Assembly: GCA_040756635.1 (NCBI GenBank)
Contig: JBFLYJ010000001.1
Coordinates: forward strand, 1-33,571
Direction of reading: 5' to 3'
Source of the DNA: Nitrospirota bacterium
Lineage (GTDB): Bacteria; Nitrospirota; Thermodesulfovibrionia; UBA6902
DNA length: 33,571 bases
The notes below the pieces were generated by a model. The model was not told the origin of the DNA and made no database searches. It saw only the letters and a list, made by a program, of their open reading frames with translations. Of the stretch, positions 1-33,571 are shown in pieces. Numbering within the stretch: position 1 is the first letter of the stretch; the number at the start of each line of letters is the position of its first letter. The position numbers were made by a program, and so were the translations under genes.

Positions 1-2
1 GA

Positions 3-392
3 ATCAAGGGAATATCTCCTGAGGCGATGGCGATACTTTCATCTTACCATTGGCCCGGCAATGTCAGGGAACTGGAGAATGTCATAAGAAGGGCCGTTGT
101 TGTGGCAAACAGCGATATTATAGATGTCCCTGATATCAATCTAAATTCCGATTCTTACAAAAAGGAACTACAGGAACTTTCGGCAGTTGTTAATAACCTG
201 CTCGATACCGCAGTAGCTGAAAAGACGACCGACGGGATTTTCCGTTGTGTGGTCACGAAAACCGAGCGGACCCTGATAGAAAAGGCCCTAAGTATAACAA
301 AAGGGAACCAGGTACAGGCATCCGAACTGCTAGGTATTACCAGGGTGACACTCAGAAAAAAGATTCAGGAATATAACATCCCCTCTGTATAG
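3..392 (+). CDS. sigma-54-dependent transcriptional activator (NtrC/Fis family), C-terminal fragment; 5' end lies outside the window
   Basis: The frame is open from the window edge. GISPEAMAILSSYHWPGNVRELENVIRRAVV is the typical end of the AAA+ sigma-54 interaction domain. The C-terminus carries a Fis-type HTH (GNQVQASELLGITRVTLRKKIQEY). Confidence 0.9.
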   Translation: MKGISPEAMAILSSYHWPGNVRELENVIRRAVVVANSDIIDVPDINLNSDSYKKELQELSAVVNNLLDTAVAEKTTDGIFRCVVTKTERTLIEKALSITKGNQVQASELLGITRVTLRKKIQEYNIPSV

Positions 393-507
393 GGAATATA
401 CATAACTAAAATTCTCTATACAGTTAAAGTTTTCATATTTGAGAAGTCGAATCCAAGTTATTTTCCTTCCTCCTTAAATAGAATGCTTTATTAGCGAGAA
501 TCGTAAA

Positions 508-539
508 ATTGCGTTACAGTTCCAAGGTGGATTGCGTTA
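508..539. promoter_or_regulatory. candidate enhancer/UAS: direct repeat ATTGCGTTA x2
   Basis: ATTGCGTTA occurs at 508-516 and 531-539 (23 bp period), 75-105 bp upstream of the -24/-12 element at 613-628. This is the usual position for bEBP binding sites. Confidence 0.3.
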
Positions 540-612
540 ACCTGACGATCACTTTGATCTCTAAATGGGCATGTTGTCCCTCTTTCCCTTATTTAGATTG
601 ACCTTCCCCGGT

Positions 613-628
613 TGGCATATAAAATGCA
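613..628 (+). promoter_or_regulatory. sigma-54 (-24/-12) promoter
   Basis: TGGCAT-ATAAA-ATGCA matches TGGCAC-N5-TTGCA with the correct GG-to-GC spacing (12 nt). It lies 78 nt upstream of the ATG at 706 and next to a sigma-54 activator gene. Confidence 0.55.
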
Positions 629-705
629 AAATCCCGGTTATCAAGGCCTCGATCAATAAACAGAAAATGCGGAATTACGACATTCAGTAGAAAGGAGGGA
701 CAACT

Positions 706-942
706 ATGAAACTCGAAATTAGTGAGCAGGCCATTAATAATACTAAAAGGTGCAGGAAGAATTTCGCATGCCTGTCCGGAAGCGGACATTGCCTCTGCAA
801 ACTTACTTACTGCTTTAACGGTAAGAGCTATTTTATCAAGCCGGAACGCAATTTATTATGTAATTATAAAGTCACTTTTTCGGGTTCTGTCCTCTGCAGC
901 TGCCCCACGAGAAAGGAGATTTACAACAGGTACAGGATCTGA
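706..942 (+). CDS. small cysteine-rich protein (78 aa, 8 Cys), function unknown
   Basis: AGGAGG at 693-698 sits 7 nt before the ATG. The ORF lies directly downstream of the sigma-54 promoter. I recognised no family. Confidence 0.55.
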   Translation: MKLEISEQAINNTKRCRKNFACLSGSGHCLCKLTYCFNGKSYFIKPERNLLCNYKVTFSGSVLCSCPTRKEIYNRYRI

Positions 943-1000
943 TTAATATAGGTAAAATTACCGGCCGGGATATACTCTTCATAAAATATCTTGGCCTTTT

Positions 1001-1303
1001 TTATTGCTTATGGATCAAGTCAGCGCCGTCTGATGACAGCCTCCTGATCTTGTCTGCGATCAGATCAATATCATATTCCATTACATCAGTAATATGATTT
1101 TCCTTCCTGCAATATTCCATGACCTCTTCGATTACGCCGATGAGTTCCTCCTTCACAGTCGATAATTCCCCCATGCCGTCGCACCCTTTCTGACGCTGTT
1201 TGGTGAGAAGGTATATCTCCGCGTAATCGGATGCGATGGATAGCATCACGGATAGCCGGCTGTCCGATTCCTTCAGGTCCGCTAAAATATCCAAGAATTG
1301 CAT
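1001..1303 (-). CDS. hypothetical acidic 100-aa protein, last gene of the ars/ECF gene string
   Basis: AAGGAG (plus-strand ctcctt, 1311-1316) sits 7 nt upstream of the ATG. It is on the same strand as the ars cluster. No recognisable motif. Confidence 0.5.
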   Translation of the reverse strand: MQFLDILADLKESDSRLSVMLSIASDYAEIYLLTKQRQKGCDGMGELSTVKEELIGVIEEVMEYCRKENHITDVMEYDIDLIADKIRRLSSDGADLIHKQ

Positions 1304-1355
1304 GCCAAAGCTCCTTGATTTATTAAATGATCTTAACGCCAGCGCAAAAGGACAG

Positions 1356-1385
1356 CGGGAGCGTGAATGACTGAACGCGCTCCCG
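1356..1385 (-). terminator. possible intrinsic terminator or attenuating hairpin after the AhpD-like gene
   Basis: CGGGAGCG (1356-1363) pairs with CGCTCCCG (1378-1385) over a 14-nt loop. On the minus strand it is followed by CTGTCCTTTTGCG, a short T run. Confidence 0.4.
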
Positions 1386-1406
1386 TATAGTCCTTATTGC
1401 GTTTAC

Positions 1407-1679
1407 TCAGGCATTACAGCCGCATCCGCCGCTGACACATCCTTCTGCCGTCTCACTGGAAACCATGTCAGGATTGCAAGAGTCCGAAATGAATTTGTCC
1501 ATTTCCGCTGTAGCGCCTTTTCTTACCATCCTGGCCACTCTGACGGCTTCAGTTATTTCGTGTTCTTCGGCGCCGCTTTCCAGCGCCTTGCTTATATGGT
1601 ATTTCAGGCAGGGCTGACAATTTGCCGTAACTGACGCTCCGACCGCGATTAATTCCCGTATCCTCTCTTCAAGCTTCAT
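1407..1679 (-). CDS. carboxymuconolactone decarboxylase / AhpD-like family protein with Cys-rich C-terminal tail
   Basis: It has the CMD-type CxxCxxxH motif (ANCQPCLKYH) and a tail CVSGGCGCNA. The ATG at 1679 is preceded by GGAGG (plus cctcc, 1689-1693). The track's GTG start at 1688 abuts that RBS with no spacer. Confidence 0.75.
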   Translation of the reverse strand: MKLEERIRELIAVGASVTANCQPCLKYHISKALESGAEEHEITEAVRVARMVRKGATAEMDKFISDSCNPDMVSSETAEGCVSGGCGCNA

Positions 1680-1742
1680 GGGGATCACCTCCTTTCCTTC
1701 ACTATAGACGAATTACGGGGAGGAAAGGATACACAAGATACT

Positions 1743-2339
1743 TTACGGGAATTTAATAAAACTGTTTTTACGGTCACAAGCTAATTCGTTGCGCTCATCC
1801 CGGTAGAATGTGCATTTCAGAGACAGTCTCTTTTTCAATTCGCTTCTGGCCCGATGCAGTCTGACCTTCACGTTTTCAACGCTGGTACCAGTGATTTCCG
1901 CGATTTCTTTGTTTGAAAAGCCCTCCAGCTCGCTAAGCGACAGAGCAGTCCTGTAATTCTCCGGAAGGTCTTTAATAATGTCCCTGATGCAATCGTTCAT
2001 CTCTTTTTTGATCACTGCCCGCTCGGCAGATAATGAATGCGATACTGCCTGCTCAGTTCCTTCATGCTCCGGCCCGAATATATCACTGCCGGCATCCGTC
2101 ACTTCTCTGGATTTCCCTCGAAACCTGTCTGTGGCTGTATTAGTGGCGATCCTGTAAATCCAGGTCGAAAGCTGTGAGTTGCCCCTGAAATTATGAAGGG
2201 ACCTGCCGACCTTTAGAAAGACCTCCTGGGTAAGGTCTTCGGCTTCGTCCTCTCCTGCGAGCCGCGCCAGATAACGATGAATTTTATCATGGAACGCGTT
2301 GTATACTTCCTGAAATTCATGGTCGCTTTTATGGTTCAT
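1743..2339 (-). CDS. ECF-type RNA polymerase sigma-70 family factor with a short Cys-containing C-terminal extension
   Basis: Region 2 (EDLTQEVFLKV, STWIYRIATN) and a region 4 HTH (YRTALSLSELEGFSNKEIAEITGTSVENVKVRLHRAR) are present. About 25 extra residues follow, with two Cys (LKCTFYRDERNELACDRK). Confidence 0.85.
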   Translation of the reverse strand: MNHKSDHEFQEVYNAFHDKIHRYLARLAGEDEAEDLTQEVFLKVGRSLHNFRGNSQLSTWIYRIATNTATDRFRGKSREVTDAGSDIFGPEHEGTEQAVSHSLSAERAVIKKEMNDCIRDIIKDLPENYRTALSLSELEGFSNKEIAEITGTSVENVKVRLHRARSELKKRLSLKCTFYRDERNELACDRKNSFIKFP

Positions 2340-2407
2340 TTATTCGGTTCCCTTTATAATGACTCAGGCCGCCTCAGCACAGCAGTTCAATGGCCGCCCG
2401 GATTAAC

Positions 2408-4291
2408 TTATGCTCCTTTTGTACTTTTCGCGGTCAGCTCCCTGACCGCTTCATTCAGCCGGTCAAATCCCTTTAACTCGTCCTGCATCATAGGAAATTG
2501 AAGCACCGGCAGATCGAACTTATTTTCGATCTCTCTTAAATAGTTTATCTGCATAAGTCTTCTGTTTCTGAAAAAATCATTCGCGCACACTTCTTCAGGC
2601 AGGACCATGTTCGCCACCACGAGCTGGGTCTCAATCCCCGCGTCTTTCAGGTCGATCATGGCGCGGTAAGATTCCAGGATCGGGGTTGACTCAGGATAAA
2701 GTACGAGACAGAACACCGATTGCTCCCTGTCTCTAAGTATTTCTATGATCTTTTTAAATCTGTCGTCTGTTTCGCTTTTTCCAGCTGCCGCGTCAGCGGT
2801 GGAGATCATCATCTCCGCCTGTTTCGCATAATCAAACGGCAGGTCGAGAAGTCTTAGCGTGTGGCCGGTCGGAGCGGGGTCAAAGACGATAAGGTCGAAT
2901 GTGCTGCCTTCTATAAATCGTATGAATTTATCAAACGCCGCCATTTCCTCGATACAGGGCGAATTAAGCTCCTCTTCCATGGCTGCCATCATGTCTTCGG
3001 AATATTTCCCGCGCGCGTCCTCAAGGACTTTCTCTTTATATTCGATAAAGGCTTTTCCCTGGTCTATCATTACAGCATAAAGATTAGCACTGATCTCTTT
3101 CGGTTCGTCATGGATGCTGACTCCGAATACTTCGCCGATGTGAGCGGCAGGGTCAGTTGTCACAATAAGCGTTTTGAATCCCCTCTGAGCCGCATACAAT
3201 GCCGTGATGCATGATATGGATGTCTTGCCGACCCCGCCTTTCCCTGTGAAAAAGACGGCTTTTGTGCCGTTAAGAGGAAAGAACAAGTTGTCGAGATCGG
3301 GCTGCATTTTACCGTAAATTTCCCCCTTTTCAAGAAGGGGATTAAGGGAGATTCTTTCTTTATCATAAAATCTCCCCTCACCCCTCTTTTCCAAAGAGGG
3401 GAATTTATCAGTGTCCCCGGCAAACAATTCCCCTGCAACATCTTGCAGCGCTCCTAATCCCTTCACCTCATTGTCCCTTAACATCATATAGCGTTTCGGC
3501 TTCTTTATCGCGTTTTCAATATCATGAATGACCTTCTGCTGGGTGTCGAATTTCTTTCTGAAGAAACCGATTTCACATACCTCTTCAGGCAGTATGCCGT
3601 TTACGATAATCTCCCCCGATTTTATCCCGATGGTTTCGAGTTCCCCGGCGGCACGCAATGTTTCATAAAGTGATAACGCATCCGGCCGCATCACAAAGAT
3701 AAAGTCCGTGCGCCCGGGGTCTTTGAGAATGGCGGTTGCCCGGTCATATCTGTCTTTTGAATCCTTTATCGACTGCACCGGACCGAGACACGTCTGCCCG
3801 CTGCCCTTTGCCGATTCTTCAATATGCCTGGACCAGTCGACGGGAAGTTCGAGCAGTCTTATCGTATGTCCTGTAGGCGCGGTGTCGAAAATAATAATTT
3901 CATACTCATCGGTCTCCATGAAATCAATGAACCTGTCGAATGAGGCCATTTCCGTCGTGCAGGGCCCGCTCAGATTTTCATCGAGAGAGGCGATGACGTC
4001 ATCCGGCATTATCTCTCTGAACGGCCCGATTATTTTTTCCTTGTATTCTCTTGTCGCCTCGTCAGGGTCTATCTCCATTGCGAACAAGGGTATGGCTCGA
4101 TGTACACCTGCTAATATGGGTGTGATCTTATGTCCGATCTCCTGATCAAACACATCAGCAAGGTTGGAAGCAGGATCTGTTGTGACAATCAATGTCTTTT
4201 TGCCTGCGGATGCGTAATGGACCGCGGCAGCGCAGGCCATGGTGGTTTTACCGACGCCGCCTTTACCGGAGAAGAAGATATATTTCGCCAT
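2408..4291 (-). CDS. arsA: arsenite-stimulated ATPase ArsA (two-domain)
   Basis: It is a duplicated protein. Each half has a GKGGVGKT P-loop plus the ArsA signature DTAPTGHT (first half DTAPTGHTIRLL, second half DPAPTGHTLRLL). It follows arsD and acr3. Confidence 0.95.
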   Translation of the reverse strand: MAKYIFFSGKGGVGKTTMACAAAVHYASAGKKTLIVTTDPASNLADVFDQEIGHKITPILAGVHRAIPLFAMEIDPDEATREYKEKIIGPFREIMPDDVIASLDENLSGPCTTEMASFDRFIDFMETDEYEIIIFDTAPTGHTIRLLELPVDWSRHIEESAKGSGQTCLGPVQSIKDSKDRYDRATAILKDPGRTDFIFVMRPDALSLYETLRAAGELETIGIKSGEIIVNGILPEEVCEIGFFRKKFDTQQKVIHDIENAIKKPKRYMMLRDNEVKGLGALQDVAGELFAGDTDKFPSLEKRGEGRFYDKERISLNPLLEKGEIYGKMQPDLDNLFFPLNGTKAVFFTGKGGVGKTSISCITALYAAQRGFKTLIVTTDPAAHIGEVFGVSIHDEPKEISANLYAVMIDQGKAFIEYKEKVLEDARGKYSEDMMAAMEEELNSPCIEEMAAFDKFIRFIEGSTFDLIVFDPAPTGHTLRLLDLPFDYAKQAEMMISTADAAAGKSETDDRFKKIIEILRDREQSVFCLVLYPESTPILESYRAMIDLKDAGIETQLVVANMVLPEEVCANDFFRNRRLMQINYLREIENKFDLPVLQFPMMQDELKGFDRLNEAVRELTAKSTKGA

Positions 4292-4301
4292 TTGTTTCCC
4301 T

Positions 4302-4637
4302 TCAGCCGATCACTTTCAGCGGACTTTTCTTAACCGGTTTGATGCCGAGCCGGTCGCATAGGTCTTCATACAGCGGATATTCGCCGGTCTTAAACACTTC
4401 TCCCTCTATGATCGTAACAGGCAGCGCCTTCTTCCCGTTCTTGTGAAGAAGGTCGGCAACCATCCTGTTTGCCATGAATTCCTTAGGCTGCTGAGCAAGG
4501 TTGAACCTTATCACGTCCACGCCCTGCTTTTTCAGCGCCATCACGGCTTCGTTTATCTTCAGCAGCACAGGGTCTATATTCGGTCCGCATAATCCTGACG
4601 AACAGCACATCGCGGGATCATATATTTCTATTTTCAT
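4302..4637 (-). CDS. arsD: arsenic metallochaperone / repressor ArsD
   Basis: The N-terminus [19 protein letters not shown] carries the Cys12-Cys13-Cys18 triad typical of ArsD. The ATG overlaps the acr3 stop (4634-4637). Confidence 0.9.
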
Positions 4638-5698
4638 GCATGCGCCTCCTCTTTAAAGTATTTATGTCGGAAAAACATCGAGACGTTGACAAGTCCGATC
4701 AGGACAGGGACTTCGACCAGAGGTCCGATTACCGCGGTAAATGCCGCCGCTGAATTTATCCCGAACACCGCCACGGCAACAGCAATGGCGAGTTCAAAAT
4801 TATTGCTGGCCGCAGTGAATGACAGGGAAGCAGATTTTTGATAATCCGTTCCGATCTTCCGGGCCATATAAAAAGATATGAGGAACATAAGGACGAAATA
4901 TATCAAAAGCGGTACGGCAATACGCACGACGTCCAATGGCAGCCTTACTATATAATTGCCCTTCAGGGAAAACATTACGATGATAGTGAAGAGCAGGGCG
5001 ACCAGGGTCAAAGGGCTTGTCACAGGGATGAATTTATCCTCATACCATTTTCGGTCTTTTAACTTGATGAGACTGAATCGGGTGATTATGCCGGCTATAA
5101 AGGGGATACCCAGATAAATAAAGACGCTTTCCGCGATCTGTCCCATTGTCACTTCCACGACCGCTCCCTTTAAACCCAGCCATGCCGGCAATACTGTTAT
5201 GAAGATATACGCATAGACTGAATAGAACAGGACCTGGAATACGGAGTTGAATGCGACGAGACCCGCGGTATATTCGGTGTCCCCGCAGGCGAGCTCATTC
5301 CACACAATGACCATGGCTATGCAGCGCGCCAGGCCGATCATGATGAGCCCGACCATATAATCGGGGTAGTCATGGAGAAATGCGATTGCCAGCACGAACA
5401 TCAGTACCGGGCCTATCAGCCAGTTCTGAACAAGGGACAACCCGAGGACCTTTTTGTTCCTGAAGACTTCTCCAAGGTCTTCATAACGCACCTTGGCAAG
5501 GGGAGGGTACATCATCAGGATGAGACCGATCGCAATAGGTACATTTGTCGTACCGGCCTGAAAGGAATTGATGAAGACCTCTATATTCGGGTAGAGATAA
5601 CCGCTTACTACTCCGGCCGCCATCGCCAGAAAGATCCAGAGGGTAAGGTACCGGTGTAAAAAAGACAACCTTTTTTTAATCTTATGATCGGCGTTCAT
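4634..5698 (-). CDS. acr3: arsenite efflux permease, ACR3 family
   Basis: It is a polytopic membrane protein with the conserved ACR3 motif GLARCIAMV. Its position between arsR and arsD fits. Confidence 0.9.
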
Positions 5699-5711
5699 AA
5701 TGCTTTCCGTT

Positions 5712-6020
5712 TTAGCACTTCCTGCTCTTTTTAATTACCGACAGCGTCTTCCCGCTCATTCTTTCGAATACCCCCATCAGCAGAAACCTTATAAACATGT
5801 CAGACTCGGCCAGAGAATAATGTATCCATCGTCCGTTTTTTCTGTCTTTGATCAGTCCTGCCTCTTTCAGCATGCTCAAATGGAATGAAATATTGGGCTG
5901 GGTCATACCCAGTGTTTCCGCGATATCGCAGACGCATATTTCACCGTCTTTCATTAAAGACAATATCTTGAGTCTTGTCTCATCAGACAAGGCCTTGAAA
6001 ATCGGGAGAATGTTGTCCAT
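5712..6020 (-). CDS. arsR: ArsR/SmtB family metalloregulator
   Basis: It has a winged HTH with the metalloid-binding CVC motif ([32 protein letters not shown]). It is the first gene of the ars operon. Confidence 0.9.
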
Positions 6021-6055
6021 AGCTGGTCCTGAGCTCCTTCCGGAAAATAATAAAA

Positions 6056-6082
6056 TTAGATATATATTTATATGTAATCTAA
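6056..6082. promoter_or_regulatory. candidate ArsR operator / ars promoter region
   Basis: The inverted repeat TTAGAT-N15-ATCTAA lies in a very AT-rich stretch 36 bp upstream of the arsR ATG. This assignment is based on position only. Confidence 0.3.
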
Positions 6083-6347
6083 ATAATTCTTATATTTTAC
6101 CGGGTAATAAATTAAGTCAAAATATAATACATAAATAACCATTTATGTAATTACAATTTTAGACTGTTGCGGACTGTTTGTCAAATTTATAAGATACCAA
6201 TATGAACAGGACTTGATACCGGACCCTTGGTGTTTAGGCATTTTGATTTATTTTGCTTGCCCCGGCGTAATACTCCCCTCGTCAGCTATAAGATGCTATA
6301 TGATATAAATCATAAAAAAACCCCGGATGTTGGGTTATAGTGAGTCT

Positions 6348-6440
6348 GAGGATGTTGACATTGATGTGAAAAGGTTTATCCCACCTACAAGAGCCCAACT
6401 TTTCATCATCAACCATGTCCCCTAACTTGTCAACATCCTC
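6348..6440. repeat. 93-bp imperfect hairpin element with perfect 13-bp terminal inverted repeats
   Basis: GAGGATGTTGACA (6348-6360) pairs with TGTCAACATCCTC (6428-6440). Inner arms are TTGATGTGAAAAG and CTTTTCATCATCAA. The element lies in a 730-bp ORF-free gap. Confidence 0.45.
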
Positions 6441-6486
6441 ATTCTTTATTCCCCCAGTTATAAAACGGATTTAACCTCATTAGAGG

Positions 6487-6619
6487 CTTCCGATGAAAAG
6501 TCACTGCACGTGACCCCTATCGTGGCGATTGATTTCGGAAGATATTTAAGACGCGGGGTTACCTCTTCAGCCGGCATTACACGCTTTGATCGTAATGCCG
6601 TTTTCGGCCGGGGCTGAAG
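6487..6619 (+). promoter_or_regulatory. structured leader upstream of the MshEN/pilT operon (two compound hairpins, terminator-like inner stem)
   Basis: CTTCCGA (6487-6493) pairs with TCGGAAG (6535-6541), enclosing GTCAC-TGCAC-GTGAC. CTTCAGCC+GGCATTAC (6565-6580) pairs with GTAATGCC (6592-6599) and GGCTGAAG (6612-6619). The inner stem is followed by GTTTTCGG. Confidence 0.35.
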
Positions 6620-6750
6620 TCACGATCTATACAATTCGGGAGTAAGCTTGACCGGACATTTAATACGTCAAGTTTTTACGGCATTGTCCGATAAATATAA
6701 ACATATCACGGAAACATACAATTCCTGGATTACAAACTGCGGAGAACATT

Positions 6751-7824
6751 ATGCCTAACTGGAAAGATATCGGGACCCTGCTTCTTGAATACGGGTTGAT
6801 AACTGTTGACGACCTTAACGAGGGATTAAAGATCCAGGCGAAGTCCGGTCTCAGGCTTGGCGAGGCACTGGTAAAACTCGGCAAAGTCAGCATGGAGGAC
6901 ATTGAATGGGTGCTCAGTAAGCAGCTGGACATACCCTACGTCATTGTTGAGGACATCAATGTCAATGTTGAATTGCTGGGAAAATTCCCAAAGGACTTCC
7001 TGATAGAAAACATGGTCCTGCCTCTTTATGAATCCGATGACCAGGTGTCAGTAGTGATTGAGGACCCGTTCAATAAACCGGCAATCTCCTTTATAGAAGA
7101 ACTCACCAAAAAAACAGCGGACCTGTCCACGGGCAGCGGCAGCAAGATCAGGGAACTATTAAAAAAGACATTTAACAGGGTGGGACTCCCTGAATTGATC
7201 AGCGTGATTAAAACGACTATAGAGAAAATCAGGGAGACCTCATTTTACAGGATAGACTTTCTTATGGCCGAACATTCATGTACCGTCAATGTCTTCGGTT
7301 CAGGGATATTGAGGAGGATTGCGGAAATACAGGGGCACTTCACGAATGAAGACGTTTTCAGGGCGTTTGATGATCTCGGAATACATTTCCTGTATGAACA
7401 GTCGTTCAGCAACAACAGGCGGTTCGTAGCAGTCTTCCCCTTGGAAAACAGGTTTGACATTGCCGGGACGCCTGCCGTTGTCGGAGGGTATGGTCTGCTC
7501 CTTCCCAAAGACGATATTTTTTCGGACGCGCACGTATACGGGTTTTCACATATATTCCCCCTGAACAAACCTATACATGGGTATCCGTATCTCGCTACTA
7601 AAGACAAGCAGTCTTCATTTAAACATTTTATATATGTAATCGATGCGGCTCCCGCGGAATTCAGGGATTATTACGTCAATACTTATCTCCCCCTGAAGTG
7701 CCGATCATGCGGCGGCAGTGGCTGTACAGAGTGCGGGGAACTGGGATATGAGTATAAAAAAATAGAAGGCACGTATTCTTCCGACGATATCAATAATATG
7801 CTGAAAGAGGACGACAATGGCTAA
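6751..7824 (+). CDS. stand-alone MshEN / T2SS-E N-terminal domain protein (predicted c-di-GMP receptor) lacking an ATPase core; C-terminal tetracysteine motif
   Basis: GGAGA sits 5 nt upstream of the ATG. The N-terminus carries two 24-residue MshEN-type motifs separated by 5 residues (IGTLLLEYGLITVDDLNEGLKIQ-AKSGL-RLGEALVKLGKVSMEDIEWVLSKQ). There is no Walker A. The C-terminus has CRSCGGSGCTEC. Confidence 0.8.
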   Translation: MPNWKDIGTLLLEYGLITVDDLNEGLKIQAKSGLRLGEALVKLGKVSMEDIEWVLSKQLDIPYVIVEDINVNVELLGKFPKDFLIENMVLPLYESDDQVSVVIEDPFNKPAISFIEELTKKTADLSTGSGSKIRELLKKTFNRVGLPELISVIKTTIEKIRETSFYRIDFLMAEHSCTVNVFGSGILRRIAEIQGHFTNEDVFRAFDDLGIHFLYEQSFSNNRRFVAVFPLENRFDIAGTPAVVGGYGLLLPKDDIFSDAHVYGFSHIFPLNKPIHGYPYLATKDKQSSFKHFIYVIDAAPAEFRDYYVNTYLPLKCRSCGGSGCTECGELGYEYKKIEGTYSSDDINNMLKEDDNG

Positions 7825-8875
7825 GATCGATGCTTTTTTTAAATATATGATTGAGCATAAGGCGAGTGATTTGCATTTGAGCGCAGGGGCAAAGGCCAAA
7901 ATAAGGAAGCACGGCGAACTTGAAGAAATGGACTATCCTGAACTGACGAATGAAGCTGTTCAAAACCTCCTTTTTGAAATTACAACAGAGCAGCAGAAGG
8001 ACGCCTTCCTTGCCAAAAGAGACCTGGACTTCGCATATGAAATCCCCGGTGTCGCGCGATTCAGGGCGAACTATTTTGAGCAGAAAAGAGGGACTGGGGC
8101 CGTCTTCAGGGTCATCCCGACGAACATACTGTCAGTAGAGGAACTGAACCTGCCTCCGCAGATCCTTAAACTGACACAACTCAGCAGGGGGCTTGTCCTG
8201 GTGACGGGTCCGACAGGCAGCGGAAAGTCCACGACGCTCGCGGCAATTATTGATTACGTCAACCGGAACAGGAAAGACCACATACTGACAATCGAAGACC
8301 CGGTTGAATTTGTGCACCAGAACAAAGGCTGTCTTGTAAATCATCGTGAGATCGGCAACCATACCGAATCCTTTGCGTCGGCTCTTCGGGCTGCCCTCAG
8401 GGAAGACCCGGATGTCATTTTAGTAGGTGAAATGCGAGACCTTGAAACAATTGAGCTTGCCATAACCGCTGCAGAGACAGGGCATCTTGTCTTCGGCACA
8501 CTCCACACAAGTTCCGCGGCCAAGACAGTTGACCGTATCATAGACGCTTTCCCTGCAGGCCAGCAGGCCCAGATCAGGACAATGCTTTCGGAGTCGCTGA
8601 AGGGAGTCATATGTCAACAGCTTTTAAAGAGGATCGACCAGCCGGGACGTCTGGCCGCCCTTGAAATACTCTTTTGCAAAACAGCAATCGCAAACCTTAT
8701 CCGCGAGGGCAAGACCTTCCAGATCCCTTCCATGATACAAACGGGCAAAGGCGACGGTATGCAGCTTCTTGATCAGGCGATCATGGATTTTCTTATGAAA
8801 AAGCAGATTGCCCCTGAAGAGGCCTACCTGAAGGCAAACGACAAAAGCGCCTTTGAGAGGTTTATTAAAAAATAA
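7817..8875 (+). CDS. pilT: type IV pilus retraction ATPase PilT family
   Basis: The N-terminus ASDLHL, Walker A GPTGSGKST, Asp/His boxes and the PilT motif AIANLIREGK are present. The start overlaps the upstream stop by 8 nt. Confidence 0.9.
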   Translation: MAKIDAFFKYMIEHKASDLHLSAGAKAKIRKHGELEEMDYPELTNEAVQNLLFEITTEQQKDAFLAKRDLDFAYEIPGVARFRANYFEQKRGTGAVFRVIPTNILSVEELNLPPQILKLTQLSRGLVLVTGPTGSGKSTTLAAIIDYVNRNRKDHILTIEDPVEFVHQNKGCLVNHREIGNHTESFASALRAALREDPDVILVGEMRDLETIELAITAAETGHLVFGTLHTSSAAKTVDRIIDAFPAGQQAQIRTMLSESLKGVICQQLLKRIDQPGRLAALEILFCKTAIANLIREGKTFQIPSMIQTGKGDGMQLLDQAIMDFLMKKQIAPEEAYLKANDKSAFERFIKK

Positions 8876-9085
8876 CTCCCCTCACATCCGTCCGCAACAA
8901 ATTTATTATTCAGGTCAAACGCCTCATAACAGGCGCTTAAACCGCAGTCCAGCCTATAACAAACCCTGTCGCAATACAAGTCCCCGGCTTTCGGGTTTAA
9001 CAACATAGGTGTAATGCCTAAGATATTATCTTATAGGGTCATTAAAATTAAAATATAGACAGATAAAATCACAAAATTTAAAATT

Positions 9086-9104
9086 AATAATGATAAGCAG
9101 GTAG
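9086..9104. promoter_or_regulatory. weak Fur-box-like sequence upstream of the TonB-dependent receptor
   Basis: AATAATGATAAGCAGGTAG matches 12/19 positions of GATAATGATAATCATTATC. It lies 50 bp upstream of the ATG at 9154. Confidence 0.25.
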
Positions 9105-9153
9105 ATAATAACTACCCTTTAAATTATTTATTGTTGTAAAGCGAAATAGAACA

Positions 9154-11205
9154 ATGCTTAGAACTATCCCCCTAATTCTATTTCTTATTTCCTTGTATTC
9201 ATATTCCCTTGCGCAGGATTTTGCGGAGCTCAAATCAGAAACAGCCGAGGAACTGCTCATGTTCTTTGAAGAGGAGGAGCTTATGATCGCAACAAGAAGC
9301 GCAACACCTGTCCGAAAGGCACCCGCGATCGCAACGGTCATCACTGCCCAGGAAATACGTAACATGGGAGCCAGTAATGTAATGGACGTATTAAAGATGG
9401 TCCCAGGCATGGGAATAGCAAGAAACGAGCAGGGTTTTTTCATGCTTGAGGTAAGGGGAATCAGCACGGTCAAGTCCGAAAAGATTCTGTTGATGATCGA
9501 CGGTCATTCCCTGAATAAAAACGTTGCCGAGAGCGGCTTTTCTTACTTTGGCGATAATCTCAATATCAACAATATCAAACAGATCGAAATCATAAGAGGG
9601 CCCGGCTCCGCCCTGTACGGCGCCAACGCCTTTGTCGCAGTCATCAACATCAGTACAAAGAGTGCTGAGGATATAGACGGCGTCACAGCCACGGCCGGGG
9701 GAGGGAGCTTTGATACCCAGAAATACAACCTCCTTGCCGGCAAGACATTTGAGGACGGGTTGAGGATATTCAGCAGCATTGATTACCGGAAGACAAACGG
9801 GGCAAACCTCCGTATAGAAAAGGACAGTCTCTCGACAACCCCGTACTCAACCGCACCGGGAAATGCTGATACGCAGTTTGAAGCGGCCGATGTTTTTGTT
9901 AAAGCGACCTATAAAGACTTGACCTACAGTGGACACTATCTGGGAAATGACAGGGGGGTCTATATCGGGTTTGGAGCCGCGCTCACTGATCACAATTCCC
10001 TGGAATTGTATAATTACTGGCATGAGCTGAGTTACCGCTTTTCCGCGGTTGAGGGATTCTCTTCATTTGTAAAGATATATTTCAATCGGTTTGAACAGGA
10101 TGCAAGTATTGAACTGATGCCTGACGGCTATGCCGGATCATATCCCGATGGAATGATAGGAGGCCCGAAGGTCAAAGACAGAACAGTCGGAGGAGAGATA
10201 CAGTTTGATTATGACATTTCTGAGACAAATCATCTGCTTGCAGGTGTTGTGTATGAAGACATAAAACAATATGATGTTAAATCTATTTCGAATTTTAATC
10301 CTAATACCGGCGCATACCTTGGTTCGGTCCAGGACAGAGCATGGACCAGTTGGAACAGGGACACCAACCGGTATATATTTGCGGCCTATATACAGGATGA
10401 ATGGGGAATCCTGAATAATTTAAACCTGACCGCCGGAATACGGCACGACCGCTATAACGATTTCGGCGGTACGACCAACCCCAGGGCAGGATTAGTATGG
10501 AGTTTTCTTGAGAATGCAGATCTGAAGCTGCTTTACGGACAGGCATTCAGGGCGCCCAGTTTTACGGAGCTATATAATGATAATAACCCCTCTCTTATGG
10601 GGAACCAAGACCTTACACCTGAAAAGATAAAGACATATGAGGCAGGCCTTGGATACAGGTTTTCTGATCACTTCAGGATCGATCTGAATTATTTCTACAA
10701 TGACATCGACGATCTTATCATACGTGACAGCTCAACTTCTCCTGCAACAAATGCCAATCTTGGGGGAGCAGAGATCGACGGTGTTGAAGTCGTGCTGTCA
10801 GGGAACTATTCTCATGACAATTACTGGCAAATCACGTATTTCTGGCAGGACCCGGAAGACTCTGAAACCGGGGAGAGTATAGCATACGTGCCGCTTAACA
10901 GGGCAACTGCAGGAATTAATTATAGTTTTAATAAATATCTTAATGTGCACACCGATATACTGTGGACAGGTGAACGGTCAAGGCCGGACGGCGACACGAG
11001 GGACCCCGTGGCTTCTTACACGACAGTTGATCTTGCGTTGACCTTGAAGAACTTTTATAAGACCCTTGAGATACAGGGGACGGTACATAATTTGCTTGAC
11101 GAAGATTACGAAGATCCCGATGTATCGGGGGCGTCGAAGTATGTCCCCGGCGATTACCCGAGGGAGGGTATTTCCGGGCTGTTAAGTGTCAGGTATGAAT
11201 TTTGA
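9154..11205 (+). CDS. TonB-dependent outer-membrane receptor (paralog 1)
   Basis: It has a signal peptide ending SLAQD, a plug domain (IATRSATPVRKAPAIATVITAQEIRNMG, IEIIRGPGSALYGANAF), a beta-barrel and a terminal aromatic residue (VRYEF). Confidence 0.9.
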   Translation: MLRTIPLILFLISLYSYSLAQDFAELKSETAEELLMFFEEEELMIATRSATPVRKAPAIATVITAQEIRNMGASNVMDVLKMVPGMGIARNEQGFFMLEVRGISTVKSEKILLMIDGHSLNKNVAESGFSYFGDNLNINNIKQIEIIRGPGSALYGANAFVAVINISTKSAEDIDGVTATAGGGSFDTQKYNLLAGKTFEDGLRIFSSIDYRKTNGANLRIEKDSLSTTPYSTAPGNADTQFEAADVFVKATYKDLTYSGHYLGNDRGVYIGFGAALTDHNSLELYNYWHELSYRFSAVEGFSSFVKIYFNRFEQDASIELMPDGYAGSYPDGMIGGPKVKDRTVGGEIQFDYDISETNHLLAGVVYEDIKQYDVKSISNFNPNTGAYLGSVQDRAWTSWNRDTNRYIFAAYIQDEWGILNNLNLTAGIRHDRYNDFGGTTNPRAGLVWSFLENADLKLLYGQAFRAPSFTELYNDNNPSLMGNQDLTPEKIKTYEAGLGYRFSDHFRIDLNYFYNDIDDLIIRDSSTSPATNANLGGAEIDGVEVVLSGNYSHDNYWQITYFWQDPEDSETGESIAYVPLNRATAGINYSFNKYLNVHTDILWTGERSRPDGDTRDPVASYTTVDLALTLKNFYKTLEIQGTVHNLLDEDYEDPDVSGASKYVPGDYPREGISGLLSVRYEF

Positions 11206-11215
11206 TTGATAACCC

Positions 11216-11243
11216 GTAGGGGCGTAGCATGCTACGCCCCTAC
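11216..11243. repeat. REP-like perfect 28-bp palindrome (copy 1)
   Basis: GTAGGGGCGTAGCA/TGCTACGCCCCTAC is a perfect palindrome. It lies between the stop of receptor 1 and the start of receptor 2. Related copies occur at 14261 and 26564. Confidence 0.75.
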
Positions 11244-11291
11244 TACGATGACGGAATGTCGATAATCCTGCTGTCAACGAATGAGAACAGA

Positions 11292-13382
11292 ATGAATAAA
11301 TATTTATTTATTATTTTTATCTTATTGATTACCTGTTCAACTTCCTATGCCCAGGATCTCGCGGAACTCAAATCAGAAACAGCCGAGGAACTGCTCATGT
11401 TTTTTGAAGAGGAAGAGCTTGTTATAGCAACCCGTCATGAGACACCCGTCCGAAAGGCGCCCGCAATCGCAACGGTCATCACCGATAAAGAGATCAGGGA
11501 CATGGGGGCGAGAAATCTTGTGGACGTCCTGAAGATGGTCCCCGGTCTTGGAGTATCTATAAGTGAACAGGGATTTCATATGCTTGAGGCAAGAGGGATC
11601 AAGACTCTTTTATCCGAAAAAGTCCTTATGATGATAGACGGGCATTCTCTTAACCGGAACTTTGTAGGTTCAGCTTTCCGTCATTTTGACGATCTCCCTG
11701 TTGATAACATCAAACGAATTGAAATCGTGAGAGGCCCCGGTTCGGCGCTCTATGGAGCAAACGCCTTTGTTGCGGTCATAAATATCATCACAAAGAGCGC
11801 AGATGAAATAGACGGGCTGAGGTTGACTGCAGAGAGAGGCAGTTTTGATACGGAACGCTACAACCTGCTCGGCGGCGCATCAATCAAAGATAATTTCCGA
11901 TTAATGGGAAGCGTAGATTATTACAGGACCGACGGCGCAAAACTGAGGATAGAAGAGGACAGCACCTACGGAACGCCATGGGCCGTATCACCCGGAGACA
12001 CAGACCTGAGCAAAGAGAAAAAAGACGTATTCCTGAAAGCATCATATGGTGGTGTAACCTACAGGGGGCACTATATGACCAGGAGAGGCGGCTTCTATAT
12101 CGGGCTTGCTTCCGCCCTTACGGATGACCAGGATTATGAAATTGAATATTATTGGAACGAATTAAACTACGACCTCTCTGTGGCGAAAGGGCTTTCTGCG
12201 AACTTCAAGGTGTTTCTTGATCACTTCGAACAGCGGGGAACAATTGAATTAATGCCCGAGGGATTTCTCGTCGGGGTAATACCGGGAGGATTTCCTGACG
12301 GGCTGATAGGAGGCCCTAATCTGAAGAACGATACGTGGGGCTGTGAGGTCCAGCTGGACTACCACCTGCCGGATAATCACCACTTTATTGTCGGGGCGCT
12401 GTATGAAAAAATGAGGCAGCATCATGTAAGACGGATCTCCAATTACGCCCCCGCTACCCTGACTGTTCCCGTTCCGACACCGCTGACTGGAGGGGTACAG
12501 GATACTTCTTCTACAGTGGGGATAAACTGGAACAGGGATGCCAAGCGCGAAATATGGGCCGCGTTTGTACAGGATGAATGGGAAATAGTTGATGACCTTA
12601 GCCTCACAGCAGGCGTCCGTCATGATCATTACAGCGAATTCGGGGGCACTACAAACCCGAGGATCGGAATTGTGTGGGAAATTATGGAAGATGCCGACCT
12701 GAAGCTTCTTTACGGCAAGGCGTTCCGCGCCCCTGATTTCGCCGAGCTGTATACAGAGAACAATATACATTCCATGGGAAGTGAAGACCTCGACCCTGAA
12801 ACGATACAGACCTATGAAGCCGGCTTCAGTTTCAGTCCGGGGCCTTCGCTCTATATTGATCTGAACTATTTTTATAATGAGATTGAGAACAGGATTGACC
12901 TGGATGAGTCAGCAACTCCTTATCTTTTTACAAACGGCGGAGGCGCAGAGGTTGAAGGGATTGAGTTTGTGCTGAGAGCCCAGTACACCTCCAGCGATTA
13001 CTGGAAACTGTCCTATACATATCAGCATCCGGAGGATTCCGTCACGGGTTCAAGACTTTCAGATGTACCCCTGAACCGTGCCTCGGGAAGTATAAATTAC
13101 GGAGTTTCAAAATACCTGAATGTTCATACGGATGTGCTATGGACGGGCGAACGTTCGAGGCCCGACGGCGACACGAGGGGCCCCGTGGCATCTTACACGA
13201 CAGTTGATCTTGCATTGACATTAAAGAACTTTTATGAGACCCTTGAAATACAGGGAACAGTCTATAATCTCCTTGACGAGGACTATGAAGACCCTGATAC
13301 ATCGGGGGCCTCACAGCTTATTCCCGGAGATTATCCGAGAGAAGGGATTTCATGGATGATAAATGCGAGTTATAAATTTTGA
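11292..13382 (+). CDS. TonB-dependent outer-membrane receptor (paralog 2)
   Basis: The start is set at MNKYLFIIFILL... (signal peptide ending SYAQD). The plug and C-terminal barrel strands are nearly identical to paralog 1. The protein ends ASYKF. Confidence 0.9.
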   Translation: MNKYLFIIFILLITCSTSYAQDLAELKSETAEELLMFFEEEELVIATRHETPVRKAPAIATVITDKEIRDMGARNLVDVLKMVPGLGVSISEQGFHMLEARGIKTLLSEKVLMMIDGHSLNRNFVGSAFRHFDDLPVDNIKRIEIVRGPGSALYGANAFVAVINIITKSADEIDGLRLTAERGSFDTERYNLLGGASIKDNFRLMGSVDYYRTDGAKLRIEEDSTYGTPWAVSPGDTDLSKEKKDVFLKASYGGVTYRGHYMTRRGGFYIGLASALTDDQDYEIEYYWNELNYDLSVAKGLSANFKVFLDHFEQRGTIELMPEGFLVGVIPGGFPDGLIGGPNLKNDTWGCEVQLDYHLPDNHHFIVGALYEKMRQHHVRRISNYAPATLTVPVPTPLTGGVQDTSSTVGINWNRDAKREIWAAFVQDEWEIVDDLSLTAGVRHDHYSEFGGTTNPRIGIVWEIMEDADLKLLYGKAFRAPDFAELYTENNIHSMGSEDLDPETIQTYEAGFSFSPGPSLYIDLNYFYNEIENRIDLDESATPYLFTNGGGAEVEGIEFVLRAQYTSSDYWKLSYTYQHPEDSVTGSRLSDVPLNRASGSINYGVSKYLNVHTDVLWTGERSRPDGDTRGPVASYTTVDLALTLKNFYETLEIQGTVYNLLDEDYEDPDTSGASQLIPGDYPREGISWMINASYKF

Positions 13383-13422
13383 TTTGAAACCGGAATTATG
13401 ATAACTGCTGGTCCATCCCCGT

Positions 13423-14109
13423 CTATCTCAATCCCCTCAGCAGACCCAGGCTTTCATTGATCTTTTCAATCTCGTTTATTTCGAGTATGATGCTGATATC
13501 GGATTTCACGTTAAGCAGTTCCCTCAGAGCGTTAAGTTCCCTGCATCCGGGGGCCAAAGGCCAGTGGTCGGTGATACCCCCCCTCAGGCCGTTGTTCCTG
13601 TGGATATGAACAAAGCGGAGCTTTTCGATGACGGTCTCATCAAGGGACTGCACAAAGTCGACGGAGTCCAGCCCGGATGATTCTACGTGCCCGATATCGA
13701 GAGTGACCGAGTCCGCAAAATTGTTCCAGAACCAGTGAATGTCCCGGGTATTTGTGGAGTTTTCGAGGGAGACTTCTGTCACCTCCCTGAGTCTGTCGAG
13801 AGATTTTCTGAACATGCTTTCGGATTCTCCTGAAAGACGGCTGCCGTCGGGAGATTTCTCGTCGTGTAAAATCAGCGCGAGGTCCGCCAGCTCCGCCATT
13901 TCAAGAAGCTCACCAAATGTGTCCTGCTGCAAGAGAGAATACTTGACCGGATGTATCACGAAACGGACGCCGGCGTCTTTGCAGACGCGCACGCACTTTC
14001 TCATAAAATCAAGGCCGCCTTCCATGCCGCGGTATACTGATATCTGCAGCAGGTCAGCATCCCAGTAGTCTACCTCTTCCGGATAAAGCACCCGAGTTCC
14101 TATAAGCAT
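13423..14109 (-). CDS. xylose-isomerase-like TIM-barrel (sugar phosphate isomerase/epimerase family) protein
   Basis: It shows the pattern of conserved acidic/His residues typical of the AP-endonuclease-2/XylA-like TIM barrel (FVIHP..., LILHDE, SLENS, LDIGH, VHIHRN, ILEIN). The call is at family level only. Confidence 0.55.
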   Translation of the reverse strand: MLIGTRVLYPEEVDYWDADLLQISVYRGMEGGLDFMRKCVRVCKDAGVRFVIHPVKYSLLQQDTFGELLEMAELADLALILHDEKSPDGSRLSGESESMFRKSLDRLREVTEVSLENSTNTRDIHWFWNNFADSVTLDIGHVESSGLDSVDFVQSLDETVIEKLRFVHIHRNNGLRGGITDHWPLAPGCRELNALRELLNVKSDISIILEINEIEKINESLGLLRGLR

Positions 14110-14260
14110 AGTTTTATTTTAAACCATGAGAGGGCAAAAGTGGGCCGGACGGGGAAACTCTCATCTCAAGAACATGTCATTGCGAATCCTGCCGCCTGTT
14201 CATAAGAAGTGAGGATAATGATATCGCATATATCGAAGATGTTCAATGGATTGTAAGCAT

Positions 14261-14288
14261 GTAGGGGCGTAGCATGCTACGCCCCTGC
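14261..14288. repeat. REP-like palindrome (copy 2)
   Basis: GTAGGGGCGTAGCATGCTACGCCCCTGC is identical to copy 1 except at the second-to-last base. It lies between the selenoprotein gene and the TIM-barrel gene. Confidence 0.75.
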
Positions 14289-14352
14289 TTTCGCGCTGAT
14301 AGAACAGTTGCAACGAGGCGGAGCCTGTCTATTAAGATCCCCAGTCCTGTTA

Positions 14353-14574
14353 TTAAATTTCATTTATTATTTTTATGATTTCGCTTTCATCCGGGAAAAC
14401 ACCGGTCTTTTGTTTTGAGTAAATCAATTTTCCATCCACAGCGATATCGAAGATCCCACTGCTGCCTTCGATTAGTTTCGCTTCAATGTCACATGTTTCC
14501 TTTATCTTCGCTGCCAGGCCGGCAGCTTTCTGCAGAAAGTTTCAGGGGACACAATAAGTAATAGTTATTTTCAT
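14353..14574 (-). CDS. SelW/SelT/Rdx-family selenoprotein (73 aa) with in-frame TGA = selenocysteine at codon 11
   Basis: My own translation is MKITITYCVP-U-NFLQKAAGLAAKIKETCDIEAKLIEGSSGIFDIAVDGKLIYSKQKTGVFPDESEIIKIINEI. The CxxU redox motif and the ...G.F.I..DG.LI.SK...G.FP pattern are typical of the Rdx fold. AGGAG sits 8 nt upstream of the ATG. The TGA is at 14544-14542. The gene is absent from the ORF track because of the TGA. Confidence 0.8.
14510..14526 (-). promoter_or_regulatory. candidate bacterial SECIS hairpin
   Basis: On the mRNA, the hairpin GCUGCC-GGCCU-GGCAGC starts 15 nt after the UGA, and its apical loop lies about 21-25 nt after the UGA. I remember this distance as being in the range used by bacterial SECIS models. 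Confidence 0.45.
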
Positions 14575-14600
14575 AGTATATTCTCCTTTATATGAATGTA

Positions 14601-14655
14601 TGGAGTCAGGTCTCCATTTATCACTGTACAACTGTAGAATGGAGACATGACTCCA
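14601..14655. repeat. strong 18-bp-stem hairpin between the helicase gene end and the selenoprotein gene start (left edge of the defence island)
   Basis: TGGAGTCAGGTCTCCATT (14601-14618) pairs with AATGGAGACATGACTCCA (14638-14655) at 17/18 positions, over a 19-nt loop. No T run follows on either strand. Confidence 0.6.
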
Positions 14656-14688
14656 ATTATAACTTCTATACTCAGTACAGATAGAAGG

Positions 14689-16629
14689 CTAGTTTGCCTC
14701 AAGCTCGTCTTCTAGATGAATCGCTGTCGACGGAAACAGATCCAACCCTCTAATCTGTTGTCGTGCAGCAGAGACATCCGTTGTAAAGAGAACCACGACC
14801 AGATCTTTCAGAGAGCGTGTACAACAAACGTAAAAAAGCCGTCTAGTTCTCTCTATGGACGTTTCCTTACCCTCACGTCTACTTGCCTCCTCCCTATCTG
14901 AGAGCGGCCTGATACCCAAGTACTTGTCATAGGAGAATTGCACGTGGGTTCCCTCATCATCGTCTAGAACTACAAGCACCCGCTCAAACTCAGCACCCTT
15001 AATTCCTTGTTGAGTTGAGAACGGAGAATCTTCTTTGACATACCTGTAGTAGCCCCAGAACTGAGATGCAGGGCAAGCGAGAAAAGCATCCATGGCATGA
15101 ATTTCCTTCGTAATTTCGTCGTCATTATCTTCTGCAGCATCCTCATCTTCGTTTCCCTGAGTTTCGACTGGAATTGGTAAATCCAAATACGAGAGCATCC
15201 GCGGGTCAAGGTCAATTAACCTCCATTCATGAATGCTACGAAGAACATCGCCATTGGTTGCAGCTAACCCTGGCTCCATCATCAGTTGCAGCCTCTCAGT
15301 AAATCGACGCAGGTCGTCAAGTCTTTCAGATACGTTGATCCCACTTAGGCTCTTTTGCTGAAGTAGGGGTGATTGGCTTCTCAGAACTTGTATTGCCTCA
15401 AACTCGCGTCCCTGTTTGACAGCATTTACAAGTGGTAAAATAAAGTTATAAAAAGGACGCACTGGCCACGCAGTCGCATCCAAGAATCCGCTTTTGAACT
15501 TCTCGGGGGCCTTATCGTTCAGTGCAGCATATAGATCGCCAAATCCAAGCCTTTTGGCGGCCATTCTGTGGACAATGACCAGAACTTTCACGGTTTTATC
15601 GTCTTCACCTGATTGCCATGCTGGATCAATATACTTTCGCGCTGCCCAAGCACATAACTGTGCTAGCCGATGATCACGCCTCTCGTCAATAGGTAGTATG
15701 AAGATATCCGCATTGCCCTCTACGTTTACCAGTGCGTCTTCTGCACCTATCATCCGGCCTCGTGTCTGAACTAGCCCGTCACCGTCTCGACGAATTGCAT
15801 TGGCAACCCTGAGTACCGCTGTGGGACAGCGGAAATTCTCTGACTTCGTTATGTTCGTCCACCCAGCAGCAGCAGAAACTGAACCGATTCCTGTCAGGTA
15901 TATGCGTTGCATCGGATCTCCAAAAAAACCGAGACAAAAATGCCCCTGCTGGCTCTCTTCCACTGCTTTTAAAGCTGCTACGACATTCGCCATCGCGTCT
16001 TGGCTCTCATCGACAAAAAGGAAAGGATATTGTTGAGCGAGTATGCTCTGTAGCAATGGGCGCTCGATTATGAACTGTGGAACCATTTTTATAATGTCAT
16101 CATGGCCCAGCACACCGTTTACATAGTCACTACCTGTCCCATAGGTAAACGAAAGGACTCGCCCAATTCGTGCCTTCTGTCGTTCGTAGCGGTCTATATC
16201 GTTCTGGTTCTTGTCACGCGTACGTTGTTGAACACGAGGCCCAAAATTGGCCGCTGTCTCTCGAAGTTCAACGAGTCTTTCATCAATTCGCTTTACTACC
16301 CACTCGTGGATGTCTGACTGAAAAGACCTGATTAGAGACCATAGAAAACTGTGAATGGTCGAAACATGAACGAGGGGATTATTGCCTACGTCCGTCCAAA
16401 TCTCATCGGCAGCGATCTCCATGTAAGTTATGCATGCAATTTGCTGTTTGCGAAGCTTCAGCCGTCCACTATGTACTTTGAGTGCTTCGGTGAGTCCTTT
16501 AATCAAAGAAGTGGTTTTCCCAGATCCGGCTCCCGCAACCATCAAGAAGCTGCGTGTTGGTGAGGCATTCAAGCAGCGATAAAGCTCTAGATCCGCCTCA
16601 GTGTCTTTTTGCTGCGCGCGGCTAGTCAT
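14689..16629 (-). CDS. UvrD/Rep-like superfamily 1 helicase (GajB-like partner of the OLD nuclease), 646 aa
   Basis: SF1 motifs are present: Walker A AGAGSGKTT, motif II FVDESQD, ENFRCP, GIKGAEFERVLVV and YVCCTRS. The ATG overlaps the stop of the upstream OLD gene (ATGA at 16626-16629). Confidence 0.85.
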   Translation of the reverse strand: MTSRAQQKDTEADLELYRCLNASPTRSFLMVAGAGSGKTTSLIKGLTEALKVHSGRLKLRKQQIACITYMEIAADEIWTDVGNNPLVHVSTIHSFLWSLIRSFQSDIHEWVVKRIDERLVELRETAANFGPRVQQRTRDKNQNDIDRYERQKARIGRVLSFTYGTGSDYVNGVLGHDDIIKMVPQFIIERPLLQSILAQQYPFLFVDESQDAMANVVAALKAVEESQQGHFCLGFFGDPMQRIYLTGIGSVSAAAGWTNITKSENFRCPTAVLRVANAIRRDGDGLVQTRGRMIGAEDALVNVEGNADIFILPIDERRDHRLAQLCAWAARKYIDPAWQSGEDDKTVKVLVIVHRMAAKRLGFGDLYAALNDKAPEKFKSGFLDATAWPVRPFYNFILPLVNAVKQGREFEAIQVLRSQSPLLQQKSLSGINVSERLDDLRRFTERLQLMMEPGLAATNGDVLRSIHEWRLIDLDPRMLSYLDLPIPVETQGNEDEDAAEDNDDEITKEIHAMDAFLACPASQFWGYYRYVKEDSPFSTQQGIKGAEFERVLVVLDDDEGTHVQFSYDKYLGIRPLSDREEASRREGKETSIERTRRLFYVCCTRSLKDLVVVLFTTDVSAARQQIRGLDLFPSTAIHLEDELEAN

Positions 16630-18905
16630 TCCCCAGCATCCTCTATAGTCCCCACTTCGCCTACTTCGGCAGGAGCCTCAGTTCCGGCTACCTCCGGCTG
16701 AATTGTCGGTTGATCAAGACTTATATTGCTAGCGAGCCAGCGCAAACCTTCCTTGATATAGGATGGCACGTTCCAGTTCGCAGGACTTTCAGTTAGAACT
16801 CCCAAGGCGAACTTCGTTTTATCGAATGACTTCCCCTTGATTCGCTTGTGAAGGCCAGCCGCAAGATCGCTGGGTGATTCAAGAGTACCGCGAAGCTTGA
16901 GGCCGAGATGTCTCCGTTCAATAGCTTGGCACCACGTCGAGTTCTCAAGACCAAAGGCCTCCTCCAGTGTTCTTCCGCAAAGATTGGCATTCAAACCATT
17001 CCATGTTACATTCGTTGGGACTTGATAAGCGACGCGTATCTTAAAGCCATTTCCGCCTTCCGCCTCATATAACTTGGCCTCGTCCGTTACCGCATGCAGA
17101 TCTGCAACCGTTTGCTTTTTGGGTATCCACTGGATCAAAGTCTGGTTTGAAGTTAGCGCGCCAGACTCGGATGGCAAACACGCTGTGCCGCGTTTCTTTA
17201 CTGGCGGCTCACCCGTTTCGGCATTTGGTACTTCAAACTCGGTATCATCATCTTCATTTTCCTCGCCAGTCGCAACGGGTTTCACGCTGTCCAAATCGGT
17301 AATTACAAGTGCAACAAGGCCGAGGAATTCAAGCAGAGTTTTGAAGCGATGGGCAAAAGCACCGCCTACTTCTAAGATAGAAACGCAGGCCGACCTCAGG
17401 GATGCCACTTCTCTTTCCTCCTCAATCATAACAGGGAGCAGAAGTCGTTCGACATTACCTTCAACCAAAATAGCTGCGTCGGCAAAGAAGAGGTCGCAGT
17501 GCGTCAGTTTCAGGTATCTTTGCAGGAAATCCCGCTCGTTAGGGTTCTTATTATAGAATGCAGACAGATTCAATACCTCGGTCGTCTGCTCACTGCCGAT
17601 GCTCTGACGCCTGAAATATCTAATTGGTTGAAAGCCGCGCTCATAAAGGATATGAGGTGAGTGTGTAGTTACTATCGTCTGGCTTTGGAAAACGCCTCTG
17701 TCCGCTTCGCTACCCTTCATAAGATCCAAGACATTACGAATGAAAACCTGCTGAAGCTGAGCATGAAGGTGCACCTCGGGTTCCTCGATGAATACTAGGT
17801 GCAGCGGAGCACGCTGCTCCTTGTCTGCAACCCAACCGGCATGGTAGTCGAGTATATCGACTACTATATAGATGAGGTTCTTGAACCCGAGGCCGCTATG
17901 AGTGTCGGGCAGCCTTAAGGCCGCATCACCGTCGCCAAGAACATAGTGAACTCGAGTATCTTGGGTGCTCATGAGCGTCGCTGGATTGAGCGCCGACTTG
18001 ATCTCTAGTCGAGGATTATGGAGACCGGGGTACCCAAGTTTTGACAGGCTACCGAGAGTGTCTTTGAAAACATCGGCCAAGTGTTCATTAAGTCCCAGTT
18101 CGGAGTCGAACAATGCCCTAAGTGCGTTGTAGTCCTCTTGTCGTTGCTCTAGGTTCCGCTTGTAAAATCGACTCAACCGTTTGGAGAGATCTTCGGCTCG
18201 CCCACCGCTCGTCTCAGATAGGTGCCGCTGGGCTTTTACGTTATCAATTTTGACAAGAGATTTCAGAATTGCCGCGCCGCTAGGCTCTTTACCAAGCTGT
18301 AGAGGCATATACTCGGCCTTCTGCTGGTAAAAGTCATCGAATTGACCACGATCAAGGACATAGTACTTGAACTCAAACTCGCTGCGTAATATCTCGTTTT
18401 TTAGAAGATAGTCGCTCAGGCTCTTCGGCCATGGCACATACCTCTCGTTTGCCCGCGGCTGCAAAGCTGCGGCTTTGCTACGTGCCTCTGCTCGTGCTGC
18501 CCGGAATCTCCCAAGAAGCTCTACAGAGTCGCGCGCGGCAAACTCTATCCGCATGCCAACCTGTGTCCCCCGCCATGCCGTACTCGGTAATAGAGGTATC
18601 ACGAGGTATAAATCATTCGCCGCAACCTCGAACCAAAGATCAGCGCTTATCGAAGGCAATTCGGGCTGTTCCACGCCATCCTCTGGCAGTTCGCCAATCG
18701 CGTTAAACTTTGCCCAACATGCCAAGCTAAAATCGTAGAGAGAAAAATTATCCTTCGCGCCCGATACAAATGTGTTAAGAGCCTGAGTTGCTGATGTTTT
18801 ACCACTATTGTTCGACCCGACAAAGATCGATATATCCGAAGCAAGCTCTATATAGACATCACGTAGGCGCCTATAATTCTTTATCCTGTATGAGTGCAGA
18901 TACAT
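16626..18905 (-). CDS. OLD-family ATP-dependent endonuclease (ABC-type ATPase + TOPRIM), GajA-like, 759 aa
   Basis: Motifs are Walker A GSNNSGKT (res 30-37), SGLG (337-340), LVFIEEPEVHLH (370-381), TTHSPH (413-418), the TOPRIM Glu in ILVEGNVE (E482), DxD in VITDLDS (537-539) and TLEEAF (646-651). GGAGG sits 9 nt upstream of the ATG. Confidence 0.85.
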   Translation of the reverse strand: MYLHSYRIKNYRRLRDVYIELASDISIFVGSNNSGKTSATQALNTFVSGAKDNFSLYDFSLACWAKFNAIGELPEDGVEQPELPSISADLWFEVAANDLYLVIPLLPSTAWRGTQVGMRIEFAARDSVELLGRFRAARAEARSKAAALQPRANERYVPWPKSLSDYLLKNEILRSEFEFKYYVLDRGQFDDFYQQKAEYMPLQLGKEPSGAAILKSLVKIDNVKAQRHLSETSGGRAEDLSKRLSRFYKRNLEQRQEDYNALRALFDSELGLNEHLADVFKDTLGSLSKLGYPGLHNPRLEIKSALNPATLMSTQDTRVHYVLGDGDAALRLPDTHSGLGFKNLIYIVVDILDYHAGWVADKEQRAPLHLVFIEEPEVHLHAQLQQVFIRNVLDLMKGSEADRGVFQSQTIVTTHSPHILYERGFQPIRYFRRQSIGSEQTTEVLNLSAFYNKNPNERDFLQRYLKLTHCDLFFADAAILVEGNVERLLLPVMIEEEREVASLRSACVSILEVGGAFAHRFKTLLEFLGLVALVITDLDSVKPVATGEENEDDDTEFEVPNAETGEPPVKKRGTACLPSESGALTSNQTLIQWIPKKQTVADLHAVTDEAKLYEAEGGNGFKIRVAYQVPTNVTWNGLNANLCGRTLEEAFGLENSTWCQAIERRHLGLKLRGTLESPSDLAAGLHKRIKGKSFDKTKFALGVLTESPANWNVPSYIKEGLRWLASNISLDQPTIQPEVAGTEAPAEVGEVGTIEDAGE

Positions 18906-18986
18906 ACCACCTTACCTCCACTGGTTTGTGGTCATCGCATTAAATTGACCATCCACGGTTCTAAGTTGCGCGATTGATCGGACTAG

Positions 18987-19027
18987 CCAACGTCATGCGT
19001 TTATAGACCAACGTCAAAGTCTGTGAA
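18987..19027 (-). promoter_or_regulatory. candidate promoter and operator of the OLD/helicase operon
   Basis: On the minus strand, TTCACA-N16-TATAAA (plus 19022-19027 and 19000-19005) is a candidate promoter. The direct repeat TGACGTTGG x2 (plus CCAACGTCA at 18987-18995 and 19008-19016, 21-bp period) overlaps the spacer and the predicted start site. Confidence 0.3.
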
Positions 19028-19126
19028 TCGAACCCTTGAGAACATTAGTATTTTGAAGACTAATTTGTACATCAAAAAACAAACACGCTCAATAAAGGCA
19101 CTGCTGATTCAATTTCACAGCACTTA

Positions 19127-19136
19127 CTGTTGGGTG
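19127..19136. repeat. 10-nt arm (CTGTTGGGTG) abutting the RT stop codon; inverted partner at 20767-20776
   Basis: It is the perfect reverse complement of CACCCAACAG at 20767-20776. The two arms bracket the RT ORF, one 0 nt after the stop and the other 19 nt before the ATG. Confidence 0.5.
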
Positions 19137-20747
19137 TTATTTAGATAATAATGCACAAATAGATTTATCTATGATATCACCCCTTGATGAAACCATTTTT
19201 ATCCAATGCTTCATTTCATCTTCTGATAATATTTCGGCGGAGTATAAAACTGATCTTCTATCCAATGGCCCTAAAACATCGAGTCCATCCTTATGATCCT
19301 TAACCCATACTCTGTCATTTCTTCTTTTTGCAATCAGAGCCTGCTCTCGTATTCGTATTATTTTTTTATAGTTTTGTGGAAAATCTATGATATTAAAATG
19401 ATTGTTTTGGAGAAGATAAGATACCCACACATTTATGAATGGAATGTCCATAATATGACTATCCAATATTTTTTCAAAATATCTTTTATATCTTTTAACT
19501 TGCGGTTCACTAAGTGTTTTGTTTAAGTAAATAACCACCTCACGAATTAATGGAATTAGTGCTTCAAAATTTCTCAACACAATTGGTGCAAGACTTCTGA
19601 TTCGATATCTCGACGCATTTCTAAATATGTGTCTCAATAAAGCAACATCTAACTTCTTTGAGTCTAATTCTTTATTTAACATGTTCTTATATGCGTCAGT
19701 AAGGATTTCAAAGTGTTCATTTTCAGCAACTTCATTATAAATATTTTCGTAAGCTTCTTCGTATGTATCTTCTGAATCTTCAAAATAATCGTATGTTGAT
19801 CCGGTAAATTCAAGCTCAAGCTCTTCAAATTTTTCATTAGCTAATTCTTCAGTTTTCTTCATAACTTCAATTTCTTCCTCTTGTTCTTCATCCTTATATT
19901 TATATTTCATATACCATTGAACTGACTTGATTCGAGATTTTTCACCTGAAAAAACTAATCTGTGAGAACTATATAGATATTTTGTTAGCTCGTGGAATAT
20001 AAAGGATGCATCTTCTTCTTTATTAAAAAAAATAATTATATCGTCTACCCATCTCACAAAATCACGTGTATAACTAAGTATTTTCTTATCTATATCAGCC
20101 ATGATAGCTTCAGCTAATACAATGCTTGCTGCGGGTCCAACTGGAATCCCCCTTGATGTTTTAGTATTTAAATTCATCAAAAAGTCTTCAAGGATTTTGG
20201 CTAAGTCGTTATAAAGGGGACCTCCTGCTTCCGATATAATATTACGAATTCGATGTGTATATATCTGGTTATAAAAATCAGTGATATCACAAAAAAGTAC
20301 AAATCCCCTCTTATATTGTTTAGCTAATTTTTTTATTTGTGTTTTATAGTTTTTCCAGCCATCATCGCCTCTCTGAAAGAAAGAGCCATTTAAATCAGGC
20401 TTGACTCTATAGGAGCATGCAATTTTCTCTGTCTCAGGAATGCGAAATTCTTCTATTATGTTATGTAACTGATATACAAGGGCTGTATAGATTAATGAAT
20501 CAATAGGATCCAATTGATGAACAATTCTATATGTTCCATTTACCTTTGGTGAAAGGCTGATTAATGGGGATTTCGGAATATAATTTAGTAAATCTAGTGA
20601 AAGAATATGTTTTTTAACAAGAGGCCAATTATGTGAGATAGCATCATATTCAAAAGATTTAGGATAAAAATCACTGTCGTAATATCTTTTAAGATGTTTT
20701 AATGCCCACTCTAATGCGTTTTCTTCTACTGATATCATAAAAGCCAT
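19137..20747 (-). CDS. stand-alone reverse transcriptase, Abi/UG (defence-associated, DRT-like) type with helical C-terminal domain, 536 aa
   Basis: RT palm motifs are present: FCDITDFYNQI (motif A, D154), SRGIPVGPAASIVLAEAIM (motif B), RWVDDIIIFF (motif C, D235-D236) and RLVFSGEKSRI. An acidic Tyr-rich linker (res ~285-346) and a ~190-aa helical tail follow. The gene is about 30% GC by eye and has no SD. Confidence 0.8.
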   Translation of the reverse strand: MAFMISVEENALEWALKHLKRYYDSDFYPKSFEYDAISHNWPLVKKHILSLDLLNYIPKSPLISLSPKVNGTYRIVHQLDPIDSLIYTALVYQLHNIIEEFRIPETEKIACSYRVKPDLNGSFFQRGDDGWKNYKTQIKKLAKQYKRGFVLFCDITDFYNQIYTHRIRNIISEAGGPLYNDLAKILEDFLMNLNTKTSRGIPVGPAASIVLAEAIMADIDKKILSYTRDFVRWVDDIIIFFNKEEDASFIFHELTKYLYSSHRLVFSGEKSRIKSVQWYMKYKYKDEEQEEEIEVMKKTEELANEKFEELELEFTGSTYDYFEDSEDTYEEAYENIYNEVAENEHFEILTDAYKNMLNKELDSKKLDVALLRHIFRNASRYRIRSLAPIVLRNFEALIPLIREVVIYLNKTLSEPQVKRYKRYFEKILDSHIMDIPFINVWVSYLLQNNHFNIIDFPQNYKKIIRIREQALIAKRRNDRVWVKDHKDGLDVLGPLDRRSVLYSAEILSEDEMKHWIKMVSSRGDIIDKSICALLSK

Positions 20748-20766
20748 AGCATTATTTATTTGTTTT

Positions 20767-20776
20767 CACCCAACAG
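20767..20776. repeat. 10-nt arm (CACCCAACAG) in the RT 5' leader; partner at 19127-19136
   Basis: See 19127-19136. In the minus-strand transcript, the 5' leader CUGUUGGGUG could pair with CACCCAACAG directly after the stop codon. Confidence 0.5.
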
Positions 20777-20780
20777 GTAT

Positions 20781-20824
20781 TATCACACCAGTTGATCATA
20801 TCGAATATGTACCCTGTTGTGATA
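20781..20824 (-). ncRNA. hairpin in the RT upstream region (possible structured leader or RT-associated ncRNA)
   Basis: TATCACACCAG (20781-20791) pairs with CTGTTGTGATA (20814-20824) at 10/11 positions over a 22-nt loop. A mutually exclusive alternative pairs CAACAGG (20771-20777) with CCTGTTG (20813-20819). The intergenic region is 254 bp with no ORF. Confidence 0.3.
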
Positions 20825-21001
20825 TTCAATACTGTCATTTCTTGGTACGTTTTTATTTATTGAATTAATAATAAAGCGTGAATTTAAGAGCCCTTGCCTT
20901 GATCTTAAAACCCGTTATCAGCAACTGAGTGATGGCTAAATATTACATCAAGGGGGGGTGAAATACAAGGATAATTTTAGTTGAAACGGCAGGGAAGGTC
21001 G

Positions 21002-21664
21002 TTACTCAAACTGAGACTTGAGGCCGTTGAATTCCTCTTTGAGCTTATCAAATTCACCGCGCAGGATTGCCATCTCTTCTTCCAGTTTCGCGATCCTCTC
21101 GTTATCGGCCCGTACCCTAAGGGTCGCAGCTTCTTCGGAAATGGCAGGTTCCTCCTCTCCGATCTCGGGCATTCCGGAGAGCAGGTGCGCGAAGCGGGGT
21201 TCCTTTCTTCCGGCCTGGCGCGGGAGTTTTACGACCATGGGCGGCTCCTTTTCCGCGAGCCTTGTCAGGATCTCCTCGACCTCCTGAAGGCCCGAGAATT
21301 TGTGCATGCGGTCGGCGCGGTTTCTTATCTCCCCCACCGTCTGCGGTCCGCGCAGCATTAATTCGCACATCACCGCGACGGAATCAGACGGGAGGTTGAA
21401 TTTCTGCGGGAATGAGTGCTGGTATTTCGGGACGCGGCTGTCGGCCTTGTAGATCTTTTCGACCAGACCCTTTTCACGGAGGCTGTCGAGTCCGCGGACG
21501 ACGGTTGTCTCTTCATAGGAGACGATCGGGCTGCGGTTGGATTTCTGGTTGCACGCGCTGGTCAGTGCGTTCAGGGTGAGAGGATAATAGTCCGGAGTGG
21601 TGATCTCCTTTTCGATCAGGCAGCCCAGAATACGCGCTTCGATGTCATTAAGCAGTATGTCCAT
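21002..21664 (-). CDS. yceH: YceH (DUF480 / UPF0502) family protein
   Basis: The N-terminus LNDIEARILGCLIEKEITTPDYYPLTLNALTSACNQKSNR is characteristic of DUF480. It has a coiled-coil C-terminus. Confidence 0.85.
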   Translation of the reverse strand: MDILLNDIEARILGCLIEKEITTPDYYPLTLNALTSACNQKSNRSPIVSYEETTVVRGLDSLREKGLVEKIYKADSRVPKYQHSFPQKFNLPSDSVAVMCELMLRGPQTVGEIRNRADRMHKFSGLQEVEEILTRLAEKEPPMVVKLPRQAGRKEPRFAHLLSGMPEIGEEEPAISEEAATLRVRADNERIAKLEEEMAILRGEFDKLKEEFNGLKSQFE

Positions 21665-21669
21665 TCAGA

Positions 21670-22128
21670 TTATGGATTATCGTCCACTGCCACGTAATCG
21701 CTGCCGGTTATATATTTCTCCAGGTCCTGTATCTTGACCTGCTGTTCATTAATGATGGCATTGACGATATCTCCTATCGTGACAACGCCGATTAACTGGT
21801 TATTTTCAAAGACCGGCATATGACGGCAGTGAATGGTCGTCATAAGGGCCATGGCCTCTTCAACGGTCTTGTCAGGTGTTATGGAATATACTTCTTTTGT
21901 CATTAATTCTCCGACCGTTGTTTCCTTGGAAGACTTGCCTTTAAGGATGACCTTACGGGCATAGTCTCTCTCTGAAAAAAGACCCACGAACTTCCCGTCG
22001 TCAATGACCATCAGTGCTCCGATATCTTTTTCCGCCAGCATCTCCAGCGCCTTGTATGTCGTTTCCTTTGAGCCGATGGACCAGATTTTTTTGCTCTTTG
22101 ATCTGATAACATCCTGAATTTTTAACAT
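21670..22128 (-). CDS. CBS-pair (Bateman) domain protein
   Basis: Two CBS repeats are present (DIGALMVIDDGKFVGLFSERD and HMPVFENNQLIGVVTIGD). It has no other domain. Confidence 0.85.
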   Translation of the reverse strand: MLKIQDVIRSKSKKIWSIGSKETTYKALEMLAEKDIGALMVIDDGKFVGLFSERDYARKVILKGKSSKETTVGELMTKEVYSITPDKTVEEAMALMTTIHCRHMPVFENNQLIGVVTIGDIVNAIINEQQVKIQDLEKYITGSDYVAVDDNP

Positions 22129-22320
22129 AGCCTCGCCTCCCTTTGCGGAAATTACGCTTTGCTGATTAAGCGTTGAATAAACGAGATATTGCTTGAATTA
22201 GTGTGAGATAATATTATCCTACTATATTCAGCATGTCAACCGAAAAGGTAACGACGCCCGGACTGAAAACCCTTAAGATTCAATCCATAAAGTCCGGGCT
22301 GATGGCAGTAACAAGGGCTT

Positions 22321-22761
22321 TTACTGTCCGTTCTGCTGTGTTTTGGCTTCCAGATAATAAGCGATCATCAGGACCAGTATTACACCTGCGCCCAGTCCTA
22401 TCTCATACAGTTTTTCAACCGGAGTATGTTCCATAAGGGACGTCTGGGCCTCTATTAATAGGATACGTCTGATCGCGGCTATAATACCGATCGCGAGAAA
22501 TGGACCGAGTGAAAATTTCTGTTTCTTCAGAAACCGGATGACGGTCCAGAGCAGTTCGAGGATAATAAGTGCCAGCAGCACATCGTTTACCAGATTTATC
22601 ATGGACGTGCGGGAAGGCTCCGTGATGTTCAGAAAGGCATAGAAAAGGATAAAACCGCAGGCTATCAGCAGAAGGAGCGCTGCCAGTACATGAAACACTA
22701 TGTCGATTTTTACCAGTGCCGTGCGAAATATATTTGATAGATCGGGCTTGTCCTGTTCCAT
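22321..22761 (-). CDS. PsiE-like (phosphate-starvation-inducible E family) membrane protein
   Basis: It has four predicted TM helices. The core LALIILELLWTVIRFLKKQKFSLGPFLAIGIIAAIRRILLIE parallels the E. coli PsiE core as I remember it. Confidence 0.55.
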   Translation of the reverse strand: MEQDKPDLSNIFRTALVKIDIVFHVLAALLLLIACGFILFYAFLNITEPSRTSMINLVNDVLLALIILELLWTVIRFLKKQKFSLGPFLAIGIIAAIRRILLIEAQTSLMEHTPVEKLYEIGLGAGVILVLMIAYYLEAKTQQNGQ

Positions 22762-22921
22762 GGCTTCCTTTCACCTGAAATGTTGAATACAATTATCTCC
22801 TGATGAACATAAAAATTCAACTACTATTAAAAACCGGTATTAAACCGGGATCATGAGTGCTGCTAAAATCCGCACACTGACGTGGTATGTTTTGAGGCCC
22901 TCCCTCTGTTAATCTGATATT

Positions 22922-22995
22922 TATTCTGGTTTAATTACCGAATCGGCCTGGGTATATAACCAGAATTAATATGTAATATTGGCAGCTCTATGCCA
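22922..22995. promoter_or_regulatory. two palindromes upstream of the second sigma-54 promoter (candidate UAS)
   Basis: ATTCTGGTT (22922-22930) pairs with AACCAGAAT (22959-22967). TGGCA-N6-TGCCA lies at 22980-22995. Both are 65-150 bp upstream of the -24/-12 element. Confidence 0.3.
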
Positions 22996-23058
22996 TATTG
23001 ACAGTGAAATACCCCGGATAATTATATAACTGTTCGAATTTGAAATATATTTGATTTC

Positions 23059-23074
23059 TGGTATGCTGCTTGCT
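23059..23074 (+). promoter_or_regulatory. sigma-54 (-24/-12) promoter candidate for the CHRD gene
   Basis: TGGTAT-GCTGC-TTGCT has the correct GG/GC spacing. It lies 83 nt upstream of the ATG at 23157. Confidence 0.4.
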
Positions 23075-23156
23075 TTATATCCAATTAGAATATAAGAAAT
23101 AATTGCAGATTCATACTTTCAGGTTGACTGAGCTGTATGAATGCAGGAGGTACTTT

Positions 23157-23681
23157 ATGAAAAGACATTACGGGAAACTGATGATCCTGATTATAGCCGT
23201 TATTACCAATGGAATAGTTATGAACTCATCCGTTGCTGCTGCTGATTACAGCAAGGCGCCGGTACTTGTCGGTTACCTTTCAGGGGACCAGATCACGCCT
23301 AACACTGGTGCAGGCGCTAAGGGAAAGGTAGAATTCAGACTTAGCGATGACGGGAGTGAACTATATTATAAACTCAGCGTAGCAACGGATGAAAAGGTGA
23401 CCGCTGCGTACATATATTTATCGCCGGATGGTGAAAACGGACGTGCCGTTGTCTCTCTGTTTGACCTCAGGGAATACCCGCAGAGAGGCAGCTTTATCAG
23501 TGGAGTCTCGGAAGGTATCATAACTGCCGATAAACTCATCGGCCCGCTTGTGGGAAACCCGGTCAGTTCACTCTTAAGGGAGATGGGTGACGGCAAAACT
23601 TACGTCACCGTTCTTACGGAAAAATATCCGGGAGGTTATATCCGAGGCCGGGTAGTTAACCCGCTATCTTTCGGCAACTGA
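23157..23681 (+). CDS. secreted CHRD-domain protein
   Basis: AGGAGG sits 6 nt before the ATG. It has a signal peptide (…NSSVAAAD). The CHRD pattern is present (L.G.Q..P....GA.G.V.F.L.DDG..L.Y.L, ...GENG.AVV.L, YVTVLTEKYPGGYIRGRV). Confidence 0.7.
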   Translation: MKRHYGKLMILIIAVITNGIVMNSSVAAADYSKAPVLVGYLSGDQITPNTGAGAKGKVEFRLSDDGSELYYKLSVATDEKVTAAYIYLSPDGENGRAVVSLFDLREYPQRGSFISGVSEGIITADKLIGPLVGNPVSSLLREMGDGKTYVTVLTEKYPGGYIRGRVVNPLSFGN

Positions 23682-23706
23682 CCGAAAGAGTATTGATTAA
23701 CGCTTC

Positions 23707-23743
23707 AAGGCAGCACCCCGCGGGGTGCTGCCTTTTCTGTTTT
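23707..23743 (+). terminator. rho-independent terminator after the CHRD gene
   Basis: AAGGCAGCACCCC-GC-GGGGTGCTGCCTT forms a 13-bp GC-rich stem and is followed by TTCTGTTTT. Confidence 0.8.
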
Positions 23744-23884
23744 ATCCCGGGTAAACTGTCCTGATTGACTGCTACGGCATCTTGATTGTTCTGTGTTATC
23801 ATTATGCAGGCCGGTTTGGTCATGATTACATAATCATAGTTTGAATTTAATCCATAGGTAGTATGGTCGTTAAACAGGATAAGT

Positions 23885-24160
23885 ATGATAAATGTGACTC
23901 TATATTTCCGTGAAGGATGCTGGCTGTGCGATAAGGCCGAAGAGATGCTGAACGGTCTCAGGGTGAAATATGATATTAATATCAAGAAGATTTCTATCGA
24001 CTCGGACAGAGAGATTTATGACCTGTACAGGTTTGACATCCCTGTGCTTGAGTTTGCGGACGGCTCAACCCTCCATGGTGTCATAAAGAAAAAAGACCTC
24101 ATAAGCAAACTGGACGATAACATAAAACAGAAAAACCGAGCAGAAGAATGTTCCGGATAA
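23885..24160 (+). CDS. glutaredoxin-like protein (DUF836/thioredoxin fold)
   Basis: It has the CxxC motif in VTLYFREGCWLCDKAEEML. The cis-Pro region DIPVLEF is typical of small glutaredoxin-like proteins. Confidence 0.8.
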   Translation: MINVTLYFREGCWLCDKAEEMLNGLRVKYDINIKKISIDSDREIYDLYRFDIPVLEFADGSTLHGVIKKKDLISKLDDNIKQKNRAEECSG

Positions 24161-24462
24161 GGAGTCCGTTAAGACAGGCATGATGTAAGCCCCTCTAAAG
24201 CCCTCTGTTTCATTAACCTATTTTACTTTGCCCCCGCTCGTCTTTTTACTTTCCATATTGGAAGTCTTTCCGGCCTGGCTGCAACGGGTAATTTCTTAAA
24301 CTTTGCATTAACGATAATAATATAAAGGTAAAATGCACTCAATAATGTAAGATGTATACATGGCCCGTACGCATTGCCTAACATGTATTAAAGTATGGCA
24401 TTATAGAAATAAGTTGTTATAATTTAATGTTTCTATTCTACAGTAATGGATAAGGACTAAAA

Positions 24463-26391
24463 GTGAAGTGTCTCAGGTGTCTGGAGGAAAATAAGAGCTC
24501 GTCACTTAATTGTGAAAAGTGCGGGGCCCCTCTTCCGCGGAGAAGATGGAGCGACCGTTATCGTAATAAAATTGTGTATGCAGTCGTTGCCGCGGCACTG
24601 ATTCTGGTCAGCGTAACCGTTTATTTATTCCATGACATGATATCCCCTGACGTTGATGTTCCCGGCACAGTCTTGTCCCAGGATAAAGAAAATTACACGA
24701 AGGAGAGACAGAGAAAGCGCGAAGAGCTTAAGGCAAAACTGAGGAGCATCATACAGGAACAATCAGCCGCCGTCTCTGAAAAGAAAAAACCTGTCGTCCG
24801 TGAAAAGGCAGCGGCTCCGGAAGTCCCGACGGAGCAAAAGGAGATCACAACGGGCTGGATAATAATCGCAGACGCATGGGACAGGCAGGTCAATAAGTTC
24901 AGGGCGGGATTGGCCGGGAGCGGCTGGCTGGCCCTGCCGGCCCGCGCATGTCTTGGCGGAAGCAGATGGTATTTTTATCCCGATTCCGGAGGTGCGCTTG
25001 AAATAACCGGTGGACAGTGGATAGCGGGGGACAAAGTCGGCTTGTGGCATATTGCCGAAGGCGCGGGAAGCTTTGATGGACCGGGGCTTGCTCCCTGGAA
25101 AGAGAGTGAGCCCGTGTCGTGGGTGAGCCTCGAATCCGAGACGGAATTCAATTCAGTCATGCCGGCCCGCGAGCGGGAAAAAGGTTTTTTTGTTCTCTCC
25201 CTGATTCCGGAAGAAATCAATGAATCAGGATTGTTTATTCAGGACGGTAATATTGTGGGTTGGTCATTTGGCCGGTGGCTTCCCAAAGGTTACATGTGGC
25301 CGGGCGGGAAAGGGGCGGAACCGGCATATAAGACCTGGGTAAAATATTTCTATAACATGACCTTTGCCAATGGACGCGAAGAGAAGTTTGCTAAGGCCCT
25401 TGCCATGAAAGACGGACATTCCGGTCTGGAGCAGCTTGCTGTTTTTATCGAGGGGTTTCGATTAAAACCGAAACTGTCGCCGGAGGACACCCCGGATTAT
25501 TTAATGCCCGAGGAAATTATTAAACATATGCATGTAAGTATCACCAATTTGGTAAACATCGGGGAAGTCGAGAGGATAGCGGACATGTTTAACGGTCAGC
25601 TGCTAAAGCGAATAGGAGACATCGGTCTGCTGATGGACATTGTTCCTGCCATCGCCCAGGCTCGCGGATTTGAAGCTGCCGTGGCTGAGATACAGGATTC
25701 CGGGGAATATATAACCCGGAAACTGGGGCACAATGTCCCGGCTCTCAATGCGCTTCATACTAAATATTATCAGGACTGGCTGCAGTCACTTGTGACTGCC
25801 GGCGCAGTTGATGAGGGGCTCAGGACTTATGGCTTGGCGACAACTTATTATCCTGATGACCCTTATATTCAGCTGCTTGGGGCTGAACTCGCTTTGCTCA
25901 ACGGAGACTGGAGAGAGGCTGAACGCATATTGAACAGCAGGACTTATCCGCCGGCGTTTAAGGACCGTTATGAACTGCTTGCCCTACGCGTTTCCGAGAT
26001 AAAAGGTCAGGAAGAAAAGATTATAATTCGGTTCCCGCGCGGTTCCCGCATGATACCGGTCAAGGTAGCGGTCAATGAGAGCATCGTTCAGGATTTCCTG
26101 GTTGATACCGGGGCCTCGATGGTGACCATTCCCTCATCCACGGCTGACGCACTGGGGCTGGAGGTTGTTCACGGGCAGAGAAATATTTCGACTGCCGGGG
26201 GGATTGTAAAGGCGTCTGAGGTGATCATCAATACTCTGGAGATTGACGGGTGGGTGGAGTATGATGTCGGCGCTTATGTCCTGGACCTGCCGGGCCGGCC
26301 CGGAGTGGGATTGCTCGGACTTAATTATCTGGGCAGGTTCCGGATGGACCTGAAGACAGATGAAGGGACGCTTATACTTACTCCCCGATAA
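24463..26391 (+). CDS. membrane-anchored protein: N-terminal zinc ribbon, one TM helix, large central region, C-terminal retropepsin-like (clan AA) aspartic protease domain
   Basis: It has a GTG start with AAGGA 6 nt upstream. The zinc ribbon is CLRC...CEKC and the TM helix is IVYAVVAAALILVSVTVYLF. The C-terminus has FLVDTGASMVTIPSSTADALGL and LLGLNYLGRF, typical of bacterial retropepsin-like domains. Confidence 0.7.
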   Translation: MKCLRCLEENKSSSLNCEKCGAPLPRRRWSDRYRNKIVYAVVAAALILVSVTVYLFHDMISPDVDVPGTVLSQDKENYTKERQRKREELKAKLRSIIQEQSAAVSEKKKPVVREKAAAPEVPTEQKEITTGWIIIADAWDRQVNKFRAGLAGSGWLALPARACLGGSRWYFYPDSGGALEITGGQWIAGDKVGLWHIAEGAGSFDGPGLAPWKESEPVSWVSLESETEFNSVMPAREREKGFFVLSLIPEEINESGLFIQDGNIVGWSFGRWLPKGYMWPGGKGAEPAYKTWVKYFYNMTFANGREEKFAKALAMKDGHSGLEQLAVFIEGFRLKPKLSPEDTPDYLMPEEIIKHMHVSITNLVNIGEVERIADMFNGQLLKRIGDIGLLMDIVPAIAQARGFEAAVAEIQDSGEYITRKLGHNVPALNALHTKYYQDWLQSLVTAGAVDEGLRTYGLATTYYPDDPYIQLLGAELALLNGDWREAERILNSRTYPPAFKDRYELLALRVSEIKGQEEKIIIRFPRGSRMIPVKVAVNESIVQDFLVDTGASMVTIPSSTADALGLEVVHGQRNISTAGGIVKASEVIINTLEIDGWVEYDVGAYVLDLPGRPGVGLLGLNYLGRFRMDLKTDEGTLILTPR

Positions 26392-26428
26392 ATGCCAGGC
26401 TGAGTAAACCTTAACGTTGCATAAATCA

Positions 26429-26444
26429 GGCAAGCGGCCTTGCC
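26429..26444 (+). terminator. weak terminator-like hairpin
   Basis: GGCAAG-CGGC-CTTGCC lies 38 nt after the stop. It has a poor T run (GTAAAACCTTT). Confidence 0.25.
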
Positions 26445-26563
26445 GTAAAACCTTTACGATGCGATCGGATATTGCAATTAAATTTTGACAAAAATACTTA
26501 ACTCCCTGGTGAAATTCAGAAAGACACCATTTATGCTTTCATGAGTCTCTCCGAGGTATCGCA

Positions 26564-26591
26564 GCAGGAGCATGGCAAGCCATGTCCCTAC
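26564..26591. repeat. diverged REP-like element (copy 3, opposite orientation)
   Basis: The reverse complement GTAGGGACATGGCTTGCCATGCTCCTGC matches copy 2 at 21/28 positions. Paired substitutions keep the stem (G9/C20 to A/T and A11/T18 to G/C). Confidence 0.45.
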
Positions 26592-26694
26592 ATCCGTCAA
26601 GTCCGCTCGCCCGGTATCAACAATCTAATGCAACTGCAAGGTAAATACTAATCTGGTTTTGTATGAGCAAACGCCGGTATACGGTTAATAAACT

Positions 26695-27249
26695 ATGGAA
26701 AAGAACGCATCAGGCAGGACACATCATTTGAGGGCTTTTGTGACGGGAGGGGCTGTGTCTGTCGTGCTGTCGCTGTTGTTTTATTCCGGTATCCTGATCA
26801 CCTATCATTATATCCCGCTTTCTCTCCTGCTTATGGCCGCTCTGATTATAATATGTTCACTGCTGTTCTTTATTAATATTAGATATGACCATATGCTGGA
26901 CCTGAACGAAGTATTTTCAAAAACCATCTCTTTTGACATGAGGACAGGTACGGGTTTCACCCGGTTTTTTTTGCGGTTTCTCAGGCCGCTTAATCCATAT
27001 GTCGGCGCCTTGACAGCGGTCATGGTTTTACTACTGGTGCTGTGGGGTGTGCCGGCCCTGATTATCTATCTCTCGGCAGGTCCGGGCAGCTTTGGAACCC
27101 TGCTTAAAATCAGTGTCTTTTTCATTAACATGGGGATATGCATATCATATTTATTTTCGGACAGAGATGCCTTTCCCTGTGTCGTGGACAGGACCATGTT
27201 CATAGCAGGGGCATTATGCGGTGCGGCGTTAATTATAAATGTTATTTAA
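26695..27249 (+). CDS. hypothetical integral membrane protein (about 5 TM helices)
   Basis: It is a long hydrophobic ORF with no recognisable family. Confidence 0.5.
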   Translation: MEKNASGRTHHLRAFVTGGAVSVVLSLLFYSGILITYHYIPLSLLLMAALIIICSLLFFINIRYDHMLDLNEVFSKTISFDMRTGTGFTRFFLRFLRPLNPYVGALTAVMVLLLVLWGVPALIIYLSAGPGSFGTLLKISVFFINMGICISYLFSDRDAFPCVVDRTMFIAGALCGAALIINVI

Positions 27250-27267
27250 TATGAGGCGGTATTAAAT

Positions 27268-27501
27268 ATGTCATTGTGCAAGCACAGCATACTGGCGCTG
27301 CTGCCTGAGAAGAAAAACCTCCGGAGGTGCCGTCTTTGCCATCTGACCATAAAAGCGGATGAACTTGGAGAGGGTCACTGCCCGGAGTGTTTTGAAACAC
27401 GGGGCGAGAGAAAGTATGACTTTGAAGAAGTCGTTTCAGCTGACACAGGGAAGGCGAGATACAGATGTGAAGAATGCGGGGTCATTATTGAAAGTCATTA
27501 A
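27268..27501 (+). CDS. small zinc-ribbon protein (77 aa)
   Basis: It has three CxxC pairs (CRLC, CPEC, CEEC). It starts 19 nt after the preceding membrane protein gene, so the two are probably co-transcribed. Confidence 0.5.
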   Translation: MSLCKHSILALLPEKKNLRRCRLCHLTIKADELGEGHCPECFETRGERKYDFEEVVSADTGKARYRCEECGVIIESH

Positions 27502-27591
27502 CTTGATCAAAGTGTCCGGTAAATATTGAAGTGGACATGCGTGCTAAATAATATTTATGGCAATACCATAGTGAATGCATAATTATGCAAC

Positions 27592-27721
27592 GCAGGCATG
27601 ATACAGTATTTTCGTTTCATTCTCATCCCGCTTCCTGCGGGACTCCGAGGCTTTTGCCTGTTCAGACCTCCTGTCTTCACTACCGGCAAAAAAATTCGCT
27701 CAAATACTGTATCATACCTGC
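27592..27721. repeat. 130-bp element bounded by 20-bp inverted repeats (MITE-like or structured RNA)
   Basis: GCAGGCATGATACAGTATTT (27592-27611) matches the reverse complement of AAATACTGTATCATACCTGC (27702-27721) at 19/20 positions. Internal small hairpins are CCCGC-TTCCT-GCGGG and GGC-TTTT-GCC. Confidence 0.5.
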
Positions 27722-27930
27722 CGTCAACCTGTTGAATAAAGGTAATAAGCCATTAGAGCAAATTCTGAAATCATATTGCGTCATAAATATTTTTTAGCAT
27801 GTATGTCCGGACTTACACTAGTCAAATATAATCGGATACTTCTGTAAGCTGATAAGAAATCTTTGATAATCTGCATAATCTGTGGACAAATGCTTTTTTT
27901 GAGAATTAAAGAAATGGAGGCGTCTGTACC

Positions 27931-28611
27931 ATGATCCGGTGGGAGCTTGTTGACAGCGCGCATGTGCCTGGCGGCGGCGGTGGTGAGCTTTTTCTTTACA
28001 GGAGGGGTGCGGAGTATTCGATCAGACTGGGAAATGGTGAACTCATGAACAGCCGGGTCCATGGATCAGAAGATGCCCTGGCCGAACTTGCGTGCGCGCG
28101 GATTGCCTCTCGTACATGTCCGCATTTTCTTATCGGCGGACTCGGCATGGGTTTTACACTTGCGGCGGCCCTGCGCCTGCTCGGCAGCGGGGCGAGTGTC
28201 GCGGTAGCGGAACTGGTGCCGTCAGTTGTGCAGTGGAACCGTGGCCCGCTTTCCCATCTGGCGGGTCATCCCCTTGATGACGTACGCGTGACTGTGTATG
28301 AGACCGATGTGGCGCAGATGCTGAAAGTCAGAGGCTGTGCATATGATGCTGTCCTCCTGGATGTGGACAATGGTCCCGAGGGTTTCACACGGCAGAGAAA
28401 TGAATGGCTCTACACTCCCGAAGGACTGGCCGCGTCTTTTGAGGCGTTACGTCCGGGAGGCGTCTTGGCCATATGGTCAGCAGGGCCGGACAGTTCTTTT
28501 ACAAGGCGGCTGCGGCGTGCGGGTTTTGACACTGAAGAGGTGAGGGTGCATGCGCGCGGAAAACGCTCAGGCGGCCATCATACGATATGGCTCGCGGTGC
28601 GCAGGCCATAG
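27931..28611 (+). CDS. spermidine-synthase-like class I SAM-dependent methyltransferase-fold protein
   Basis: GGAGG sits 10 nt upstream of the ATG. The Rossmann motif FLIGGLGMGFTLAAAL, the acidic loop VAVAELVP and LLDVDNGP are typical of short spermidine-synthase-like proteins. It is visibly more GC-rich than its neighbours. Confidence 0.7.
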   Translation: MIRWELVDSAHVPGGGGGELFLYRRGAEYSIRLGNGELMNSRVHGSEDALAELACARIASRTCPHFLIGGLGMGFTLAAALRLLGSGASVAVAELVPSVVQWNRGPLSHLAGHPLDDVRVTVYETDVAQMLKVRGCAYDAVLLDVDNGPEGFTRQRNEWLYTPEGLAASFEALRPGGVLAIWSAGPDSSFTRRLRRAGFDTEEVRVHARGKRSGGHHTIWLAVRRP

Positions 28612-28615
28612 GAAA

Positions 28616-29689
28616 TTATTTTTTTGGTCCGAAGAGATTTGGGATATAAAAAGTATCGTACTTTGTGACCAGCCCTTTGATGTTCAGATATTGCAGGTCT
28701 TTTGCCTTGTTCTCGCTGAAACCGAGTTTCCTGAAATCAATTATACCGCTGGTGGAATGGCATTCGTCACACGCCACGCTGATCTCTTTTTTTGCTATGT
28801 GGCGGTGGAAAAAGTTCTGCTCTTTTTCCACGTCGGCCTTTGAGAGCTTTTTTTCGTTCTTTAGATACTCTCCCGCCTTTATATTATCTTCCGTATTGAT
28901 GATCAGTTTATTCTTCCCGTCCTCTTTTTTATAGACAGCGATCCTGGATATAAAGTGCTTAAGTTTGGCGTTTTCCTCTGGTTCCTTTGTATCGTCCAGT
29001 ATTTTCAACATTCTTGAGATAACGGACTCTGACTCCACCTCAGCACTACCATCCTTTACTTCATGGGTACCATACGGCTCCCCTGTAAATTCAACTTCCT
29101 CAGGTTTTTTCCAGTCGTAAAACAGATCGGCCTGGTTTCTGTCTTTGATATGGCAGACTTCGCAGAGCATGAAACCTGTATGCATATTCAAAAGTGCCCG
29201 GACTTTATTATGCTGGCTGTGAGGATAGAGAGGATGGCAGACCCTGCATGAGGTTTCGTCTTTAATTTTTGTTATCGCAAATCTCTGGTCTTTATGGAAA
29301 TTAGTCAGGTAAGAACGGTCAACAGCATCGATTTTTTCTTTGTCTTTTGAGTGACATTTCGCTGTGCACTCGACTTCAGTTACGTTTGTATGAGGAATCT
29401 GGACGGTCTTTGGATGGCATTCTCTGCACTCTGTTTTTGCATGGGACGAAAGTAAAAATTTATCTTCATCAATATGAAGGACCTTGAATGTATCGGGTTT
29501 TTCATACTTTACAAGACCTGGATAGCGGTGACAGGTAAGGCAGCCTCCCCTGTCCATTGCATCGGCCGTGACAGCTACTCCCCAAATGAGCATTAAACTG
29601 AAGAAGAAAATGACCGCGGCAGGTTTGAAATGTTTTGTTTTCACTGCATTAGATAGAGAATTATGATCGACGCTGCGATGAATCGACAT
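28616..29689 (-). CDS. membrane-anchored multiheme c-type cytochrome
   Basis: It has an N-terminal TM/signal anchor. There are five CxxCH motifs (CLTCH, CRECH, CRVCH, CEVCH, CDECH) plus one CxxxCH (CTAKCH). Confidence 0.85.
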   Translation of the reverse strand: MSIHRSVDHNSLSNAVKTKHFKPAAVIFFFSLMLIWGVAVTADAMDRGGCLTCHRYPGLVKYEKPDTFKVLHIDEDKFLLSSHAKTECRECHPKTVQIPHTNVTEVECTAKCHSKDKEKIDAVDRSYLTNFHKDQRFAITKIKDETSCRVCHPLYPHSQHNKVRALLNMHTGFMLCEVCHIKDRNQADLFYDWKKPEEVEFTGEPYGTHEVKDGSAEVESESVISRMLKILDDTKEPEENAKLKHFISRIAVYKKEDGKNKLIINTEDNIKAGEYLKNEKKLSKADVEKEQNFFHRHIAKKEISVACDECHSTSGIIDFRKLGFSENKAKDLQYLNIKGLVTKYDTFYIPNLFGPKK

Positions 29690-29873
29690 GATTGATTTTA
29701 TTATATTGCCGTTCTGTTGGCAACATTAAAATAATTATTGCGGTATAAAACGTTTTAATTAAATTGACCGAGAAAATCGATAGAGGCCGCGATATATTCA
29801 GATTTTCCTTGATTGCGCCGATATTAACTTACAACATTGTAATTATTCCAAAAGGATCGGGGGAGAATAATCC

Positions 29874-31487
29874 TTGCTAAACATACTTCTGAAAGACATC
29901 GCGCAGAAAGAAAATTTATCGATTCAGAGCAGTGCTTCCCTGAAAAACCTTGTCGACCTGATGAACGTCAACCAGAAGGGGGTCGTTGTAATCCTGGAAG
30001 GGGAAAAACCAATCGGTATCATGACAGAGCGCGACATAGTCGAGATTTTATTCAAGGGCGTAAGCCTGGAGGAAAAAATACATGCTTTTAACAAGAAGAA
30101 CCTCGTGTCGACTATTGGTGAAAGGACGGTCGGTTATGCCCTGAACCTTACCCTCGAAAATAATATAAGAAGGGTCATTGTCATTGATGATGCAGGTGAT
30201 TTTATAGGGGTTGTTACGCAGCAGGACCTGCTGAAATATCTCGAAGAGGACTTCTATAGACTTACTATCAAGGTCAAACATATCGTGAAAAAAGTAGGGG
30301 ATCTTCGCAGCGTGGCGCCTGACGCGTCCCTGAATGAGGTACTGAAAATAATGGTCGCAAACAGGATCAGCTCCGTCCCGGTAACGGAGAACAGCAAAGC
30401 AGTCGGGATCATATCGGAAAAAGACATACTCCGACTTGCAGGCTTACACACCTCTCTTGAGAGCCCTGTAAAGCAATACATGAACAGCCCTGTGGACACC
30501 GCCCGCCTGGACTCGCTCCTTGTCGAGGTCGTGGAAGTGATGAATTACAAAAACATAAGAAGGGTTGTAATAGTTGATGATACAGGATCAGCTATTAATA
30601 TTGTTACCATCAGGGACGTAATTGAGAACCTCGAAGGGGACTATAACAAGTTTCTTGAGCGAAAACTCCAGAGTGCGAAAGAAATACTTAACCTCCTTCC
30701 GGAGATGCTTATAGAAGTAACAGACACCGGAAGGGAGCAGTTGATCATCTGGGTCAATGACAAGGTCACGAGCAGGTTCGGCAACGCGATCATAGACAAG
30801 CCGGTGACCAGTTTTCTTCCGAGGGAAACATGGAACAATATCTATACGTCCCTGGTCAAGTTGGGCAAGATCGAACATATCAAGCTGAAGAAAGATGAAA
30901 GCATCTATGAACTATCCGGTTTTTTTATAACAACCTTCGGGAAAATGGAGCAGGGCAGGTTTCAGCTCATTATGCGGGACATCACCGAGGACATCAAGCT
31001 GTCGACGGTAGACCCGCTAACCGATATCTACAACCGGAGGTTCATCAACGGTTTTTTAATGAAGGAAATAGAAAGAAGCAAACGCCTCAACAGGCAGTTC
31101 TCCGTCGTTATCTCCGACATAGACAACTTTAAAATTATCAACGACTCATACGGGCATGTGTCAGGGGACATAGTTCTGAAAAAGCTCTCCAGGGTCATAA
31201 CAGAGACAGTCAGAAACCTCGATATAGTAGGCCGGTACGGCGGGGATGAGTTCATGCTTATCCTTCCCGACACTGACAGCCGGACAGCATATAATATCAT
31301 CGACAGGGTCAGGACGAGTGTCCAGAACCTGGAGATTCCGGTCTTAAACGGTGTAATCGTGAAACAGACTGTGAGTTTCGGGATCGCTTCGTTCCCGGAA
31401 AACGGAACATCGCTTGACGACCTGCTGGTCGCGGCCGATGACAAGCTGTATCAGGCAAAGAGGCTGGGCAAAAACAGGGTCGCCTGA
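29874..31487 (+). CDS. diguanylate cyclase with four CBS repeats, a PAS-like linker domain and a GGDEF domain
   Basis: It has a TTG start with GGGGGAG upstream. There are two Bateman modules. The active site RYGGDEF is intact, with the I-site RNLD five residues upstream. Confidence 0.9.
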   Translation: MLNILLKDIAQKENLSIQSSASLKNLVDLMNVNQKGVVVILEGEKPIGIMTERDIVEILFKGVSLEEKIHAFNKKNLVSTIGERTVGYALNLTLENNIRRVIVIDDAGDFIGVVTQQDLLKYLEEDFYRLTIKVKHIVKKVGDLRSVAPDASLNEVLKIMVANRISSVPVTENSKAVGIISEKDILRLAGLHTSLESPVKQYMNSPVDTARLDSLLVEVVEVMNYKNIRRVVIVDDTGSAINIVTIRDVIENLEGDYNKFLERKLQSAKEILNLLPEMLIEVTDTGREQLIIWVNDKVTSRFGNAIIDKPVTSFLPRETWNNIYTSLVKLGKIEHIKLKKDESIYELSGFFITTFGKMEQGRFQLIMRDITEDIKLSTVDPLTDIYNRRFINGFLMKEIERSKRLNRQFSVVISDIDNFKIINDSYGHVSGDIVLKKLSRVITETVRNLDIVGRYGGDEFMLILPDTDSRTAYNIIDRVRTSVQNLEIPVLNGVIVKQTVSFGIASFPENGTSLDDLLVAADDKLYQAKRLGKNRVA

Positions 31488-31630
31488 AATAAGTATTCCC
31501 CCCCCTTTTTTATAAAGTGTATCTTGCCTATAAACCGTTTTGTATTTATTCTGAATTATTAAGCAGTTGATAATAGCGTCAAGGCTGCTTTAAACTAATT
31601 GACTATAAAAGAGGAGGGAGGAATAAAGTT

Positions 31631-32128
31631 ATGGCGGATGATCATTCATTTGATGTGGTAAGCAAGGTGGACCTGCAGGAGGTCTCCAACGCGGTCCAGC
31701 AGGCCATGAAAGAGATAGGCCAGCGGTTTGATTTCAGGGGCAGTAAAAGCAATATAGAGCTGGACAAGACAAAGAACGAAATACTTATAGTTTCTGATGA
31801 TGAATATAAACTGAAAAACGTAATCGATATATTTCAGAGCAAGTTGATCAAAAGAGCGGTGCCCCTGAAGGCACTCGATTACGGGAAGGTTGAACCCTCC
31901 GCCTCAAGCACAGTAAAACAGATCATCACCCTGCAGCAGGGAATCCCGACCGAAAAGGCAAAAGACATCGTAAAGTTTATCAAGAATTCAAAGCTCAAGG
32001 TGCAGTCGGAGATACAGAAGGACCAGCTCCGGGTAAGGGCCAAGAAAATAGACGACCTTCAGGCCGTTATCAAGATGTTGAAAGAGCAGGACTTCGGGAT
32101 CCATATTGAGTTTTTGAATTACCGGTGA
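31631..32128 (+). CDS. yajQ: YajQ family (UPF0234) nucleotide / cyclic-di-GMP-binding protein
   Basis: GGAGGGAGG lies upstream of the ATG. SFDVVSKVDLQEVSNAVQQAMKEIGQRFDFRGS is the hallmark YajQ N-terminus. The length is 165 aa. Confidence 0.9.
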   Translation: MADDHSFDVVSKVDLQEVSNAVQQAMKEIGQRFDFRGSKSNIELDKTKNEILIVSDDEYKLKNVIDIFQSKLIKRAVPLKALDYGKVEPSASSTVKQIITLQQGIPTEKAKDIVKFIKNSKLKVQSEIQKDQLRVRAKKIDDLQAVIKMLKEQDFGIHIEFLNYR

Positions 32129-32237
32129 TAAAGCGGTCAGTGATCAGCAGTAAGCTATCAGCTGATTGCATTAATTGTCAGAACGCCCTTCTTTAACATG
32201 AGCTGACAGCTAAAGGCTAATTGCTGATTGCTTTTAT

Positions 32238-32245
32238 TGTATAAT
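32238..32245 (+). promoter_or_regulatory. extended -10 promoter (TGTATAAT) placing the transcription start at or next to the cysE ATG
   Basis: TG-T-ATAAT at 32238-32245 ends 7 nt before the ATG at 32253. There is no SD between them, so the mRNA may be leaderless. Confidence 0.3.
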
Positions 32246-32252
32246 ACCGTCT

Positions 32253-33571
32253 ATGGGTCTTTGGGATGACATAAGGCATGATTACAAAACCGTTTTTGTG
32301 ATGGACCCTGCTGCCCGGAACAGGCTTGAAGTCATACTGTCCTATTCAGGTTTCCACGCGATATTCTTTTACAGGATCAACCATTTGCTGTGGAAGGCGC
32401 GAGTCCCTTTTTTCCCCCGGTTCCTTTCGCAGGTGGCAAAAATCATCACAGGCATCGAGATACATCCCGCGGCAAAGATAGGCAAAGGTTTATTTATCGA
32501 CCATGGGATGGGTGTCGTCATAGGGGAGACCTCCGAGATAGGCGAGAATGTGCTGCTCTATCAGGGCGTCACCCTAGGCGGTACCGGTAAGGAGACAGGA
32601 AAGAGACATCCCACCCTCGGGAGCAACATTGTTGTCGGCGCCGGGGCAAAGATACTCGGCGCAATTACTATCGGTGACAATGTGAAAATCGGCGCCAACT
32701 CAGTGGTGCTGCATTCCGTACCGCCTAACTCAATTGTTGTCGGGGTACCCGGGAGAGTGATCAAGAAAAAGGTGGTGAAGATGTTTGCCGACGGACCGGT
32801 AGAGATGCTTGACCATGTGCATATCCCCGACCCGATGGATGAAAAATTCGAGGAATTCAGGACACGGATAAATGAACTTGAAAGGAGAATAAGCGGTTTG
32901 GAAGGCAAGGGTGAAACACTAAAGGTATATAACACGATGTCCGGGGAGAAGGAGGACTTTGTGCCCCTCGTTCCCGGAAAGGTAAATATGTATGTATGCG
33001 GAATAACGGCATATGACGTATGCCATCTCGGCCACGCGAGAAGCGCGGTAGTATTCGATATCATCAAGAGATATCTGCGGTACAGGGGATATGAGGTCAC
33101 GCACACGAGGAACATTACTGACATTGATGACAAGATCATCGCGCGGGCCGCAAAGGAGAACATTTCGACTGAAGCCGTGGCAAAGAAATATACTGCGGAG
33201 TATTACAGGGACATGGAGCTGCTGGGCGTAAGCCGCGCTGACATCGAACCCAACGCCACCGATCATATAAATGAAATGATACAGACGATTCAGGGACTCG
33301 TGGACAAAGGGTATGCCTATCCGGTTGACGGTGATGTCTATTTTGAAGTCAGCAAGTTCGCCGGGTACGGCAAGCTTTCAAAGAAGAACCCCGCGGACCT
33401 TCTTTCCGGAGCGAGGGTTGATGTGGATGAAAGGAAGAGAAGCCCCCTTGATTTTGCCTTGTGGAAGGCGTCAAAGGAAGGGGAACCCTTCTGGGAGAGC
33501 CCGTGGGGCAAGGGCAGGCCTGGCTGGCATATAGAATGCACCGCCATGTCGTCCAAGTATTTCGGTGACAG
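32253..33571 (+). CDS. cysE-cysS: serine O-acetyltransferase fused in frame to cysteinyl-tRNA synthetase (3' end outside the window)
   Basis: I hand-translated this frame and found it open from 32253 to the window end. Residues 1-215 are a full short-type CysE (DPAARNRLEVILSYSGFHAI, hexapeptide repeats, DHVHIPDP tail). The frame continues without a stop as TLKVYNTMSGEKEDFVPLVPGKVNMYVCGITAYDVCHLGHAR (CysRS HIGH motif) ...GRPGWHIECTAM. The ORF is absent from the track because no stop lies within the window. Confidence 0.85.
   Translation, partial: MGLWDDIRHDYKTVFVMDPAARNRLEVILSYSGFHAIFFYRINHLLWKARVPFFPRFLSQVAKIITGIEIHPAAKIGKGLFIDHGMGVVIGETSEIGENVLLYQGVTLGGTGKETGKRHPTLGSNIVVGAGAKILGAITIGDNVKIGANSVVLHSVPPNSIVVGVPGRVIKKKVVKMFADGPVEMLDHVHIPDPMDEKFEEFRTRINELERRISGLEGKGETLKVYNTMSGEKEDFVPLVPGKVNMYVCGITAYDVCHLGHARSAVVFDIIKRYLRYRGYEVTHTRNITDIDDKIIARAAKENISTEAVAKKYTAEYYRDMELLGVSRADIEPNATDHINEMIQTIQGLVDKGYAYPVDGDVYFEVSKFAGYGKLSKKNPADLLSGARVDVDERKRSPLDFALWKASKEGEPFWESPWGKGRPGWHIECTAMSSKYFGD

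What the first reader, a model, noticed from the sequence alone, without database searches (positions are those of the whole stretch)
14689..18905. Enlarged, translationally coupled OLD-family ATPase/TOPRIM nuclease + UvrD-like helicase: a divergent Gabija-like (class 2 OLD) defence pair at the window centre
Seen in sequence: the 759-aa ORF has Walker A GSNNSGKT (res 30-37), a signature-like SGLG, Walker B-like LVFIEEPEVHLH (Glu where Asp is usual), the H-loop TTHSPH, the TOPRIM Glu in ILVEGNVE, DxD in VITDLDS and TLEEAF. Its stop overlaps the ATG of a 646-aa SF1 helicase by ATGA. The helicase has AGAGSGKTT, FVDESQD, ENFRCP, GIKGAEFERV and YVCCTRS. Established knowledge: class 2 OLD nucleases are defined by an adjacent UvrD/PcrA-like helicase, and Gabija GajA/GajB is the characterised anti-phage example with the same gene order. 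Inference: both proteins appear about 150-180 aa longer than Bacillus GajA/GajB as I recall them (roughly 580 and 490 aa). The extra mass includes a long region between Walker A and the Q-loop. It also includes a ~35-aa acidic low-complexity insert directly after the TOPRIM DxD (res 541-575, GEENEDDDTEFEVPNAETGEPP). There is a C-terminal extension of more than 60 aa ending in an acidic tail (EVAGTEAPAEVGEVGTIEDAGE). The helicase carries its own acidic insert (NEDEDAAEDNDDE). The pair may therefore be a distinct, uncharacterised sub-family rather than canonical Gabija. It also has its own candidate promoter with a tandem TGACGTTGG operator-like repeat.
Basis: partly seen in the sequence, partly recalled or inferred. 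Interest (0 to 1): 0.85.

Follow-up and report, generated by a model that had tools for sequence, protein, structure and literature searches.

The report
Long-form Gabija anti-phage gene pair
This is a two-gene Gabija-type anti-phage system (an OLD-family ATPase/TOPRIM nuclease coupled to a UvrD-like helicase) from a large "long-form" branch that defence-gene catalogues already recognise, though no member I could size has been tested or solved, so it is a new member of a known kind rather than a new system.

Summary
Two minus-strand ORFs (gajA-like 16626-18905, 759 aa; gajB-like 14689-16629, 646 aa) overlap by ATGA, and every quoted motif is at the stated residue.

PADLOC GajA and GajB models of matching length (752 and 632 positions) fit both proteins end to end (887 and 788 bits). 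The pair would therefore be called Gabija, which is the same thing as class 2 OLD.

The large size is not special to this locus. More than 100 protein clusters at 68-80% identity, 396 species genomes and 93 plasmids carry full-length relatives. In 79 of 80 loci fetched, the helicase gene follows directly.

The branch is far from the solved Bacillus cereus GajAB (13-15% identity in structural alignment). It has about 86 extra residues before Walker B. The "acidic insert" models as a confident beta-hairpin inside the TOPRIM domain. The helicase is UvrD-sized, so BcGajB is the reduced form.

All seven class 2 OLD catalytic residues have invariant counterparts. Neighbours in related loci include restriction-modification, retron and SIR2-STAND genes; here it is a DRT8 reverse transcriptase.

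The TGACGTTGG repeat is real but only weakly non-random, and it is absent from all 80 related loci.

Verdict: a long-form Gabija, with modest interest.

The parts
16626..18905 (-). gajA-like gene: 759-aa OLD-family ABC ATPase + TOPRIM nuclease (class 2 OLD, long form)
   Evidence: ORF. Pfam AAA_15 residues 1-419 and OLD-like_TOPRIM 473-539. PADLOC GajA PDLC00095 matches residues 1-734 to model positions 1-739 of 752, 887 bits. AF2 pLDDT 83.3, best PDB fold match BcGajA.
14689..16629 (-). gajB-like gene: 646-aa UvrD/PcrA/Rep-like SF1A helicase
   Evidence: ORF. Pfam UvrD-helicase and AAA_19. PADLOC GajB PDLC00143 matches residues 1-640 to model positions 1-630 of 632, 788 bits. AF2 pLDDT 80.8; best fold matches are UvrD, PcrA and Rep at E about 1e-17, BcGajB at 1.4e-10.
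16626..16629 (-). ATGA stop/start overlap (translational coupling of gajA and gajB)
   Evidence: Read directly from the sequence. A -4 or -8 overlap is typical in the 80 related loci.
18795..18818 (-). GajA Walker A, GSNNSGKT (residues 30-37, K36)
   Evidence: G30, N32, N33 and K36 are invariant in 107 diverse relatives.
17448..17462 (-). TOPRIM glutamates E482 and E486 (counterparts of Bp OLD E400 and E404)
   Evidence: Invariant in A3 and A4. Aligned to the Bp and Xcc C-terminal regions. Roles taken from PMC6755086.
17289..17297 (-). TOPRIM DxD motif, D537-L-D539 (counterparts of Bp OLD D455 and D457)
   Evidence: Invariant. The spacing from E482 to D537 is 55 residues, the same as Bp E400 to D455.
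17181..17288 (-). Post-DxD insert (residues 540-575): predicted beta-hairpin with an acidic loop
   Evidence: AF2 strands at 540-543, 554-559 and 569-575, pLDDT 85-89. The EFEVP and CLPS motifs are conserved in close relatives. The DxD-to-N587 segment is 48 aa here against 22-23 aa in distant long-form members.
16962..16970 (-). T646-L-E648, proposed metal-B ligands at the start of the helical domain (counterparts of Bp T506 and E508)
   Evidence: T646 and E648 are invariant in A4. They lie in predicted helix 647-654. The assignment rests on motif and spacing compared with PMC6755086 and is an inference.
16818..16820 (-). K696, proposed catalytic lysine (counterpart of Bp K562)
   Evidence: Invariant in A3 and A4. 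A weak alignment links FDKTKFA...PSYI to Xcc and Bp GKGRFA...PAYI.
16629..16712 (-). Disordered Ala/Glu/Pro-rich C-terminal tail of GajA (residues 732-759)
   Evidence: pLDDT below 50. The sequence varies among close relatives.
16510..16536 (-). GajB helicase motif I, AGAGSGKTT (residues 32-40)
   Evidence: Invariant in 78 relatives.
16000..16011 (-). GajB motif II, DESQ (residues 207-210)
   Evidence: Invariant.
15115..15171 (-). GajB acidic loop (about residues 487-505) within the helical region I assign to the 2B domain by motif spacing compared with UvrD
   Evidence: pLDDT below 50 for residues 487-503. The sequence is variable and acidic in relatives.
18906..19136 (-). Intergenic region upstream of gajA, holding two TGACGTTGG copies (19008-19016 and 18987-18995) and a GGAGG ribosome-binding site
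   Evidence: No consensus promoter or terminator was found. The repeat is weakly non-random and not conserved.
19137..20747 (-). Neighbouring, separately acquired DRT8 reverse transcriptase (536 aa, GC 31%). It marks a small defence islet and is not part of Gabija.
   Evidence: PADLOC Drt8 E 1.1e-129, Pfam RVT_1. GC 0.312 against 0.48-0.50 for the Gabija genes. No close homologue occurs beside the pair in the 80 related loci.

Best explanation
The pair is a Gabija (class 2 OLD) anti-phage system of the long-form branch.

**Shown here.**
- GajA-like is an ABC-type ATPase fused to a TOPRIM nuclease.
- It is followed, with a 4-base overlap, by a UvrD-like SF1A helicase that has intact motifs I to VI.

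**Inferred from the characterised Gabija and class 2 OLD enzymes.**
- The two proteins are made in matched amounts and assemble into a hetero-oligomer. GajA forms the core through its ATPase and insertion region, and GajB sits on the outside.
- GajA cuts DNA by two-metal catalysis. Metal A would be held by E482, D537 and D539. Metal B would be held by E486, T646 and E648. K696 would be the catalytic lysine.
- Nucleotide binding at the ATPase site (K36, Q226, G338-G340, E374/E375, H415) gates the nuclease. The nuclease would act on phage DNA when nucleotide pools fall, or on DNA ends not protected by RecBCD.
- GajB engages the resulting DNA ends and hydrolyses (d)NTPs.

**Specific to the long form.**
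- About 86 extra residues lie in the ATPase N-terminal half.
- A beta-rich elaboration with an acidic loop lies between the DxD motif and the helical domain.
- The tail is disordered and acidic.
- The helicase is full UvrD size, with long helical segments where UvrD has its 1B and 2B domains (assigned by motif spacing) and its own acidic loop.

The pair sits in the chromosome of a Nitrospirota MAG beside a foreign, low-GC DRT8 gene, forming a two-system defence islet.
For: - PADLOC GajA and GajB models match end to end. Pfam finds AAA_15, OLD-like_TOPRIM and UvrD-helicase.
- The gajB-like gene follows gajA directly in 79 of 80 related loci, with a -4 or -8 overlap typical.
- AF2 models have pLDDT 83.3 and 80.8. 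The best PDB fold matches are BcGajA (E 2.5e-19) for A and UvrD, PcrA and Rep (about 1e-17) for B, with BcGajB at 1.4e-10.
- The seven catalytic residues defined for class 2 OLD (PMC6755086) have invariant counterparts with matching spacing.
- Distribution is sporadic and cross-phylum at 68-80% identity, and includes conjugative plasmids.
- Neighbours in related loci include type I and type III restriction enzymes, retron type XI RT-protease, a NERD+UvrD candidate, SIR2-STAND and WYL genes. DRT8 is the neighbour here.
- By definition class 2 OLD is synonymous with GajA (PMC10568477). Mechanistic background comes from PMC12796447 and PMC12407980.
Against: - No member of this long branch that I could size has been tested against phage.
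- Sequence similarity to BcGajA is weak (phmmer E 1.6e-8 over residues 357-539) and no better than to the class 1 Thermus OLD (profile E 6e-20 against 4e-25).
- The helicase has no sequence-level hit to any PDB chain and resembles housekeeping UvrD more than BcGajB in fold.
- TM-scores to BcGajA are only 0.35-0.63.
- The oligomeric state, nucleotide gating and DNA-end specificity are carried over from distant relatives and were not tested.
- The defence-island evidence is qualitative and has no background control.
Confidence: 0.85

Rival explanations
1. The long-form OLD and helicase pairs are an independent, convergent association of a class-1-like OLD nuclease with a full-size UvrD-type helicase. 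They would be labelled Gabija by gene context and broad HMM sets while working differently from B. cereus GajAB, for example with a hydrolysis-competent ATPase, a true translocating helicase, or a different stoichiometry or trigger.
For: - The long-form profile scores the class 1 Thermus OLD higher than BcGajA (4e-25 against 6e-20).
- The fold search separates BcGajA from TsOLD only marginally (2.5e-19 against 7.7e-17).
- The helicase is closer to UvrD, PcrA and Rep than to BcGajB.
- A published phylogeny finds class 2 nested within class 1 diversity (PMC12796447).
- All ATPase catalytic motifs are invariant, whereas BcGajA is reported to lack ATP hydrolysis.
Against: - The class 2 active-site signature is conserved with near-identical spacing to Bp OLD: T-x-E at the start of a helical domain, the lysine, and the PxYI C-terminal motif.
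- Dedicated PADLOC GajA and GajB models fit end to end.
- Gene order and coupling are the same as in canonical Gabija.
- Bp and Xcc class 2 OLD proteins also hydrolyse ATP, so an active ATPase does not separate it from class 2.
Confidence: 0.1
2. The DRT8 reverse transcriptase and the OLD and helicase genes form one three-gene system. The RT product would regulate the OLD nuclease, by analogy with retron-associated (class 3) OLD nucleases.
For: - All three genes are co-directional, and no terminator was predicted in the 231-nt gap.
- In three related loci (L024, L038, L039) a different RT, retron type XI RT-protease, lies 109 nt upstream of gajA on the same strand.
Against: - DRT8 has GC 31% against 48-50% for the pair, so it was acquired separately.
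- No close DRT8 homologue is adjacent in any of the 80 related loci.
- The DRT8 ORF is bracketed by its own 10-bp perfect inverted repeat.
- The RT matches the PADLOC Drt8 model end to end.
- The OLD and helicase pair is conserved on its own in 79 of 80 loci.
Confidence: 0.03
3. The pair is a housekeeping DNA-repair nuclease and helicase module with no defence role.
For: - The helicase fold is closest to UvrD, PcrA and Rep.
- The flanking genes in the window are ordinary chromosomal genes.
Against: - Distribution is patchy: two conserved motifs found it in 396 of 185,579 species genomes, and only 5 of 5426 E. coli genomes gave even a partial DNA match.
- Identity of 68-80% across phyla implies horizontal transfer.
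- It occurs on conjugative plasmids.
- Neighbours are restriction-modification, retron, SIR2-STAND and DRT genes.
Confidence: 0.02

Closest known systems
Bacillus cereus VD045 Gabija GajA-GajB (PDB 8SM3, 8U7I, 8J4T, 8TJY)
   Same: - Same gene order and coupling.
- OLD ABC-ATPase and TOPRIM nuclease plus an SF1 helicase.
- It is the best PDB fold match for the nuclease.
- Walker A, Walker B (EE), H-loop, TOPRIM Glu and DxD all align.
   Different: - Only 13-15% identity in structural alignment, with TM-scores of 0.35-0.63.
- GajA here has 181 more residues: about 86 before Walker B, 19 between Walker B and DxD, and 76 after DxD.
- A predicted beta-hairpin insert follows DxD.
- GajB here has about 150 more residues and is closer to UvrD than to BcGajB.
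- There is no sequence-level PDB hit for GajB.
Burkholderia pseudomallei and Xanthomonas campestris class 2 OLD nucleases (PDB 6NK8, 6NJV; PMC6755086)
   Same: - The TOPRIM core aligns at E 8.5e-7.
- The catalytic set E400/E404/D455/D457/T506/E508/K562 maps to E482/E486/D537/D539/T646/E648/K696.
- The Glu-to-DxD spacing is identical at 55 residues.
- The KxxFA...PxYI C-terminal motif is shared.
   Different: - Bp and Xcc are 594 and 595 aa.
- This protein has about 54 extra residues between the DxD motif and the catalytic lysine, and about 31 extra at the C-terminus.
Thermus scotoductus class 1 OLD (PDB 6P74)
   Same: It is the best sequence-profile match in the PDB (4e-25) and has the same ATPase and TOPRIM architecture.
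   Different: Class 1 OLD genes stand alone. This gene is always followed by a helicase gene and carries the class 2 helical-domain signature.
UvrD / PcrA / Rep SF1A helicases (PDB 2IS1, 1QHG, 1UAA)
   Same: They are the best fold matches for the helicase, aligned over the full length. By my own comparison, the motif I to VI spacing is close to that of E. coli UvrD.
   Different: - Identity is 14-18%.
- Scores are far below NCBIfam cut-offs for uvrD, rep and pcrA: 19-30 bits against 911-1144.
- No Pfam UvrD_C hit was found.
- The protein has an acidic disordered loop at 487-503.
- It is encoded in a coupled pair with an OLD nuclease.
Retron-Eco8 (class 3) OLD nuclease
   Same: It is an OLD ATPase and TOPRIM protein of similar length (750 aa), and a reverse transcriptase gene lies next door.
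   Different: - The match is weak: NCBIfam retron_eff_Eco8 scores 58.5 bits against a cut-off of 250.
- The RT here is DRT8, not a retron RT, and has a foreign base composition.
- A helicase partner is present.

Membership tests
Gabija / class 2 OLD system | [quoted passage not shown] | tested here: met
   Pfam AAA_15 (1.6e-41) and OLD-like_TOPRIM (1.3e-15). The AF2 model matches the GajA and OLD folds.
Gabija / class 2 OLD system | A UvrD/PcrA/Rep-like SF1 helicase gene immediately adjacent in the same operon (the feature that defines class 2; PMC10568477) | tested here: met
   The genes overlap by ATGA. The helicase follows directly in 79 of 80 related loci. The helicase fold is confirmed.
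Gabija / class 2 OLD system | Recognised by curated Gabija profile HMMs for both proteins | tested here: met
   PADLOC GajA PDLC00095 scores 887 bits over model positions 1-739 of 752. GajB PDLC00143 scores 788 bits over positions 1-630 of 632. DefenseFinder models were not available.
Gabija / class 2 OLD system | The class 2 catalytic machinery: TOPRIM Glu, ExxxE, DxD, T-x-E and a Lys from a helical domain inserted in the C-terminal region | tested here: met
   E482, E486, D537, D539, T646, E648 and K696 are invariant in alignments of 92-107 sequences. Spacing and weak alignments to Bp and Xcc agree. Helices are predicted at 647-727. The T-x-E and Lys equivalences are inferred, not superposed.
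Gabija / class 2 OLD system | Both genes required for protection against phage | not testable with these tools
   This needs cloning and phage challenge.
Gabija / class 2 OLD system | GajA4:GajB4 supramolecular complex | not testable with these tools
   No multimer prediction was available. Only monomer models were made.
Canonical short-form Gabija (B. cereus VD045-like) | GajA of about 575-600 aa and GajB of about 490-500 aa, alignable over the full length with BcGajA and BcGajB | tested here: not met
   The proteins are 759 and 646 aa. Sequence alignment to BcGajA covers only residues 1-71 and 357-550. GajB has no PDB hit by phmmer. Short PADLOC GajA models match only the core, for example PDLC00071, where residues 336-563 match model positions 248-461 of 588.
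Class 1 OLD (stand-alone, P2 Old / TsOLD type) | A single gene with no conserved helicase partner | tested here: not met
   The helicase partner is conserved in 79 of 80 loci.
Class 3 OLD (retron-associated) | The OLD gene lies in a retron cassette with a retron RT and its msr-msd non-coding RNA | tested here: not met
   The neighbouring RT is DRT8, not a retron RT. Rfam found no RNA family in the window. NCBIfam retron_eff_Eco8 scores 58.5 bits against a cut-off of 250. The RT is not conserved next to relatives.
Housekeeping UvrD / Rep / PcrA | Reaches the equivalog cut-offs of the NCBIfam uvrD, rep and pcrA models | tested here: not met
   Scores are 19-30 bits against cut-offs of 911-1144.

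The most novel reading that the evidence does not exclude
The long-form branch, to which this pair belongs, could be a mechanistically distinct Gabija subtype.
- It has an enlarged ATPase N-terminal half and a hydrolysis-competent ATPase site.
- A beta-hairpin insert with an acidic loop sits beside the TOPRIM active site.
- The helicase is full UvrD size and carries its own acidic loop.

These features could give a different assembly or different control from B. cereus GajAB. For example, the acidic loops might act as DNA-mimicking autoinhibitory elements, and the helicase might truly translocate on DNA. No member whose size I could determine has been tested or solved.
Probability: 0.25. Interest if true: 0.5.

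Novelty: new member of a known kind. Interest (0 to 1): 0.3.

Why it matters
[quoted passage not shown] Every structure and most of the biochemistry come from one short-form system (B. cereus VD045) and a few short relatives.

This window shows that a large, widely transferred long-form branch shares only the catalytic core with that model. I found 570 clusters at 50% identity with E below 1e-30, and members in Proteobacteria, Planctomycetota, Verrucomicrobiota, Nitrospirota, Bacillota and on plasmids. Conclusions drawn from BcGajAB about stoichiometry, ATP gating or Gad1 sensitivity may not carry over to it.

For this locus alone the value is in annotation. It is a two-system defence islet (DRT8 plus Gabija) in a Nitrospirota MAG. 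It is not a new kind of system.

Tried and rejected
1. A genome-contig scan with the single protein found nothing, because the back-translated patterns were too specific. Repeating it with alignment A1 worked.
2. phmmer of GajB against the PDB gave no hit, so fold comparison was needed.
3. I looked for conservation of the TGACGTTGG repeat in 80 related upstream regions and found none. With the shuffle test and the lack of a consensus promoter, I dropped the operator idea as unsupported.
4. I tried to find out whether the tested P. aeruginosa PA14 Gabija is long-form. Neither the paper nor its supplements give sizes or residue numbers, so this is undetermined. The E. coli ECOR49 system (H-loop H317) and LsGajA (TOPRIM 300-433) are short-form.
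5. The PADLOC scan of 126 neighbouring ORFs returns counts per family only. It gives qualitative support and not an enrichment statistic. I followed it with 10 individual neighbours.
6. The DNA of the closest relative's contig (P0002) could not be fetched, so its upstream region could not be compared.
7. Rfam found no RNA family in the window.
8. I considered and rejected a functional DRT8-OLD-helicase triad, on base composition and lack of co-occurrence.
9. Proteins from the representatives search could not be used for structure prediction.

Full report
**1. The observation**

Both ORFs are on the minus strand. The OLD-like gene lies at 16626-18905 (759 aa) and the helicase gene at 14689-16629 (646 aa). 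The two genes overlap by ATGA at 16626-16629. A GGAGG lies about 10 nt upstream of the gajA ATG.

Pfam finds AAA_15 (residues 1-419) and OLD-like_TOPRIM (473-539) in the first protein. It finds UvrD-helicase and AAA_19 in the second.

**2. Family assignment**

PADLOC-DB holds many GajA and GajB profiles. The best ones have the same length as these proteins and match end to end.
- GajA PDLC00095: residues 1-734 on model positions 1-739 of 752, 887 bits.
- GajB PDLC00143: residues 1-640 on model positions 1-630 of 632, 788 bits.

Shorter GajA models of about 590-630 positions match only the stretch from Walker B to TOPRIM, with an offset of about 88 residues. The 'enlarged' form is therefore already catalogued as Gabija. 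[quoted passage not shown]

**3. How common the long form is**

- The window is a whole 33,571-bp contig of a Nitrospirota MAG.
- More than 100 protein clusters share 68-80% identity with each protein. Nearly all are 745-770 aa (A) and 641-657 aa (B). They come from Burkholderia, Paraburkholderia, Bradyrhizobium, Leptospirillum, Planctomycetota, Syntrophales and others.
- A scan of one genome per species, using two conserved motifs, found 396 relatives.
- In the 80 loci fetched, the helicase gene follows directly in 79. The one exception is a contig end. A -4 or -8 overlap is typical.
- An exhaustive search of 50%-identity representatives found 570 clusters with E up to 1e-30. The best 150 are mostly 650-830 aa.
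- A profile search reached members with 30-36% identity in Bacillota, Bacteroidia and Synergistota, again 730-790 aa.
- 412 plasmid records have a match. 93 of them are full length, and 225 of the 412 records are typed as conjugative.
- In E. coli the form is rare. A DNA search seeded with the Klebsiella plasmid homologue matched 5 of 5426 genomes, each over only 13-16% of the query. One of them carries a 771-aa and 625-aa pair next to a type I restriction-modification system and a WYL gene.

Size, coupling and gene order are therefore family norms and not features of this locus.

**4. Where the extra mass lies**

Compared with BcGajA, about 86 extra residues lie before Walker B, about 19 between Walker B and DxD, and about 76 after DxD. 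Sequence profiles align to BcGajA only over positions 1-71 and 364-550. The long-form profile scores the class 1 Thermus OLD higher than BcGajA (4e-25 against 6e-20).

Across the whole long-form family the Walker A to Q-loop segment is about 185-197 aa. This is a family-wide trait. The DxD-to-N587 segment is 48 aa here and in close relatives, against 22-23 aa in distant long-form members. The acidic part is therefore specific to this sub-branch.

The AF2 model has pLDDT 83.3 and pTM 0.81.
- It predicts that the 'acidic low-complexity insert' is ordered. Strands lie at 540-543, 554-559 and 569-575, with pLDDT 85-89.
- Further beta strands follow, and then a helical domain at 647-727.
- Only residues 229-256, 311-315 and the tail at 732-759 are disordered.
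- The tail is Ala/Glu/Pro-rich and varies among close relatives.

**5. Catalytic residues**

The class 2 OLD active site was defined in B. pseudomallei OLD. It comprises E400, D455 and D457 (metal A), E404, T506 and E508 (metal B), and K562 (PMC6755086).

The counterparts here are E482, D537, D539, E486, T646, E648 and K696. All are invariant in alignments of 92-107 diverse relatives. The Glu-to-DxD spacing is 55 residues in both proteins. The TOPRIM core aligns to the Bp and Xcc structures (8.5e-7). The KxxFA...PxYI C-terminal motif aligns weakly.

The ATPase motifs are also invariant: K36, Q226, G338-G340, E374/E375 and H415.

**6. Fold comparisons**

For GajA-like, the top PDB matches are BcGajA chains (E 2.5e-19 to 1e-13, 13-15% identity, TM 0.35-0.63). 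TsOLD follows at 7.7e-17, then retron-Eco8 OLD and PtuA.

For GajB-like (AF2 pLDDT 80.8), the top matches are full-length UvrD, PcrA and Rep (2e-17 to 1e-15). BcGajB ranks only 32nd at 1.4e-10. The helicase is thus of ordinary SF1A size, and BcGajB is the reduced form. Its acidic stretch at 487-503 is a low-confidence loop in the helical region that I assign to the 2B domain by motif spacing.

**7. Context**

The flanks are ordinary chromosomal genes: ArsA, TonB-dependent receptors, DUF480, CBS and PsiE. I found no tRNA gene, and none of the flanking ORFs I scanned matched an integrase or transposase family.

Directly upstream and co-directional is a 536-aa DRT8 reverse transcriptase (PADLOC 1.1e-129). 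Its GC is 31%, against 48-50% for the pair and the flanks. It has no close homologue beside the pair in related loci.

In related loci the nearest neighbours include:
- type I and type III restriction enzymes, retron type XI RT-protease and a NERD+UvrD candidate;
- a SIR2-STAND gene;
- a type I restriction-modification system and a WYL gene.

This is qualitative defence-island evidence. I could not compute a background-controlled enrichment.

**8. The promoter and repeat claim**

TGACGTTGG occurs only twice in the window, 21 nt apart, 82-110 nt upstream of the gajA ATG. A repeat of this kind arises in 2.4% of dinucleotide shuffles and in 4.8% of same-sized windows of the contig. It is absent from all 80 related upstream regions. 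No consensus sigma-70 promoter or terminator was found in the gap. A regulatory role is possible but unsupported. Read-through from DRT8 cannot be excluded.

**9. What has been characterised**

The systems I could size are all short-form:
- B. cereus VD045 (578 and 494 aa);
- Bp and Xcc OLD (594 and 595 aa);
- E. coli ECOR49 (H-loop H317);
- LsGajA (TOPRIM 300-433).

The size of the P. aeruginosa PA14 system could not be determined from the paper.

**10. Verdict**

This is a bona fide Gabija (class 2 OLD) pair of the long-form branch. It is a new member of a known kind.

The residual interest is at the level of the clade. A large branch of one of the commonest defence systems shares only the catalytic core with the single structural model. 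It may therefore differ in assembly and control.

Noticed in passing
window 14353-14574 (minus strand): An unannotated small gene for a SelW-like (Rdx family) selenoprotein lies just downstream of gajB. Its sequence is MKITITYCVP-UGA-NFLQ..., with an in-frame UGA at 14542-14544 at the CxxU position. With Cys substituted, Pfam Rdx scores E 1.5e-18. A GC-rich hairpin (GCUGCC...GGCAGC) starts about 15 nt after the UGA, where a bacterial SECIS element would sit, but its folding energy is no better than shuffled sequence.
   Followed up: partly
window 19127-19154 and 20749-20776: The low-GC DRT8 gene (19137-20747) is bracketed exactly by a 10-bp perfect inverted repeat, CTGTTGGGTG ... CACCCAACAG, which extends to 28 nt at 71% complementarity. 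This could mark the ends of an inserted cassette, or pairing between the 5' and 3' ends of the transcript.
   Followed up: no
window 19137-20747 (minus strand): A DRT8 (UG/Abi-type) reverse transcriptase of 536 aa has GC 31% in a contig of 46% GC, so it was clearly acquired horizontally. No Rfam RNA family was found nearby.
   Followed up: partly
L024, L038 and L039, about 8315-9889 (109 nt upstream of gajA, same strand): In Pelagibacterium, Mesorhizobium and Haematobacter, a 525-aa retron type XI RT-protease (PADLOC 3.5e-186) lies directly upstream of the long-form gajA. This RT-OLD-helicase order recurs with a different RT from the one in the window.
   Followed up: partly
L081 7436-7849 (Klebsiella pneumoniae IncF plasmid CP052288.1): A TetR-family regulator gene lies immediately upstream of the long-form gajA homologue. 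In a sister plasmid, the match to gajA is split into three pieces around an IS3-family transposase gene. This hints that some long-form Gabija loci have a dedicated repressor.
   Followed up: no
L005, L009, L012, L032, L053 (upstream of gajA): Several loci have a co-directional gene of about 1030-1060 aa ending 9-170 nt before gajA. One is a type I restriction enzyme (L005) and one is a UvrD-like protein (L012). Two have no PADLOC match (L032, L053).
   Followed up: partly
window 24463-26391 (plus strand): A 642-aa ORF has a C-terminal retropepsin-like aspartyl protease domain (Asp_protease_2, 1.2e-17) and no other recognised domain.
   Followed up: no
phage record OR790969.1, 2111-4126 (hit H32): The filamentous Pseudomonas phage PfAC02b carries an OLD endonuclease and DNA helicase pair. 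The endonuclease is distantly related to the window's GajA (25% identity over 99% of the query).
   Followed up: no

Follow-up and report, generated by a model that had tools for sequence, protein, structure and literature searches.

UG7 reverse transcriptases (RTs) constitute DRT type 8, a group in which a stand-alone variant accounts for about half of the members (PMC9226505, Mestre et al. 2022). The only DRT8 tested experimentally is a variant that requires a PD-(D/E)XK partner, and in this member the catalytic Asp-Asp pair was needed for defence (PMC9226505). A 2026 review lists the mechanism of DRT8 as not established (PMC13213688). Class 1 DRTs catalyse untemplated synthesis (PMC13174585). 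DNA synthesis by DRT4 and DRT6 is template-independent and protein-primed, and AbiA primes on tyrosines (Tyr298/303) located in the linker between its RT and alphaRep domains (PMC12783706).

Defence systems are also known to be stored in integron cassettes. A complete attC site has the layout R''-L''...L'-R' with G|TT (the bar marking the crossover), spans roughly 55-150 nt and folds as an imperfect hairpin. The integron core consensus is GTTRRRY/RYYYAAC, with crossover following the G (PMC12901181), and cassettes are known to integrate at attG sites of a non-classical kind in genomes (Loot et al. 2024, as cited in PMC12614218).

We investigated an RT gene in a 33,571-nt stretch of DNA from a Nitrospirota MAG, hereafter the window. 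The features on which the analysis turns are the following (minus strand where marked):

14285..21001, no strand assigned: defence islet comprising the RT module, Gabija and a small selenoprotein-like ORF, delimited by synteny with three loci (L092, L094 and L095)
14689..16629, minus: GajB-like UvrD helicase (Pfam UvrD-helicase, AAA_19), overlapping the GajA stop in an overlapping operon layout
16626..18905, minus: GajA, an OLD-family ATPase with a TOPRIM nuclease (PADLOC GajA, E 3e-267; Pfam AAA_15 and OLD-like TOPRIM)
19087..19135, minus: putative degenerate attC of the RT cassette, with ACCCAAC, a short imperfect hairpin and an R'-like A|TTGAGC; boundary uncertain
19127..19136, minus: 3' arm of the inverted repeat, CACCCAACAG, containing the inverse core (R'') ACCCAAC at 19135-19129
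19137..20747, minus: DRT type 8 (UG7) RT, 536 aa (PADLOC Drt8, Pfam RVT_1, 666 homologues)
19791..19793, minus: codon of Y319, candidate priming tyrosine in a P-Y-type motif of the disordered acidic linker (conservation and AF2)
20040..20045, minus: codons of catalytic D235 and D236 (VDD of the palm, 234-236; alignments A1 and A4)
20748..21001, minus: AT-rich spacer from the yceH (DUF480) stop to the RT start, with no conserved RNA
20767..20776, minus: 5' arm of the inverted repeat, CTG|TTGGGTG, containing the integron core site (R') GTTGGGT at 20774-20768
20773..20835, minus: imperfect hairpin directly 5' of the crossover, TCACAAC ... G|TT about 57 nt apart, including the 20781-20824 hairpin

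In line with the original prediction, the 536-aa ORF carries the RT palm motifs quoted for it; translation probably begins at the ATG at 20738, yielding the 533-aa protein of the NCBI annotation, in agreement with homologue N-termini. The prediction could not assign the RT to a named DRT class and proposed profile HMMs of the UG/Abi classes as a check. Of these, the Drt8 profile of PADLOC matched it over its full length, with residues 7-533 aligned to positions 2-488 of the 493 in the profile (432 bits, E 1.1e-129), well above the runner-up, RT_UG21 (121 bits). Retron, group II intron and DGR RTs matched the ~280-residue RT core only, with worse E-values. D235 and D236 were invariant across 117 homologues; a metagenome scan with the single RT protein gave 41 pattern matches, 0 of them relatives. 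As no PD-(D/E)XK 'cluster 17' gene lies beside the RT, whose neighbours are yceH and GajA, we place it in the stand-alone variant, which leaves its membership in DRT8 unaffected. Judged by its sequence, the RT is thus a stand-alone DRT type 8 (UG7) enzyme of class 1 UG/Abi, not a member of the ncRNA-dependent class 2 groups (DRT2, DRT9) mentioned in the prediction.

The gene is indeed AT-rich, with a GC content of 31% in the RT ORF compared with 47% in the remaining window (35% and 42% in the upstream and downstream spacers, respectively). Neither RT ATG is preceded by a purine-rich Shine-Dalgarno sequence, as had been noted, and the two spacers hold no ORF of at least 40 aa wholly inside them. 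The RT was described as an orphan, yet it abuts a Gabija operon. Synteny with L092, L094 and L095 ends at 21003 (the yceH stop) and resumes at 14133-14152, and the 6.7-kb islet in between is missing from related Nitrospirota genomes, where yceH directly adjoins the conserved gene that comes next. In L092 a terminator-like hairpin lies just behind yceH; in the window it is found at 14259-14284. The islet, DRT8 and Gabija together, would have entered a Nitrospirota genome immediately behind yceH, with the RT at its edge. Since GajA has a GC content of ~50%, it was probably acquired separately from the RT. Overall, PADLOC, synteny, AF2 and Foldseek agree with the proposal of a horizontally acquired UG/Abi defence RT with a helical C-terminal domain.

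The AF2 model of the RT (pLDDT 93.6) presents an RT domain extending to about residue 285, followed by helices (287-535), and displays the acidic, Tyr-rich linker and the helical C-terminal tail that had been read from the sequence. Residues 317-320 are the sole segment with pLDDT below 50. The top Foldseek matches over the full length were DRT6, DRT4, UG15, AbiK, Abi-P2 and AbiA (full-length alignments to 9wy8, 9vdo, 7r07, 7r08 and 8oz7), and the ncRNA-dependent DRT9 and DRT2 ranked lower. The suggestion that the linker is a protein-priming segment holds in part: it is plausible given the AbiA analogue and the conservation of Y319, which is a tyrosine in 60 of the 67 family members, even at ~30% identity, whereas the linker's Tyr-richness and acidity are not conserved among them. 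Two other tyrosines, Y113 (67/67) and Y407 (65/67), are at least as conserved as Y319, and the palm tyrosine on which DRT4 primes (Y125) aligns with a non-conserved W/F/Y position in the DRT8 family. By analogy with AbiA, we infer Y319 to be a candidate priming residue. Judged by fold and class, the RT would be expected to work in the manner of DRT4, DRT6 and the Abi polymerases: an oligomer would make single-stranded DNA, untemplated and primed on its own tyrosine (candidate Y319), and this synthesis would lead to abortive infection. Such an enzyme would not require an ncRNA.

The perfect 10-nt inverted repeat said to bracket the ORF is present at the coordinates described: CACCCAACAG at 20767-20776, 19 nt before the RT ATG, and its exact complement at 19127-19136, touching the stop codon (10/10 complementary). 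Within the 5' arm, GTTGGGT stands 27 nt before the ATG and fits GTTRRRY; within the 3' arm, ACCCAAC begins one base past the RT stop TAA and fits RYYYAAC. The crossover at the 5' arm would accordingly fall between 20774 and 20773, so that a cassette would begin at TTGGGT. Perfect 10-nt inverted pairs are not rare in the AT-rich 2.1 kb, where they numbered 13, compared with 7.8 in shuffles; the one unusual aspect is that both arms fall within the 60-nt flanks (P ~0.003, a placement criterion chosen post hoc). The real support for the significance of the repeat comes from the homologues, not from the window alone.

Among 65 homologous loci, five carried inverted repeats of at least 10 nt between their own flanks, compared with 0.55% of permuted flank pairs. 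Nine of the 65 had the geometry of a cassette, i.e., GTT.. at -60 to -11 from the start and a complementary ..AAC within 22 nt of the stop, where 0.27 were expected (P ~8e-12). The arm sequences vary, with seven distinct 7-mers over these nine cassette-type loci, and a strict GTTRRRY/RYYYAAC regex detected no overall enrichment in the flanks, only within-locus complementarity being informative. With the signature in only nine of 65 loci, most DRT8 genes are not cassettes; loci of this type include ones from Bacteroidota, a Balneolaceae MAG, Latescibacterota, Beta- and Gammaproteobacteria and, with the window, Nitrospirota.

In the closest relative (L081, 71% at the amino-acid level), three cassettes form an array in which the RT comes third. 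The 5' GTTRRRY differs from one cassette to the next, and in each case it is the exact complement of the 3' RYYYAAC of that same cassette. The arms of L081 and L090 read GTTGGGC/GCCCAAC, a compensated change at the same positions as in the window, and homology between the window and the closest loci starts at the G|TT crossover. L016, L045, L048 and L081 all combine GTT.../...AAC near the ORF with a hairpin after each ORF, co-directional small ORFs and self-complementarity of each cassette. The RTs of L016, L045, L054 and L081 lie in arrays; L045 and L054 hold arrays of attC-like sites, and in L016 two copies of a ~140-nt repeat (starting ..AAC and ending GTT) flank the RT. L031, where one cassette stands alone with proS on one side and an aldo-keto reductase gene on the other, parallels the situation in the window.

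The attC of the window itself is less clear. The candidate at 19087-19135 comprises 49 nt, its bottom-strand fold (-7.0 kcal/mol) is weak at z -1.3, and its best R' reads A|TTGAGC instead of G|TT; A|TT is also found at the 3' R' candidates of the two closest cassette loci, L081 and L090. Our own attC scan (AAC...GTT separated by 45-145 nt, an R box of at least 6/7, constrained DNA fold) recovered sites in L045 and L054 and detected no canonical site beside the window's RT, the scan being too strict where the R' half comes from the next cassette. Upstream, the 10/11 hairpin reported at 20781-20824 is present; the DNA fold of the imperfect hairpin that includes it reaches -11.1 kcal/mol (z -2.4; 3 of 200 shuffles as good). 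It had no sequence match in the other homologous loci, and in L081, L090, L045 and L016 an attC hairpin occupies the same position; it is probably the relic of a neighbouring attC. The 33.5-kb contig contains no integron integrase or attC array, and at most one attC-like relic upstream of the RT; no tyrosine recombinase was detected in the 25 Pfam-scanned contig ORFs, which include all 18 of at least 200 aa. Given the missing integrase and array and the degenerate 3' half of the attC, the cassette was probably fixed outside an integron or arrived on an array fragment. AT-rich DNA also reaches ~225 nt upstream of the crossover, so the moved unit was larger than one cassette.

Taken together, we consider it likely that the gene is, or once was, an integron cassette, that the inverted repeat is a scar of its mobility with no part in the enzyme's mechanism, and that the gene encodes a DRT8 that would synthesise DNA untemplated, primed on a tyrosine and without an ncRNA. 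The 5' end of the cassette would be the crossover G|TTGGGT, and its 3' end would open its own attC with the complementary ACCCAAC at the stop; the arms would pair because both are halves of one attC in the circular cassette.

The flanking 10-mers and the hairpin were instead proposed to act as RNA, i.e., as a leader, an ncRNA template or scaffold, or a means of mRNA circularisation. For some UG/Abi RTs an adjacent ncRNA is indeed essential (PMC9226505), both arms could pair in a full-length transcript, the local hairpin exceeds shuffles in stability (z -2.4), and the CAACAG/CTGTTG core is, as reported, present three times near the RT. The 254-nt upstream region as a whole, however, is no more structured than shuffles (-46.6 kcal/mol vs -45.1 +/- 5.0, z -0.30), so that of the structured region described there the local hairpin alone stands out, and modestly. 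Even with a permissive threshold, Rfam gave no match in 18000-22000, and a promoter/terminator scan detected fewer promoter-like sites than in shuffles and no terminator. The suggested conservation check spoke against an RNA as well: nhmmer and blastn-short searches of both RT spacers against ~90 homologous loci retrieved only chance 12-13-mers, neither flank resembling the other loci, and many homologues have gaps of -22 to 20 nt on one side or the other, leaving no room for a flanking RNA. The repeat follows the integron rule, its ends always being GTT/AAC at fixed positions and, in several loci, lying inside repeated attC sites, and the enzyme is of UG7 class 1 with a fold nearest the ncRNA-free DRT4, DRT6 and Abi enzymes. 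We therefore regard an RNA role as very unlikely. Just as improbable, in our view, is that the RT and the adjacent Gabija form one composite system, in which GajA replaces the PD-(D/E)XK effector. The two genes do lie 231 nt apart on the same strand, and the tested DRT8 needs a nuclease partner, its authors suggesting that nucleases supplied in trans may serve the stand-alone members (PMC9226505). Yet GajA/GajB is already a complete, self-sufficient known system, the RT and GajA differ in GC content (31% vs 50%), and a GajA-like neighbour does not recur: BLAST clustering of ORFs over 80 homologous loci found varied neighbours and no recurrent one (four members in the largest cluster), and among ten upstream ORFs of homologous loci PADLOC identified only assorted other defence genes.

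Two further readings concern the origin of the repeat. Chance in AT-rich sequence, extending to the upstream hairpin, with the RT arriving by an unrelated route such as a defence island moved by homologous recombination, would fit how common perfect 10-nt inverted pairs are in this DNA, an AT-rich module that exceeds the span between the arms and a window in which no integrase or canonical attC was found. We deem it unlikely nonetheless, given that the arms sit in both 60-nt flanks and match both integron core consensus sequences, that these arms recur, with a compensating change, at the same positions in the two closest relatives of cassette type, and that the family-wide excess is very strong. 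Alternatively, the repeats could be the ends of another mobile unit, either recombination sites for a tyrosine or serine recombinase other than that of integrons, or the terminal inverted repeats of a small non-autonomous transposon with the RT as cargo. The A|TT at the 3' R' candidates of the window, L081 and L090 would fit this, as would the different direct repeat that flanks L086, L089 and L091 (GT.GTATATT..TATGTT.GGCAT) and the imperfect 22-nt direct repeats (19054-19075 and 20930-20951) that bracket the whole AT-rich module. The latter are only 77% identical and similar repeats arise by chance; we considered them as an att duplication and set them aside as probably chance. Moreover, the islet has no recombinase or transposase, and the geometry of L016, L045, L048 and L081 is the integron pattern, making another mobile unit decidedly improbable. 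A variation on the cassette reading itself, which we consider extremely improbable, is that the RT is no passive cargo: it would copy its own transcript, the ends of which are the two halves of one attC, into single-stranded DNA that folds as a recombinogenic attC, the cassette being regenerated or mobilised via RNA. The enzyme's class and fold speak for untemplated synthesis, and cassettes are a minority in the family. If true, RNA-intermediate mobilisation would bear on the old question of the origin of integron cassettes.

The analysis gives this previously unassigned RT a name, stand-alone DRT8, and, with an integron origin of the cassette as the reading we favor, replaces a tempting RNA-based interpretation with one based on mobility. 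It also indicates that DRT8 recurs as integron cassettes across several phyla, a statement we did not find in the integron-defence papers searched, and that such cassettes extend the size and type range of integron-moved defence genes. In addition, a family-wide P-Y tyrosine in the sole disordered loop of a confident model bears on the open mechanism of DRT8.

Compared with known systems, the window's RT resembles DRT8 (UG7) in its full-length profile match, helical C-terminal domain, invariant catalytic DD, location beside other defence genes and the lack of a described ncRNA; it differs in having no PD-(D/E)XK partner and in its host, a Nitrospirota MAG. DRT4 (UG15), DRT6 (UG12), AbiK, Abi-P2 and AbiA are its best whole-protein structural matches (TM 0.55-0.62 to DRT6 and DRT4), at only 13-16% sequence identity, and with them it shares a single-gene design in which the RT and an alphaRep-like domain lie in one chain. 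AbiA also has a conserved tyrosine in a flexible linker, as the window's RT does at Y319. DRT2 and DRT9 (class 2) are likewise single RT genes of the UG/Abi lineage, but synthesis there is templated by their own conserved, highly expressed upstream ncRNA, and none is conserved here; DRT3 is a further ncRNA-dependent type from which the RT is set apart in this way.

In terms of mobility, the locus recalls the attG insertions of Loot et al. (2024) and single attC sites without an integrase, being a solitary cassette-like unit that is flanked by housekeeping genes and has no integrase in its vicinity. It differs in that its foreign DNA begins ~225 nt upstream of the crossover, and a simple one-cassette insertion at yceH cannot, with such a left junction, explain everything. 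The integron defence cassettes of the Darracq et al. and Kieffer et al. preprints, the texts of which mention no DRT or other RT (nor do DRT or Retron occur in one supplement file of the Darracq preprint), differ from the window's RT in that the latter is large (1.6 kb), lies outside any integron and has a degenerate attC. What it has in common with them is a single compact defence gene with homologues in attC arrays, a short 5' UTR starting from G|TTRRRY, and RYYYAAC at the stop.

The gene is a DRT type 8 reverse transcriptase (RT) of the stand-alone variant, lying in a small defence islet and carrying an integron-cassette end signature. The RT motifs quoted in the original prediction are encoded by a minus-strand ORF, and the 10-nt inverted repeat and the hairpin noted around it are likewise present, as listed here in window coordinates:

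19137..20747, minus strand: RT ORF, 536 aa
20767-20776: repeat arm CACCCAACAG, 19 nt ahead of the first ATG
19127-19136: repeat arm CTGTTGGGTG, exact complement of the other, touching the stop codon
20781-20824: 10/11 hairpin
21003: stop codon of yceH, upstream neighbour of the RT

While a defence RT had been predicted with its class deemed unassignable, only the former part stood, as the class can be named by profile HMM: the PADLOC Drt8 profile matched residues 7-533 (E 1.1e-129, 432 bits), as opposed to 121 bits for the runner-up UG group. Drt8 is UG7, termed DRT type 8 by Mestre et al. 2022 (PMC9226505), and comprises two variants that track phylogeny. The variant linked to a PD-(D/E)XK nuclease-like gene is the one assayed, and its protection against T5 depended on the active sites of RT and nuclease alike. 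The second variant comes with no associated gene, and no ncRNA was described for UG7 (PMC9226505). Since the window RT is flanked by yceH (DUF480) on its upstream side and by GajA on the other, it represents the stand-alone variant, and no recurrent neighbour gene was found across 80 homologous loci. A 2026 review enters the mechanism of DRT8 as not established (PMC13213688).

The NCBI record, a Nitrospirota MAG in which the window makes up the whole contig, starts this gene at the third in-frame ATG (20738, giving 533 aa), which is also where homologue N-termini begin in the alignment. Three in-frame ATGs lie within the span of the first four codons (MAFM..., 20738-20747). As predicted, no Shine-Dalgarno precedes any of the RT ATGs, while close relatives carry AAGGA or AGAGGA there. 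The low GC content was also confirmed (31% in the ORF and 47% in the rest of the window, with 35% and 42% in the upstream (254 nt) and downstream (231 nt) spacers, respectively). In most of the homologous loci L001-L080, whatever the host phylum, the GC content of the DRT8 gene falls below that of its flanks, by ~10 percentage points in many loci; the low GC of the window RT is thus a family trait rather than locus-specific.

Taken on its own, the inverted repeat is not more than chance, as perfect 10-nt inverted pairs number 13 across the 2.1-kb region and 7.8 in dinucleotide shuffles. In a test picked post hoc, 0.3% of shuffles had such a pair split between the two 60-nt flanks of the ORF. 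An imperfect 22-nt direct repeat (17/22; 19054-19075 and 20930-20951; coding strand TTGATGTA..A..TAG.C.TCA), which brackets the AT-rich module almost exactly, may be due to chance.

In a circular gene cassette, the TTRRRY of the cassette 5′ end and the RYYYAA that opens its 3′ attC (the cassette recombination site) are halves of one attC, which is why the two cassette ends are complementary. Read along the coding strand, the repeat is CTG|TTGGGTG (vertical bar, crossover) in its upstream arm and CACCCAACAG in its downstream arm. Within these, GTTGGGT matches the integron core R' (GTTRRRY) and ACCCAAC the inverse core R'' (RYYYAAC), following the published consensus, in which crossover occurs after the first G of R' (PMC12901181). 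We compared the locus with a homologue set of 80 loci obtained by genome scan and 11 by look-up of the closest proteins. Among the closest loci, aligned upstream similarity starts at the G|TT point and spans the short 5′ UTR only, and the two closest cassette-type relatives (L081 and L090) are laid out likewise but differ by a compensated change, the gene being preceded by GTTGGGC and followed by GCCCAAC. Inverted repeats of at least 10 nt between a locus' own flanks were found in 5 of the 65 full-length loci with enough flank, compared with 0.55% of permuted flank pairs. The geometry tested, i.e., GTTNNNN 11-60 nt before the start and an exactly complementary 7-mer no more than 22 nt from the stop, was observed in 9/65 loci against 0.27 expected (P ~8e-12), with arm 7-mers that vary by locus (GTTGGGT, GTTGGGC, GTTAGAA, GTTATAA, GTTGGCG, GTTGTGT and GTTAGGC).

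The closest relative, L081 (71% aa identity), comprises an array of three cassettes with three different 5′ GTTRRRY sequences, each exactly complementary to the 3′ RYYYAAC of its own cassette; its ORFs are separated by hairpin-forming sites 64 and 74 nt long. Elsewhere in the set, the RT is flanked by two copies of a ~140-nt repeat with ..AAC at its start and GTT at its end (L016), is accompanied by several attC-like sites (L045 and L054), or stands alone as a cassette, with proS on one side and an aldo-keto reductase gene on the other (L031). Integron cassettes are known carriers of defence systems, and their insertion into genomes outside integrons is reported (Loot et al. 2024, as cited in PMC12614218). 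The simplest reading of these sequence patterns is that the window RT would be an integron cassette, present or former, with the repeat as its boundary signature; that DRT8 recurs in integron cassettes across phyla is a point worth passing on. In L054 (4001-6082), the RT cassette is shortened to 424 aa within its attC array, with the gene of an IS3-family transposase (rve domains) immediately behind it on the opposite strand.

Both end rules of a cassette hold for the window RT, yet neither an integrase nor a cassette array was found on its contig; we therefore label it an ex-integron or stranded cassette and not part of an integron. The best candidate for an attC 3′ end, A|TTGAGC at 19093-19087, yields a site of 49 nt, which is short and folds weakly (z -1.3). 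A|TT replaces the canonical G|TT at the best candidate attC 3′ core in the window (19087-19093), L081 (~3289) and L090 (~1872), and the site upstream of the RT reads G|TT in all three. In L082, L083, L089 and L091, the stop is followed by ..CAAT, not ..CAAC. An RT subgroup of 68-69% identity has a different flanking direct repeat, GT.GTATATT..TATGTT.GGCAT (L086 4950-4975; L089 ~70-95 and ~1840-1865; L091 ~40-65 and ~1855-1880), one copy lying just before the RT and the second 115-170 nt past the stop in L089 and L091; this points to a different type of attC or a different recombination site. AT-rich foreign DNA reaches ~225 nt upstream of the crossover, and the predicted hairpin lies directly 5′ of it, a place occupied by the preceding attC in L081, L090, L045 and L016, and it may be a relic attC (TCACAAC ... 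G|TT, ~57 nt apart).

The original prediction read the repeat and upstream region differently, as a leader, ncRNA or mRNA-circularising pairing that may be functionally important. The local hairpin does fold somewhat better than shuffles (DNA parameters, z -2.4), but the RNA fold of the whole upstream 254 nt is no better than theirs (z -0.30), an Rfam search returned no match, and neither RT spacer resembles any sequence in the other loci. Moreover, several homologues leave little room for such an RNA, starting 0-20 nt from the preceding ORF or having the next ORF within ~50 nt. UG7 belongs to class 1, whose members are reported to make DNA without a template, and the ncRNA-templated DRT systems form class 2 (PMC13174585). 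While the observed repeat and hairpin are real, we thus consider an adjacent ncRNA or structured RNA working with the RT highly improbable, and favour the cassette boundary.

Downstream of the RT and on the same strand, GajA (PADLOC E 3e-267) and a UvrD-type GajB make up a complete Gabija system of ~50% GC. Three related Nitrospirota contigs share the gene order PsiE, CBS, yceH, 234-aa gene, T2SSE, MshEN, ArsR, SBF and other ars genes, and all three lack the RT and Gabija. Nucleotide homology to these relatives ends at the yceH stop codon and restarts at 14133-14152; the window therefore contains 6.7 kb of inserted DNA with two defence systems, which differ in base composition. No recombinase gene was found in the window. 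A GC-rich hairpin located 3′ of yceH in L092, one of these relatives, recurs in the window. This perfect palindrome, GGGGCGTAGCATGCTACGCCCC, occurs at window 14259-14284 and 11215-11243 and right after yceH in L092 (8694-8719), and is probably a terminator or REP-like element; the copy at 14259-14284 delimits the insertion on its right. Compared with the related contigs, the window carries another insertion (8872-13445), which places two tandem TonB-dependent receptor genes between a 228-aa gene and the T2SSE/MshEN pair. Directly after gajB, inside the islet, a small minus-strand ORF (14355-14573, MKITITYCVP-TGA-NFLQKAAGLAAKIKETC...IINEI) has a CxxU-like motif with an in-frame TGA at ~14541-14543, immediately followed by the palindrome CTTTCTGCAGAAAG; the ORF resembles a selenoprotein gene of the SelW/Rdx type with a SECIS-like hairpin.

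In a confident AlphaFold2 model of the protein built from 117 sequences (pLDDT 93.6, pTM 0.90), the RT domain is followed by a long helix, a single disordered loop and a C-terminal helical domain, loop 317-320 being the only segment with pLDDT <50. The Tyr-rich acidic linker had been put forward as a possible priming segment. Across the DRT8 family its length and acidity vary, and a single tyrosine, Y319 (window protein numbering; mostly Pro-preceded), is conserved in 60 of 67 members, down to ~30% identity. This conserved linker tyrosine is a second point worth passing on. The equivalent of DRT4 Y125 was ruled out as primer, because the aligned position is W, F or Y in the DRT8 family.

In a Foldseek search against the PDB, the top matches were DRT6 (9wy8), DRT4 (9vdo) and UG15, then AbiK, Abi-P2 and AbiA, with full-length alignments for all of these; DRT9 and DRT2 ranked lower, with most of their matches confined to the RT core. 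DRT4 and DRT6 are hexamers whose untemplated synthesis yields random single-stranded DNA, covalently attached to a tyrosine that serves as primer; this DNA turns toxic once a phage DNA-binding protein protects it against exonucleases (PMC12783706). Given that fold neighbours prime on tyrosine and that Y319 is conserved in the linker, we propose that the window RT would carry out untemplated, protein-primed DNA synthesis from Y319. We hold this general mode with more confidence than the choice of Y319 itself, which is tentative and somewhat doubtful. The location of the priming residue varies between families; AbiA uses Tyr298 or Tyr303 of the flexible linker that joins RT and alphaRep (PMC12783706).
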